Part shown: positions 1 to 64,000 of the stretch, piece after piece
How the letters are laid out: each line of letters begins with the position of its first letter
Position numbering within the stretch: the first letter of the stretch is position 1
Source of the DNA: Auanema rhodensis
Taxonomy: Eukaryota > Animalia > Nematoda
Direction: 5' to 3'
DNA: 64,000 nucleotides
Assembly: GCA_964057225.1 (NCBI GenBank)
Contig: OZ059896.1
Location: forward strand, 8,494,001-8,558,000
The notes under the pieces: generated by a model
Told to the model about the DNA's origin: nothing
What the model saw: the letters and a program-made list of their open reading frames with translations, nothing else
Databases searched by the model: none
Translations under genes and position numbers: made by a program

Positions 1-2298
1 TTGTTTCGTCATAGTGATTTAGAGGACAAACATTTTTCTTCTTTAGGAGACAGAGCATGGGTTCTCTTAGCGCATAGGCAAGAATTACCGGTGTTAATAG
101 AATTTGCTTTACGGGATGAAACTGTTGAAGCTGAAGAAATAGTAGAACGAGAAAAAGTTTGTTTATTACATGAAATTTAATTTTAATGTTTTATTTCAGT
201 TGATTACTTTCACAGTTCCAACACTTCCATGGGATTCAAATAACATTAATATTAAATTGACATGTGGAAATTCAGAGATTTCAGTTCCATTCAAATACAG
301 AAAGAGGTACTTGAAAAACGCAATAACACAACAATGTTCTTTTTTTAATGTTCCCGTTTTCCAGATGCCGATCTGTTACACCGTGTGTTTCAATTGAAAA
401 TTTGATTGAGTTTGCTACAAATGGTGATACCTTGGCTTTAGTGCAACCATTCAGTTTTCTTTTGCCACAGTTAGATGGAGAAGGGAACACGTTAGCTGTA
501 GACAGAATATCTAATGTTATATTCATATCTATTGCAGAGTCCTTCATCTTGCAGCACGAAACAGTCAAAGTTTTGCTTTAAAAATCCTTTTATCAGCTGT
601 TCCCTCACCCGATAAAGAAGGTATAGAAATATCAAAAATTATAATAAATGTTATAATTCAATTAAGAAATTGTTAATATTCGAAATTCTCGAGGGTTAAC
701 TGCCTTACATTGTGCGATAAGATCTGGTGATCCGGACAGCGTACATTACTTAATAGCAAATAAGGCACATGCTTATATTTCAGATAATCATAAGAATACA
801 GTAAGTATTGATTGTTTATTTTTTTATTCTTATCTAATATAATTTAAACTTGGAATATTAGGCTGTTCACTATCTTGCTGATGCTTATAACGAAGCAATT
901 TTCAAAGAAATTCTAGAACCAGCTACAGCTGAAGATTTAAAAGTTGAAGAATTGAATGATGAAGGTTATGCAGCTCTGCATCTAGCTGTACGTAGGTGAG
1001 TATAGATGTCTATGATCTCCCGAAAACTAGAAAACTTCGTTTACAGGTTGAAACTGAGTTTGATTGAAATGCTTCTTGAAGCAGGGGCTAATCCTAATTC
1101 GTTAGACCGTAATGGACGTACTCCTTTAATACATGCTGTTCTTATGAATGATACGGACATTGTCCAGTTTCTAATAGATGTATATATATACTTGTTAAGA
1201 TATTTTCTTTTAATTTTGTGAATTTCAGCATGGTTCTGATGCGAATATAGAAAGTAATAATGGAGAGACAAGTCTATTGCTTGCGAGAGACAATGCAAAT
1301 TATGCTTTGTTGGGATATTTACTGGATGCTGGGGCTGATCCAACAGTTGCAAATCAAAAAGGAGAAACTTTGATTGATTCAGATGATTCAACTATTCAAA
1401 ACATAGTCAAAGGAGAACGGTATAAAGGAAAATAATTTGTTTACACCTTTTCATGTTTAGAATCGCTTTACCTCCGAAGGAAATTTTCACTTCATCGTCT
1501 CCTAGTGATCTCCCAGCCGTACGGGCACCTTTGTTCGGTAAGTCATGTCCGAAGAGTACGGTTGTGGATCAATATACAGTCAAACATAGTCGAATGATTA
1601 TACGAAATCCGAACCCTCAAACAAATGAAGAAGATAATATTCAGGGTACGGGTCTGTTGGCATTCGGTTTTTCATATCACAATACCTTTGAAGTTTCTAA
1701 AAAATTCATTCATTCATTGGTTTCTTAGATGAGCCTGAAGAAAGTGCCACATTAAGTGGAATTCGTGAAAATGCTCGACAGCGAGCTGCAAGACTGATGG
1801 AAGAAGTAGAGCAACTAATGAATGAACCATCAACTAGTGGCACTTCTACTGGTGCTAGGAGAGGAGCTCATAAAGGTTGTTATAACATAGATATTGAAAT
1901 CGAAAACAAAACATATCTTTCAGACGATATAGCAGGATTAGATTATTTAACAAGATTACGGTTATCGAAAGCTTTAGATCTAGATGGAAAATGGCAAAAT
2001 GTAGCAAAAGTAAAAAATTTATTTACAATTAAAAGTTTTAAAGTTTTATGCTTAGGAGCTTGGTTGTGAGCATATGATAGAATTAATCTGTATTTGTGCT
2101 ACGGATTCCAATGACAACAGTCCAACAATGATTTTTATGGATCAGTATGAAGTATGTAGAGAAGAAGCATTAACATAAATTAAAAAAGAAATCTTTCAGA
2201 ATATGCCAGATTCTAAAGTTACAAATTTACGAACAGCATTGGAACGATTACAATTAACAGAAGCTGTATCATTAATTGATGACCGATTTGTATACTAA
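1..2298 (+). CDS. ikb-1: IkB/NF-kB p105-like protein (IPT/TIG-like domain + ~6 ankyrin repeats + C-terminal death domain); 5' end lies outside the window; multi-exon
   Basis: Spliced translation gives ankyrin repeats (GNTVLHLAARN, GLTALHCAIRSG, GYAALHLAVRR, GRTPLIHAVLMN, GETSLLLA) and a death domain (LDYLTRLRLSKALDLDGKWQNVAKELG...SPTMIFMDQYE...LRTALERLQLTEAVSLIDDRF). Stop TAA at 2296-2298. Confidence 0.8.
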
Positions 2299-3119
2299 AT
2301 ATTTCCAAATTTAAAAAAAAAATCCAAATTTGGTATTAAAACGAATATTTTACTTGTAAAAGCTTTGTAGTTAAAATTTTGCAAATATTTCTCATAAAAC
2401 AAAATGTATTATAATATTTATAATATTATATTTCAGTTGAATGCTAAAAAGTTTACTATATTTCAAATGTTAACAATGAATTAATTAAATATATTAATAT
2501 ATAAATATTGTTTTTTTTTAAATTCTCAAAATTAATATTTGAAAAGTAATTGAATGAAATTAACTTGGTAAAATTGAAAATACACGAAATAAGTGCTTTG
2601 AACTCTTTAAATTAAAGAAAAAAAAAATAAAAATAAAAGGATTGTTGATAAATAAAAAGAATATAAATCAATTTTACACATCGTTGAACAAAGATTAAAA
2701 ATTAAAAAAACTCCTAACAACTACTTTGAGAGAATAGATGAAACTAATGATTATATCTTATATATACATACATATATTTGAATTATATGTACGTATATAG
2801 CATAGTTTTCATATAAACTTGTTAATATTTACACAAAACTATTTATATTTTCTTATTTTTTGTATAATATTATAAATATAAATATATGTTGTGTGTAACT
2901 AAATTAATTAATATTTGTACATACTATTCTATGCTCATTGATGATGTTCATAAAACATTTGAACTAAAAATAAGTTTTAAATTATAATTACCCTTTATAA
3001 TTTATTATTATTTGGAATGTAAATCATAGACAAAATGCTTTTTATTTTATATAATAAGAATTTTATAATGTTATCAAAGTGAGGTAAAATGAGTACCAAT
3101 GATTTGTTTTGTTTTGATT

Positions 3120-4587
3120 TTAAAATTCTGAATCCTTATAACGAGCATATACAACTTGACCAATATGGATATATCCCTAAATATATGATTATATGAATAT
3201 TATATTTATAAAGTTTGACATACTGGTTTTAGTAATCCAAGATTCACACCAAAAACTGGATCATCTTTAAACTCAGCACGCATACATCCCTCAGGAACAC
3301 CACGGTATGATCGTAACGTTTGTAGAGGCTGATTGTTCTTATCACGAATTCCAGTTTCAGGATCAACTGTTGTTAGAATACATCTAAAATCAAAGATAAA
3401 TATTGAAAAATTAATAAAAAAATAATTAATGTTCAAATGAAAATACCTTGTGCAAGGACAGCAGCATTGCAACTGTACATCTCCAATACGAAGTTCATCC
3501 CATTTATCTTCATCATAGGCTGGACACTTCTCAATGACTATATTGGGACGGAATGATTTCATTGTAAGCTAAATGTAAAAACAAATTTTTTAAAATAAAT
3601 AAATAAAATATTCAATTTTACTTTTTTCTCCAAACGTGTATTAAGGTCAGTTAAAGAGGCATCCGCAAGAGCCATGTATGGTGCAAGGTCAGAGAATGGA
3701 ACCTGAAAATTTTAATTTTTAAGCTTCTTTTTAGTTTCAACAACATCATACATTAAACTTATTTTTTGGAACAGTATTATTCATCCACCATTCCTTTTTA
3801 GGTACTAATGTACGTTCAGTATATAAATGTTCCATGTATACCACTAAACGGGTATCTAAAAATAATTTGTTTTTATGAAAATTAATTTTAAAAACAAAAA
3901 GTTTACTTGGCTCATCAATATAGTCTGATAATAATTTTGATATCTCTTCACCACAATCAAGACCATCTTGCTTTTTCTTCTCAAACAATCTTGAAAATTT
4001 AAATTTTTTTCTCTAAAATGATACAAATAAAAACTTACGTTGTTCTGATAACTTTATTCTCATTAGTCACTATATTTAGATCAATAACGCAAGTTTTTCC
4101 ATCGGGGAATTTAACTATCAGAGTATTGTCCTTCATTTCTGATTCGATGAGAATCATTTTGGGTTTTTGTCTTGCTGTGTAGAATCTTCAAAGAATATCT
4201 TAAGAAACTAAGCTACTATCCACATCATTACAATCCCGTTTCCCCATTAATAATCTGGAAGAACCTATCTCTCATGCCACCACATTCAACTCCGTATTTT
4301 CCGCAATATAAAGAAAATACCTAGATATAAACAATTCAAGCAGAAACAAATATTAAATATTCTACCTGTTTGGATCTGCAGGATTTTATTGGATATATAT
4401 TCAGCTCTTTGATTATACCAATTGGTACAAAATCTCTGCGTTTTGAAGATTTATACAGCTTATAACCATATTTAGTCACCTGATTAGGAAATTAAATTTA
4501 AAAAAAAAGGAAAAACGTTACATTATAAATGACGAATCCTACTCCAATTGAGAGGGCGAAAGCTTTTTTGTCATCAATCCAAGCCAT
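3120..4587 (-). CDS. MOSC-domain molybdenum cofactor protein (mARC-like)
   Basis: N-terminal hydrophobic anchor (MAWIDDKKAFALSIGVGFVIYN), IYPIKSC, DRFFQII, DLAPYM, FRPNIVIEKCPAYDEDKW, PCTRCILTTVDPETG and PVFGVN are typical MOSC_N/MOSC motifs. Canonical short introns. Confidence 0.92.
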
Positions 4588-5308
4588 AGTAATTGAAATA
4601 TGAGATTTTCTCTGCTATAAAAGCAATATTGTTGAAATAGAACTGAAAGACAGTTAGGTGGTTATTTAGAAAGAAGTCTTTATGATAAGAACTGATAGCA
4701 GAAGAGAAAAACAAATAGTATACAAAGGTCATTAAGATAAATTTGCTGTGTTTAGTTTTTTTTAAACAAACTAACTACAAAATATTTGCTCTTAAATAGA
4801 GTGTAGTTATATAATTGAACACAAATACTACGTGAATTATACTAAATCTACATCTGAAGGAAAACGGTTAAAGTTGTATTTGAAGAGTGTCCTGAGTGGC
4901 GGAACTTGCGGATGGACAATGAACTTTTTCGGTAGAAACAGGCGCCTCGGAAAACGATCAATGTTGTTCGCAAAGAATTAATTTAAATCACCCATGTAGT
5001 TGCTGAAAATCACGTATTTACGATAAACTTTCTTGTTTTCTAATTTTTTTTTCAATTTATTTATATTTTTGGGATAAAAAATGGAAAAGTTTTGACAATT
5101 TGTATTGAAAAATGCGTCTGCGCGTATTTTTAGATGAAGACAAGAGTGTCGGAGTGGGGGGGGGGAGAGTGGAGATAGTTTGATCTCAGTAAATTTATAA
5201 ACAAATAAAGAAAATGAATTTTCGGACCAATTATCAGAAATATACAAAAGACAGTTTATAATGAAATTTGTGAAATAGTTTCAAATCAAACATTATATAA
5301 ATCAAAGA

Positions 5309-8201
5309 ATGTTCTTTCATCTAAGTTTAATCATATTAATTTTTATTAGTTCAACATATACTCAAGAACATATATTAGCCAGGTATATTATATTAAAATT
5401 ATTATAATATTTTTATAATTATATGATAGTTGTCGTTCTGCTACTCATATACGATGTGCTGATGGTTTAACATGCATTCATAAAAAATTTATGTGTGATG
5501 GTAGAATAGATTGCCCTGATCATTCAGATGAGCAATCACATATATGCAATCAACGTGGATTATCAGGATCAATTGTGAGTTCAAAGCATAAAATTTATTT
5601 TGGAAATAATATAAATGCTATTGATATACTCATAAATAATATAAAATATAATATAAGACATATTCTATCTAATACATTAGCCATATATTTCCAATCAGAT
5701 TCTAAACGTTCTTCTTGTCTCGATGATTCATATTTTTCCTAAAAAAAGAATTTTTTATCTTTAAATTATACAAAATATATAAATTATTTTACTTCAAATA
5801 TTAATAATACTTTGATAACTTCATTAATAGCATTTTCCATTTGAGAATAGATTGCTAATTCTTCCATGCTGCCAAAGTTTAAGCTTGATTGTAAAGCCTC
5901 AGCTTGAAAACAGAGTATGAGCTTGTTATAGTTGAAAATATAAAAAAACCTTGTTTTTTTATTTTTTTAGCTCTTTTGAGACTATCATTATGCTCAATAG
6001 TTCCAGATAAATATTGGATAGAAGGTGCTTCTTCCTAAATTATTTTTTATAAAAAATTTGAATTTCATATAATTATAACAAACAGTCATATTTCGTTGTT
6101 GACGTTCAATTCCAGAAGACATTCTGAAGATTCTTGGTAATAGATTCAAAAATATTTCTCTTGTCTATATATAATTATAATTAATAATTATTTTAATGAT
6201 TTCTATCTGAATACTTCATACCCATGGTCCCATTTCTCGTAGTGATCCACTTCGAAAGTGAACGTTCATTATCAGAATAGTTGCACATGTTGAAGCACCC
6301 ATAATACATAATGAAGCTGAGAAGAAAGCAGCTAAAGGAAAATAAAAAAAATTAATTTTTCTTAATTCTCTTACATAAAACTGGAATGGAATCTGAAGTG
6401 GTTGGCGTAGTCATTGCTATCCTAGTGAGGAAAACCAGCGTCGCAAGAACGTTCGTTGTCTCTAAAATGACATTTAGAAAAGAGTCTTATCCTCATCATA
6501 AACAATATAATGGAAAACATTTTTGTTTCAAAACTATTCTCTTATATAATTCTTCATAGAAGTATTATGTAATATGTGGATAACTATAGAAAAATTAACT
6601 AGGAAAAACCAACCAGATTTAAATCAATTTTTTGATTTAAAATGTTCAAATTATAGTAAAACTTAAAGAATATTAAGTTTAATATAATTTATAAAATAAT
6701 ATTAAAACATACGTAAAGTAACTTTTTCTCCTCCAGCTGTTGGCATTATGAATTGTAAAACATTACTCATTGATATGAAAAATGAAGGTACAATCCAATT
6801 TAATGTATAATATAAACTTTTTCTTTTAAGAATTATATAATAATATAATTCTATATATGGTTCTCCATTAAATAATCGTATTGTTCTATTAGCTATAGTT
6901 TCTGAAAAAAAAGTTTTAAGTTTTAGTTTTTAAATTTTCTTTTTTTTTTCACCGATTATATCAAATTCTTCATTAGTTACATAGTATGTCATATCTATAG
7001 TACCAACTCCTTTTTCATTCAGATTAGCTAAATCAAAATCCACGAATGATCCAGAATATGTCCACAGTCCATACTAAGATAATACAACAAGTTATATTCA
7101 AAGTTTTAAGTTTAAAATTACTTTCATAAAACAAATTTGTTCGTCAAATGGAAACCATGTCATACTCATATCACATGATACTGTAACAATACCTGGTGGA
7201 GCAACATATACATCTCCAGTATGAGATACAACACAGTTCACAGAAAATGTTGAATCAAAGTTATTCACACTATGTAATAAAATTAAATTTTGAAATGAAT
7301 ACTTGTATAAACCTGTTGAATAAGAGAACATCAGGTAGCCAAATCATTTTTTTTGGTAACTGTATATCAGTTATGTTACCGTATTCAGATGGATTCCATT
7401 TAAGTTTATAATCTGTCCAACTGATTTGTGACCATACTACAACGGTCATTGCTTGATTCTTTTCGTCCTTTATAATAATAATAATAATAGTTAATAATAT
7501 TATATTATTCAACTTACTACATCAACTATTTGTTGAAGCATTATCTTATGCTTAACAGATAAACTTTCTGAATGATTCTTAATTGGACGTTCGATGACGT
7601 CATAATTTTCTTTAAGATCTTGTATAAGACGATACTCTTCAGAACTTGCAGATGAATTTTTAAAATAAAATAAAATAATTAGAAATTTGAAATAGATCAT
7701 AGATGTATATGAATTTGTGGTGAATGTATGATAGAAGCGTTCAGTTAACGAAATGAATCAACTCATTAATACAAATTGTCAATAAGATTACGAAGTTTTT
7801 GGATGTACAAACATATCTTCTCATGTTTCTTTCTTCTTCTTTTTTTCATTTTATTATAATTTTATAATTATTATTTAATATTTCATTACTCATATAGTAT
7901 ATAGTATATAATTTCAGAAAGGTAGTTCACAAAAATTTTTTTCAACACAAGTCAAGTGTCCACCTAATTGGTTTGCCTGTCAAGATTTATCCAAGTGTCT
8001 TCAACCAAAGCTTGTTTGTGATCAAGTGAAAGATTGCAAGTCTGTATTCATCAGTTCCTTCTTTCATTTTTTAAAATAATTTTTACTTATTTCAATTTAA
8101 TCAGTTATTGATATTTCAGTGATGGATCGGATGAGCGAGAATTTTGTTTTGAACATAGGACAAGAATGATGAGAATTAAAGATCATACAATTGTTTATTA
8201 A
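5309..8201 (+). CDS. Small secreted protein (~140 aa) with two LDL-receptor class A modules; exons 5309-5382, 5430-5574, 7918-8039, 8120-8201
   Basis: Signal peptide MFFHLSLIILIFISSTYT. LDLa1 CRSATHIRCADGLTCIHKKFMCDGRIDCPDHSDE; LDLa2 CPPNWFACQDLSKCLQPKLVCDQVKDCNDGSDE. All splice phases are compatible (423 nt in total). Confidence 0.8.
5595..7700 (-). CDS. eat-2: Nicotinic acetylcholine receptor non-alpha subunit, EAT-2-like (ACR-16 group), nested in intron 2 of the LDLa gene
   Basis: SSEEYRLIQDLKENYDVIERP, WLPDVLLFNS, Cys-loop CDMSMTWFPFDEQIC, loop B WTYSG, no vicinal CC in loop C (TIRLFNGEPYIEL), M1 YYTLNWIVPS, GEK + M2 VTLQTTNVLATLVFL, M4 DWKYMANVLDRICL. Closest recalled sequence is C. elegans EAT-2; could be a paralogue rather than the orthologue. 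Confidence 0.8.
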
Positions 8202-10583
8202 ATTTACAAATATAATTTGATGAAAAAAACTTATTTAAAAAACATTCCTAACTATATTATTTCATTTTATTCTTTTTATTAGTCAATTGTAAAATGATAA
8301 TACTTGTTAAATAAACTTGTCTTTCATCTTCTAATTACAATTCAAGCTTAACACATATATGTATTTATATATTTGTAATAAATAATCTTTTTTTTTTTAA
8401 ATTTTCAATAATAATAATAATTTTGTATTGATTTACATGAAAAATACAAATTTTATGGAAAAGAATTACCACAAGTATTCCTATATCGACTCTATTTTGG
8501 ATCGTCCTTGATAGCTGTTTTAAATAATTTCACTTTTCAATTCAAAATTTTTTGAGATATTTCAATACAAATCTTAATTGGTCAAAAAAATAAAGAAAAT
8601 GAAACTATTTGATTGAATACAATTAGTTTTAGCACCTTGTTAATGACCAATAAAACTTTATTCGTACAAAAGTATAAAGAATAAAAGTTTTTTTTCTAAG
8701 AACACAAGAAAACTTGACCGAACTTTGGTACAGGAAGCTTTACATGTATAAATCTTTTTTATATTTTTGAAACAAGTTTTCAAATAAAAAATATTTTTCA
8801 AATGTAAATATACTGTATTCTATTGTTTTAGAAAAAATATATATATTACAACCTAAAGCTGTTTCTATGTTTGACATTAGGTAACAGCTTGAAACAGAAA
8901 ATAGGAAAGGTGAAGCAGGTGCCCATAAAGAACTAGCATTAAATTAGATTTTTTCATTTCCTTATCTAGCGGTTGAATACATGTTTCATCTCATCATTAG
9001 GCTCGTTTCTCTTCCTTCTCGCTATCTCTCAAGTATTCTCTCCGATCTAAGCTGAGTAAGAGACCAACGATGATGCTAGTGAGACAAAATGACCTTGTCA
9101 AACTGATGTTCTCTCTGTTTTTCTTTGCCCTCTCTCAATCTAGAATAATTCATTTGATAGTTTTAATGAGAGATATTGTGAATAAAAGAGAACATTGAGA
9201 ATGAATAAGGTTGCTGATGTATATCACCTTTGGCGTAAAAATGCCACTGAATTCCTTCATCTTCAAAATAGTTTGAACTATCATTTGAAACAAAACGAGT
9301 AAGGTCGTTTAAGACGAAATAAGAGAACAAATAAGATCAGAATGACTTTATTGTTTATTATTAGGTAGATAGTAGAAGACGAGACAACCAACTTCGTCAA
9401 TGCCATTTGTACTTCCCATTTTCTAGTTCTGTTTTCAATAGTCAAACAAAAAACTGAGAATGCCACTATTTCAAAATATGAACTAAGTTGTTAACTATCT
9501 TACTTATAATTATATAATTAGTGAACTAAAGGATAAAACTGCATAGATAAGAAGACAAATTGAATTAAATCTCTTGCAAATATAATGATTATACAATATA
9601 AATAATATAAATACAAATTTAAAAACTACTACTAGTCAGTCAGGAAGTAGGACTTCCAGTATTTTTTAGTTGTAACATTAGTAGTTGAGTAATCAAAAAT
9701 GATAGGAATGTTCTATTGTATTAACATGATTGTGAACTTTTAAAAATAAAATATTTTATTTTAAAAAATAATATTAAATAATAAAATTAATAAACATAAA
9801 TGCATACATCTATGTATATCGGTTAAGATAATATATATATATTATACAATAATTGTATTTTAATACAAAAATATTACTAAACTTTAATATTTTTATGTTT
9901 GATCCAGTTAACAAAGCAAAAAATGAGATTCATTTGAATTAAAAAAACAGAGAAAATACAACTTCTCTATGAAGTATAGGTGAATCTAATGGTGTTATTA
10001 TAATAAATAAAGAATATTTACATAAATATCTATCGATTTTTAAAGAAAATTACTTAAATTTGCAGCTAATTTATAGATTATAAGAACGAAATATGAACTT
10101 AAAGGTTATATTAATGTACTGTTAGTTTTCCATTCAACATTCATGTAACACTCGATGATAAAATCGAAATGGTAACGAATAAACATATGGTTACATACAT
10201 AGATTACATATACGGGTAACTATGTCAAAATATATAAATAGTTTTAAATTTTTCTCAGATATATATATAGGTATTCCAGCTATTCCTTTCTTTAACCTCT
10301 TTCTAACCTTATTCTCATTCTTTCCTGAGTTTTCTTAAGTGGAAGTATTAATAACTGCAATCTAAAAAACTGAACGTATCCGGTAATAGATCGGAAAATC
10401 TTCCAATCAACCCAAAATGTACGAAGAATTATGCAGAGAACTTCGAAATTGCATAGAGTCCAAGTCAAAAGCCTGTTTTTTGTGCGTCAGCCTTGCCGTT
10501 GAGGAGGAGGACTCGATTGGGCGGTGCTAGGGATGGTTGATGCGGCTGGGGCGGTGACGACACGTCAAGGTGACGAACCCAGC

Positions 10584-10590
10584 TATATAA
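10584..10590 (+). promoter_or_regulatory. TATA box of collagen gene 1
   Basis: TATATAA about 40 nt upstream of the ATG at 10630, at the end of a GC-rich proximal promoter segment. Confidence 0.6.
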
Positions 10591-10629
10591 GGAGCTGATT
10601 GGACCCCAGAAAACAAGGTGTCCTGAGAC

Positions 10630-11580
10630 ATGGATCTTGAGCATCGTATTAAGGCTTACCGCTTCGTCGCCTATTCGGCTGTGACCTTCTCTGTGGTCGC
10701 AGTCCTTTCGGTCTGCGTCACTCTTCCCATGGTCTACAACTATGTTCACCATGTCAAGAGATCCATGCACAACGAAATCAACTTCTGCAAGGGATCCGCC
10801 AAGGATATCTGGTCCGAGGTTAACCATTTGAAGAACATGCCAGCCGGAAACAGAACTGCCCGTCAAGCCGGTTACGGAGATGCCGGAGTTAGCGGAGGAT
10901 CCGGAACTGCTGGAGGATGTGATGCTTGCTGTCTCCCAGGAGCCGCTGGACCAGCTGGTACCCCAGGAAAGCCAGGAAGACCAGGAAAGCCAGGAGCTCC
11001 AGGACTCCCAGGAAACCCAGGACGTCCACCTCAGCAACCATGTGACCCAATCACTCCACCACCATGCAAGCCATGCCCAGCTGGACCACCAGGACCACCA
11101 GGACAGCCAGGACCTTCCGGAGATGCTGGACTTCCAGGACAACCAGGACAACCAGGACAAGACGCTGCCCCAGGACAGCCAGGACCAAAGGGAGCCCCAG
11201 GACCAGCCGGAAACCCAGGAGCCCCAGGAGCCCCAGGACAACCAGGACAAGACGCTCCATCCGAGCCAATCCTCCCAGGAGAGCCAGGACCACAAGGAGC
11301 TCCAGGACCACAAGGACCACCAGGACAACCAGGACAACCAGGACAAGACGGAGCTCCAGGTAAATAACAATCCTTTATAACAAATCTTATTCACATATCA
11401 ATTGTAGGACAAGCTGGACCAAAGGGACCAAACGGACAACCTGGACAACCAGGAGCCGACGGAAACCCAGGAGCCCCAGGACCAGCTGGACCACCAGGAG
11501 GACCAGGAGAGAAGGGTATCTGCCCCAAGTACTGCGCCATCGACGGAGGTGTCTTCTTCGAGGACGGAACACGCCGTTAA
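10630..11580 (+). CDS. Nematode cuticle collagen (one intron, 11360-11407)
   Basis: Col_cuticle_N region [35 protein letters not shown] cleavage site, CDACC, Gly-X-Y repeats, C-terminus [24 protein letters not shown]. Confidence 0.97.
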
Positions 11581-12911
11581 GCAGTATGACGAAGCCCCAA
11601 AGCCGCAAGCTTTGCACTTCTTCTACAAAATCAAAGAATATATGCAAAATAAACATCTTTTGCTTATCCAGGTCTTTATTTCAAATCACATTACACACAT
11701 ACACACATATATACGCATCTACATAGTACATTACAAAACCTGTGTCTATAGTATTCCAAAATATCCTTTTCAATACAACTAAGTATACATTCTTTTCAAA
11801 TTATATTCTTCTATATATTCTATTTATTCAACTATTACACTATAACAAAACTACATTTTTTCATTTCATTTTCATTTAATTTAACTTCAAAAAGTGTCAA
11901 TTTGCTTTCTGACAGTATATTGCAATCATGTTGTGCTTTAAGTTCAATAGTTTAATGTAAAAGGTGAACTCTCTCCAGCTGTCGAATGACAGAGAAGAAA
12001 AAACCCGCTTTTCATTAGAACTTGAAAAAAAAAATCGACAAGGGTCTTTGAAGAGAAATAATTCAAGGTCGTTATCATATGTATGTATTCGGTAGACGCT
12101 TTGTTGCCTGAGGCCATTCAAGCCAATCCGTTGAAGGTTTATTCGAAATGACACAACAAATTGTCTTTGATTTATATCCTCTTTGGATTGTATATTCTCA
12201 GTGTTGTCTTTTGAAAAAGAAAGTTGTTATCTACAACAAAGTTTCATTGAATGCAATAGAAGAATATAATTGTATTCAAAAATGAGGCAAAGACTAGACG
12301 TCATTCTGCTGATGGTCATTGTGAATATATTGTCTAGACATAGAGTTGTAGAAAGGAAATTTTGATGACTACCTCAGGCTAGAATCGCTCAGCAAGTATT
12401 CGCGATCTTGTTCGCTTCTTTGCTATTCAGCTATGGAACAGTTTTCTCATGGTATAGGTTTTATAGGATGTATTTTTAAAGTTTTTTCTTCGGAATGCTT
12501 GCAATGATGAAGCCCCAAAACTGGACAATACATAGATGTATTACCATTAAGCCTGATTGATGGACAGTTGAACAAAAAAAGTTTACTCGTAGTAGTTGAA
12601 GAAGAAACTTCAAGGAAGTATATAGTTCTCTTCGTGTATATTATATATATATTTGAACAGAAAAAATAAATAATTTGTGCTAATCGTGAACAGCCCGGAG
12701 GCAATTGTCACGATATTTCCTCTCTGGTTATCCTATTCTCCAGCACCTCAGCAACCAACAGTACGACCAGCGCATTGAATACCACGAAATATGTATCAAG
12801 ATCCTGTTTTATTGAGGGACAGAAAATTATGTATTAGTGGTGAGGAAAGACAAAAAGCTTTCACAGACAGGATGATTATGAGATGAACAAAACATGAGAA
12901 TAAGAAGGAGA

Positions 12912-12913
<2 letters not shown>

Positions 12914-12973
<60 letters not shown>
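12914..12973 (+). repeat. (GA)30 microsatellite inside a ~250 nt polypurine tract (~12895-13145)
   Basis: Direct read of the sequence. Confidence 0.95.
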
Positions 12974-12978
<5 letters not shown>

Positions 12979-13576
12979 ATCAAGAGAGGGAGAAAGAAGG
13001 TAAGGAGATAGGAGGGAATTGGGAAGGTTGTCGAATATTGAGAAGACGTGGGAAACGGAATAGATAACAGAGATTATGCCTGTAAGGGAAGGATAGTGAG
13101 AGAGAGGGAAAGAGAGAGAGAGGGAAAGAGAGGAAGTAAGAAAACAAAACAATGATGGTATGGCGGAAGACAGTAACCAATTTATAATTCTACTTACTTG
13201 GGTGATGATGGCACGCAGGGAAGAAGCTTTGGTATAGAGAATTCAGAACCGGATTTATAAAGAAATTTCGCAGAGTATTTTTCGAATAAAGAAATCTCTT
13301 CACAAAGTGAGAAATTGTTCAGATTAGTAAAAGAAAGAAAAAACTATTCAAATGGTCCTTAAGAGGGGGTTATAACATTCATATATCATTGACCTTGATA
13401 TTTGAAAAAAATTATTTGATAAAAGAAGTAGAGTACTTCAATACTAATCATTGGTAATTGTATTATATTTTCAAAAAATGTTTCTTTTTCTTGTTTTAGT
13501 TTGTCTAATATTGTACAGCTGATGTGTGAATTTTTTATTTCGTAATCGGCGTCTAGAATTGAGAATTGAGTTCTGC

Positions 13577-14654
13577 TTAACGGCGTGTTCCGTCCTCGAA
13601 GAAGACACCTCCGTCGATGGCGCAGTACTTGGGGCAGATTCCCTTCTCTCCTGGTCCTCCTGGGTTTCCAGCTGGTCCTGGAGCTCCTGGGTTTCCGTCT
13701 GGTCCTGGTTGTCCTGGTTGTCCGTTTGGTCCCTTTGGTCCAGCTTGTCCTATAAGGTTTTTATATATGAATAAAGATTGTGAGGATTTAATGTTTTACC
13801 TGGAGTTCCATCCATTCCTGGTTGTCCTGGTTGTCCTGGAGTTCCTGGTGGTCCTTGTGGTCCTGGGGCTCCTGGTGGTCCTGGTTGTGGGTACTCAGAT
13901 GGAGCGTCTTGTCCTGGTTGTCCTGGCATTCCTGGGGCTCCCATCTTTCCTGGGTTTCCTGGAGCTCCCTTTGGTCCTGGTGGTCCTGGGCTTGGGTATC
14001 CGGTGGTTTGTCCTGGGAGTCCTGGAAGTCCAGCATCTCCTGGTTGTCCTGGCTGTCCTGGTGGTCCTGGTGGTCCTGGTGGGCATGGCTTGCATGGTGG
14101 TGGAGTGATCTCGTTGCATGGTTGCTGAGGTGGACGTCCTGGGTTTCCTGGGAGTCCTGGAGCTCCTGGTCTTCCTGGGTTTCCTGGCTTTCCTGGGGTA
14201 CCAGCTGGTCCAGCGGCTCCTGGAAGACAGCAAGCATTGCAGTCTCCTGGGCGAGTTCCGTAGTTGTTTCCTCCATTAACTCCGCTATCATATCCATCAT
14301 ATCCGGCTTGACGAGCAGTTCTGTTTCCGGCTGGTCCAGATTTCAAGTGGCTGACTTCAGACCAGATATCTTTGGCAGATGACTGAAATAAATTAAAATT
14401 ATTAAATATAATAAATGAAATAAGAATAAATTAGTTGATGTATGTGAATAATAATAGTTTGAATAAGAATTGTAAAATTATTTTACCTTGCAGAAGTTGA
14501 TTTCGTTGTGCATGGATCTCTTGACATGGTGAACATAGTTGTAGACCATGGGAAGAGTGACGCAGACCGAAAGGACTGCGACCACGGAGAAAGCAACAGC
14601 CGAATAGGCTACAAAGCGATAAGCTTTGATACGATGGATGAGTTCGGATTCCAT
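13577..14654 (-). CDS. Nematode cuticle collagen, paralogue of the 10630 gene (introns 14383-14486 and ~13750-13798)
   Basis: [20 protein letters not shown]..., RTAR, CNACC, Gly-X-Y repeats and the same C-terminus [21 protein letters not shown]. Confidence 0.97.
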
Positions 14655-14702
14655 ACTGAGTTGGTGACCCGAGACTGGCTACCTTTTCACTGCTGGCAGT
14701 AG

Positions 14703-14710
14703 TTTATATA
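14703..14710 (-). promoter_or_regulatory. TATA box of collagen gene 2
   Basis: TATATAAA on the minus strand, about 50 nt upstream of the ATG at 14654. Confidence 0.55.
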
Positions 14711-15903
14711 GTGTTGGAGTAACCTCCAAATTCTTTCCAAAAAACCGAATAATTAAAATCGTATTCTAAAGTAGGCAACTCTTTTTTCTCTTTCACTGTC
14801 TAGTCTGCTCTCATTCTTAACTATACTATATAATGTTGCCGTCTCTTTGCCATCTTAACACATTATGTCTTTGAGTCGAGTGGGCCAATCTACCGATAAA
14901 ACTGAATACCGTAGAAAGTTTCTGATGAGATTCTTCAATGATCGTGGCAGTTTCTAACTTAAAATTATCGTTAATTCTTCAGTTTCTTAACGAATAAATT
15001 GAATTATCACAGTTTAAATTACGATAAAGTGATGAAAATCTGCGATTATTTCCAATCATATAGTGTTAACAGGAATTATATTATCTAAGTATTCGTAAAA
15101 CACATAAAGCTAATATATTAATGATTTATATATAGTATTTCTATTCAAAAATATGTCTACCAATAATTTTATGGCCAGCATGAAACATAATTTAGAATTT
15201 ATTATTATATGTTGTGTTCAATCCTAAATCTTTCTTCTTTTTTCTTAGTAAATTAAATTATAAATTAAACATTATAGTTATGAAGTATTGTTTTATTAAG
15301 TTATATATTTAAAATATTATTTATAATTAATATAATTATTAAAATATTTTTATAAGGAATATTATGATTATTACTTCCTTGATAATCAAAAATATTTTCT
15401 AGACCTTGAAAGTGACATCATTAGTTTCCGCGATTCGTAACAAACCTTGAAACAGCATCTATAGATAACTCAATATCATCGTTTAATAAGAGATTGCGTT
15501 GTTTAGAAATAATTGAATGTAAACTGAAATCTTTCTAGCATATAAGAATTTTGAAAGAATAAGTCATTGGAGAATTAGTTTCATGTCGGAATTGCTTTCA
15601 TGAACTTCTATTTCATATACTTCATGTATGATATACTTCATGCTCGATAGGAAAAGAAACTTTTTATTTGAAATTTATTATCAATATCATGTTTTATATT
15701 TATTTTCAATGATTTATAAGAGTTTGTATATATATATATATATATATATTCTGTATAATTAAAAAATATTCATTTATAGGTGGTAAATATAGTTAAAAAT
15801 TTATTTATATAAAAAGAATTGAGGTAATTGAAACATTATTTCATTGCATATTTTACCGTAATAACATTGGGCATATTAAGCTTTTGTTTGTTTGTTTATT
15901 TTT

Positions 15904-18641
15904 TTAGCTGAAAGCACGTTTGATCGGAGTTTCATTTATGCGAACTTTTTGTTCAATTCCGTATCGGAAAATACATGATCCCTTAGTCTCAAACTTCGCA
16001 ATCTGAAATAAAAAAATGTTTTATATGATTTATTTTATTTTTTAAATTATTTCAAGTACTAAAAATCAAGTGTATTCTCCCTCATTGCGCATATTTGGTC
16101 ATCGTTTAGTGGTTTGAATCAGTCATTTATGAGGCCAACTAGAAGAAGAGGTGAAGATGAGGGTATGGCAACTAGCTATCTATCTATCGGCACATTCAAT
16201 GTTTTGTATTGTATTCATTTGAAAATAAAATAAAATCTAGAAGTCAGAAAGTCATTTTAAGAATGGAAAGCCAGGCACTTAGAAAACTAGTCAACGTATT
16301 TGAGAGAGATTTTGTCATCGACAATAGTGACTTGATGAACACCTTTTCTGTTCTCATGAGGATTCTCAAGCTAATACATGCAATTCAATAGAAATACCCT
16401 ATATAACTCTTTTTTTTTTCAAAATTTGGTGAAGTATCTGAGTGAAAATAAAAACAAAAACTATGTCCTGTTTGACCATTCATGATAATTTCATTCTGAG
16501 GATAATTCATGTTAAAGATATTATATGAGCATAGTCGCATATGGCTTGATTTGAAAACCCAAGCGCATTGTTCAGATTTGTCGAACATCTGGCACTTTTA
16601 TGAACAGACATCCGAAATCAATCAAAATACACATATATATTTCGAGATTCAATTAAATAGTCTTTGAAAATTTTTACTTACATTGCCTTCAAATGAAAAT
16701 CCCTTAGATGAATAATCTGGTCGACGCTTTATAATATCTCCGATATTTCCTTCCAATACAGTTACGAGACAGTTATTTTCTTTTAAATTTGTTACTGAAA
16801 AATAAAAATATTATTATAGTATAAAGTAAAATATTATATTTTTCCTTTTTTTCAATATTAAGATTTTAATTTGGGGCATTGTTTTCAAAAAAAAAAACAA
16901 AAAATGAAATTTAATTTTACTCATGAGATCCCTTTTTTTTTTAAAAACATTTGTATTTGTAAGTGATTTGACATGTTGCATCTCCTTATATATTCTATGG
17001 ACAACACATTCAAGCAATGTATGTATGTATTCATGTCATGTCAACGACAATTGATATTTCAATTGGTTTTACTTAGTGTTGCAGTATAGAAACGACTATC
17101 TATTTCTTCATCTATCTATCTTTCTCGTTCAATATTTTATCTATTCAATTCATTTAAGCAAAGACAAAATGAAGGAATTGAGTTAAACGTATTGATGAAC
17201 AAATGGAAATGTTGAAAACTTTTTTCAAAAAACTTTAACCAACCTGTTACTAAAACTTTTCCACTTAAACGGTTTTGAATAGTAAAATCTTTTTTGCATT
17301 GTTCTTCCATAATCACAAGCTCAGCTACTGTTTCGGTATTAGGTGGAACTCGAACAGACGAATCAACACCCCAAACTAGCTCTTCTTCATTTGTATTTTC
17401 ACCTATAAATTATAAGTTTTAGTGATATTATGAAAATATGATATGATTAAACCTATGTGATTTAGCATAACTTCATGATGGAAACCAGCATTTGCCTCTA
17501 CAACTTCACATGGAGTTTGTAGTTTCAAATTTACTTCCATGCCTCGACAAACTCCTTTCTCAATAATTACAGTTGATGAGCTTCTAAAGCATATTGCATA
17601 AGAGAAATATGGCCAAAAATCATTCAAACCTTGTGCATCGTTCAGTTTTGAAAGAATATTCTTGCTCTCTCTGGGTTGTGTTAGCAAATGTTGTTTTGAA
17701 AAGTACCTTTTCCGCTTTTGGCTGTAAAAGTTATAGATAATTATTAAATTTTTTAACATTTATCTTACGTTTTTGATGACTTGAGGACCATTCTCATTGT
17801 ATTCTGGTTCAGTTGATTCTTGAAAGAGTTTTGTCCAATTGATATTGTACTGAAATAAGAATTTAATATACAGTCGTGATCATATCCATCAGATAAGAGA
17901 AGCGGCTTAGTCAATTGGCCTCAAGGGAAATTCACCGCAATTGAATTTAAGTTGCAACATCTCCAAATATTATCGAATAAATATAAATTGATATGGTTAG
18001 CATCAAGTTTAAGATATTAAAGTAATTTTATTATGTTAATTATATGAAGAGAAACTAACAAAAATTACATTCGTGGATATTTCAAAAAGCAAAAGCATTT
18101 GGTAACCCGTACCGATTTTATGATTGGAACTAAGGCTAATGTAATGAAGTTGCGCTATCATTCTCATTCAATATATGCTAACTGCTTCAAGTGTCTTCAA
18201 GCAATTATTTATCGGAAATTGAGCACATCCTCTAGCTTCAGAGTAGGTCCACAGAGGCCTACATATGGTCATCTGAATGGGAAGGAAACGGGGAATCAAA
18301 CAGATTACGAAGCATAGCAATCAACAAATAATTTCCTATCTAATTCCCTGAACGAGTATCTCGTAGTATTTCAAAACATCGTTTTATATTTAACTCTAAC
18401 ACTTTTCTAGTTTGAGCTTACCGATAGATATTTCTTCTTAATCTTGGCGTCAGCTCGAGATTTTGTAGCATCAAACATGAATTTAGCCCAATCAAGAACA
18501 ATTTCTTCCAAATCCACCAAGTTCATAGTTGATTCCTATGTAAGAAATATTAGTAATAAGATATGTTAGTGAATATATTACTCTATTTGAAGAATTAATA
18601 AACGTCTGAGGCTCATTATGTCTATTTGGGTTATTTAGCAT
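15904..18641 (-). CDS. lin-24: LIN-24-like aerolysin/ETX-MTX2-type pore-forming-toxin-like protein (start at 18641 or 18526; may extend further 5')
   Basis: Spliced product MNLVDLEEIVLDWAKFMFDATK...VLFKTTFANTTQREQEYSFKTERCTRSSSTVIIEKGVCRGMEVNLKLQTPCEVVEANAGFH...GENTNEEELVWGVDSSVRVPPNTETVAELVI...KGSCIFRYGIEQKVRINE. This Ser/Thr-rich beta-strand pattern matches the ETX/MTX2 family and recalled LIN-24. Confidence 0.85.
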
Positions 18642-21445
18642 TTTTTCAGTTTCGAATGAAGGTGGATTCTGTGGAGATAAGCAACCTGCAAGTATAAATT
18701 ACTTAAAGCTATTCAACCTTTAAATGAAATTTTATTTTTTATTTGTTTTTATTTGTACGATAATAAGCAAAAATTATGAGAGGAGAATAGAAGAATGTGA
18801 ATAGAGAACCAAAAATACTAAATGTTGGATACTGTAAATCAATAGCCGCAGGCCATTGGCAGCAGCCAGCAAGCAGGCTCCATCATAATCGATTTCACAT
18901 TAAAAAGAAGTTTTAAAGGGTACGGTAGTTGAAAATCCTCTAACAAAATTTAGATGAAACCTATATTAAAATTAAAATTTGAAAAAGAAAAGCATAGAAG
19001 AAGATGCCTCTTCTCTAAGGTCATAGTATCTATTATCTTTTTTGAACAGAGAATATTTGAATTCGCATTTGAAGTTCAAAATCAAAAATCTAAGAGTTTC
19101 AATAGGAAAAAACTGTTGGCCAATGATTCATGCAGACCTGATGTGAATGAATCAAAATAAAAAAAAAAAATTCAAGAGATTTTCAAGTTAGACATCGTTG
19201 AAAATGAAAATAAAATGTAAAAGTGTATGTGAATATACATGTAAATCTTGAAATAGAAAAACTAAAATCTCTTTGTTGAAATGATGTGAGTAAAATTTAA
19301 AACAAAAAGAATTTTATCGTTGATGTTAGGGGTATTGACCCTACAATCGGAAGTGCTGGAAAAATCAAAACAGATGTGAGATGAGAATCGATTAGAAAAA
19401 CGACAAAAAAAGTTGAAAGAAAAGAAATTAATATTCTGAAAGAAAAATATTTAGTTTAGAAAGAAAATATACAGAAATTGTTCTTAGTAATACTTCAGTT
19501 GAATCTGAATGAAATGAGAATAAATGAAGTTGCTAGCGGCACTATGTAGAAGTGAATACGATTGTGAAAATGTTTCATAGCAGTACGATTAAAATTATGG
19601 AAATTTGTTTATATTATCGTTTGAAACAAGTTTTTTAATATTAATCATAATCTTCATGAGAAAATAGAGAAAGCACAGGACTGTCCGCTCAAGTTATCTC
19701 AGGCAATACTCTCCTTTCCCAAATTTTTGCTTCTCCTTCTTCATACAAATTATGATATGTAGGAGAGATCTAAGTCTTTTAAAAAGAGAAAAGAAATTAT
19801 TTTTTTCTTTGAATTTCAGATTGAAATACGTTGAGTAAACTTACCACAAAGCATAATTCTCTGTCGGCTTCTGAATGCCGGCGAGTCAGTAGGCAGGCTG
19901 GAAATGAGGCAAACGGAGGCGGGGAGCTGAGAGAAAATCGTCGAACGAAAGGGGGGGGGGTGAAAAGAGGCGAGAAGGTTTGCGGTCATAGTGTATGGTC
20001 TCTTCACTATTCAATGCCTCGAGTTTTCAGGATTATTGCTCGGATTAAAAAACCGGAACGATGTAAAGTTATGAAAAATAGAGATTTTTTCGTTTTTACA
20101 AGACAATTACTAATTATATTTTTTTAGAAGAAAGTTATAAACAATTAAATATTTTAAAAATTGATTTTGAATAACTATAAGAACAAGAAATTTTTAATTT
20201 TATTCTTTTTACTTTTACGTTTATGAGTTACTTTCTTTATTCTTATACACATATATAAGGCTGTAATTCTGATTGCTCATTATAAATATTTCCATGTGAG
20301 TAAGCTTAATCTCATTTTCTTCATTAGGTAGAAAGCTGAGCTGCTTATTCAATCGGCTCAATATGATTTATAAATTGTGAATTTATTGAAATAATGTTTT
20401 AAAATACATAAATGTTCAATCGAATATATTTGTTCAATCAATTTGTTCCATGTTTAGTCATGATGTTTGAGAGCACAAACACAGTCAGCCACTATTGCTG
20501 ATTGTTGGAAAGCTTTTGAAAAAAAAAGAATCAAGAAATGGTAAAATGACTTTACTTTTCTATCGGAAATCATAAACGTATTGTGAAAATGAAATTTACT
20601 GACATTCTCTAGATTCTCATCATCTTGAAAACGAAAAGAGACACCTTATGTATACATTAATGCATAGGTATAACCGGATGTTGTTACATGGCATGTGTAT
20701 GGCAAGCTAATTGCTGTAATTGAATATGACCAATTGGGATGAAGCTTTTCATATTGACTGAATCGATTTGTGTCTTATTCGGAGTAATACAGGTAAATAT
20801 CCTCTATGTTAATGTACGCATGGGTATATACTTTTTATGAAGCATACAAGAAAAAATTTACAAATAATTTTTCAAAATCGAAATATTTTTGGAATTTGTA
20901 ATAAAATTGTTTAATATTCGTAATTATTTTGTGTATTTTTATTATTTTAAATCCAAACAAACCAATATAAGAGATAAAGTTGGTGGATAATATATATCAT
21001 ATACAAACGTTGCTAACTATTTGATAAAATAAAGGAAAAGATAAATTTAAAAGAAAACAATTAAAATATTAATAAAACTTATAGAAATATAATATAGCAT
21101 TTTTCCACTTGTTCTAAATATAAATTATGATATATTCAATATACTAATTGTAGTAAAGATTACTATAATTTTGTGAATTTATGCTTACACTGTATTCATA
21201 TTTGTAATTTTTTAAATATTTGAAGCTAATATTTTATTTTATTACATATTTGATTAATATTCAATTATAATTAGATTATATAAACAGAAAACAGTTTTAT
21301 TTTTAAAAGATCATTTTCACGTAGCTTACGTGAATCAAGCTTACTCTATTTTTTCTAATAAAAACTGATTTTTCGGTTGTGCACAATATCGCCAAACGGA
21401 AATAATTTTTGATTTTTTGATTAATTCCTTCATTGCAAATAATTG

Positions 21446-23026
21446 ATGGACCCAAAAAAAGCTTTAGCGAAGAAAAAAACAAAGACATTTGAATTCGAAA
21501 TGACCTTTGACGAAGAAGCTACCGATGAGGCGCTTTCGCGAAAAGTATCAGTTTCTTTTCTAATTTTTTGATTTTCATCACTAAACACTTAGAAATCCCG
21601 CAACCGCACTCCCAGTCGAGAACGATGTTCATCCGTTGAAAATCGGTAATATTTCATTTTTATTTATTTACAACCTGATGACGTTTAGTGGGAAAGATAT
21701 TGAGCAGTTACTTCATCAATTCGTGGATTATGTAGCAGATCAAGGTTAGTATTAAAGTAAATAAATATAAATTATTATGTTTATTTAGGTATCGAAGGAA
21801 TGAGAAATTTATTCAAAAATGAACTTTCACCATATACACCTGATAGAAATTGCAATGCTTGGAAAGCCAACAAAGATAAGAACCGATATCAAGTATATAT
21901 TACTTATAATACTTTTTTGATAATCATAATTTGAGGATATCATGTGTTGGGACGAAACAAGAGTCAAACTGACTTTTAATGTACCTCCTTGTACTGATTA
22001 CATTCATGCGAATTGGGTGAAATTTGATAATCATGAAAGAGCTTTCATTGCTTGTCAAGTAAAATTCAATTCAAATACTTAATTCGCTATTTATCCTAGG
22101 GCCCAATGCCACATACCGTTGAAGATTTCTGGAGGATGGTACTTCAAGAACAAACAACCAGAATTATGAACTTGACTAATGTTAGATTATTACAGATATA
22201 TTACAGATAACTTTTGAAAAATTGTAGAATATTGAAAATGGAAAAGTGAAATGTCATCAATACTGGCCTGAAAAACCTGGAGAATATCAGAATTATGGAA
22301 AGATTTTTGTTCATAATAAGAAAGTATGCAAACTCATAAACATAAAAAACAAATATTTTTAGTTAGATAGAGTGAACGAAGGAATTAATGTATATACAAT
22401 TGAAGTTTTACCAGAAGGCTGTTCTAATAGTACATTAGGTATGTTCATACAGCTTAAACATTCGAAACTGCTTAACTTAGTAAAACTGATTCATGTTACT
22501 AACTGGCCCGATAGAGGTAATCCTTTGGATGGAAGGGATGTTCTACGTATTCTTAGAGTGATGTCTACGGTTTTCGATATCCTAATCAGCGTAAAAATAT
22601 CATAGTATCATTCTAGGCAGATACTCCACGTAACGATGCTATTGCTATTCATTGTTCTGCTGGCATAGGCAGAACAGGAACATTACTTTTGATTGATATA
22701 GTGCTTCAAAAATTGTTCAAATCCAAGGAATATGTCGATGTGAAAATATAATTAGTTCAAAATACATACATTCATTTGATCATTTAAGTTACCTCAAATA
22801 TTCCGAGCTATAAGAAATCAACGATCGCAATCAATACAAAAAGAAGGTCAATTTCTTTTTGCAATGGCGTCAATCTTAGAATATTTGGATGTATGAGAAT
22901 TCGATTAACTTCTATTCTTATATCCCAGGAGCAAAATTTCAGTTACGCTTTCCCAAGATGTTCAAAGAGAAATGTGAGCGGTTTCGTAAAGAATTCAAGC
23001 AACTTTGTAATGATTCCAAGATATAG
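21446..23026 (+). CDS. Classical non-receptor protein tyrosine phosphatase (nematode-expanded type)
   Basis: KNRY, DYIHANWV, IACQGP, DFWRMVLQE, KCHQYWP, WPD loop (NWPDRG), catalytic HCSAGIGRTG, Q-loop SIQKEGQF. Confidence 0.95.
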
Positions 23027-23274
23027 CTTATTTTTCAATATATTCCAAATAAATCTTAATTTACGAAGTTCATTAAAATGTTGTCATGCCAAAAACTTTT
23101 TGGAAAAACAGCACAAACCATTGTTGTCAAATTCAACAGGAATGCCTATACTCCTCGCCGTTTGCTAAAAAATCTTTACGTACACGTTAAATTAAGACAT
23201 GAATCATGTTGGTTATTCACCTTTTTCTAATCGTATTTTAAATAATGCTCTGATTGGTTTTTTTCAGAACTTGG

Positions 23275-24632
23275 ATGTTGCGAGCCTTGTTTCCTCGTAA
23301 AATAAATTATGAGCTTCTTCGTTGCGCATCGGGAGTAGCTACCACAACAAATTCTGGTCATGGAAGTTTTCGGTTAGCTTGTTGTAGTAACACTATAATC
23401 GATTCGTTTCAGTGGTTCGATTGAAAAAGTTGTAGATTCCTATGAAGATTTTATTGGAATAAAGGCAGTAAAAGAAGCTCAATCCGGTGTTATGATGGTT
23501 AATATCTTGTTTTTACTTTCGTAACTGTTTATGTTAAGTGGGAAGAAAAATTAAGTGAAGCTCAAGTTCTAAGGAGGGAGAAGCAGGCAGAAATCAAAAG
23601 TATTCAATCCAAATTGAAGGATATTCATATGGAGTTAGATCGAACAAGTCGAGGAGAAGACAAGTTATTAAACATTAAAAATTTTAAATTCAGAATATTA
23701 GAAATTTAGATTTCTTCATTTACTTACTGAAGAGCATGCGTTGTTCAAACAAGAACGTTTTTTGCTAGAATCATTCGAACAATTAGAGACTGCTGAACGG
23801 GAAGCTTTTCATAAACTATCAAATAGGTATATTTTTTCATATAAAATTATTTTAAACATTAATTTCAATTTTAAGAGTGAGAGAAAGTCATGAAAAAGAA
23901 AGAGAAAGGGCCGAAAAAACAAAATGGTGGTCTGTGAGTGCTTCTTTGGTTGGAGCCTTAATTGGAATCATTGGAACATCAATTGGTATACCTTTGTATT
24001 CTTTATTTTTTTTTTATTTTATTGCATTTAGGAAACGAGTTGAGAATGCAAAGACTACGAGAAATGCTACCAATTGGAAGTGCTAAGATGGGAGAACTAG
24101 CCCGTATTATTGATGAACAAAATTCAACGGTTTGTGTTTATTTATTTAATTTTTTTTTGATAAAATATTTCACTATTTTGCAGGTTCACCAATTTATTTC
24201 TGAAATGAAGGATGCTCTCAAGTTCGACTCGGTTAAAGTTGAACCTGCAAAAAAAGTTCAAATTTCAGATGAGAACATGGAAAAGGTATTACAATTTTTC
24301 TTTTAGTTTTATTATGTGATAAGTTTAGGTTTTGGCTGCTATTAAAGATGAAAATTCTCGTTTATCGGCTCAAATGGCTGAATTGTCAAGACTTGCTCGT
24401 TTAGAAGCAGCACTGAATGCTGATCCAAATGCAGTGGTTGGAAATTTTCCCCAATTTTTTTAAAACGGATTTTTAGGTTTATGTTGGAAACGAAATGGAG
24501 CATTTGTTAGAGCAAACGGAAAGAAATTTAGAATCTAAAATGAAATTACAAACCCTTCTATCAGTTGTATTTTTATATACAGCAATAGGTGTAACAGTTC
24601 CGCTCGTATTTGCATTCTTCCGTGGTGGATAA
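23275..24632 (+). CDS. CCDC51: CCDC51/MITOK-like mitochondrial coiled-coil membrane protein
   Basis: Basic mitochondrial-type presequence, [52 protein letters not shown] + TM1, and a C-terminal TM2. TTTTCAG acceptor just before the ATG. Confidence 0.85.
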
Positions 24633-25408
24633 CATTAGGCAAGGCTACTTGAGGATTCCTACGATCATCTATATTTCCACGATATAGATTTAGATTCTCA
24701 TACTGACTTAGAGACGATATTGTAGATATTTTATATTAATTTTGTAACGTGAACGGGTTTAGTATATACTAGATAAATACATCAAATTTAAAGTTTATGT
24801 GTTTCTCTATAATCATTAAACGCTTTTTCCCGACAACTTCATACATACTTGGGTGATCAATGCATGAAATCAGGTAATTTATTGAACAAATCGCATATAA
24901 GTAGCGTTGGTCTCGACTCTCCCACGTGTTTGGCTGATTACTTGTTCGTCAAAATTCTTTTGAAAGCTGTTGCAAATGAGATATGTTTTTACAATATACA
25001 AAGCACATTATTTTAATTAGTTTTAAGTTTCTCTTTTTTCGAATTTAATTAATCTGCAGTGAAATTTGCTCGTTTGCATTCGAGATGATTATGTTTGAAG
25101 GAAGTGAACTGAACTGATTTAGTATTGTTATTAATATGACAAATTCTTATAATTTTATTAATGCTGTTTAAATAACTAAAATATTCATAAATTATATCAT
25201 GCGATGAGATCATTTCCTATACGTTCTAATGAACTTTTTTCATTATTTAACTTTGTATGTTCATGCAGAAAATAGTTTGTATCTATCTTACACTATGATC
25301 GTTCATATTTACTTCCCGTTTTGAACTTTCTGTACATATCATTATTGTCTCAGGAGATCAACTAGCATAAAATTTGGTCAGCTGAAAATTGAGTAGTTGA
25401 GTAGTTTT

Positions 25409-25546
25409 ATCTATTTCCCACAGTCTGCCAGATCGAGACATATGACGTTGTCAAGGTGGTATGTAAGAAGTATATATTTCATAGGAGTACGGACGGAATA
25501 TTCATTCAATCTCGTGTCTCGATCTCGCAAACTGTGAAAAATAGAT
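25409..25546. repeat. 32-bp imperfect inverted repeat (28/32 match) with a 74-nt spacer; possible MITE remnant or hairpin
   Basis: 25409-25440 atctatttcccacagtctgccagatcgagaca versus the reverse complement of 25515-25546, atctatttttcacagtttgcgagatcgagaca. Confidence 0.7.
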
Positions 25547-26410
25547 CAAGAAGTAAGTCGACGTCTCTCAGTCTCTAGATCTTTATGAGTTCTGCTCAAC
25601 AAGTTTTGAGAACTTAACAGCTTGTTCAAAAAAATTGTTTCAATCACATTTATTGTTTAATATTTAAAACTAATAAGTTTTTTATGAGATTATTATAATT
25701 ATGAAAATATAATTACTATTGTTAGTTGTTTGGTCGCATTTTGTTTTTTAGCCTGCCCCCAGAACTTTCATAGGTAATAAGCTTCAAATTATTAAAATGT
25801 TCTTTGGCAGTCATTCCGATTTTTCCGATTTCAATGAAGTATATGGAATTGCCATGCTACTTCAACATTTCTTTTCAATATTCATTAATTTATTATATTC
25901 TTAATCAGACAGTTAGTATCTCAATATCTTCTGTTTTATTCGATTTTGTATTTGAACAAGTCAGTGCTATGAGATCTGAAATAATTCACACATTGACTAC
26001 TTTGACGATTGCTTCACTGATTATCATAATATAATGTAATATCTCATGAAGCTACTGTTCTGTTTTTACTTCCAATTAGAAATTTAAAAAAAGTTAATTA
26101 CATTCATTATCCATGCAGTTTGTGTGAATATTCTCATTATCATAAGTTAAGCTAAATAAAAAGAATGATTTGTCATGCATTTTTAATCTCACTCTTTAGT
26201 TCTTACAATAAACCAAATCATATTAATCTTATATCATGAATATTTCTATTAACTACTCTCTTCATAATATATATTTGAATGTAATGAATAATATATTTTA
26301 AAGTTTTCAGCTATAACGTGACTGCTTCATTTCATTGTTCATTTGTATTTCAAGAATGTTCTGAATGTGTATGCACTTGATTTATTAATATTTCTTCCTT
26401 GTGAATCTTC

Positions 26411-28263
26411 ATGGAACACAATCAAACCGTCACGGATTTGGTACCATTACCGATGACAATTGCCACCATGACAATGTCAATCTTTGGATTTCTTGGCAAT
26501 ATTATAATCGTTATATCAGCTATAATATCAAAAAGTTTACAAAGTCGCTGTCAAATATGTATAGCTGTACTAGCTGCATCTGATGCTATAGTTTGTGGAT
26601 ATTTGGTATGTTTTTATCAATTGTATCTTTTTATATTCTTTATTTTCTATAGGTTCAATTACGAATATTGATGTTAAATGGTTTCTATAAAATACCTAAT
26701 TCATTATGTTTTCTATACAGTATACATGGATTATTTTTTCTTAATATTCAAGCGGGTATGGGAGTAATACTTGGAATTGATCGTGTGTTAGCCGTTTCAT
26801 TTCCTTTAAGGTGATTTTATTACACGAAAGGATAAAAACCTTTTTTTTTCTGTTTCAGATATGGTAAAATATCTCCTTTTATTTATATTGGAATGGTTAT
26901 ATTAGTTATTATTTATTCAATATTTATGACATTTCTTGGTTATATGGATATGAGTGGTTTGTCTTTATTGATGATAAAAATTCAAATAAGTATGAATATC
27001 ATTTAACTATATGTATTTATAGAAGAAATTATACCAATATGTTTACCTCCAACAGCTTATAATAACCAATCACGATTCATTTGGATTGGAGCCAGCTTCT
27101 TTTTAGCTGTTGTAGTTATAATAGTTTATGGAATTGCTCACATAATGTGTCATCGAATGAAAGGTAAAAATATTACTAAATTTAGCTTAATTATATAACT
27201 ATAAAATCTGATAATTAATAATGATTATATGAGAATTGGGAGAGAAAGGGATGAGAATTCTTAGATGTTTATGCAACTCTTATTCTCTTTAAGCAGCAAA
27301 AATCGTTTCTTTTTTTAACCTTAAACTATGAAAATGTAATTATTATATATTTAATAATCTTTTAATTTTATTCTTTTTTTTTTATAAAACTCAATTACTC
27401 TTTTTGTTACGTGATTAATGTGAGATAGATAGTATATATAACATATGTATATTGTAGAAAAAAACATAATTTATTACAATGTACTAATGTTTACTATATT
27501 GTATTATTAATCATATTTGAAGTACCATATCCTTCTACTGTTCACAGTTTATATTATCAAATCATTTTAATAAGGAAATATATGTAATTATTTATAGGTA
27601 AATATACTCAAGAACCAAGTATTATTCGAGTTCGACGATTATTAAACTCATTGTCATTGGTTGTTGGTGTATACTTTTTCACATGGTTTCTAACCGTATT
27701 GGCTTTATTAGCAACTCAGGTAATTAATTGAAATTTATATATATATAAATATATATTATAATTTGAATTAATTAATCTTTAATATATGTTTATTTTCTTT
27801 AAAATATGATATGATTAAGTTTATTTTTATAATTTTTCAATTTATGCTGCTGAAATATTCAAATGATCTCATTTAATTAAAAATTATTCAAAAAAAATTG
27901 TCTAAACTAATCGTTGAAAATTGAATTGTCTGCTACATGCAACATGATTTGAATCCGAAAAAAATTATTTTTCATTCCATATTTTAATTACAGTTGCTAC
28001 CTCTTTCTGCAACTCTTATTCAAATGATTAATCAACAACTTGCTTGGCTTGTTATAATTAATGCATCAACTAATTTTCTTATTTATTTTTGGCGATCACC
28101 TGAGTATAGGTACATACTTTTGGCTTATTCAAAGTAATACATTTAATATTATAGGAAAGCTTTTGTATATCTTCTATCCGTTGGATATGCTCCTCATCCA
28201 AATCAATTAGATACACGAGTTCGAACTATGCCAAGTAATCAGAGCACAAATAGTCGGATATAG
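26411..28263 (+). CDS. Serpentine chemoreceptor GPCR, Srsx family
   Basis: Seven TM segments with GFLGN, LAASD, GIDRVLAVSFPLRY, IPICLPPTAY and NASTNFLIYFWRSPEYRKAF. Confidence 0.85.
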
Positions 28264-29580
28264 TATTCAATATCATGATAGAATATTGGTTTTTAGGATT
28301 CTTCAATAATATCTATAGCCGCTTAGTTTCAAGTTTTTTTGAGGCTTAGTTAGTTCAAATAATATTTTGGTAATTCAGAGTATTTTTTGAGATATTTGAC
28401 ATAATATAATCAAGTGTATTTGTTTCCTAATCATATTACCAATTTTAGCTTTCATTTATTTGTAAGCAAATGTTTCTTTTTTTTTTCATTAAGTCGTCAA
28501 AAAAATCTGATTATACTTTTACAAGTAATTTATGAAACATGATAAACTCGATTTTTATTTCCTTGTTTATTATTTATATCAAAATCTTATTTCATATACC
28601 CGGATTACCGAAAATATTATTATGAATTAGTTGAGCATAGGCTAATAAAAACTTAGAACATGCTCATCGTCAGGTTGGACTCTGCTGTGAAGGAAGCGTT
28701 GGCATTTCCAAGTTTTGTACTATTTGTATATAATATTCTGTTAAATTTTCAATCTACTCAATTTTTTTGTTAATTTTAAATTATATAATATATTACGTGT
28801 ATTTTAATATCATTAATATTGTGATAATTAATAAGTAACTAATAAAATTATTTCATACTAAAATCATGATATACGTGTATTTATTTTAATCAAATAAATA
28901 ATTGAAAATGATATTATATCTTTAATTTATAAATAAAAATTTAGTTTATCATATTATTATAAAAATAAGACTGAAAAGAGATTTAAGATGTAATCAACGT
29001 TGATGTTTGAATTTAAAGGATCTTGATCATTGTTTCTACTCTATTTCATTTATCATATAAAACCAAAAAAACACGAATATTTAAGATACTTATATTTAGT
29101 ATTTTGTTGATAATTCTTTTGAATGAATTATATATCATTTAATATATAATGGAATATTTATTATTTTGTATACAACTACAGTAATTACAGTATATGTGTA
29201 TATGTATGTAGTTATATGAAAACATAAATAATATACATATGGATGACTTTACTTCCAAACATAACATTTGAAATATTATATCTGAAAAATATATATTTTA
29301 CATGGATTTAATGTAAATTCATGCACCTTTTTCAAATAATTCTGGTACATGGTCTAATATAATTGAATAGTTAACTGTATATGTAGCTAATCTATCATGT
29401 AGCTATTAGGATATATAGAATGTTAAATGACAGTAATCTCAAATTGAATTGAAAACTTTCTCAAAATTATAAAATGCTGTTGTGAACTGATCAATAATCA
29501 TTGTATTTAAAATATATAATAGTTTATTTGTTTAAAACAATTGTGTTTGAAATAACAATATAAATTTATAATATTTTAAA

Positions 29581-30607
29581 TTAAGCACGAGCTGCTAATA
29601 ACTTTTGAGTTTCATCGAAAAGATCTCCGTCACTTTCAAAATCTGAGCGAGCTGACGAAAATTCACAACGAATTGTGAAGCGAATATCAGTTGTTCGGCA
29701 CCTGCAAATGTTTTTAAATTAATATTCTGAAAGTATGATCTGATTTAAACATACTTTCCTTCTCTCCACATGTAGAAATGATCCTCCCGTCGTTCTAATC
29801 GGTATGTGATATGAGAGAAGCAAGATTTATGATTTTGTGGATAACGAGTAATTCTGCGAATTGTAATATTAAAAATACAATTGAATAACTCTTTTTAATT
29901 ATATGTTATATTTAAGAATCAGTATTTTCTTGTTAAAAGATTATAATTCAATGAAAGATTTACCTATAAGCAGTGGCTGCTTTAGGACAGAGGATATTGC
30001 AATAGCTACGACTTTTTCCATTGACTTCTTCCTATTAAAAACAAAACAAAATAATATATTACAATTGCATATTATGTGAAAAAAATTGTAAAGTTGCAAA
30101 AAAAAACATTATCTTCAGATGTTTTGATAAAAAAAAAGAAAAACAAACTTCAACGCATGTATCGAATGGTACTGTTCGTGGATTATTATCATTTTCATGT
30201 TCTTTAAGCTGGATCACACAGGGAGATGGTTCATTATCTGACTGATTTTCGGTTGCTTTACATATGAGTTCACGCCATTCTTGAAAAAAAAAGAAAATTA
30301 ATTCTGAGTAAATTTGAGAGCAATAAACAAGATTTATTGGCGGAACTAGTGAATGAGTATGGGGGGCCCATTCCCAAAACAGGAGTAATCAGATTTATGT
30401 TTTCTTAGTATTAATATATCAAGAAGTGTTCAAGATATTTTAGTTTATTATTCAATTTAACTTCCAAATATTCCAAATATAGTTCAAAGAAAAATTATTA
30501 GATGTTATCAAATATGGAAAGTAAAACCTACGCCAATGAACACTTTCAGCTGTAATGTTAACAGCTAATGCAAATAAGATAGCTGCAAAATAGGAATATT
30601 TTGCCAT
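29581..30607 (-). CDS. Small secreted Cys-rich nematode protein of unknown function (5 exons)
   Basis: Signal peptide MAKYSYFAAILFALAVNITA, then WRELIC...PCVIQL...TCVEEEVNGKSRSYCNILCP...SCFSHITYRLERREDHFYMWREGKCRTTDIRFTIRCEF. Canonical splice sites keep one frame. Confidence 0.75.
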
Positions 30608-30966
30608 AAGAGATTCGAAAAAATGTTTGTCTTTTGATATTCTTTAAGCTTTTTATATGATTCTGATTGAAGCAGTTTACGAACTTAGACATGTTCCAGA
30701 CTTGAACTTCTTATGATAAAAACAAGATTTCGTTATAAGCAGATGATGTGGAAAACATTTGTATATACATAAATATCTCATTATCATCATAATCAACATA
30801 TAATCAGGATATTATATCATCATATATCTCTTAAACATAAGTTGAAAGAAGAAAAGAAATAAATATTTCATGGCAGCTATTTGTGGAACATTCCATATGC
30901 ATCATCTTTTTAAGATTTTCAAAATGAATAATAATAATGATAATATATGTACATATAAATGTTTAT

Positions 30967-30970
<4 letters not shown>

Positions 30971-31004
<34 letters not shown>

Positions 31005-31026
31005 TAGATAGATAGATAGATAGATA
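30971..31026 (+). repeat. Compound microsatellite (TA)16(GATA)6
   Basis: Direct read of the sequence. Confidence 0.95.
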
Positions 31027-31160
31027 GACTGTTTGTAATTCAGATTTATTAACAATGTAACAAATATTTTAGAAGTGACAGCATATGTTGATATGTTGAA
31101 TCTTGTTCTATGAAGAAACAATATTCCTTCAGTTTTTCTTTTTTTTTCTTTAAAAAAATA

Positions 31161-33412
31161 TTAACTCGTTAATTTATCTTCAGCTTTCTTATGTGATAGT
31201 CGTGCAAATGGTGTGAAGTTCATGTCGAATTCGTTCTGCTCACTATTTTCCACATCGGGCTTAGGCTTTGCCCATTCAGCTAACTCAGCTCGGGTGGCAA
31301 GTATGTATAAAGTTGTTGTGAATATAATTAGACCCGATATAATATAAAAGATGAATGACCACTATAATAAATTATAATTGTTATAAATAGATGATCTACT
31401 ATATCTAAATCACCTCTGATCGAGTATTTTCTTGCGTTAAAAGATAAACGCCACCTGGCAAGATGATTTGAATAACACCAGCAATGAACATATTAAGATT
31501 TAGAGCAAAGTGAGCATGTTCTCCTCCAACCTATAAGTAATTTCATCAATCAATATATCTATAATCATAACTTTGTAAACATACAATTTGAATTGTTCTG
31601 CTACAGATTACAGGAACAAAGAAATGCAGAATTGCAAAAAGCATATTGAATGTAAGAGCTACGCGACGATCTTCAGCCTGTAAATCATGTTATTACAGAT
31701 GAAAACAGAAATTTTGTATTCATTCGAACTTACAAATCCTGTTAAAAACATTGAAATGGCACTTAAAGATTCTAAAATCATTAGTGGTATGCCTAAACTC
31801 CATTTCTGTGATAAACCAAAGCCATAATCTAAAATAAGTATATTAACCATTTCTCATGAATCTTATATAATTACCTATAATTTTTCCAAGAATAACTTTA
31901 ATAGCTATTGCAAATATCATAGGAATTGCTGAAAAATAGCCAGTTTCCCTTATAGTAAAGTTCAGAACCTCAAAATACAAATAAGAGAGAGTATTTAGTT
32001 AAAAAATAATACCTGACGAATGAATGTAGGAGAATATTGTTGATAAACGATCATTCCGACATAATAGCCACAGAACATGATAAGACTGGCCCAAATCTCA
32101 AAATCAAGTAGAATAGACTTGTATGGTACTGGTCCCTATAGTTTCGAATGAGGTACTTTACAATGAAACAAAAGAAATACCTTCTTTGCAGAATGCTTCT
32201 TTCCTTGAGTTATGTAATTCTTCTCTTCTTCTGAGCAATATCTAATAACAAATATATTCAAATATAACCGTAATCATCAAACATACGGACTGTCATGTGG
32301 ATTATCATGATACATATAAGCATATAATACCGTAAATGTTGCTGTTAGAACAGCTAGAATATAGTATGTTGCTTCCCAACCAAGAAAAGATGATGAACAT
32401 GTTTCACCACCCACAATCATTGTTATTAATGGACCAATCTGAATAATTATAACATTCATATGAAACGTAGTTCATAAAACCTGTGAACCACTAAGAATTA
32501 TAGAAAAGAATAATGAGTGTTCTGCTTTCGCAGCCCAACGAAGAACAAACTCATTTCCAAAATGTAACTGAGTAGCTTGACAAAATCCCTGCAAGTTTTG
32601 AAGTTGTTGCAAGTTGTTATATCAGAAAACAAGTTCAGATTGTGCGTTAACTAACTCCTAAGAAACGACAGAAGAGTGCCGGTAAGAAGCCAATTGAATC
32701 AAATAATGGAAAAACACCAGAACCGAATGCAGATAAAAATCCATAAAACAGAATTAAATACCTGAAATATATACAGTGTAGGTGTGTGATCTTAGTTGAT
32801 AAATATTCCTTCAGGACCAAAAAAGCCGCTTAGACCTACTCCCTCTCTCCCTTTTTCTATCTCTCTCTCTCTCACGTAAATTTTCTCTTTTTTTTTTTTG
32901 AAAATGATAGACAAGTAACTATAACAAGAATGTATGTCATCATTTATGAATATCATAGTTCAACGAACATCGATCCCTAAATTAATGGCGGTCTACTGAT
33001 GTAAAATGAACCTCAATGATTAGCTATGTAATAACACCTTTGAAGGATATTTACATAGTAGTATATAAATATAAAGAGAAAGATCAGTTTTTTTATATTG
33101 AAAAAGTTTCGACTAGATCTTCGAAAGTTACCTCGTATTTACACGGTATAACCAATGCAGTGGAATTGGTCCGACACACATTCCAATTGCTGTTGCTGAG
33201 AACATCCATGCTTTATTCGCTTTATTACTCAGGTAATGATCTTAAGTAAATTATATATTATTCAACTATGTTATATAATTCTTACCTGTCATATTCAAAG
33301 CATTAACTTCTTCTTCTTGACAAATAACAATAAAGCCATAAGAAATGCGATTTGAATAAACAAAAACAATGAATCCGGTACTTAAGAATAATAAAAAGTG
33401 TCTGAATGCCAT
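31161..33412 (-). CDS. MFS transporter, SLC17/anion:cation symporter-like nematode family
   Basis: About 12 TM segments; FLVCRFLQGFCQ, RWAAKAE, SSSFLGWEATYY, YHDNPHDSPY, GPVPYKSILLD, QYSPTFIRQVLNFTIRETGYFSAIP, C-terminal LAEWAK. Confidence 0.85.
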
Positions 33413-33875
33413 CTTGACAGTAACACAACTGCAAATTCTTTTTTTTTTTCTTTTTTATTACTTTTGTAACTTACGTTATTAAATTGTCAGGCTATATCAC
33501 TCACTAGTTGAAACACTGAAATGAAAAAAAAATTTTCTCCTTTATGTGACATCTGCAAAGATTCTGAATGCGCTTTAAAAATTTACATAATATCATGATG
33601 ATGATGATATGATGATGTTCGAAGTATATTACTGAGTTTATTCATTGAACTCAAATGTAGATATAAACTATCGAAGATACGTGTATGTATGTAGTTTTGC
33701 ATAGAATTCATAGTTCTACTAAAAAAATTGAATAATCTAAACGGAAATTGTTTGAATTTTAATATCAAAGTTCATTATTTTCTTATACTATGTTGTTATG
33801 TATATACAGTATATATATATATATATATTAATATATAATATTTGTTGTTAAAATTCATCTTTTTTTAGGAAAATA

Positions 33876-35535
33876 ATGCCGTACACGTGTGATGATATAT
33901 CGAATGGCATATCCATACCTTATCGTATAGTTGGAGTAATATGGGGATTTTTGGGATTTATCATAAATGTTTGTGGAATTATAGTAATAATTAAATATTC
34001 GCAAAAACTTAAAGAATATAAATGGTTTCTATTCGGACATCAAATTATGTAAGTAAAAATTCGAAAAGCCATGTGAGAAACAGAAAAAAAGAACGAAAAC
34101 TGAGGATTACATTGCTAAAAACATTAAACATCTAAAGTGATTGCTCTCTGAGGTTACTCTCTTTTTTTCTATTTTTCAATTTAAACTAAAAGATGCAAGA
34201 TCTGATTCATCTGTTACACATTCAGGTGCACTTTGGTGGATCTTCATATTACAGTTCTAGCTATTCCAGAAATGCTAAGTCCATATTTGGCATTTCACTT
34301 TAATGGTTTATATAGTTTATTAGAAATTAATGTATTTTTACAAGGAATTATTTTATTATGCTTAATCGGAGGTAATAAGAATCTTATGTAATATATATAT
34401 TTTAAAAATAAAAATAAAATAAATAATGAAATGATATATTAAGCTTTATCTGGAACAGTTTGTATATTATTTTTTATACGTGCACAATCAATATTACCTA
34501 CAACACATTTATTTAAACTAAGCAACATCAGTAAAGTTATTGTCTCTGTAGTAATACTCTCTATACATGTGATATGTGCAGGAAGTTTCAGCTTTTTTGT
34601 ATATTTTGATCAAGACCTAGCTAAACGAAAATTTAACCAGGTAATTGAGATTTTAAAAAAATGTTTTATTAAACTTTTCAAGTTTTAAAGCAGATATATG
34701 AATATAGTCTTATATTACAAATACTAATTTTAGGATAATCCTTGTGTACCTGCAGTGTTCTTCGAAACTGAGACAGTTCTTGTTGACCGTGGTACAAAAG
34801 TTTTTCTTCATTTTCGTTCTACAGCATCTATCCTATTATTATATGTTTTATTTACTTCATTATTTATTCTATCTCAACATTTAATATCTTCAATATATTT
34901 GAGATTAATGAAACCTGTATTTCAAAGTGCTTTGCATCAACGACATAAGATGCTCATAACAGCTCTAATCTTCCAGGTTTTAACATAGAAATATTCTTTT
35001 TTATTTAATTAATTTATATTTTATAGACAACAATTCCATGTATTATGTTTATAATTCCCACATTAATAATTTTCATTACATTCCCGACATTTCCATATCC
35101 TCAACCAGGTAAGAAATATTTTTATATTCTTGATTTTTAAAGATGTTGGTCTTAATTTATTGAATAATAGTCCATTTCCCTATTTTTTAATGTTTGAAAA
35201 ACAAGATAATATCAGATTTTTCTCATTCGTTTTCGGTTCAAGATCATAATCAAATTAATACTAAACACAAGAAAAGAAATGTAAATGAAGTCAGTTTTAC
35301 TAAAAAACAGTATTGAAAATCCCACCATCTATATTGAATTTTCTTTGTATTTTCAATCTTTTTTCTTTAAATATCATATAATTAATTGTTATTTCACTCT
35401 TTAGAGTTAACGTTTGTATGTACATGGATTTATGGTAACCATGGTGTTGTCGAAACAATTATAATGTTCTTAGTAACTAAGCCATATCGTGATGCTTTAT
35501 TGAAAAAAAGCAAAATTTTTAAAGCAATAGGGTAA
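33876..35535 (+). CDS. Serpentine chemoreceptor GPCR, Srh/Sri (Str superfamily)
   Basis: YKWFLFGHQI, DQDLAK, HKMLITALIFQ and HGVVETIIMFLVTKPYRDAL, the last matching the Srh C-terminal HG..T..M....KPYR motif. Confidence 0.8.
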
Positions 35536-36340
35536 TGAAAAAAGAAATTTTTAATTTTTAGTTTTTTTTTCTTTTATAATTTTATTATTTATATTTTTAT
35601 AATATATATATATATATATATTCAAAAAAATACATACATATATTCATATTTGTTTGAATATTAACATAACATTAGAAGCAATATATGACCTTTTATATAT
35701 TTTTTTTGCAAATAAATATTTCAATTTTATTTATTATGATTATATTCAACATATATAAGTGATTGACCTCTAATATCATAAACATATATATGCATACATA
35801 TAGTTAACGGGCTCTCCTCTGTTATCAATCGACAATATTGATCTGCAAGAACGCTCATATGAGCTTCTCCTTGTCCTTCTTCTCTTCCACATGCATATAT
35901 GCTCTCTTCAAGAAATTTTTGAATTTAACAATCAAATATTTATTCTTCTATATGAATTATTCTATATATTGATGGATTTCTTTTATGAATTATATTGTTT
36001 ACAAATCAAAAGAATAAATATAATTTTTTTTCATAAAAGAAAACTTCTTTTTTTTTTTGATATTTATTGCGCCTATTATTTTTGAATAAGTTTTCAATAG
36101 TTTTCATCTATTTACGATAAAATGAACAGGTTTTACTCATGCACCTATTAATCCATGAATCATATACATATATCATTTAAACGGTTTTCAATTTGAACTT
36201 TAACTATGCTATATTATAATTTGTGGTATTAAATAAAAATTATTTTAATTATTCAAATTTCTTTATTTATAAATTAATTATATTTATTAAAAACTTCACA
36301 TATTTTATTTAGTTACTTTAACAATAACATTATGTTTAAG

Positions 36341-38366
36341 ATGTCGAAAGATGACTCTCAACTTAATATAGGAAACGCTAAACCAGAAAACCCACTAGAA
36401 ACAGTTTCTCAAGTTTCTCTACAAATTCAAAGAGAAAAAATCAGCTTCGCTAAAACTGTATGTTTTCTTTATTTATCAATTTTTTTCAAATCATTTTCGT
36501 TTGATCCAAACATATATATTTGAACTCCCTATCCACGTGTCGTTCTTGTTTGAATTGAACAGAACAGAAAAATGTCATTATAGTAATTTTGTTTTATTCA
36601 ATCTGATTAAAGTTTCATCCTCCGCATATTCAAGTTTGAATAATGCTGTCTTTTCGCCCTTTTCTTATATTGCTTATTCGAATACAATCAAATTCAAACC
36701 AAAAGGTAGTGCTAATTAAAAAAATTTTACAATATAAGGTTCTTTATTTAAACTTTAAATATTAACAGATATGTATATTCATAAGCTCTTTACAATTTTT
36801 GTCGATGCTTTTACTCACAGCACAACAAACAGGAATGCCATTCCTCGTTCGGTCAGCTCATAAGGTGAAAACTATTAAACAGATTTGTGTTCTTTAACAT
36901 AAATATTCTCAGAATTCTTCATTTATTCCTAGTACTAGTGTATTTATGATGGAAATAATGAAGATTATCGTCTGTACAGCTTTAATCTTTTATAATTGTA
37001 ATTACAGCATGAAAGAGTAAGACAAAGTATTATAATATTATAATTCATTAATTCATTTATAGATCTCTGTTTAAACTTTATAAAAGTATCTGGCTAAATA
37101 AGCTTGAAACATTGAAAGTAATATTAAACTATTCTTTTGTTAATTTTGATAAAATGATAATTTAGGTATCTGTACCTGCTTTCATATATGCTGTTCAAAA
37201 TAATTTATTCTATATTGCTCTGGCGAATATTGATGCAACGACTTACAGTGTAAGTTTAGAAGTTTCAATAAAATAATTTTAAAAGGAATTGATTATACAT
37301 CAAATGTGTGCAAACTGTTCAGTTTTGTGATACAACGTCATTTTGATAAAAAAAGGAGTGGCATATCAATTAAAATACACACTTATAACACTAACCACAA
37401 AATCCAACACTATGCAACCTAATGTTTATCGGCGATTTTAGGTGACATATCAACTGCGCATTCTAACAACTGCCATTTTAGCTGTAGCTATATTAGGGAA
37501 AATGTTATCAGAAAAACAATGGATAGCATTGGTAATATCATTCATAGGAGTTATAATGGTTCAAGTAAGATTTATTCGGAATTCAAAGCATACGATGTTT
37601 TCAGTTAGATAAGGCATCTCCAGTTGATTTAAATGATGGAAATAAAGCTTTGGGAATTTTAAGTACATTCACTATGTGCTGGACGAGTGCCTTTGCCGGT
37701 GAATATATAAACATTTTATATCAATCAAATACTTTTTATTCGTTTCTCAGGTGTATATTTTGAAAAAATGCTGAAAAATCCATCATCAGACATGTGGATA
37801 CAGAATTTGCGTCTTAGCTTAATGACTCTCACATTCGCTACTCTAACGATGATAGCTAAAGATGGAAATAAAATATATGAAGGTTTTATACAGACAGTAT
37901 ATCATAATATTAAATGTCTTTGTCAGGTGGACTGTTTCACGGATGGACAATGCTAGTATGGATTATTACTATTATAAACTCGATTGGAGGATTAGCTGTT
38001 TCTCTGGTCATGAAATATGCTGATAATGTGAAGAAAACATATTGCCAAACTATAGCTATAGGTATATTTTCAACTGATATAATCACAATAATCACTATTA
38101 TAATTATTTTATTTTTTATTACAATAATACTTAAGCTTACAAAACTTTATTCAGGACTCACGGCTATTATTTCAATTTTTATTGGAGAACGTGTTTTATC
38201 ACCAATTTTATTAATAGGCGTATCATTTGTTATATCATCAGTTTACATTTATACATTCTACCCTCCAATTAAAACATACACACTTCTTAAAGAATGCAAT
38301 GATTCATCACTAACTATTGAAGAAGTAGATATAGAACGTGGAAAATTAGAATATCCGTTAAAATAA
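36341..38366 (+). CDS. Nucleotide-sugar transporter (SLC35A; UDP-Gal/UDP-GlcNAc/CMP-Sia type)
   Basis: [76 protein letters not shown]. Confidence 0.92.
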
Positions 38367-38466
38367 TCTAGGTAAACGTATAATACTTTTACAGGTGCTA
38401 ATTATTAGCATAAAAAAGTTTAATTTAATCCCATATCAATCATATATGAGAAGTCATTATTACGGA

Positions 38467-39974
38467 ATGTATTATAACAGCTTTTTTACATTATTCTTTT
38501 TAATATTTTATTTAATCGTTACGGTTGTAGTTGCAGCAAATACGGTAAATATTATTATCTCTTTTTGATTTAAAGTTCCAAAGATCTCATCTTTATTATT
38601 CGCGCTGTATTATTTGATTTTATAAAGAATTTAGAATTTTAAAAAATATTAATTGATTGTTCTATGTTCTTCACATGAATATTGTAGACTACAACTGGAA
38701 ATTTATCTGGAAAAGTAACTTCGAAACTTGAAAACAAAGCCAGCAAAAAGTATAACGAATTCCAAGAATGGCTAAAATGGGATGTTGAATGCAACTTCCT
38801 GACTACCTCTGAACGAGAAATTAGAGTATCGCAAGGACGTTGCCCTCCACTTACAACTACGTATGTCATATATGATATGACACTTCTGACTTGTGTTTGC
38901 AATTACCTTCAGAACTTCTGCGCCTATTATTCAAACAAATGATTTGTTTTCTTTTTTCAAACGGGCGAAACCCCCAAAGAAAAAGAAAATATCAGGATCA
39001 ATTTTCAATAGAGGATCAAAACGAAAATTACTAACATTGATTACAATGGGCAGAATATTTATTCTTAAGATAAAGTGTATCATCATCTCATTTTAGGACA
39101 ACAATCTATTGATAATATCCAGATAACAGAGAATCATGGTGACTATAATTTGATAGCTGGTACATTGTTGGAAGTTACGTGTGGATTGGATTCGCTTAAT
39201 GAAGTATCAGTATTTGTTTTTATTTCCTTTAAATATTCACAATATAGACAGCTGATATAGTTTGGTATGTTAATACCAATAAAATCGAATTGGGTTTATT
39301 AGATTGGAGAGTTACAGTTGATAACAAAAACAAACTGAGTTAGAAACTTATTATTTTTCTCCAGTTCAGTATGTTTAGGCATTTGGCCGTTAACAGTCGA
39401 AGATTCGGGTTTTTATGAATGTTCAAAAAATGGGATTCTGGAAGCTTCTGCTCATATCAGTGTTAGATCGAAAATGGTTTTAATGTCTGCTTTTCACTGG
39501 ATAACATAAATCACACATTTAGGACGCATTCATAGAAGGATTGATAAACTATTTCGTTGTTTCTATTATTTATCTTCCAATCGCAAGCATTTTATTACTG
39601 ATTACTAATAGAAGTTCTCTGGATCCTCCTCAATCCAGCTTGAAAGAGGATAGAATGGCCCTTTTTTTAGAAGAACATATCATGAAAAATGGCGCAGATG
39701 CTCGCGTATTAAACTACTTCTAACTAAAACAGTTCACTACCCAGTTAATATTCAGGAAAATATTGCCAGAGTAGTTTACGGACAAACATTAAAGAAAAGA
39801 AAAGTTGAAATAGAGAAGTCGATTATGCAAGGCTTGTCTGCCCAAGGAGGGTCAGTATTCAGAGGAAATCAGCACACAATAATGACAATACTACAACCAA
39901 CCATGGTATGTTTTCAAGCCTTTTGTATTAACGCTATCGATAGTGAAATATTGTAGGCTCCAAAGGAAAAGTAA
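38467..39974 (+). CDS. spe-45: Single-pass Ig-domain protein, SPE-45-like (IZUMO-like sperm protein)
   Basis: Signal peptide, one Ig domain (LEVTC...IVWYVN...DWRVTV...LGIWPLTVEDSGFYEC), TM segment (FIEGLINYFVVSIIYLPIASILLLI) and cytoplasmic DRMALFLEEHIMK. These blocks resemble C. elegans SPE-45 as recalled. 5' exon structure is uncertain. Confidence 0.65.
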
Positions 39975-40350
39975 AAGAGAGCTTGAACTATCATAAAGAT
40001 AAGTGAACAACGCAAAGTCAAGAAATAAAAATTCATAAAATTATATTATTGATTTACTTCAAAAAATTGCACGAACAGTCACGTATTTCAAATCGATGAT
40101 GGACAATATCTTAATAAAATTTCTGGTTAGTAGACTAGCTAAGGCTAATGATACAAAAATAAGGCAATAAGTGGCACACGAGGCGGAATAAATGAACAAA
40201 GTAGTTTACAACGAAACAAATAAGATAATTGAGCAGTGTACGATGCAAATGTCATCTCAATAAACATACACGACTCTTGTTAATATGAAAATGAACTTAA
40301 AAATGTCGTTAAATTCTTCCATTTATAGAAGATGTGTTATTTGGTAGTGG

Positions 40351-43300
40351 TTACATGTTACTAACAAGACGATATTTCTCATCCAGAGTCATGTTCAGGC
40401 CACGACGATCCTTCTTTGGTCTGAGACGTTCACGAGCTTCTCTAGCAGACAAGTGGAAGATGTCGTTATCATCAGTAGAGGGTGAACCTGGAACAAAGAT
40501 TATAAAACTAATAACCATATAATATACTAGCCTCTATGATGGTGGTGGTTGTAAGAAATGGGTTGATGAGTTTGCGACATAGTATCGCTATGGTTATCAT
40601 ATGTCTTCGTAATGTAAGGATCATACTAAATATTAAATATTAGGTGGTATATTGTATTAGCATATTAGTAACCAAACTTTTAAGAAGCCAACACAAAACT
40701 CAAGACATAATATAGAACTTAAAAAGTGTTAGAAACATACATTAGGCACATCAACAGCACTTTCACGACCCAATGAAACCCTGTCGAAGCTATGCTCGGA
40801 TGGAGCTCTAGAGTGCCCGTGGTGTTCGACAATAGAAGACTGTGTTTCTGTTCTTTCGGTACGAGAAAGATCAGGCGAAGTGACAACATGGTTAGTAGCG
40901 TCCAAGCCAGGTACAGCACTGAATATGGCATCCAAAAGAGCATCGTCTGAGGTGGGCCCTCCAGATATTATAGAGACAGTACGATCATACGTAACTCCTC
41001 GAGGTTCATATTGATGAACGGGTTCCTCTACTTCAATAGTAGAAAGAACTGGATGTTCTTCATGCTACAACCAAATCATATATAAATTAAAAAAAGCATT
41101 AGCAAAATAATCTATAAGCTTGCGCGGCACAAAATAGCGACATTTAACTAACCTTAATTGGAGAATCATGAATTTCTTCATCGCTAATCTGGATACTCTG
41201 AAAAAAATATATAAGAAATCAGATATTAAGACTATTCCATACATGAGGGCTGAGTTGTTTAGCAAAGCCGTTTACAGAGTAGTCAAATGAAAAAGGTTCG
41301 TTGTGTTCTTTATACCAATTATCGACTTCTTCAGAAACAACCAGCAAACTTGTTGAAAGTGGAGTCTTTTTTATGAGTTCGACAACATTCTAAAGCAACC
41401 ATTAGATCAACCATAGAGATCGATTAAACCTTATGTGTAGTGTGTGGATATATCAATGCTCCGTTAACTCCTACAATTCTCTGCCCCTTGCGAAGCCCAG
41501 CTTTGTCACCGATACCTCCTTGATCGACTGCTCCAATATAGTGGCCACGCTCTTTTTCGGCATGAAGATTGAATCCAAATTCATCGGAGGCTGAATTTTT
41601 GTCCTAAAATAGCAAAGTTCTGATTCATTGTGTTTGTAAAACGATTTTAATGTATTATAGTATGTAATCAAAGATGTGTACAAAGACATAAAACACAAAC
41701 CAGACGGCAGAGCAAAGGATACGGCTTGTCCATGTTGGAGTTATTGTCGTGAGTGGGAGGTGGAGGAGGCACGAATACAGGCTCAGAACTCTGAAGATAT
41801 TTTTTTACACATCCGGGAGATTCTCTCATCAATTGTAATCAAATCTGATCGAAATGAAATGAATACGAACTACTAATCTAACATGAGTAGTCGTATAACC
41901 TTTTAATGACTGATAGACCTACATTCTTAGAACACTAATGAAGCAACACATTTTCAAATATATAGAAAAAGATCCAATTGTATGACAGTTGGAAACATAA
42001 TCTAATAGCAGTGAAAGTTGAGTTTCAAATTTTTGATGTATACGAACAATATAATAAATACGATTTCAATCAACTGGTTCGGATTTTAATAATATATCCG
42101 AGCGTAAACTGAATCAATATCGCAAATTTGGAAAGTATGCTATAGACATGCAAAATAATAAGAAAATGAAAGATCGAAAATATTATCAGGAACCGTTGTT
42201 TTACAAGCATCAATACAGTAAAGATAATACACGTAGAGCTCGAATGTGTGCTATTGCGGGAGCTGGTAACAAAAGAGACTTAAGGGGATGAAGCTTTCAC
42301 ACCCGTGTTCGCATAGACTTACGTTAGAGACAGTTGAGTAATCAAACAAAAGCTATATTTGCATATAAACAGTTCCCCTCTCAATAACCTAATGGTAGAT
42401 ATATACGCGCGTCATAAAACTCCTATTCCTATAACATTAGGACGAAGCTAAAATTAGGGATTACCAGAAAGATGAGGCATGAAGGTTTATGTGTACCGTG
42501 TATTGAGGTGTACAAACTGATAAGACCTCTCACTTCGCATTCACAATAAAACAACAAAAATACTAATACTTACCTTCTGTGTACTATCTCTGGGGATAAT
42601 TTGAATCATTTGCTTATCGATGTTTTTTCTAGCATCATCATTCATAAGTTTCAGAAGAATGACAGAAAATAAAATAATAGCCAGAAGGAAAAGCATCTTT
42701 TACAAGTTTATAAAGACTATGTCTTCCTCATTCAAGCTTATATGCCAAGGAATAACTCAAACAATGACTAGGCGGAATGGATCAAAACTCTAAGGATGTT
42801 TAAACAAAATAGCTTTTATAACTTTCCTAAGGTGGATATGACGAAAAAGAATGACACACAGTCGCGGAGTAATCATATTTTTGACGGGTTTGGGGCATGT
42901 GCGGATCAAGACTCAAAGCGGTCAAAGGATAACCCAATGAGCAACTATATGCGTCATGCAGATGAATAACTATCAAAGCAGAAAACACAAAACGGCTTTT
43001 GAAATTAGCGTTATAAGACAAACACTTACTTGGTGTCCAGGGTAATAACTATTATTGTTGCTTGTAGAATTGGTTACGGAACGACTATTGGTCTGAAAAA
43101 TTAATAAAAACTATAAATTCAGACAATAGCTGAACCTTATCAACTCTAATAATATTCGGAAGAGAAAGCGTGACCGGAATGTCACGGTCACTATAGTACT
43201 TGCAGCCTTCTTCATCAAGAACAAGCATTTCGCAATGGGTTTGATGTTCTTTAATACGTTGGACTACCTCCAAATAGTTCAGATTAAAATGTCACGAAAT

Positions 43301-43577
43301 TTAACCTATTACTTTTTTATGATTTTCTCCTATTATGCTGTGTCCATTAACAGCAAATATTCTATCACCACTTCGAAGCCCACCGACATCAGCAGGAGAG
43401 TCCTTATCAACTAATCCAACAAATTGTCCACGTCCTTTCTCAGCATGCAAGTTGTACCCATATTCCTAAAACACAGAAACAAAGTTATAATTTTTTTTAA
43501 AGTAGCACCTCAGTTGGTGAAGATTTAGTTATGTAGCAGAGTCTTGGAGCTGGGGCATCGTCTGGTAGCTGACCCAT
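40351..43577 (-). CDS. nrfl-1: NHERF-family two-PDZ scaffold NRFL-1
   Basis: PDZ1 PRLC..EEYGYNLHAEKGRGQFVGLVDKDSPA; PDZ2 DEFGFNLHAEKERGHYIGAVDQGGIG; ERM-binding tail MTLDEKYRLVSNM*. Confidence 0.92.
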
Positions 43578-46529
43578 TTTTGGTTGAATACTGAAATAAA
43601 GAAAAGAATGATACGTATTAAAAAGAAAAGTGGAAAACTTGAAATCTCGACAAAAGCATTGAACCAAACCAAAGATGATTAATCATCTCACGATAAAAAG
43701 GCACTTCATAAACAGATTGCACGCTTGGGCGCAATGGACTATTTATTACAAGCTATGATAAAAGTTTTGAAACCATGCGCTACCGTGTGAAAATAGTATT
43801 TTGTTTAAAAGTAATGATCGGAGAAATCAATGAAAAAACTGCAATAACATAGAAAGGATGAGTAGCAAAGGATAAATATTCTAAATGGCAGAGATGAGCG
43901 ATCAATTCAAGCAGATTGAACAAACAGAATAGCGTGAGATATAATGGGTGAATGTCGACAGTAATACTCCAACACAAAATAAATTATGTAAAACCGTTGG
44001 GAATAGTGCCTCCATACGATAATACCAATAAATTCAAGCTCATAGTCGAATTGAAACAAGTAATTTGAATAGGAACCTTGCTCTAAAATTCCATACATAC
44101 AACTTTTTTTCTCTAAGAGAGAACAAACACATTGAAGAACCGATTTGCCCTACCACTTCAAAGTACTCCTATAGGGACGTGGATATCTCTATCGAAAACG
44201 TTAAAGCCATTCAACAAAATAAATGAAAGTTTCCTGCCATTTGTAACTATACAACTTGACAGGTTTGAAAGATTAGCATAAGCATCTAACAGCTTACGTA
44301 CGTAACTCACAAAAATGATGAACAAGAGTAGTCGATATTGTAGTATTACTATATGAATTTAAAACTAACATGGCTACATAAACATATAATTTGAAATAAA
44401 TCCAAAAAAAAAACAAAATAAATCCGTATGTATATAACGTATGAGTTCGACGCAATATAGTGTCAATTATTGATAACGTATGTAGTTGATAACAGATTGG
44501 TTATATAGTATGAAAGATTAAGTGCAATCAGTTTTAATATGAAATAAGACCTGACATTTTGAACTAAAGATTGCTAAATAATTACTGATTTTGGAAAGAC
44601 ACCAAATAGACTGTTAGTCCTTTATTTGGTGATGGTTGGAAACACGAGAATTGGACTCATATTGAATTTCTTTAGTAATAGCGTTAAAAAAAATGAAAAG
44701 ATTGGTAAGAAAAAAAAGAAAAGTGTTGAGCAGTTCAATGCTCGTAATTACAAGCATTCAAAAAAAGGAAGTCATCTTATAAAATGCAAACGTGAACACA
44801 AATCTTAAGAAATTCATCGCATTCTCAGCTAAACTCTCAAAACCCGAAACATGCAATGAACAACCATTTCACCATAGCCAGAAACATAGAACAATCCAAT
44901 GAGTAAACGTTTAAACAAAACAAATAAGCACGGACAGGTCATCAGAGGTCACCAACGATACAGGCTTTGTAATTATAATACAAGATCGAGAAAGTTTCTG
45001 TTTCGTTCTCGATCAAGTAAAATAAGTTCCACAAATAAATCACAAATCTACTGAATTAGTATCATACAACCCCAAACTGAATGCATAATTAAATAGCCGT
45101 ATGTACGATTAGAAAAACTCCAAATATTATACAGGCATTGGAACAAAATGAAGCAAACAGGTGCCACTCAATGAGAAAAACCACTTTTTAACGAACTTCA
45201 GAATTCTTCTTCATAGTATAGATAATTGAAATAGAGATTGAAAACAATAAGAAAACACGTGAAATAGAAAAATATGTGATATAGGTGGTACTATATCGAT
45301 TCGAATATATTCAGTCAATACTAAGTAAAAAATTTACAACCCTTCATGGTGAAAAGTGACATAGCATAACTATCAATATTTATCAGACTGTCAACAATCG
45401 ACCTACGACTAAGCTGGTACAAAAAGATGAGCGAATAGGGTATGTTGGCCTAATCTGGTTGTTAGCCACAGGTTGTAGCGCATAAGCGAAAACCGGTCGA
45501 TGACATAATCTTGTTAAAAAGAAAAGTTTAAATTTGAGAAAGAAGTTGCGAAGAATATGTTCTTCTTGTAATATATGATGTTATATAAGCTGGGGCAATA
45601 CCATGAGATAACGAATAATGGTCTATAGATAACCACACTACAAAAAAAATAAAAGTATAGAATCTGAAGATATTTGAATAAAAATTAACTTTTTAAGATT
45701 CGGGTGAATAACTCTTGAAATCTTTTCTTGTGAGATTTTTATGTTGAATGACTAGTTTATAAAAGAACGGGCAATTATATAAGGCGATGTATATACACTC
45801 AAGGATACAAAATGAACGAACAGCGGAATTTATGAATTAAAATTCTATGAATTGAAAAAAACCTCTTTAAGAAGCTCCTCAATACAAAACCCTGGCGTTC
45901 CTTTCTTTTTATTCACTATTAGTTTTGTCGCCCCCCCCCCCACACTTTGTTATCAGACATATCTAATGAATCCATAGTTTTAGTTAGAATGCCCACAGCA
46001 AGAATTCCGATCAAAGGTAACACTTTTGCAGATATGATATATGTTAAATAACTGCATGGGATTAAAAAACGAGAAGATGAGATTATTACTTTTGTAATTC
46101 AAATAGGTCATAACAGTTCTTGTAAAAAAATAATCATCGATATTACATATATAATTTCAATCAAGCAAATATTATTAACATTTTCATCGGTTACAAAAAG
46201 CAAAACAAATGCGTGCAAATATAGTCATGACACATGAGATCACCTAATACATTTTTGCATTGTGCACAAGTACTTGCTCGTTCATAATACTGTTGCTATA
46301 AAACAGCAATACGTAGTCAGTAACATAAATTCACTACATAAAAATTCTATCTTCATAGGATAAGATTACCAGTTAAGAAACTTTGCGAGAATTACCAGTA
46401 TGACTAAAATGCAAGTAAATGGAATAACTAGTTGCAAAAGAAATAATCACAAGAATAATTAAATCTAATACCAATATCTACAATAACCATATCATGCTGA
46501 TAAGGCTTAATATGGAAGGAAACATGCAG

Positions 46530-49209
46530 TTATTCTTCAGCTGAACTAGTCGAGTCGCAAATCTAAAACCAATCAAATAAGAAAAAAAATAATGAGTAAT
46601 AGTTACCCTTCGACTTTTCTGCCTTATGGATTTGCGAGTTGTCTGCTTAGAATTATCTTCAAGATCAAGACACTCACTTGATTGGGAAGGAGAATCTAGT
46701 AAGTTCCAGTTAATTCTAGGAATTGGCCTTACTTTCCCGAATCGCACTCTTTCCCGAAGTGGAACTCTTTCAGGTACCACACGATAACATCTAAGTTAAT
46801 ATTTTAAACTCTATAGGAGTGCTTAAAACTTACTTATATAAACGACATCGCTCATTGTCCAATTCATCTTCATCAAAAGTGTCACCAAACAAATCACGAG
46901 TTGGAGACCAATCGCCTGAAGCCAATTCCCTGAATTTTATATTATAATATATATCAACAATCTAGATTTTTTACCTTGCCGCTTGTCGTGAGATAGCACC
47001 ACAGTGATGGACTACATAATCTCCAGCTGGTACTTCCGGTGATGTTCTTCTAGAAGGAACTAGTTACTGATTTATTAGTAAGAAAAAACTTACAACTCCA
47101 TTTGGTCAGATACTGAATTTTCGGGACTACAGCTTTGATCATCTGATGATGATCGAGTGTCATCATCAAATAAGCACCTCGATCTTTGTCGGGCTTGAGA
47201 ATACGGAGATAAACCATATCTGTTTCGAACAGGGTAAGCACTTTTGGTTTGTCTTTCCTCAAAATCCGGTTGCAAATCTAAACTTTTACAATTATTAATT
47301 TCATTAGTAAAAAAGGCTGAACCATAATTATTGAAACTCCAGTCGGCATTGTCTTGGGTGCTATCGAGATCGAAATCCATTTTTTCTGGGGAAAGACCAT
47401 TCTGAAAAAAAAACGTTAAATACAAAAATCGAAAATAGTGCTAACCAGGTCTCCGGCGAATAAAGAACTTCTTCTACAAACTTCATTTTTCTCTCGCTTG
47501 AGGGCTTCAAATAGCATAGCACCCCACGTTTTTAACAAGCTACAGAACGCAGCAAACCATAACCACAGCACATGAATACAGTTTAGAGTCGAGGATTTCT
47601 GGAATGGCCAGAATAGAGTCAAATAAAGAGACCCATCAAACGAGAAGAAAGCTTGTGATATTCTGCCATTCTCCCCCCACCCCCCTTCCCCATGCCCAAT
47701 AATACTCTACTCCCACATAACGCTTTTTAGATTTATGAAAATACTCACCGCATTTATCATCCTTAATTGCATTTTCCTCTCTCGCATTCGACAAGATACA
47801 GCATCATCATTGACAAGCTGGGTTGTTGTGGGACGTTCCACAGGATTGGGTGATAACATTAAGAGTATCAACCTCTTCATTTCACTGGGTACACCTAGAG
47901 AACATTATCATTATTAAATTAAATTTTTTCACAAGCACCTCTTAGATATCGTTCTGGTATGTCGCCACCCCGGAGTTCATGCCATTCAGCTCCTTGGGAA
48001 GGCAAATGAATTCCAGTAGCAACCTGCACATTTAAAAATTAGCAAAAACTATTTCGCAAAATCTACTTACTTGGAGTATCGTTATTCCTAAACTAAATAT
48101 ATCAGCCGCTTTGGTGGGGGCACTATTTAAAACTTCGGGAGCGAGATACTTACTGTCACCTTCTTCGGCAGTATTCATCTGGTCCTAAAGAAATAGGCAA
48201 AATAAAATTTAAAAAATGAATAGCCAAACCCTCATTAGATCAAACATCAATCCAAAATCTCCTAACTTGCAAACATTTTCTTCGGTTAATAGTACATTAT
48301 CTGGTTTAATATCCAGATGTATAAGGTTACTGCTGTGTAAGTGGTCAAGAGCCTAAGGTGAAATACAATTAAAAATAAGAAGGAATTAAAACGTACACTT
48401 AATAAATCCATAAAACAATTCCATACAACATCAATAGGGGTTTTTCCTTCACAAAAAGTAGACAGGTTAGTTTTGCAAAGTTCTGTTTGCATATACAGTC
48501 TCCCTCTAAACGTCAAGATTAATGTTCATTTTCTTTTTGATATACTTACTTTTCTTCCCATGCACGATAAAATCGTAATAGATTAGGATGAGGATGTAAC
48601 ATTTCATGTTTTTCCACTTCCCTTATCCTAAGCAGACGGTCCGAATTATTTCGGAAAGTTTCGATGGCGCACTTTACTGCATATCGTTTGCCATCCTCTT
48701 TAGAGTAGACTCCATAAACCTTAATTTTTCTTCTTAAATTTAAAGGTTAAAAAAAGGTACCTCTCCAAAAGATCCGGAACCCAACATAGTTTCTGTTGCA
48801 AAACATTGATCAAAATAAGAAGCATTCTTTTTGCTATCATAGCAAGGACTACTCATGGGACCTAAAGTTCTTATCATAAGATTTAAGACCACAAAAGAAA
48901 CAATTACATCCATTAGTTTCAGGTTGTTTAAATGATATCCTAGTAGGTCTTTGAGCGCAAAATCGCCTAGAACTATACCTAACAATAGCGGGAGCTGTTC
49001 TTGCTACCCGAGAAGCAGAAAAATTTAGTCTCGAAGGAGTACCTCTCGCCTATACACGAATGGTAAAAATTATATGAAAAACTACAAAAAACCTTTCTAG
49101 TTGACAAAGGTGAATCAAAATTCAACATAACAGATTTACGTGGAGAAGGTGATCGAAGCATCACATCTTCGTCCAAGCACGAAGACTTATGCGAAGGCGT
49201 TAACGTCAT
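46530..49209 (-). CDS. wee-1.3: Myt1/Wee1-family membrane-associated kinase WEE-1.3
   Basis: [72 protein letters not shown], and a hydrophobic membrane segment after the kinase domain. Confidence 0.88.
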
Positions 49210-49356
49210 GAGTATGACCGCCTCGAAATTCAAAACTGAAAAAATGAAAGATTTTTAAAAATACTGTTAATTTAATTTAATTTTCAGAATATATTAATAA
49301 ATATAATCAATAATGTATAAAAAATATAGCGTTCATAAATATTCGGTGAAACTGCA

Positions 49357-49404
49357 TTTGAACGCTAGTATTTGGCGCGCAAACATTTTTGCGGCAGTTT
49401 CGAA
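49357..49404. promoter_or_regulatory. Candidate E2F/DREAM element (TTTGGCGCGCAAA, 49371-49383) flanked by CHR-like TTTGAA (49357) and TTTCGAA (49398), upstream of wee-1.3
   Basis: Near-palindromic E2F consensus about 135 nt upstream of the wee-1.3 trans-splice-like acceptor (~49236), in an otherwise AT-rich region. Confidence 0.5.
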
Positions 49405-49734
49405 TAGCCGTCCCAATAGCAAAGCGCGTATTAGAGCAGAACTGCCTAACTGTTCCATATGTTAATCTATGTGCCCTTTATATGTCTTATCTTATATGAT
49501 AGCCATATCAAATTTGCTTTATTTCGGTTGTGCAAACAAATGTTGATTAGCCAAATCTTATAACAAAGCTTGTGAAAAATTTGAAACATAAGATTTTAAC
49601 GAAATAAGAATAATTTACATTTTGAAAAACCGGTTAGAATTCGACTACAATATTTAATTCAACACGTTTTTAACGTTTATGAATATACTTCAAAGAAGTT
49701 TCTATTTATATACAGACAAGAGGACCATAGAAAA

Positions 49735-52700
49735 TCATGAATCCTCCGAAATAAAGAGCTCTTCAACTCTATATGATTTGTTATGTCTTTTCTCCCTGAA
49801 GCGAGCAACATCCTTTCTTGTTATCATTCCTCGTAACTGAAATGGTATAATTTTTAAGATTGACAAAATAAAAATGTACTCTGTTTTCATCATTCACAAC
49901 AGCAATATATCGTAGACCAAGACCCCTGAACAGTCTGAAGATAAATGGCAAAGAAGCATTTAAAGGAACGCGATGAGGATGAGGGTGCATGTATCTTCTA
50001 AAATACATCCAAGAGCTCAAATCTCTCTCTGGGATTTGTAAATGATGGACGTCACCCCTAAACATAAATTATTTTCGATAGTTGAAAAAATAGTACTCTT
50101 CGAGTGTTAGATCAATTGTGCGTGCATCGTCTGGCGTACTATAGTCATCATAGTAAATCTTAAAAGAAAAGATGTATGAAAATAATGTGTACAAGTATAC
50201 CTTATTTTTCAGCAAAGAAATCAGATGTGATCGTAGTATGATACCTTTCAGATGTCCATAGTTCGGAAGATCCGTGTTAGTTCTGTCGGTGCATTCATCA
50301 ATCCTATCAACAATAGGAAATCCATGATGACTTGTTGATCGTAATATATCTAAAACTCGAGAAACTCTTTCTCTCTCCTCCAAAGCAATGACATCGGACC
50401 TCATCACCTTTCTGACAAAAGAGTGAATTGACAACAAAGTAAAAAAAATTAAATTTACTCAGCAAGAATATTTCTGCTCATTTTAGGAGGATTCCATCCT
50501 AGCAGAGGTATTTCTTGGATATTAATAATAGCATCATACAATCCTTCATTGAAAAAATCTCCAATCCACTTGGTAGTCATTAAAACAAGCATTATAGGTA
50601 ATCCAAAAGTAATATCCTACAAAAAATTTTTTTAAAAAGTAGCATTCATCTTTTATACCTTAGTGGCTTCCATTAAAATAGCAGTGAGTGATATAGTCAT
50701 GCGAACCAATCCTCCAAGCTGGGCAGCTGCACCAGCCAATGCATATTTTCCGGGATCAATGCCTGTCTGAAATATGAATTACACATAACTTTTTTTTAGA
50801 ATATAGAGTACAATATTTGGGAAAAGTCTTCCAACTCCAATACCAAATAACCGTCCCCAAGCTGCTCCTGTTAATAAAGCAGGGATAAATACTCCTGATG
50901 GTACAGAAATTCCAAAAGTCCAGAGAGTTAAGAAAAAATACTGGATTGAAAAAATGATAAGCGTTGAAGGAAGATAAGAATCTTAAAAACACTTATATAA
51001 AAATAGTTAAGATTTAACTTACTAATAGGACTATGGAATAAGCTTTTCACGTTATCTTCCGGATTTGCGAAAAAAAGATTAGCTACAGCAGAGTATTCGC
51101 CTTTTTTACACCACATCTATGTAAAAATTAGTATTTCGTAACAATACAACTCAATTACCTGATTAACAGATGTGACATTAGGATTAACTCCTACTGCTTT
51201 ACAGTCATCTACTAAAAAAAGAGTTACAAATCCAGTGAAAGCTGAAACAGCAGCAACCAGCAAGCACTCCAAGAACCTTTGAAACTTGTTAGAAACATAT
51301 CTGAATAAGAGCTTGAAAAAGAGATAGCTCAATTATATATTTTACTTTTTACGAAAAACAGCCATCTTAGAGTTTAAGTGATTGAATAAAGCTCCCGTAA
51401 GACCACCAATGACACCAATAAGTAAAAAAAAAGGAATTTCCCAAATATTGTATGTTTTGTTCTAAAACATTTGTAAAATACAACTTTATAATCAATGATT
51501 AACCTCAAATACACCAAAATTAGCCAAACCTGACCAAGATAGCCACCCACTTTTACCATTGAACCAGCTTAAAACACAATTCAGGGTGAACGATGAGACC
51601 ATAGCAGTAAAAAACTAAAAATAATTTGTATTTATAAAACAATATACGCTCTTACCAAACGCCAGGTTAGATTTTGATTCCAAAAACTCGAGCCCTCCTC
51701 CAAAGCAAACAGAACACCCCCTATAGGAGCACCAAAAGCAGCAGAAACTCCGGCAGCCGCACCAGCAGCTACGAAATCTCGTTTAATTCTTTAAACGCTG
51801 TATTAAAAACATTTAAAAACTGCAGAGCATACCTATCATTGCGAAAAACTTTAAATAAACCAGTAGAAAACCCCAGAAATTGCCCTTCAGATAAAGTGGA
51901 TCCAACTACCGCTCCAGAGTGGATCATTGGACCTTCCTATATTTCTATGTTTATTTGAAACTTGCTAAAGATTATATATTACTTTTCCAGCACATAACCC
52001 ACCAGCAACAGAACAGGCTACACCAACAGCTTTCGCGAAAAGAGTTTTTATTTTTACGACATCAGGAATAATAACTCCGTTTAGATAGCATTTAACCTGA
52101 GGAATTCCGGACCCTGCTGCTACAGGCGATACATATATGACATGAAAAGGTAAAATCAAACACTGGAATAAATGAGAAACGTACTAAAAATGCAGCGATG
52201 GCGACTAAAATACAGTTATAAGAAATCCATCCACCTAGAACCATCCACATACAACTCTCTCCAGTAGGTTCGTACTGCTGATCACATTTTGACATTACTG
52301 CAAAACCAAGCAATAAGTATGATTAGTAGAAAATTGCTAACAGTTTTTCAAAATTACTCCAAACTTGATTTCTTTACTGTAATGAATTAAAATGTCTATA
52401 GATGAGGCCACTAAAGCCGTTGCTACTCCAATAATGAAGCATACAAACCATCGATTTCGAGCTTGTGTGAACAAAGACAACTGGAATAAAATTAAAGCAT
52501 AAGAACATAAAACTAAAATATACAACAGTTTAGCAATAAACCAACTTGATGCTTAGCGTTGAGTTCCTCTTCGCGGTAGATATCATTTTCACATATTTCA
52601 TAATTCAAACTCTCAAATTTTGATGATAGAGTTGAGTGATCATCATCGGGTTGCGAGATTCTTCGAGTTCGGTTAAAATATTCTTGTTCCTCCTGATTAA

Positions 52701-52925
52701 AAACTATTCGGAATAATCAGTTATAAGGAAAACATACTTGTTGTCGACGTCTTGACAGTTCGCTCACATTCGATAGAGATGCCACTCTTTCTAAACCTGA
52801 TGCAGGATCTTCATTGGGGTCAAGGCTTAGAACATAATATTACATATTTTCAAAGCTGAATATTCAACGATATACCTGCTACTCGAAAAGGTGCGGTGCC
52901 TTCTCCCCTGATATCTCACATCCAT
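49735..52925 (-). CDS. clh-6: CLC-6/7-type lysosomal Cl-/H+ exchanger
   Basis: [64 protein letters not shown], and two CBS domains (HHGFP; LFRGLGLR). Confidence 0.93.
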
Positions 52926-53519
52926 TCAGGTAGTCTGGAATGAATTAGTACATCATACACTTCAAAATAAGATAATTCAGTGTTCAATATTTAGATTACA
53001 CATGGAAGAATCAGCATTTGGAAAGGGATTGCTATTTTTAGAAAGTTTAATTATAAGAAAAACACAAGACAGTATGAAAATTGGTTGTGTGTATTCATGG
53101 TTTAATATTGCGTACTACTTTCACCAAACAGCGGAACAGACGCTGATATGTCGTGCGATATCAATATAATTGAAAGAAAATATGATTATCTCTACAGACT
53201 TTATTGCTTATTCATGCTTATGATTTATTAGCATTGAAATTCAAAAAGTACGTTCAAAAGTATTTCTTTTGAAATGAAATCTAACTAGAACTTAAAATAT
53301 TGCTCGAATATTATGTTAACTAAGTTTGAACAAGGTAAAAACTAAAAACTGTTTGGGATGCAATAATGAACACAGAAATCACGTGAAACGACGTGAATAT
53401 TCGATTGACAATTTTATAATACTTTACAGGAAGCATCGGTTGGTTTTGCTTCTAAGAAAAATCTCATTAAATACACAATAGATAGATAGGCGTTGAACAC
53501 TGAATATACGTATAGATAA

Positions 53520-55130
53520 ATGGAGAGGAAGCGTAGGTCCAGTACTAAATCTCAGAGTGGTCAGAAAATGAGACTAACAACTTTTGATTCAACAAATGTA
53601 GATGCTGAGGTTGGCATTTGTTTATTTCGATTACACCACTGGTCATATTCAGAGTTCTTCTGGAAGCTTATTCTATACCCCGGAACCTCGAAGTAAGAGA
53701 GGGAAAGCAAGGGAACGATATTTCGAGGTGTCTCATCTTAATTTTCGTTGTACAACATTTATACAGGATGAGAAAGCAATGGGCGCGTTTGATATTTTTT
53801 CTGATGAAGTACCCGAATTTAAAATCAGAAATTCTTTTGTAAGAAAATCATACATTTTAGTAATATAACTTAAAGTAGGGTCGATCAGGCCAAGGGTGCT
53901 CAACTCCAAAAGCTAATAACAATTTCATGTCTCTGTTGAAAGAAATTCCATTATCTGATGTTAAAAAAAATCCCAGTGCGGTATGACAACACTTCCTAAT
54001 TATTTTGAAAACGTATTCTATTTTAGGTGATAGGTATTTATCCTCCCTTGCCTATCGATGAAGTGAAAGAAAACAGTGAAATAATTTTTATAAATAATAC
54101 TTTAGATATGGTAATGTTATTTATATACTCTGAACCACGTATTACATTTAGTTCCAACCCAACCTTACCACTGATAGTACGATTCCCACTCTGAATTTAC
54201 AGGATAGAACAGTGAGTCAGTACTGTTATCAGAAAAACAAATTCTACTATTTAGAGTAATACACTAGTATCTATGAACGTATCAAATTCATCTTTTGTAC
54301 AAGAAAATCAAAAAGCAGATGTATGCAATTATTTATTTTAATTAATTTAAGCAGTTAATATATTCTTAGAAACAAATGAGAAACACAAGCAAAATATCAG
54401 GTGTGCCTAGTTATCTCAGGCCCACTATAGCTTCTGTTAATAAAGCTAATGTTGGTAATATCTCGCATCAGACATTAGATGGATCGCCTGCACAATGTCG
54501 TAGGCTCCGAAAAGGGCAAAAACATGAAGAAGATAAAGCTGAACAAGCAAGTCAACAAGTATTTTTACACGAACCATTAACTTTCCCTTCTTTCCTGAAG
54601 AATGGGAAAGAGGTGGACACTGTCGAGCTAATTGATAACGCTTCTGACTCTGTATGATATATTTTAAACTTTATAGTTATTAATATAATATGTTCTATAG
54701 GTTGCATTTAGTATTTTGGATTGCCACTCTGTTTCTAATATTTATGTCCAGGTAAAAAAACATTAGTAATTATTATTGAATAAATATTGCTTCAAGAATG
54801 CTCTGAAAATAGCACTAGAGCATAGAAAGAATCTTCTTCTTTTAGAACCTCGTGAAATAAGTTTATTAGAATATATGCTGTTATGAACTTAACAACTTAA
54901 TTTAGTTAAAACAAAAATTTCAAATCGATCCAGAGATCAGTCTGATAGAAACCGAGTTTTGCCTTTACGTCCTTGGTTTGGAGAATTTCCCATATACAAA
55001 AGGAATTCAGATGGTAATTATATTCTTAAAGATACTGATATATCCTTCTTAAGGACTCTCAACGCTGATAGGAACAACTGTCGTTCAATTGAGAGATCGT
55101 GTTTTGTTGAAGAAGTATGCTAGGAATTGA
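53520..55130 (+). CDS. hcp-4: CENP-C/HCP-4-like centromere protein, copy A
   Basis: Low-complexity, Ser/basic-rich protein ending in a CENP-C motif: SDRNRVLPLRPWFGEFPIYKRNSDGLSTLIGTTVVQLRDRVLLKKYARN*. Resembles the recalled HCP-4 RxRVxPxRxWxGExPxY...L.GV..V.I.D..L. Confidence 0.65.
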
Positions 55131-55283
55131 ATTATTTGTATATTTTTTGTTTTGAATAAATAATTGTCTTGTAGTCTTTCTTTCTTTTTGACTAATTAGC
55201 ATATGGAATGTCACGCCAACTTTAACGCAATCATTTCTGTTATCAATCATTTTATCAGCGGTTGTCGCTTTTAATTTACGAGA

Positions 55284-56720
55284 ATGAGTCGTAGATTGAC
55301 TCAGGATTATTATGATGCAGACACTAACGCTTTATTAGAGCAATGTATGAATATTAAAAGTCGAGCTCCAGTGGGAAAGGTAAATAGCCAAATTCTAGAG
55401 TGGTTTTTCAGTATTGTTTAGAAGATAATATGCGAAGAACAGCGAAGAATGGAATATTTGGGAGAATATGTTCCTTTGGATTCAGAGAGCTCACATGAAT
55501 CTGTAGATATGAGCACTTCAACTGTATCAACTAATCCATTTAGCTCTCCTATGGTATGCTTGATCTATTAAGTTTGAAACGTTTTCTAATTTAGACAATT
55601 GGTTGTCATAACAATTTACATACTGTTGACAAATCTAATAGAAATTCCATGAGCATGCTCGAAAGACAGGCACTATATTTTCAGGTGAAATTTTAAATAA
55701 TTTATGTTCGAAAAAATAATATTTCATCCAGGACGAAGCTGCTCTCAATCATTTTGATATTTTTAAAGATCAGCCGCCTACTTTTAGAGTTATTAGTGGA
55801 ACATACTCTCCAATTAAAATCGATAATGAAATAGAACCTGCCAAAAACGATGTTGAGGTTTACCTTTACTCTATATATTGATGAATATTATATTAGCAGA
55901 ATCAGTCGCCTGTATATAAAGATATATCTTCTGATGACCAAGTATGCAAAATTTAATCTCAAAGAAGTTTTATACAAACAAAATATATTCAGAAAGAATT
56001 TGTTTCCAATGAAACACTCTCTCCTATTAAAGAAGAGGAAACTATATCAGACACTAATAGCTATGATCTTGTTCGGTTATTTTCTTTTTTTTTATTTATT
56101 AAAACGATTGCAGGAGATCCCTCGAATTTCGGCATTTAATAAAGGAATAACTCCACGGTCTTATGAACGATCACAAAATATGAGTGATTGTGAGTCGGAA
56201 AGTAGCAAGAAAGTAAGTTCTAATAAACCTAGACACATAAGTAAATGCTATATTTTTCCTAGGTGAGATTCTTAGGATCCGTTTTACAATACACTATCTC
56301 GCCAAATAACAGTGATGTATCATGTAGCAATGAGTTTGATAGCTTTTCCGATATGACGGAAAAACCGAATCGAAACGATGACAAAAAGAATGTGTTTAGC
56401 ACATTGAAGCGAAAAAGAATTACTACTGCTGTTTATATAAAACCTCGTGAATTAGGTAAAAGTGTACGATTAATGCGTTTCATCTTATAATTCCAGTTGT
56501 ACCTTCTAAATCTAAAAAATTACGGCGCTCAAGTAGAGTCAAAGTACTACCAATTCGTTGTTGGTTGAGCGAAAGAGCAATTTATGAAACAGCTTCAGAT
56601 GGTCATAATGTCTGATGGTAAAATATTAAAATCTTATTTTTAGGACTACAATCATTGGTAGATGTTATTCCTGCAGTATTAGAAGATAAAATGCTTCTGA
56701 AGCACGCATCAAGATATTAA
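55284..56720 (+). CDS. hcp-4: CENP-C/HCP-4-like centromere protein, copy B (tandem paralogue)
   Basis: Starts MSRRLTQDYYD and ends KKLRRSSRVKVLPIRCWLSERAIYETASDGLQSLVDVIPAVLEDKMLLKHASRY*. Shares an N-terminal YF(E/Q)|DE.A...FDIF.D..P.F block and intron positions with copy A. Confidence 0.65.
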
Positions 56721-56802
56721 TGTTTTTTCCTAACTTGTTTTCTTCGGTTAAATTATGTAATAAAACAAATAGTTTTTACAAACAGTTTTATATTGTACAT
56801 AT

Positions 56803-58448
56803 TTAAAAACCATATTTCTGCCGAGTCATTCTCTTCATCTGCTTAGTCTCAGCCCATTGTTCTTGCAATGCTTCCTCTCTATCAACAGCCTAAAAGATGA
56901 ATGATAACCACAAATACTTTTTAAAACAATTACCAAATTAGCAAGGTATGTAATTTGATTTCTTTTTCTTGCATTAGGATCAACTGGTCCTTTGTTTTTG
57001 GGCAACGGCGCCATAGTATCTTTAACAATTGCTTTTTTGGTAATACTTTTTAATAAGTTTTGCTTCACGTTTGGACCCAGAGCCTAAATTAGATCGTATA
57101 CACTGTACAAAGCAAAGACATACGTCATCCACTCGAACTTCTAACAGATTAGATGCAATGTCTGTTAAACTTCTACGCTCCATGAACTGAATTGTCTCAT
57201 CCCTTGCAAGTAGTTTAACTGCTTGCTAAAAAATGTCCTGCATCTAGCTATTGCGTAAAAAACTAACCTCATTAGAAATAACCCGCGAAGGACCAGACTC
57301 CTCAAATTCAGGATACATTTCTTCAGTGGACACCGTATCCTAAAGATGTTAAAATATTCAAGCTAAACAAACTTCAAAATACTTGAGTAGTAGGTCGAGA
57401 AGGACCGATATTACTGGACAAGCCACTAGATCCCATCATAGGAACAGAGTCATCAATTTTCGCCAATTTAGCCTACAACAATAGATACTTCCTTTTTCAG
57501 CAATGATTTACCTCGGGTTGTGTGGATAAACCAAAGAAATCAAATGAGCCGTCGTTGTCGTCATCGTCATCATCAGAATCATTCATTTCTATCTTTCTCT
57601 TTTGGAAGGGTTCAGATTGCTAAAGTAAATATCAAACTTTCATATGTTTTCAAGTAGTTACAGTCATAGGCTGTTTCGATCTCATTGACGATGGAATAAG
57701 AGATGTTGTAGAAGAAGAAGTAATTGACCCCGAGGTAGTTTTTTGATTAACTTTAGGTTTGGGCAACATGGATAATAATCCGGAAAATCGGGGGGCATTA
57801 GTTTCAACAGTCTTAGATTTAGCCTGAAATATATAACTAGTACTATAAAAAAAACATAATTATACTATTACCTTTTCATCGTTGTCACTGTCACTGTCTT
57901 CAATGGCTTTTAATGCTCCAAATGCTAATATTTTTGTTTTTTCTACAAACAACACGGTAAAGCGATAACAAACAAAATACAACCTCGTTTTTTTGTATCA
58001 GACTTCTCTGAAATATTTTTATCCTCTTTATCCTTTTTTTTCTTTTTATCCTTTTTAGCCTGAAATTCATATATATATATACATTGTTTCAATAGTTGAA
58101 ATTTCACCTTTTTTGAATTTTTTTTGAACTCCTTCTTAGCTTGCTTAGCTAATTTTTTTTCCCAATCCTTCGGTTTTACAATATCTTCCAGAGCATCTTC
58201 ATTAGTATCAAGTACAACAGTTTGTTTATGAGCTAAATAGCCTAAATGTATATCAAACAAATTTATAATATATTAGCGTACTGGAAGTTCCTCCCCCGAA
58301 AAAATCATCAGGCAATTTTTCTTCCACTGCTTGATCTATCTAAAATAAAGTTAGCATGAAATGAAAACAAGAAAATGTATACTGGTTTTGAAGAACTACC
58401 ATCATCACTATCAGAATCAGATCCATAATCAACCAGTGGGAACGACAT
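56803..58448 (-). CDS. prcc-1: PRCC (proline-rich mitotic checkpoint control factor) homologue
   Basis: N-terminus MSFPLVDYGSDSD; C-terminal PRCC domain ARKRNQITYLANLAVDREEALQEQWAETKQMKRMTRQKYGF*. Confidence 0.88.
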
Positions 58449-58709
58449 CTCTTAGAATCTACTACGAATATAATCCTCACCAGCAGTCCAATTTTATACG
58501 CAAAGTGGCGTATGACTAAAAAGCCATAGCAAAAGAATATAAATAGCAAGTTTATATAATTTATGTAACATTCCATTTATTTTATTCGTGATTATTTATG
58601 TTTATCATAATTAAGCCTAGCTATTGATTTCATTGTTTTATTGAGTTATACAATTTTTACATATATATATATATATAAATATATATACTAACAGCTCCAT
58701 CCTCAGGTT

Positions 58710-59836
58710 ATGCTTCACGCATTGATCTTATTTGCCACTTTGGCTCATTGCTCGGGAGGGCTTCTAGATCTCTTCATGGATACTGGCACTGTATCCCCAG
58801 AACCCCAATCGTGCTGTATGGCCTTACCAGAAAAAGATAGATTCAGGTAATAACTGTTATTGTGTCTTTACAATTTGCTTTTAGTCTTTTCACAGGGAAA
58901 CTGTGTCCAATTTTCTATGATGAGCTTTCCATAGACCCGATTCTTTACGATCCATATGATGAAATTAAGTATAGATGCCAGAATGGATGTAAGTTTAAGT
59001 TTTTTCAATATAGAACTACCTCCTCTTGATGAACAGAAGAATATTTATATATACTTATATATTGTTTTGCAGTTTCCTCGTCCGAACTTCTTGATAGAGT
59101 TGAGTTTGTAAATACAACAGAATTAATGAATATGATTCAACATCGCGACGAATACAAGCGTAATTGGTGTATGCTAAGGTATTTTCAAAATTGGTAATCC
59201 TTTTTATCTACCAAGTTATACTGCAGCATGTTTTTCGCACATAATTGTCCTTTTTCGACAAGAATTGCACCTTATTTTAATGCTGTTCCGGAAAATTTTC
59301 ATTCTATTAAAGCAGTAGCTGTGAATATAACGTATTTTAGCAGGTTTATTTTAAAATTCTTTCTAATTTTATAACTATTTCATACATATTTTATAGGTTG
59401 ATTTCTCGTTATGGTATTTCTGGAACACCAACGATTCTTTTGTGGGTGAATGGTGTTGCTGTAGCTAGAATGGATGGGAAGCTTGAATACAGTGATGCTA
59501 TAACGGTATCTATCTTTATACAATAGTAATTTATTTAGTTGAATAGGAACTTTTGGAATCTTGGACAGATTTAAAATCCAAAAAAAATACAAAAACTAAG
59601 GAGGATCCGGTTGTTGTGCAGATGAACGGAGATGATGATTCGTTGCATCTTACTGCTGCCCTTATTTCGTTTGTGTCTGGTTAGTCGGTGTACAATGCTT
59701 TATTTTTCTAGTGTATATGTGTTTAGGACTTCTGTATATTTTGAGGAACAAATTTTTAGACAGCCATTATGTGCGTCATGTTATATCTAAGTTTGGAGGA
59801 AATTGCGACACAATCAAGCATTTTTTGAACGGTTAA
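58710..59836 (+). CDS. TXNDC15-like type I membrane thioredoxin-fold protein
   Basis: Signal peptide, thioredoxin fold with a CxxS site (MFFAHNCPFSTRIAPYFNAVP...RYGISGTPTILLW) and a C-terminal TM segment. Confidence 0.8.
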
Positions 59837-60562
59837 AACCAGTAGGAAAGGATTTGTGGTCTTATCAGATGCATGCGAGCTGTTCGCTCGCATCGGGTAG
59901 TAAAAGTTTAGCCAATAATCGATGGCGATCTCATATGTGTGTGTTTGTTTGTTGATTCATGTGAGCTCCTCAGCTACACATTTCGCTCTCTCTGGTTTCA
60001 CTGACATTTTTTTCCCGTCTTATAGTTGTAAATTAGAACTGCAAAAAACATTTTTGTTCATAGTCAATTAAAAATTAAATAGCTTCAAAACTTGAAAATG
60101 TTTCTCTCGCTCAAGTAGCGAACTAGTTTTATGTCATTTTCTGATGTCACCTGTTCAACTGTGATTGCCAATAGCCATTTTGTAAAAAAGCTAGGAATGT
60201 TTTTATCTCATCTCTTATAAAACTTTTTTATTATTATTTCCATGGTACCATGTACAAACAATCTGAAATGATTGTTGTTTATAACTCCCTTTTTTTGTCC
60301 TTGCAGTGCGCACCAACCTATCCGGTTACTGAAAGTGACTAATTCGTATTCATTCTATTTTTATTGATCATATATCATGCTAGTGTTATTTTGATTCAGT
60401 ACGGTGTATTAAACTTTTTTAATTTCACGTGCTTAATGTTTGCTTATCTTGCTCAAAAGAACCGTTCAAAATCAACGATAAGAAGACTAACTAAATTTCC
60501 TCCGTAATGTTTCTTATTTGTCTCTATTTCCTCAGTTGCAGTTGTGTTTCTGTCTTGAAATC

Positions 60563-61253
60563 ATGATAGTTACTGAAGACGAATATTCGAATTATCCCGC
60601 TTCATATACTCATGTGACACCAGTAATTCAATTGCTGAATGACGGGAATGTGAACACTGGTAGGTTTCATCTTTTATTGTAAACTTGAATAAATTTTTTA
60701 ATTAATATTAAATTGTTTGTGAATTTTGTACTACTTGTCTGATCATAATGCTTAATTTTACATGCCTCGAAAGATTAAAATCTCAAAATGGGCTGACTTT
60801 AGTGCAGAAACCTTGCATCTCACAAATGTAAATCGATGGCACTGTTTTTCCTAGCGAGTATTGATTTATTTATGTGTGATTGAAATTTACACTTTAAAAT
60901 ATAATATCTCATATATTATGTTACTTTAGAAAAACTGTGATTATTCATTCGCTACTGCTTCTAATGAAAAGTGTGTAATATCATTTTAGATTATTATTAG
61001 ACGATTTTCCTCTGTGAACTCGTAAATAAAATTTCATCAAATAGATGGACCTAAAAATAAATTAAATATCATAAGTAATTGTTTCGAATAATTCATACAA
61101 TTATTGTTTCAGATGGATCATATGCCAATCCTTTGGCTCCTCAGTCCAACTCTAGATCTTGTGATGATGACCTGAATAATGAGGGAAATAACTCTAATGT
61201 TTCCAATCAGCTGGCAGCAAGGGCAACTGAAAATTGTGAAAATGAAATAACAG
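60563..61253 (+). CDS. First two exons of an unidentified gene that continues beyond the window
   Basis: MIVTEDEYSNYP...NVNT|DGSYANPLAPQSN...NEITG; phase-compatible GT/AG sites at ~60660, ~61112 and 61254. No recognisable domain. Confidence 0.45.
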
Positions 61254-61599
61254 GTACGTTTGAAGATGTTTTGATCAATTTTTGAAACTTTGTTCTACCT
61301 AATATATAGTAATGAAATCTCATTATTAATAATTACCCTTCAACTTGAATTGATACTATTATCTTATCATAAAAACTTACTTGAGTCTCGTTTAACTTTC
61401 CTTGAATTCTCGGATGAAAAATGATACTAGGTATCGGAATGTTATCATACAAGTAATTTGAATTTCAAACTAAAGGGAAGGAAAATTTACTGATTGACTT
61501 CTGCAACCTGAAATCTATATATTATGATTAAAGCTTGATCTTTTTTACGTACATAACGTCACAATGACACAAAACTTGTCTTCATTTTCATCAGTTCTG

Positions 61600-62500
61600 C
61601 TTGCATGGTCTTTTTCTCTCGTAATCTTCTTTCTCGCCGATCATGCTAGCTTTCAGAGTGGCCAGCCTAGTTTTATTGCCTAATCTTCAAGATTTCTTAT
61701 TCAAAGCTTTTATTATAATCGTCAAGATATTTTACTTTCCTTTTTCTCGTATTGCTTTGTTTTTTCAGTTTAAGATGTGAAATGTTTTCACAATATTCGC
61801 GGATTACATATTTTTCGGATTAAAATAGGTTAGCGGCGGAATTTAAAAAAAAAAAAAAGGAATTTTGTCGCTTGCTTGATGTTTTGAGCACAACTCATTT
61901 TGTCTTGCAGAATCACATCTTTCTTTAAACCTTTTGTGTGTATTCGTAATCAAAAACTTTCACAAATTCCACAGAGCATAATGTTGTATAGCCACGACAG
62001 ATTCTACTAGCACAAGAATTTGATCATATGAGCCTGTCTTAACTGGACAGCTTAACCTGCATTTTAAAAAATGTATTAAATATCTTATTTGACACCTATT
62101 TGTCTATCATAGCACTTTTCTACATCATTCCAAATGTATTACTACTTTGTATATTCTCTAGGGTTGTGGAATTTCCTCTCCTCCTCTGTGTCTATTTCTA
62201 TGCACTGCCCCTTCCAGCTCACTTCAGTCATTTCCTTCGTCCATAGACTCTGAAGAGACAACCATCCTCTGCTGCAGAAGACTGCATCAGCGGCCCTGAG
62301 GTCCGTCCGTCGTCTTCTGCTTCGCCTCTGCTTGCCTGGCGTCTGCCATCGATTGTAGACTCTCCCCTTCTTCTCTATTCGCTTCTCCTTTACTGTGGTA
62401 CCAGAGCATCACTAAAGTATTAGTTTTATTGAACATTTTATCTATTTCAAACGTTTGCTTCAATTGTAGCTTGTATGCCTTCAAACCCTTTTAAATATCC
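61600..62500 (-). mobile_element. Possible highly decayed piggyBac-like transposase remnant
   Basis: GC-richer patch with an interrupted basic-then-acidic N-terminus (MADARQAEAK...SSESMDEGND*SELEG...DTEEEE) and a frameshifted IKF.VLVES..GY..YNIML.G segment like the piggyBac 'GIK..VL.D...GY.YN' block. Many stops; TIRs not confirmed. Confidence 0.25.
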
Positions 62501-64000
62501 AAATTTTTATGACGCTTACTATTCAGTAATAAAGTTGTTGTGTATATTTTTCTCTGAACAGGCTTCCTGTCTCTCTATTTTCTTCAAATTACCAACCAAC
62601 CATCTAAATTCTTAATCTGAAGTAGTAGCCGATCAATTTTTGGAAGCATATTTGAGAATCCATAGTATGCGATGGATTATAACAAAATGACCTCACCGTA
62701 TTAGCCAAAGAAATGAGATGCTCGTCATTCATTTCAATTTGATAGCTTGCAGTTTTGTAACCTTTGACCTTAATATCTGAATCAATTATTTAATATATCG
62801 GCTAGGTAATTTTTTTGCTGCTTCCTAGCAGCAGATGTGTCTAATGAAGCGGATAAAGTGGTTTTTACTACTGAATACTGCATAGGTTAATCATCGTGGA
62901 TTATTATTAGCGTATTAGGCTCACCTACTATGAGTCATGTGAGTAGCAATTTAACCCACTTCAATAGGATGTTTAGAGGCGGCTGTCCTCACGATTTTTG
63001 TTAAATTCAATGTTTAACATGAACTTCCTTATGACGTGCCAGCTTGTCTTTTTCATGTTTTCTTATGAAATTGTGATGTAAATGGTGCTCAAAAGAATAA
63101 AAAGCTTTAAGATTACACCATCTATCATTCTATCTCAAGCGCTTATCCTTCTACTATACAGCCAAAATATTATATATGCGCATTAAATGACTTAACAGCC
63201 AATTCTCATAGCATAGTCACTCATGAAGCCGTATTGATGCCCATCTCGAATAACTAATTTCTATTTGTGAACTATACTTTATACTTTTCTGATGTTTTGT
63301 TCATGAAAAAGGAACAGGAAATTATTAGAAAAGATTGTTTCCTCTCTTCTCATAAGAAAAATTTATTTCATATGTTCTAAACTTATCGACTGCTGCTTTT
63401 ATTATATATAGTTATTCTTAGGAATAGAATTTAAGCCAATCATTGTCAGAATATTAATGGATTATATGTATATAGATAAACTATTTTTGTTTTATTGATT
63501 ATGCATACTCATCATCTATTTATAGTTTTTTTTTAAATATCTACCAAAAATAATTCCAATTGAATTTTGGCCAATTTGAAGTTAACAACGATTTTCAACT
63601 ATATCATTCTGTGAAAATGTTTTATTTTATTTTTAATCAGTATGCATTCGCTATTGAGCTGACAAAAACATGCCATTTGAATGTTTTGATTATTGGTAAT
63701 GTTATAAAGTTTTGATAGAAAAAGTCATTTGAAATACTTTATTCAAAGTTCAATGCAGTTTCCTATTAAAATCTGTTCGATAAACTTCATCATTGTATGT
63801 GAAATAGTCTGCATTGAACTAAAAAATATATGAAAAAATCTGCTTTCACTGAGTTTTATGTATTAAGTGTTAGTTCATGTACAACGATCTGCTGCTCTCC
63901 TATCAGATTTCTGTCATCATATAGACTATTTTTCATTTCTTTTCAAACTTTTTTTCTTTCAAATAAGTTTTTTGATAGTATATTCGTTGTGTGTTGAATC

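What the first reader, a model, noticed from the sequence alone, without database searches (positions are those of the whole stretch)
47..2298. IkB-like gene with NF-kB p105/p100 architecture: IPT domain, basic NLS, ankyrins and death domain
Seen in sequence: upstream of the ankyrins, the spliced exons 47-156 and 200-306 read GDRAWVLL..RQELPVLIEF...EKLITFTVPTLP...INIKLTCG.SEISVPFKY, followed by a basic KYRKRCR. Recalled from memory: this aligns block by block with the Rel-family IPT/dimerisation domain (GGDEIYLL...IEVRF...AIVFKTPPY...VFVQL...SEPKPFLY) and the NLS that follows it. The pre-ankyrin segment LIEFATNGDTLAL...LL.QLDGEGNTVLHLA resembles p105 LFDYAVTGDVKML...LT.VQDENGDSVLHLA, and death-domain SPTMIFMDQYE resembles p105 APSKTLMDNYE. 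Established: C. elegans is regarded as lacking NF-kB while keeping ikb-1. Inference: this gene descends from a p105/Relish-type NF-kB precursor and retains at least the C-terminal half of the Rel homology region. The glycine-rich processing region is absent (only ~10 residues link IPT to the pre-ankyrin helix). The window cuts off the N-terminus, so an RHD DNA-binding half could lie upstream.
Basis: partly seen in the sequence, partly recalled or inferred. Interest (0 to 1): 0.85.

Follow-up and report, generated by a model that had tools for sequence, protein, structure and literature searches.

The report
Nematode IkB-like gene, IPT origin untested
This is a real, expressed nematode gene for an IkB-type ankyrin-repeat protein with a probable death domain at its end, but whether its short front part is a leftover of the NF-kB dimerisation (IPT) domain could not be tested here and remains an attractive lead.

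Summary
The sequence observation holds. All 13 exons (47-2298, + strand) and all 12 GT..AG introns are confirmed base for base by spliced transcript contigs in four public runs.

Pfam confirms ankyrin repeats on single exons. The only strongly basic patch in the 542 residues, KYRKRCR, lies between the front part and the ankyrins. There is no glycine-rich region and no DSGxxS degron.

The transcript contigs carry only 154-159 nt upstream of position 46, with an in-frame ATG 27 nt upstream. A Rel DNA-binding half is therefore unlikely, though contigs cannot prove a start.

The key claim, an IPT remnant, was not tested. The joined exon 1+2 peptide, the joined death-domain peptide and the spliced protein have no reference, so they were left out of HMM, fold and homologue searches. 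Single-exon searches are blank and uninformative.

- Language-model neighbours are Ig-like/TIG for exon 2 and Death for the last exon.
- Intron phases are 1 then 0, as reported for NF-kB IPT domains.

No orthologue could be fetched. An overlapping window of this scan noted the same gene (s1-393751).

The parts
47..156 (+). Exon 1 of the window (36 codons, entered in phase 1). First half of the IPT-like front part (GDRAWVLLAHRQELPVLIEF... then an acidic stretch).
   Evidence: Joints 46/47 and 156/200 in spliced contigs; translation. Pfam, PDB and Atlas give nothing for it alone.
200..306 (+). Exon 2. Second half of the IPT-like part (LITFTVPTLP...INIKLTCG...SEISVPFKY) and the start of the basic patch KYRKR.
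   Evidence: Joints; translation. Pfam and PDB blank. Atlas nearest named clusters are DUF4469 (0.82) and TIG (0.75), all ten best sharing a family or clan; this is below the tool's own significance level.
365..490 (+). Exon 3. End of the basic patch (CR), a pre-ankyrin segment (IENLIEFATNGDTLAL) and the start of ankyrin repeat 1 (DGEGNT).
   Evidence: Joints; translation. It holds the only window of 10 residues with 5 or more K/R in the protein. PDB blank.
538..1419 (+). Exons 4-8 (538-620, 667-800, 862-995, 1047-1179, 1229-1419). Ankyrin repeat domain of about 6 repeats plus a partial 7th.
   Evidence: Pfam Ank, Ank_2, Ank_4 and Ank_5 above cut-off on exons 5 and 7, weaker on exons 4, 6 and 8. 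PDB ankyrin hits down to 2e-20. All joints.
1461..1645 (+). Exon 9, a Ser/Pro-rich linker. An alternative donor at 1537 removes 36 codons in frame (GKSCPKS...EEDNIQ).
   Evidence: Two joints, 1537->1729 and 1645->1729, each in all four runs. Frame checked. No Pfam family.
1729..1875 (+). Exon 10, an acidic/helical linker. The intron after it (1876-1923, 48 nt) is in frame and stop-free.
1924..2298 (+). Exons 11-13 (1924-2009, 2056-2151, 2200-2298 including the stop). C-terminal 93 residues, death-domain-like.
   Evidence: Joints. Atlas nearest named cluster for the last exon is 'Death domain-containing protein', PF00531 in 78% of members, score 0.77, all ten best in one family or clan. Single-exon Pfam and PDB searches blank.
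2299..2445 (+). 3' untranslated region.
   Evidence: Transcript contigs end at 2414-2445. ATTAAA at 2335.

Best explanation
The window holds all but the first exon(s) of an expressed nematode gene for an IkB-family protein. It is most likely the counterpart of C. elegans IKB-1. From the front, the order of parts is:
- a short (about 70-80 residue), sheet-former-rich module;
- one basic patch (KYRKRCR);
- six to seven ankyrin repeats;
- a roughly 110-residue Ser/Pro/acidic linker that comes in two in-frame splice forms;
- a C-terminal death-domain-like module.

This is the layout of the C-terminal half of NF-kB p105/p100/Relish (the IkB-gamma type), without the DNA-binding Rel domain.

Inferred mechanism: the ankyrin stack binds a partner protein and the death-like domain docks onto other death-fold signalling proteins. 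The protein is not cut to a p50-like product, because it has no glycine-rich stop signal. It is not an IKK/beta-TrCP substrate of the classical kind, because it has no DSGxxS.

Shown here: gene structure, expression, ankyrin repeats, basic patch, and the absence of GRR and DSGxxS. Inferred: the death fold, IKB-1 orthology, the binding partners, and descent from a p105/Relish-type gene.
For: - Gene model with 12 confirmed introns and two isoforms.
- Pfam ankyrin hits above cut-off on single exons, and PDB ankyrin hits.
- A single basic patch at residues 65-74 of the fragment, no G-rich run, no DSGxxS.
- The last exon's nearest named Atlas cluster is a Death-domain family.
- Fragment of 542 aa plus 9-53 upstream codons gives about 62-67 kDa. 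C. elegans IKB-1 is 66.4 kDa and, unlike NFKI-1, lacks DSGxxS (PMC7527347).
- Host is a nematode, with clade V species as the closest matches for its collagen: cuticle collagen genes in the window, best collagen hits in Strongylus, Nippostrongylus, Heterorhabditis, Caenorhabditis, Steinernema.
- Relish homologues persist in Nematomorpha and Priapulida (PMC7056985), so a Relish-type ancestor gene is plausible.
Against: - No orthologue (C. elegans IKB-1 included) and no p105/Relish/IkB sequence could be fetched, so orthology and family placement rest on architecture and size.
- The death domain has no HMM or fold support here. The Atlas score of 0.77 is below the tool's level for more than a lead.
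- PDB best hits of the ankyrin exons are generic ankyrins and DARPins, not IkB or NF-kB chains.
- The N-terminus is outside the window.
Confidence: 0.7

Rival explanations
1. The gene is a 'decapitated' p105/Relish: the 47-306 product is a true remnant of the Rel-homology IPT/dimerisation domain, followed by the ancestral NLS. Nematodes would then have kept everything of NF-kB except the DNA-binding half.
For: - The module sits where IPT and NLS sit in p105, directly before the pre-ankyrin segment, and carries the protein's only basic patch.
- The region is rich in sheet-forming residues. By eye I read five hydrophobic strand-like runs in it (AWVLLA, VLIEFAL, LITFTV, INIKL, SVPFKY).
- Atlas neighbours of exon 2 are Ig-like/TIG clusters, and the same method gives 'Death' for the last exon.
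- The two introns in the region have phases 1 and 0, the phases reported for the two IPT introns of NF-kB-subfamily genes (PMC3517549; phases).
- From my own memory, unchecked: strand spacing resembles p50/p65 (..EIYLLCDKVQKDDIQIRF.. / ..AIVFKTP.. / ..SEPKPFLY).
Against: - No statistical test was possible.
- Exon-wise Pfam (RHD_dimer, TIG) and PDB searches give nothing.
- Exon 1 has no informative Atlas neighbour.
- The Atlas scores (0.75-0.84) and the 'all ten in one clan' result are reached by about a third of shuffled peptides, by the tool's own figures.
- Matching two intron phases has about a 1 in 9 chance, and intron positions were not compared.
- By eye, identity to Rel IPT domains is only about 20%.
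Confidence: 0.4
2. It is a complete NF-kB p105/Relish gene whose Rel DNA-binding domain lies in exons upstream of the window.
For: The window cuts the gene. Contigs cannot prove a transcript start (tool text).
Against: - In all four runs the spliced contig stops 154-159 nt upstream of position 46, enough for at most 53 codons, while a Rel N-terminal domain needs about 180 or more.
- There is an in-frame ATG 27 nt upstream.
- The overlapping window's reader called the gene decapitated (s1-393751).
- No scan note in this genome holds the word 'Rel'.
- There is no glycine-rich processing signal.
Confidence: 0.05
3. It is an ankyrin-repeat plus death-domain protein unrelated to the NF-kB/IkB lineage (ANKDD1-like or a short ankyrin/DAPK relative). 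The front part is a lineage-specific extension whose likeness to IPT is chance.
For: The ankyrin exons hit generic ankyrins best in PDB. No family-specific signal was obtained for any non-ankyrin part.
Against: - There are 6-7 repeats only, and no ZU5/UPA or kinase part in the 542 residues.
- Size and lack of DSGxxS fit IKB-1.
- From memory: the repeat 1-2 junction (..EEIVNIRN..) and the C-terminal ..MDQYE.. resemble p105.
Confidence: 0.12

Closest known systems
C. elegans IKB-1 (C04F12.3), one of two nematode IkB homologues
   Same: It is a nematode protein of about 66 kDa with ankyrin repeats and no DSGxxS degron, in an animal group without Rel proteins (PMC7527347).
   Different: The papers found describe IKB-1 only as an ankyrin-repeat IkB/BCL3 homologue, with no mention of a death domain or an IPT-like N-terminus.
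IkB-gamma / C-terminal half of NF-kB1 p105 (also p100, and Relish of non-dipteran arthropods)
   Same: The order is basic patch, ankyrin repeat domain, linker, C-terminal death(-like) domain. It stands alone without a DNA-binding domain, as IkB-gamma does (PMC3553144).
   Different: There is no glycine-rich region and no DSGxxS-type phospho-degron. It is a separate gene rather than an internal product. It has about 70-80 extra residues in front of the basic patch, of untested fold.
Classical IkBs (IkB-alpha/beta/epsilon, Cactus, BCL3)
   Same: A stack of six to seven ankyrin repeats.
   Different: Classical IkBs have no death domain (from my own knowledge, not tested here). IkB-alpha, -beta, -epsilon and Cactus carry an N-terminal DSGxxS, which is absent here.
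Rel homology region, IPT/dimerisation domain (Pfam RHD_dimer, E-set clan)
   Same: Position before the NLS and ankyrins. Strand-like hydrophobic pattern, and intron phases 1,0. Weak Ig-like/TIG language-model neighbours.
   Different: No HMM or fold match was obtained. The first strands would have to lie in the unseen upstream exon or be missing.

Membership tests
IkB family | Domain of about 5-8 ankyrin repeats | tested here: met
   Pfam Ank, Ank_2, Ank_4 and Ank_5 above cut-off on exons 5 and 7, weaker on exons 4, 6 and 8. About 6-7 repeats read from the translation.
IkB family (classical, signal-degraded) | DSGxxS IKK/beta-TrCP degron | tested here: not met
   The pattern search finds none in the 542 residues. 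The unseen 9-53 N-terminal residues are not covered.
NF-kB p105/p100/Relish class | N-terminal Rel DNA-binding domain (RHD_DNA_bind) | tested here: inconclusive
   It would lie outside the window. Spliced contigs of four runs stop 154-159 nt upstream of position 46, with an in-frame ATG at -27 (nt context). That leaves room for at most 53 codons, but contigs cannot prove a start.
NF-kB p105/p100/Relish class | IPT/dimerisation domain (RHD_dimer) | tested here: inconclusive
   Exon-wise Pfam and PDB searches are blank. There are weak Atlas TIG/Ig-like neighbours for exon 2 only. The joined peptide has no reference, so the HMM scan and fold were left out.
NF-kB p105/p100/Relish class | Basic nuclear localisation signal after the IPT | tested here: met
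   KYRKRCR is the only window of 10 residues with 5 or more K/R. Its function as an NLS was not tested.
NF-kB p105/p100 class | Glycine-rich region (processing stop signal) | tested here: not met
   No G-run and 4% Gly overall. About 10 residues separate the basic patch from the pre-ankyrin segment.
NF-kB p105/p100/Relish class | C-terminal death domain | tested here: inconclusive
   The three exons scanned singly give no Pfam or PDB hit. The Atlas nearest named cluster of the last exon is a Death family at 0.77. The joined 93-residue peptide has no reference.
C. elegans IKB-1 orthologue group | Reciprocal best sequence match to IKB-1 | not testable with these tools
   All homologue searches are limited to 0.55-1.75 times the length of a stop-free reference (122 aa at most here), and they returned no relative. 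This species' proteome is not in the collection.
Ankyrin / UNC-44 / ANKDD1-type ankyrin-death proteins | Long repeat arrays with ZU5-UPA before the death domain | tested here: not met
   There are only 6-7 repeats. The 111-residue linker has no Pfam family.

The most novel reading that the evidence does not exclude
Nematodes did not lose NF-kB outright. The ikb-1 lineage would be a Relish/p105-type gene that lost only its DNA-binding half and kept a dimerisation-competent IPT remnant, the NLS, the ankyrin inhibitor domain and the death domain. IKB-1 would then be a self-contained, possibly self-masking and dimerising relic of NF-kB.
Probability: 0.4. Interest if true: 0.7.

Novelty: new member of a known kind. 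Interest (0 to 1): 0.45.

Why it matters
C. elegans and its relatives are the textbook case of animals without NF-kB that still keep IkB-like genes. Why those genes persist is an open question (PMC7527347).

If the front of this protein is a Rel dimerisation-domain remnant and its end a p105-type death domain, the nematode IkB would be the truncated descendant of the NF-kB precursor itself. That would date and describe how the pathway was dismantled. It would also suggest testable activities for IKB-1: self-association through the IPT remnant, nuclear import through the basic patch, and death-fold docking.

As it stands, the solid result is ordinary: a well-supported gene model and two isoforms of an IkB-type gene.

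Tried and rejected
**Representative search with exon 8.** It was swamped by giant multi-repeat ankyrin proteins. None of the 150 returned proteins matches the non-ankyrin parts, and five checked by Pfam have no Death or TIG domain.

**The search for homologous proteins**
- The only multi-exon stop-free reference (exon 10, in-frame intron 10, exon 11; 112 aa) gave no hit.
- The neighbouring collagen was used to find this species' annotated genome. The best hit was 94% identical, so the species is not in the collection.
- A two-row alignment of a 310-aa antisense-collagen carrier plus exon 8 was made only to lift the length window to 170-542 aa. It returned four antisense-collagen artefacts. Stacked multi-exon alignments (A1-A3) were judged unusable.

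**The look-up of encoding contigs**
- ORF-type references from the window are not on record.
- Synteny through collagen hits in Pristionchus mayeri and Caenorhabditis auriculariae shows no ankyrin/death neighbour.

**Metagenome scans**
- The exon 3 stretch found nothing.
- Exon 8 found 41 generic ankyrin loci, none matching the N- or C-terminal parts.

**Single-piece searches**
- Pfam and PDB searches of every non-ankyrin exon are blank. This is uninformative at 28-48 residues.

**Other checks**
- There is no second copy of the gene in the window.

**Left out because the sequence has no reference.** I did not type, split or encode these:
- the joined exon 1+2 peptide (72 aa, or 82 with the upstream codons);
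- the joined exons 11-13 peptide (93 aa);
- the 542-aa spliced protein.

Therefore no joined Pfam scan, no PDB profile search, no structure prediction or fold search, and no full-length homologue search were run.

Full report
**What is there.** Reading 1-3000 and searching all GT/AG combinations that keep one frame open gives a 13-exon model on the + strand:
- 47-156, 200-306, 365-490, 538-620, 667-800, 862-995, 1047-1179;
- 1229-1419, 1461-1645, 1729-1875, 1924-2009, 2056-2151, 2200-2298 (stop).

Introns are 41-83 nt with nematode-type TTTCAG-like acceptors. The fragment encodes 542 residues.

**Expression and splicing.** Four public runs of one study hold 55% of the sampled words of 1-2400, as expected for spliced RNA.
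- Their contigs show every one of the 12 predicted joints with GT..AG ends and no sequence differences.
- They also show a second donor at 1537 joined to 1729. This removes 36 codons in frame (GKSCPKS...EEDNIQ), so there are two isoforms that differ in the linker.
- Contigs end at 2414-2445, which marks the 3' UTR.

**The 5' end.**
- Upstream of position 46 the contig continues for 159, 154, 159 and 159 letters that do not lie in the window.
- The last 30 of these read, in frame, ..E E M G A S G A A P before G-D-R-A-W. An ATG therefore lies 27 nt upstream, and at most 53 more codons are present in the contig.
- The tool warns that contigs cannot show a transcript start. This is suggestive, not proof, that no Rel DNA-binding domain (about 180 or more residues) precedes.
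- It agrees with the title of the scan's note on the overlapping window ('decapitated', s1-393751).
- Another gene's snoRNA-bearing intron is noted 6.5 kb upstream (s1-393697).

**Domains that could be tested.**
- Scanned exon by exon, Pfam gives ankyrin families above cut-off for exons 5 and 7, and weaker hits for exons 4, 6 and 8. PDB chains matched by exon 5 are generic ankyrins and DARPins.
- The translation shows six repeats and a partial seventh.
- The only stretch with 5 or more K/R in ten residues is VPFKYRKRCRSV, at the exon 2/3 junction. There is no DSGxxS and no glycine run, and Gly is 4%.
- The 111-residue linker has no family.

**What could not be tested, and why.**
- The tools here take no protein read through a stop by reference.
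- Every domain of interest is split over 28-36-residue exons. Intron 10 is the only in-frame, stop-free intron.
- The following were therefore not handed to any search, scan or fold tool: the joined exon 1+2 peptide, the joined exons 11-13 peptide and the spliced protein.
- The pieces searched apart give nothing in Pfam or PDB. That is what one expects even for true, divergent domains.

**Attempts to obtain an orthologue or a spliced reference.** All failed. The details are in Tried and rejected.
- The collagen neighbour shows that the host is a nematode. Its best matches are Rhabditina such as Strongylus, Nippostrongylus, Heterorhabditis, Caenorhabditis auriculariae, Steinernema and Pristionchus.
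- No hit exceeds 94% identity, so this species' proteins are not in the collection.

**Leads on the two untested domains.** The language-model Atlas search on single exons gave the following.
- The last exon's only named neighbour is a chordate 'Death domain-containing protein' cluster (PF00531 in 78% of members, score 0.77). All ten best hits share one family or clan, and recognition is 2439.
- Exon 2's neighbours are DUF4469 (0.82) and TIG (0.75), again with all ten best sharing a family or clan.
- Exon 1 has no informative neighbour.
- By the tool's own calibration, scores under 0.9 are leads only, and a third of shuffled peptides reach such values.

A second lead comes from gene structure. 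A published comparison states that the IPT domain of NF-kB-subfamily genes has two introns of phases 1 and 0 (PMC3517549). The two introns in the IPT-like part here are phase 1 (before position 47) and phase 0 (156/200). Positions could not be compared, and the chance of matching two phases is about 1 in 9.

From my own memory, unchecked, three resemblances are real to the eye at roughly 20% identity:
- the spacing of the hydrophobic runs AWVLLA / VLIEFAL / LITFTVP / INIKL / SEISVPFKY, compared with p50 and p65 strands;
- the ..IVNIRN.. junction of repeats 1 and 2;
- the C-terminal ..MDQYE...EAVSLID.. compared with p105.

**Literature.**
- C. elegans lacks Rel proteins and has two IkB homologues. 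IKB-1 is 66.4 kDa, lacks DSGxxS, and has BCL3 as its best human BLAST hit. NFKI-1 is the other. Both are implicated in chromatin regulation (PMC7527347).
- The size here (542 aa plus 9-53 more, about 62-67 kDa) and the missing degron fit IKB-1.
- Relish homologues are reported in Paragordius (Nematomorpha) and Priapulus (PMC7056985). A Relish-type gene was therefore probably present in the ancestor of nematodes.
- IkB-gamma is the free C-terminal part of p105 (PMC3553144) and is the closest described architecture.
- No paper in the library links ikb-1 to NFKB1 or Relish, or mentions a death or IPT domain in it. The library is incomplete, so this is not proof of novelty.

**Verdict.**
- The best-supported reading (0.7) is an expressed IKB-1-type IkB gene with the layout of the C-terminal half of p105/Relish.
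- That its front part is a genuine IPT remnant is plausible (about 0.4) but untested.
- A complete NF-kB with an upstream Rel domain is unlikely (about 0.05).
- The decisive tests are simple for anyone who can submit the spliced protein. They are listed under next steps.

Noticed in passing
window 1461-1729: Alternative 5' splice site inside the linker exon (donor at 1537 versus 1645, same acceptor at 1729). It gives two in-frame isoforms differing by 36 residues between the ankyrin and death-like domains. Both forms are seen in all four runs.
   Followed up: partly
window 1876-1923: Intron 10 is 48 nt, in frame and free of stops. Its retention would insert 16 residues just before the death-like domain. 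Only the spliced joint across it is listed for the contigs.
   Followed up: no
upstream of window position 46 (transcript contig only): The upstream exon ends ...GAAGAG ATG GGT GCT AGC GGA GCA GCA CCT G. If this ATG is the start, the protein begins MGASGAAPG, which fits the simple N-myristoylation pattern G-{EDRKHPFYW}-x(2)-[STAGCN]-{P}. This is speculative.
   Followed up: no
window 3206-3562 (- strand): An exon of a MOSC-domain gene (Pfam MOSC 1.1e-08) lies tail to tail with the IkB-like gene, about 760 nt from its 3' end.
   Followed up: partly
window 10630-11367 (+) and 13750-14346 (-): Two similar cuticle collagen genes lie in convergent (tail-to-tail) orientation about 2.4 kb apart (Col_cuticle_N and Collagen Pfam hits). 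Their antisense strands carry long W/S-rich open frames. Similar antisense frames are deposited as 'hypothetical proteins' in public collections (for example a Pristionchus mayeri entry, P0226).
   Followed up: partly

Follow-up and report, generated by a model that had tools for sequence, protein, structure and literature searches.

An EAT-2-like receptor gene predicted to be nested antisense within the gene for a small secreted LDLa protein of Auanema

When a complete receptor gene lies inside the intron of a gene for a secreted protein, it may be asked whether the two products work together or whether the genes are neighbors of independent function. Such a locus was noticed at positions 5309 to 8201 of the window analyzed here, a stretch of 64,000 nucleotides of Auanema rhodensis (hereafter A. 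rhodense; contig OZ059896.1, positions 8,494,001 to 8,558,000). A preliminary description proposed that an EAT-2-like nicotinic acetylcholine receptor (nAChR) gene fills the second intron of a gene for a secreted protein with two LDLa modules (2xLDLa), and offered two explanations, a module formed by a receptor and its secreted modulator or a recent transposition of an eat-2 paralogue into an unrelated host gene.

On the minus strand, between an ATG at 7700 and a stop codon at 5595, we found an intact 11-exon gene of 1413 nt encoding a cys-loop receptor subunit of 470 aa (Table 1). GT-AG boundaries are present at 10 of 10 introns, nine of which measure 43–57 bp, the exception being intron 5. 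This agrees, coordinates included, with the earlier claim of a complete multi-exon channel gene at 5595-7700 within an intron at 5575-7917. Pfam scoring was done exon by exon; exons 1 to 3 all lie above the cut-off of 26 for Neur_chan_LBD (PF02931), while the transmembrane exons other than exon 11 are too short to be scored singly. By alignment, the Cys-loop of exon 3 corresponds to those of EAT-2, ACR-16 and alpha7, and segments M1 to M4 align with those of homologues, with the 9' Leu and the GEK motif retained. A scan for poly(A) signals revealed AATAAA at 5599-5594, overlapping the receptor stop codon and only 20 nt from host exon 2, so that the receptor UTR may overlap with this exon. No Rfam match was found across positions 4500-9000, the long receptor intron included, and this intron contained no convincing repeat either.

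Table 1. Features of the nested gene pair, in positions of the window; "host" denotes the 2xLDLa gene.
Feature	Positions	Strand	Description
Host exon 1	5309..5382	+	Start codon, hydrophobic signal peptide; 74 nt long, phase 2 at its end, donor GTATAT
Host exon 2	5430..5574	+	Entire LDLa module 1, with six Cys and a DxSDE calcium cage, and linker; PF00057 42.9 bits
Host intron 2 (predicted)	5575..7917	+	2343 bp, phase 0, follows codon 73 and separates the LDLa modules
Host exon 3	7918..8039	+	Linker and LDLa module 2 up to its fourth cysteine; PF00057 24.1 bits for this exon alone, exactly at the cut-off
Host exon 4	8120..8201	+	Remainder of module 2, basic tail of 17 residues, stop codon
Receptor exon 1	7518..7700	-	Start codon, signal peptide, start of ligand-binding domain; Neur_chan_LBD 26.6 bits
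Receptor exon 2	7313..7467	-	Ligand-binding domain, loops D and A; Neur_chan_LBD 65.3 bits
Receptor exon 3	7122..7269	-	Ligand-binding domain, Cys-loop C-x13-C; Pfam 52.0 bits
Receptor exon 4	6953..7073	-	Loop B Trp, loop F, first part of loop C, no vicinal cysteines
Receptor exon 5	6713..6901	-	End of loop C, M1, M1-M2 loop PTAGGEK
Receptor intron 5	6462..6712	-	251 bp, about 5 times as long as the remaining nine introns
Receptor exon 6	6375..6461	-	Pore helix M2; 9' Leu retained, 17' Arg, 20' Met
Receptor exon 7	6222..6331	-	M3
Receptor exon 8	6084..6164	-	Beginning of M3-M4 cytoplasmic loop
Receptor exon 9	5950..6034	-	Cytoplasmic loop
Receptor exon 10	5793..5902	-	Cytoplasmic loop, MA helix region
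Receptor exon 11	5595..5738	-	End of loop, M4, stop codon; Neur_chan_memb (PF02932) 26.9 bits for this exon alone, below the 28.1 cut-off

The tree, for which joined translations were made locally as for the alignment and the frame checks, placed the receptor inside the EAT-2 clade (21 rows, 100/100), apart from the ACR-16, ACR-15 and alpha7 types, and more specifically in a 10-row clade of clade-V EAT-2 sequences (96/96). Within the latter, it forms with its A. melissensis orthologue, CAI4225910.1 (P0001), a clade of their own (100/100) on a stem of 1.5. In the alignment, loop C of the receptor has neither vicinal cysteines nor a YxCC motif and is of the non-alpha type, the defining trait of EAT-2 (PMC7173930); together with the tree, this bears out the designation as an EAT-2-like nAChR. 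EAT-2 acts at the MC-to-pharyngeal-muscle synapse; in C. elegans, it is a non-alpha pharyngeal nAChR subunit that requires EAT-18 (PMC7173930). Like it, the window receptor carries the tryptophans of loops B and D, an EPY-type tyrosine in loop C and the GEK intermediate ring; in contrast, its M3-M4 loop is shorter than that of canonical EAT-2.

A one-to-one eat-2 orthologue could be ruled out, the receptor being a separate long-branch paralogue; the canonical orthologue of this genome lies on another contig (G000 C5:8.69 Mb), and its partner in the tree is A. melissensis P0152. Identity of the window receptor is 56% to this canonical copy and 43% to C. remanei EAT-2, and receptor exon 2 has two close paralogues in the genome (67% and 63% identity). 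Exon by exon, matches between nested and canonical copy stop at identical exon boundaries. Between A. rhodense and A. melissensis, the nested type is 74.5% identical (77% for exon 5 against P0001), compared to 95.3% for canonical EAT-2 (P0152), and the corresponding tree paths are 0.73 and 0.11, the nested copy evolving at about 5–7 times the rate of canonical EAT-2. The nested type is also marked by a derived signature in M1-M2 and M2, found in 4 of 259 retrieved proteins, Logan-derived ones among them: the M1-M2 loop reads PTAGGEK where canonical EAT-2 has PPECGEK, and the M2 signature of exon 6 is shared by the window receptor with P0001, P0003 and P0151 only. The paralogue is thus present in A. 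melissensis and in at least one further taxon from Logan assemblies. By these sequence comparisons, the window receptor is a fast-evolving eat-2 duplicate common to A. rhodense and A. melissensis.

Changes in the pore accompany this divergence. Two of the three charge rings, the cytoplasmic (-4') and the extracellular (20') one, are lost in the alignment, while the -1' Glu is retained. At -4', Ala stands in place of Glu; at 20', Asp/Glu has become Met in the window receptor and Lys in the A. melissensis copy; position 17' of the nested type is Arg or Gln. Loss of two rings, a long branch and the elevated rate would be expected of a duplicate that is decaying and has no function. We consider this reading extremely unlikely, as all 11 receptor exons have open frames and canonical splice sites, the Cys-loop, the tryptophans of loops B and D, the 9' Leu and the -1' Glu are all preserved, and the derived signature recurs in A. 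melissensis and the more distant Logan taxon. Such conservation points to constraint that followed an initial burst of change. From the EAT-2 pattern of the binding site, the -1' Glu and the intact gene, we infer that the nested receptor remains an acetylcholine-gated cation channel subunit; the loss of the rings would then make it a subunit of low conductance or a modulatory one, possibly co-assembling with EAT-2.

On the plus strand, four exons join to an open reading frame of 423 nt, encoding a predicted protein of 140 aa with 12 cysteines, a signal peptide (called by eye) and two complete LDLa modules. Host exon 3 covers positions 2-28 of the 37 of the PF00057 profile and exon 4 gives the remainder, the second module being completed over the exon 3/4 junction through a split Asn codon. 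Local translation showed that both modules match the class-A pattern of cysteines and acidic residues, with a DxxxDxxDxSDE calcium cage and the motifs DHSDE and DGSDE. LDLa was the only domain that Pfam found in the host exons, CUB being absent, and no hydrophobic segment, hence no transmembrane segment, was present beyond the signal peptide. Host exon 2 occurs once in the genome and its top PDB matches are modules of LRP2 and LDLR. The host protein would be a generic LDLa-type extracellular, calcium-dependent binder.

Relatives of the host were sought in several collections. The nearest LDLa paralogues within the genome, L002 and L007, are LRP-like multi-module genes with neither CUB nor a link to lev-10. 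Metagenome matches to host exon 2 (JAAUXV01 contigs, GC 37–40%) were rejected as orthologues, being generic tandem LDLa arrays with no receptor exon nearby. No counterpart of host exons 1-2 was found among collection proteins of 57-180 aa by a search with exon 2, a weak negative because this search depends on shared words. Exons 3-4, on the other hand, have a counterpart in A. melissensis, CAI4225913.1 (P0260), a protein of 69 aa with 81% identity (35 of 40 residues in exon 3, 18 of 26 in exon 4, same C-terminus) which also carries PF00057. The host gene is best regarded as small and lineage-restricted.

Whether the locus is nested at all depends on the junction between 5574 and 7918, a prediction of the gene model. 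Its donor is GTGAGT, its acceptor TTTCAG, and the phases match (0/0). Among the 124 AG acceptors past this donor, the one preceding 7918 is alone in joining a pyrimidine-rich acceptor, an open frame and the LDLa domain. The intron so defined would contain the entire receptor coding sequence and leave 20 nt free on one side of it and 217 nt on the other side. Exons 1-2 and 3-4 could instead be two separate units, or one half a relic, with the receptor simply lying between them. In favor of this, the junction is a prediction, the reading frame of exon 2 runs on past the donor for 55 codons, the A. melissensis annotation has exons 3-4 alone as a 69-aa protein, and the search described above found no counterpart of exon 2. 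We regard this reading as unlikely. In the window, exon 3 lacks an ATG in its frame and is preceded by the acceptor codons TTT CAG; it therefore needs an upstream exon. An alternative first exon inside the intron was considered and rejected, the sole candidate with a good donor being an unsupported 13-codon piece antisense to receptor exon 6. Exons 1-2, for their part, encode a signal peptide and an intact module and end in a consensus donor of matching phase, and an LDLa module that lacks a signal peptide could not form its disulfides. P0260 begins with Met-Gln exactly at the position of the TTT CAG acceptor of the window and has no signal peptide, so that the 69-aa model looks like an annotation artefact. 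Gene predictors frequently break up a host gene where another gene is nested in it. The arrangement of the preliminary description, in which the receptor is nested antisense between the LDLa modules of a secreted protein of 140 aa, is supported as a gene model.

The A. melissensis models also bear on the age of the association. CAI4225910.1 and CAI4225913.1 each lie on a contig of 108,608 bp and their accessions are three apart, CAI4225911 and CAI4225912 being the models that stand between them in accession order. With both counterparts apparently on one contig, the linkage of receptor and LDLa gene is very probably older than A. rhodense and predates the split between A. rhodense and A. melissensis; this statement concerns linkage and not exact nesting. 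In the A. melissensis annotation, both partners are present as truncated models, of 301 aa (receptor) and 69 aa (LDLa protein).

Does the host protein act on the receptor that its gene encloses? The background cited for this idea in the preliminary description, concerning LEV-10, EAT-18 and the lev-10 locus, agrees with the literature (PMC7173930). In C. elegans, the lev-10/eat-18 locus likewise has a gene related to cholinergic receptors in an intron of a gene for an extracellular LDLa protein, with both products auxiliary, on the same strand and with lev-10 exons shared in another frame (PMC7173930). Here, in contrast, the nested gene, on the opposite strand, has no exon in common with its host and encodes a receptor subunit. 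A LEV-10-type clustering protein combines CUB domains, LDLa and a transmembrane anchor, and the host, at 140 aa and with neither CUB nor anchor, could be ruled out as one. NRAP-1, an auxiliary protein of NMDA receptors, is closer in being a secreted protein of about 18 kDa built around a single LDLa module, with a DxY/FDE motif, and by a conserved, helical C-terminal domain about 107 residues long (PMC11531325). The host resembles it as a small secreted protein built around LDLa but has two modules with canonical DxSDE motifs and a tail of 17 residues, and NRAP-1 acts on glutamate receptors; the NRAP-1 structure (8v14) matched at 21 bits (E = 0.0025), compared to 50–183 bits for LRP2 and LDLR modules. 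By these features, the host is not of the NRAP-1 type either.

These comparisons weigh on the proposal that the nested EAT-2-like receptor is clustered or gated by the 2xLDLa protein, bound to its extracellular face, with nesting preserving their co-inheritance or co-regulation. The action of the LDLa protein LEV-10 on levamisole AChRs (PMC7173930) and the gating of NMDARs by NRAP-1 (PMC11531325), a case of a small secreted LDLa protein that is a true auxiliary ligand of an ionotropic receptor, speak for it, as do the lineage restriction of both genes and the single contig of their A. melissensis counterparts. Against it stand the absence from the host of CUB, a transmembrane segment and an NRAP-1-type helical C-domain, the canonical DxSDE motifs in place of DxY/FDE, the low NRAP-1 score, and the separate promoters and opposite strands of the two genes. 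Moreover, a nested pair stays linked even when linkage is not selected, because breaking the pair would break the host gene. We therefore hold such an interaction to be quite improbable, and the receptor-plus-modulator idea is speculation. Its more specific form, that the orphan 2xLDLa protein is a dedicated partner, an NRAP-1-like auxiliary ligand or clustering factor, and that the pair co-originated in the Auanema lineage and is kept in co-inheritance by nesting, appears very improbable.

The best explanation, to which we assign a probability of roughly 0.68, is that of an ordinary nested gene pair, an eat-2 duplicate in a lineage-restricted 2xLDLa gene, for which functional coupling is not needed. 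Nested genes typically arise from young duplicates landing in introns (PMC5174743). The gene for the pharyngeal non-alpha nicotinic receptor subunit EAT-2 would have been duplicated at the DNA level before the split between A. rhodense and A. melissensis, retaining the parental intron positions, and the duplicate, with its own 5' flank, would have come to sit, putatively by insertion, inside intron 2 of the gene for the secreted 2xLDLa protein, the two genes presumably keeping separate promoters on opposite strands. As in other nested pairs (PMC5174743, PMC3814207), the duplicate lies wholly in an intron of an opposite-strand host and the partners are unrelated in sequence. The difference is that the nested gene nearly fills its intron and no long intron was there before it; introns in this genomic stretch are mostly about 50 bp long. 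A repeat search around the nested gene found no target-site duplication or terminal repeats, only AT-rich chance matches, which is expected for an old event, yet leaves the insertion itself inferred. Of the recent transposition into an unrelated host that had been suggested, the eat-2 paralogue and the unrelated host are thus closer to the evidence, while "recent" does not hold for a paralogue that is also present in A. melissensis and in the Logan taxon.

In conclusion, EAT-2 is discussed as a nematode-specific target for drugs and pesticides, and a fast-evolving, lineage-specific duplicate with altered pore charge rings offers a natural experiment, on a small scale, in how much change the scaffold of this non-alpha subunit can bear. 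For annotation, such a locus is a trap, as the two truncated A. melissensis models illustrate. Were the LDLa protein to modulate the receptor, the principle of NRAP-1 would be extended to cys-loop receptors.

The rebuilt gene models agreed with the coordinates and layout of the preliminary description: the complete coding sequence of the EAT-2-like nAChR subunit (the receptor) lies wholly inside intron 2 of the plus-strand LDLa host gene, between its two LDLa modules. All receptor introns are GT-AG; nine measure 43-57 bp, and the remaining one, intron 5, is much longer, though searches of it yielded neither an Rfam family nor a convincing repeat. The local base composition is AT-rich, with a GC content of 22-45% in exons and 6-26% in introns. 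Pfam searches were run exon by exon, and joined proteins were used solely in local scripts. Neur_chan_LBD was detected in receptor exons 1, 2 and 3 (26.6, 65.3 and 52.0 bits) and Neur_chan_memb in the final exon (26.9 bits), while the M1-M3 exons, being short, fall below scoring alone yet can be aligned with homologues.

Predicted features of the A. rhodense window
Feature	Position	Strand	Evidence or extent
MOSC-domain gene	3206-4479	-	MOSC 35.5 bits, MOSC_N 19.5 bits, single exons
Host exon 1	5309-5382	+	
Host exon 2	5430-5574	+	full LDLa module (PF00057, 42.9 bits)
Host intron 2	5575-7917	+	encloses receptor
Receptor, ATG to stop	7700-5595	-	11 exons, 1413 nt, 470 aa
Receptor intron 5	6462-6712	-	251 bp
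Host exon 3	7918-8039	+	PF00057 24.1 bits, profile positions 2-28 of 37
Host exon 4	8120-8201	+	
GC-rich island	10500-11500		55-58% GC vs about 25-30% around
Cuticle collagen gene	10630-11367	+	Col_cuticle_N 75 bits, Collagen repeats 68 bits

Against a representative library, the best match of receptor exon 5 was P0001 (CAI4225910.1, 77% identity), a model from A. melissensis, the species also known as Auanema sp. JU1783 (PMC9984802), that ends just past M2. Its nearest relatives are EAT-2-named proteins (55-60%), with ACR-16, ACR-15 and alpha7 types at 37-44%. In the A. rhodense genome (180,911,798 bases searched), exon 2 has close paralogues in two places, C5:8.69 Mb (67% identity) and C4:16.33 Mb (63%). 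Placement relied on a maximum-likelihood tree with 33 rows, comprising the window model, two exon-wise partial paralogue models and 30 hand-picked proteins, with fragmentary Logan read-assembly sequences and most vertebrate alpha7 rows left out. The window gene and P0001 paired at 100/100 on a long stem (1.5), nested within a group of clade-V EAT-2 proteins supported at 96/96, a placement that, together with the missing vicinal cysteines, bears out the label "EAT-2-like". The C5 copy, which is the canonical eat-2 orthologue, had A. melissensis P0152 as its partner, the branches between them being very short. The C4 copy (L011, C4:16333359-16333517) grouped with the Heterorhabditis protein P0022, outside EAT-2 proper; L011 is a third EAT-2-related subunit gene, and together with P0022 it makes up a lineage that is sister to EAT-2 proper.

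Between the two Auanema species, identity is 95.3% for the canonical copy vs 74.5% for the nested type, and the tree path 0.11 vs 0.73. The tree and these identities identify the window gene as an EAT-2 paralogue that predates the species split and has evolved several times faster than the canonical copy, an age at odds with the "recent" event first proposed. Of 259 retrieved proteins, only 4 carry the derived M1-M2 and M2 signature, namely P0001 and three Logan-derived fragments. In exon 5 the identity of these fragments is no higher than 58-62%, which places the paralogue in at least one more distant taxon and thus beyond the two named species. The Logan-derived P0002, P0003, P0151 and P0254 are of the nested type in exon 5 and share the M2 signature.

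In the alignment, the receptor lacks vicinal cysteines, as does EAT-2, and retains the tryptophans of loops B and D together with the Cys-loop, 9' Leu and -1' Glu, all described EAT-2 traits (PMC7173930); that this copy is decaying is very improbable. Its pore differs from that of EAT-2 at -4' (Glu to Ala) and 20' (Asp/Glu to Met; Lys in A. melissensis), and 17' is Arg or Gln in the nested type. The three pore charge rings have a classical role in channel conductance. Given that role and these changes, we infer a low-conductance cation channel subunit, which may work in heteromers with EAT-2.

The four host exons join in frame into 140 aa with a hydrophobic N-terminus and 12 cysteines, and the rest of the second LDLa module comes from exon 4, with an Asn codon split between exons 3 and 4. 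The consensus donor at 5575 is followed by 124 AG acceptors, of which only 7918 is both pyrimidine-rich and followed by an open frame with an LDLa domain. Exon 3 retrieved the A. melissensis protein P0260 (CAI4225913.1, PF00057), with 35/40 identities along exon 3 and 18/26 along exon 4; as the junction Asn and C-terminus are also conserved, conservation extends to the splice between exons 3 and 4 and to the second module. The Met-Gln start of P0260 aligns exactly with TTT CAG in the window, which is the splice acceptor. Because the window has no start codon at this position, and a signal-less module makes little sense, exon 3 would have to be spliced to an upstream exon. An exon 2 counterpart was not found among proteins of 57-180 aa, a weak negative because the search relies on shared words. 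Each LDLa exon is single-copy in the genome. Overall, the predicted four-exon model is likely correct, and a split host gene, or one with a relic half, is unlikely.

P0001 and P0260 are each found on a single contig 108,608 bp long, with accession numbers three apart, which makes it almost certain that the two are close neighbours on one contig. Two further models fall between them in accession order, and the linkage thus stops short of demonstrating exact nesting in A. melissensis. Both models look truncated (301 and 69 aa), the outcome we would expect where a gene predictor cannot put one gene inside another's intron. P0001 runs 8 codons into the intron past exon 6 and then stops; P0260 has its start ATG on the acceptor position and no signal peptide.

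The nested gene has its own 5' flank of 217 bp. At its other end, an AATAAA that overlaps the stop codon lies 20 nt from host exon 2; the receptor therefore takes up nearly the whole intron, and its 3' end may reach the host exon. Repeats marking an insertion were not found around it. In the literature, nested pairs are described as originating mainly when young duplicates land in introns, and the transcription of such pairs as interfering, not cooperating (PMC5174743). The preliminary description had proposed a receptor-plus-modulator module, for which there are precedents in LEV-10 (PMC7173930) and, more closely, in NRAP-1, a secreted protein with a single LDLa module, which gates NMDA receptors (PMC11531325). 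The host protein, however, lacks the defining features of both, and position is its sole link to the receptor. Within the genome, exon 2 comes closest to modules in LRP-like genes (43-52% identity), near which no CUB domains were found, and its best PDB matches are LRP2 and LDLR modules. We consider a functional module improbable and favour an ordinary nested pair, with a probability of roughly 0.7; nesting between the LDLa modules holds as a predicted model.

Upstream, the MOSC gene is a minus-strand neighbour divergent to the host gene. The GC-rich island corresponds to the nematode cuticle collagen gene. A 2026 preprint on programmed DNA elimination describes an A. rhodense germline assembly of 180.9 Mb (bioRxiv 10.64898/2026.08.27.747507); the gene-dense window presumably lies within retained DNA.

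In conclusion, the receptor adds a new, divergent member to the EAT-2 family, in what is probably an ordinary nested arrangement; its interest is modest and lies chiefly in receptor evolution and in the trap it sets for gene annotation.
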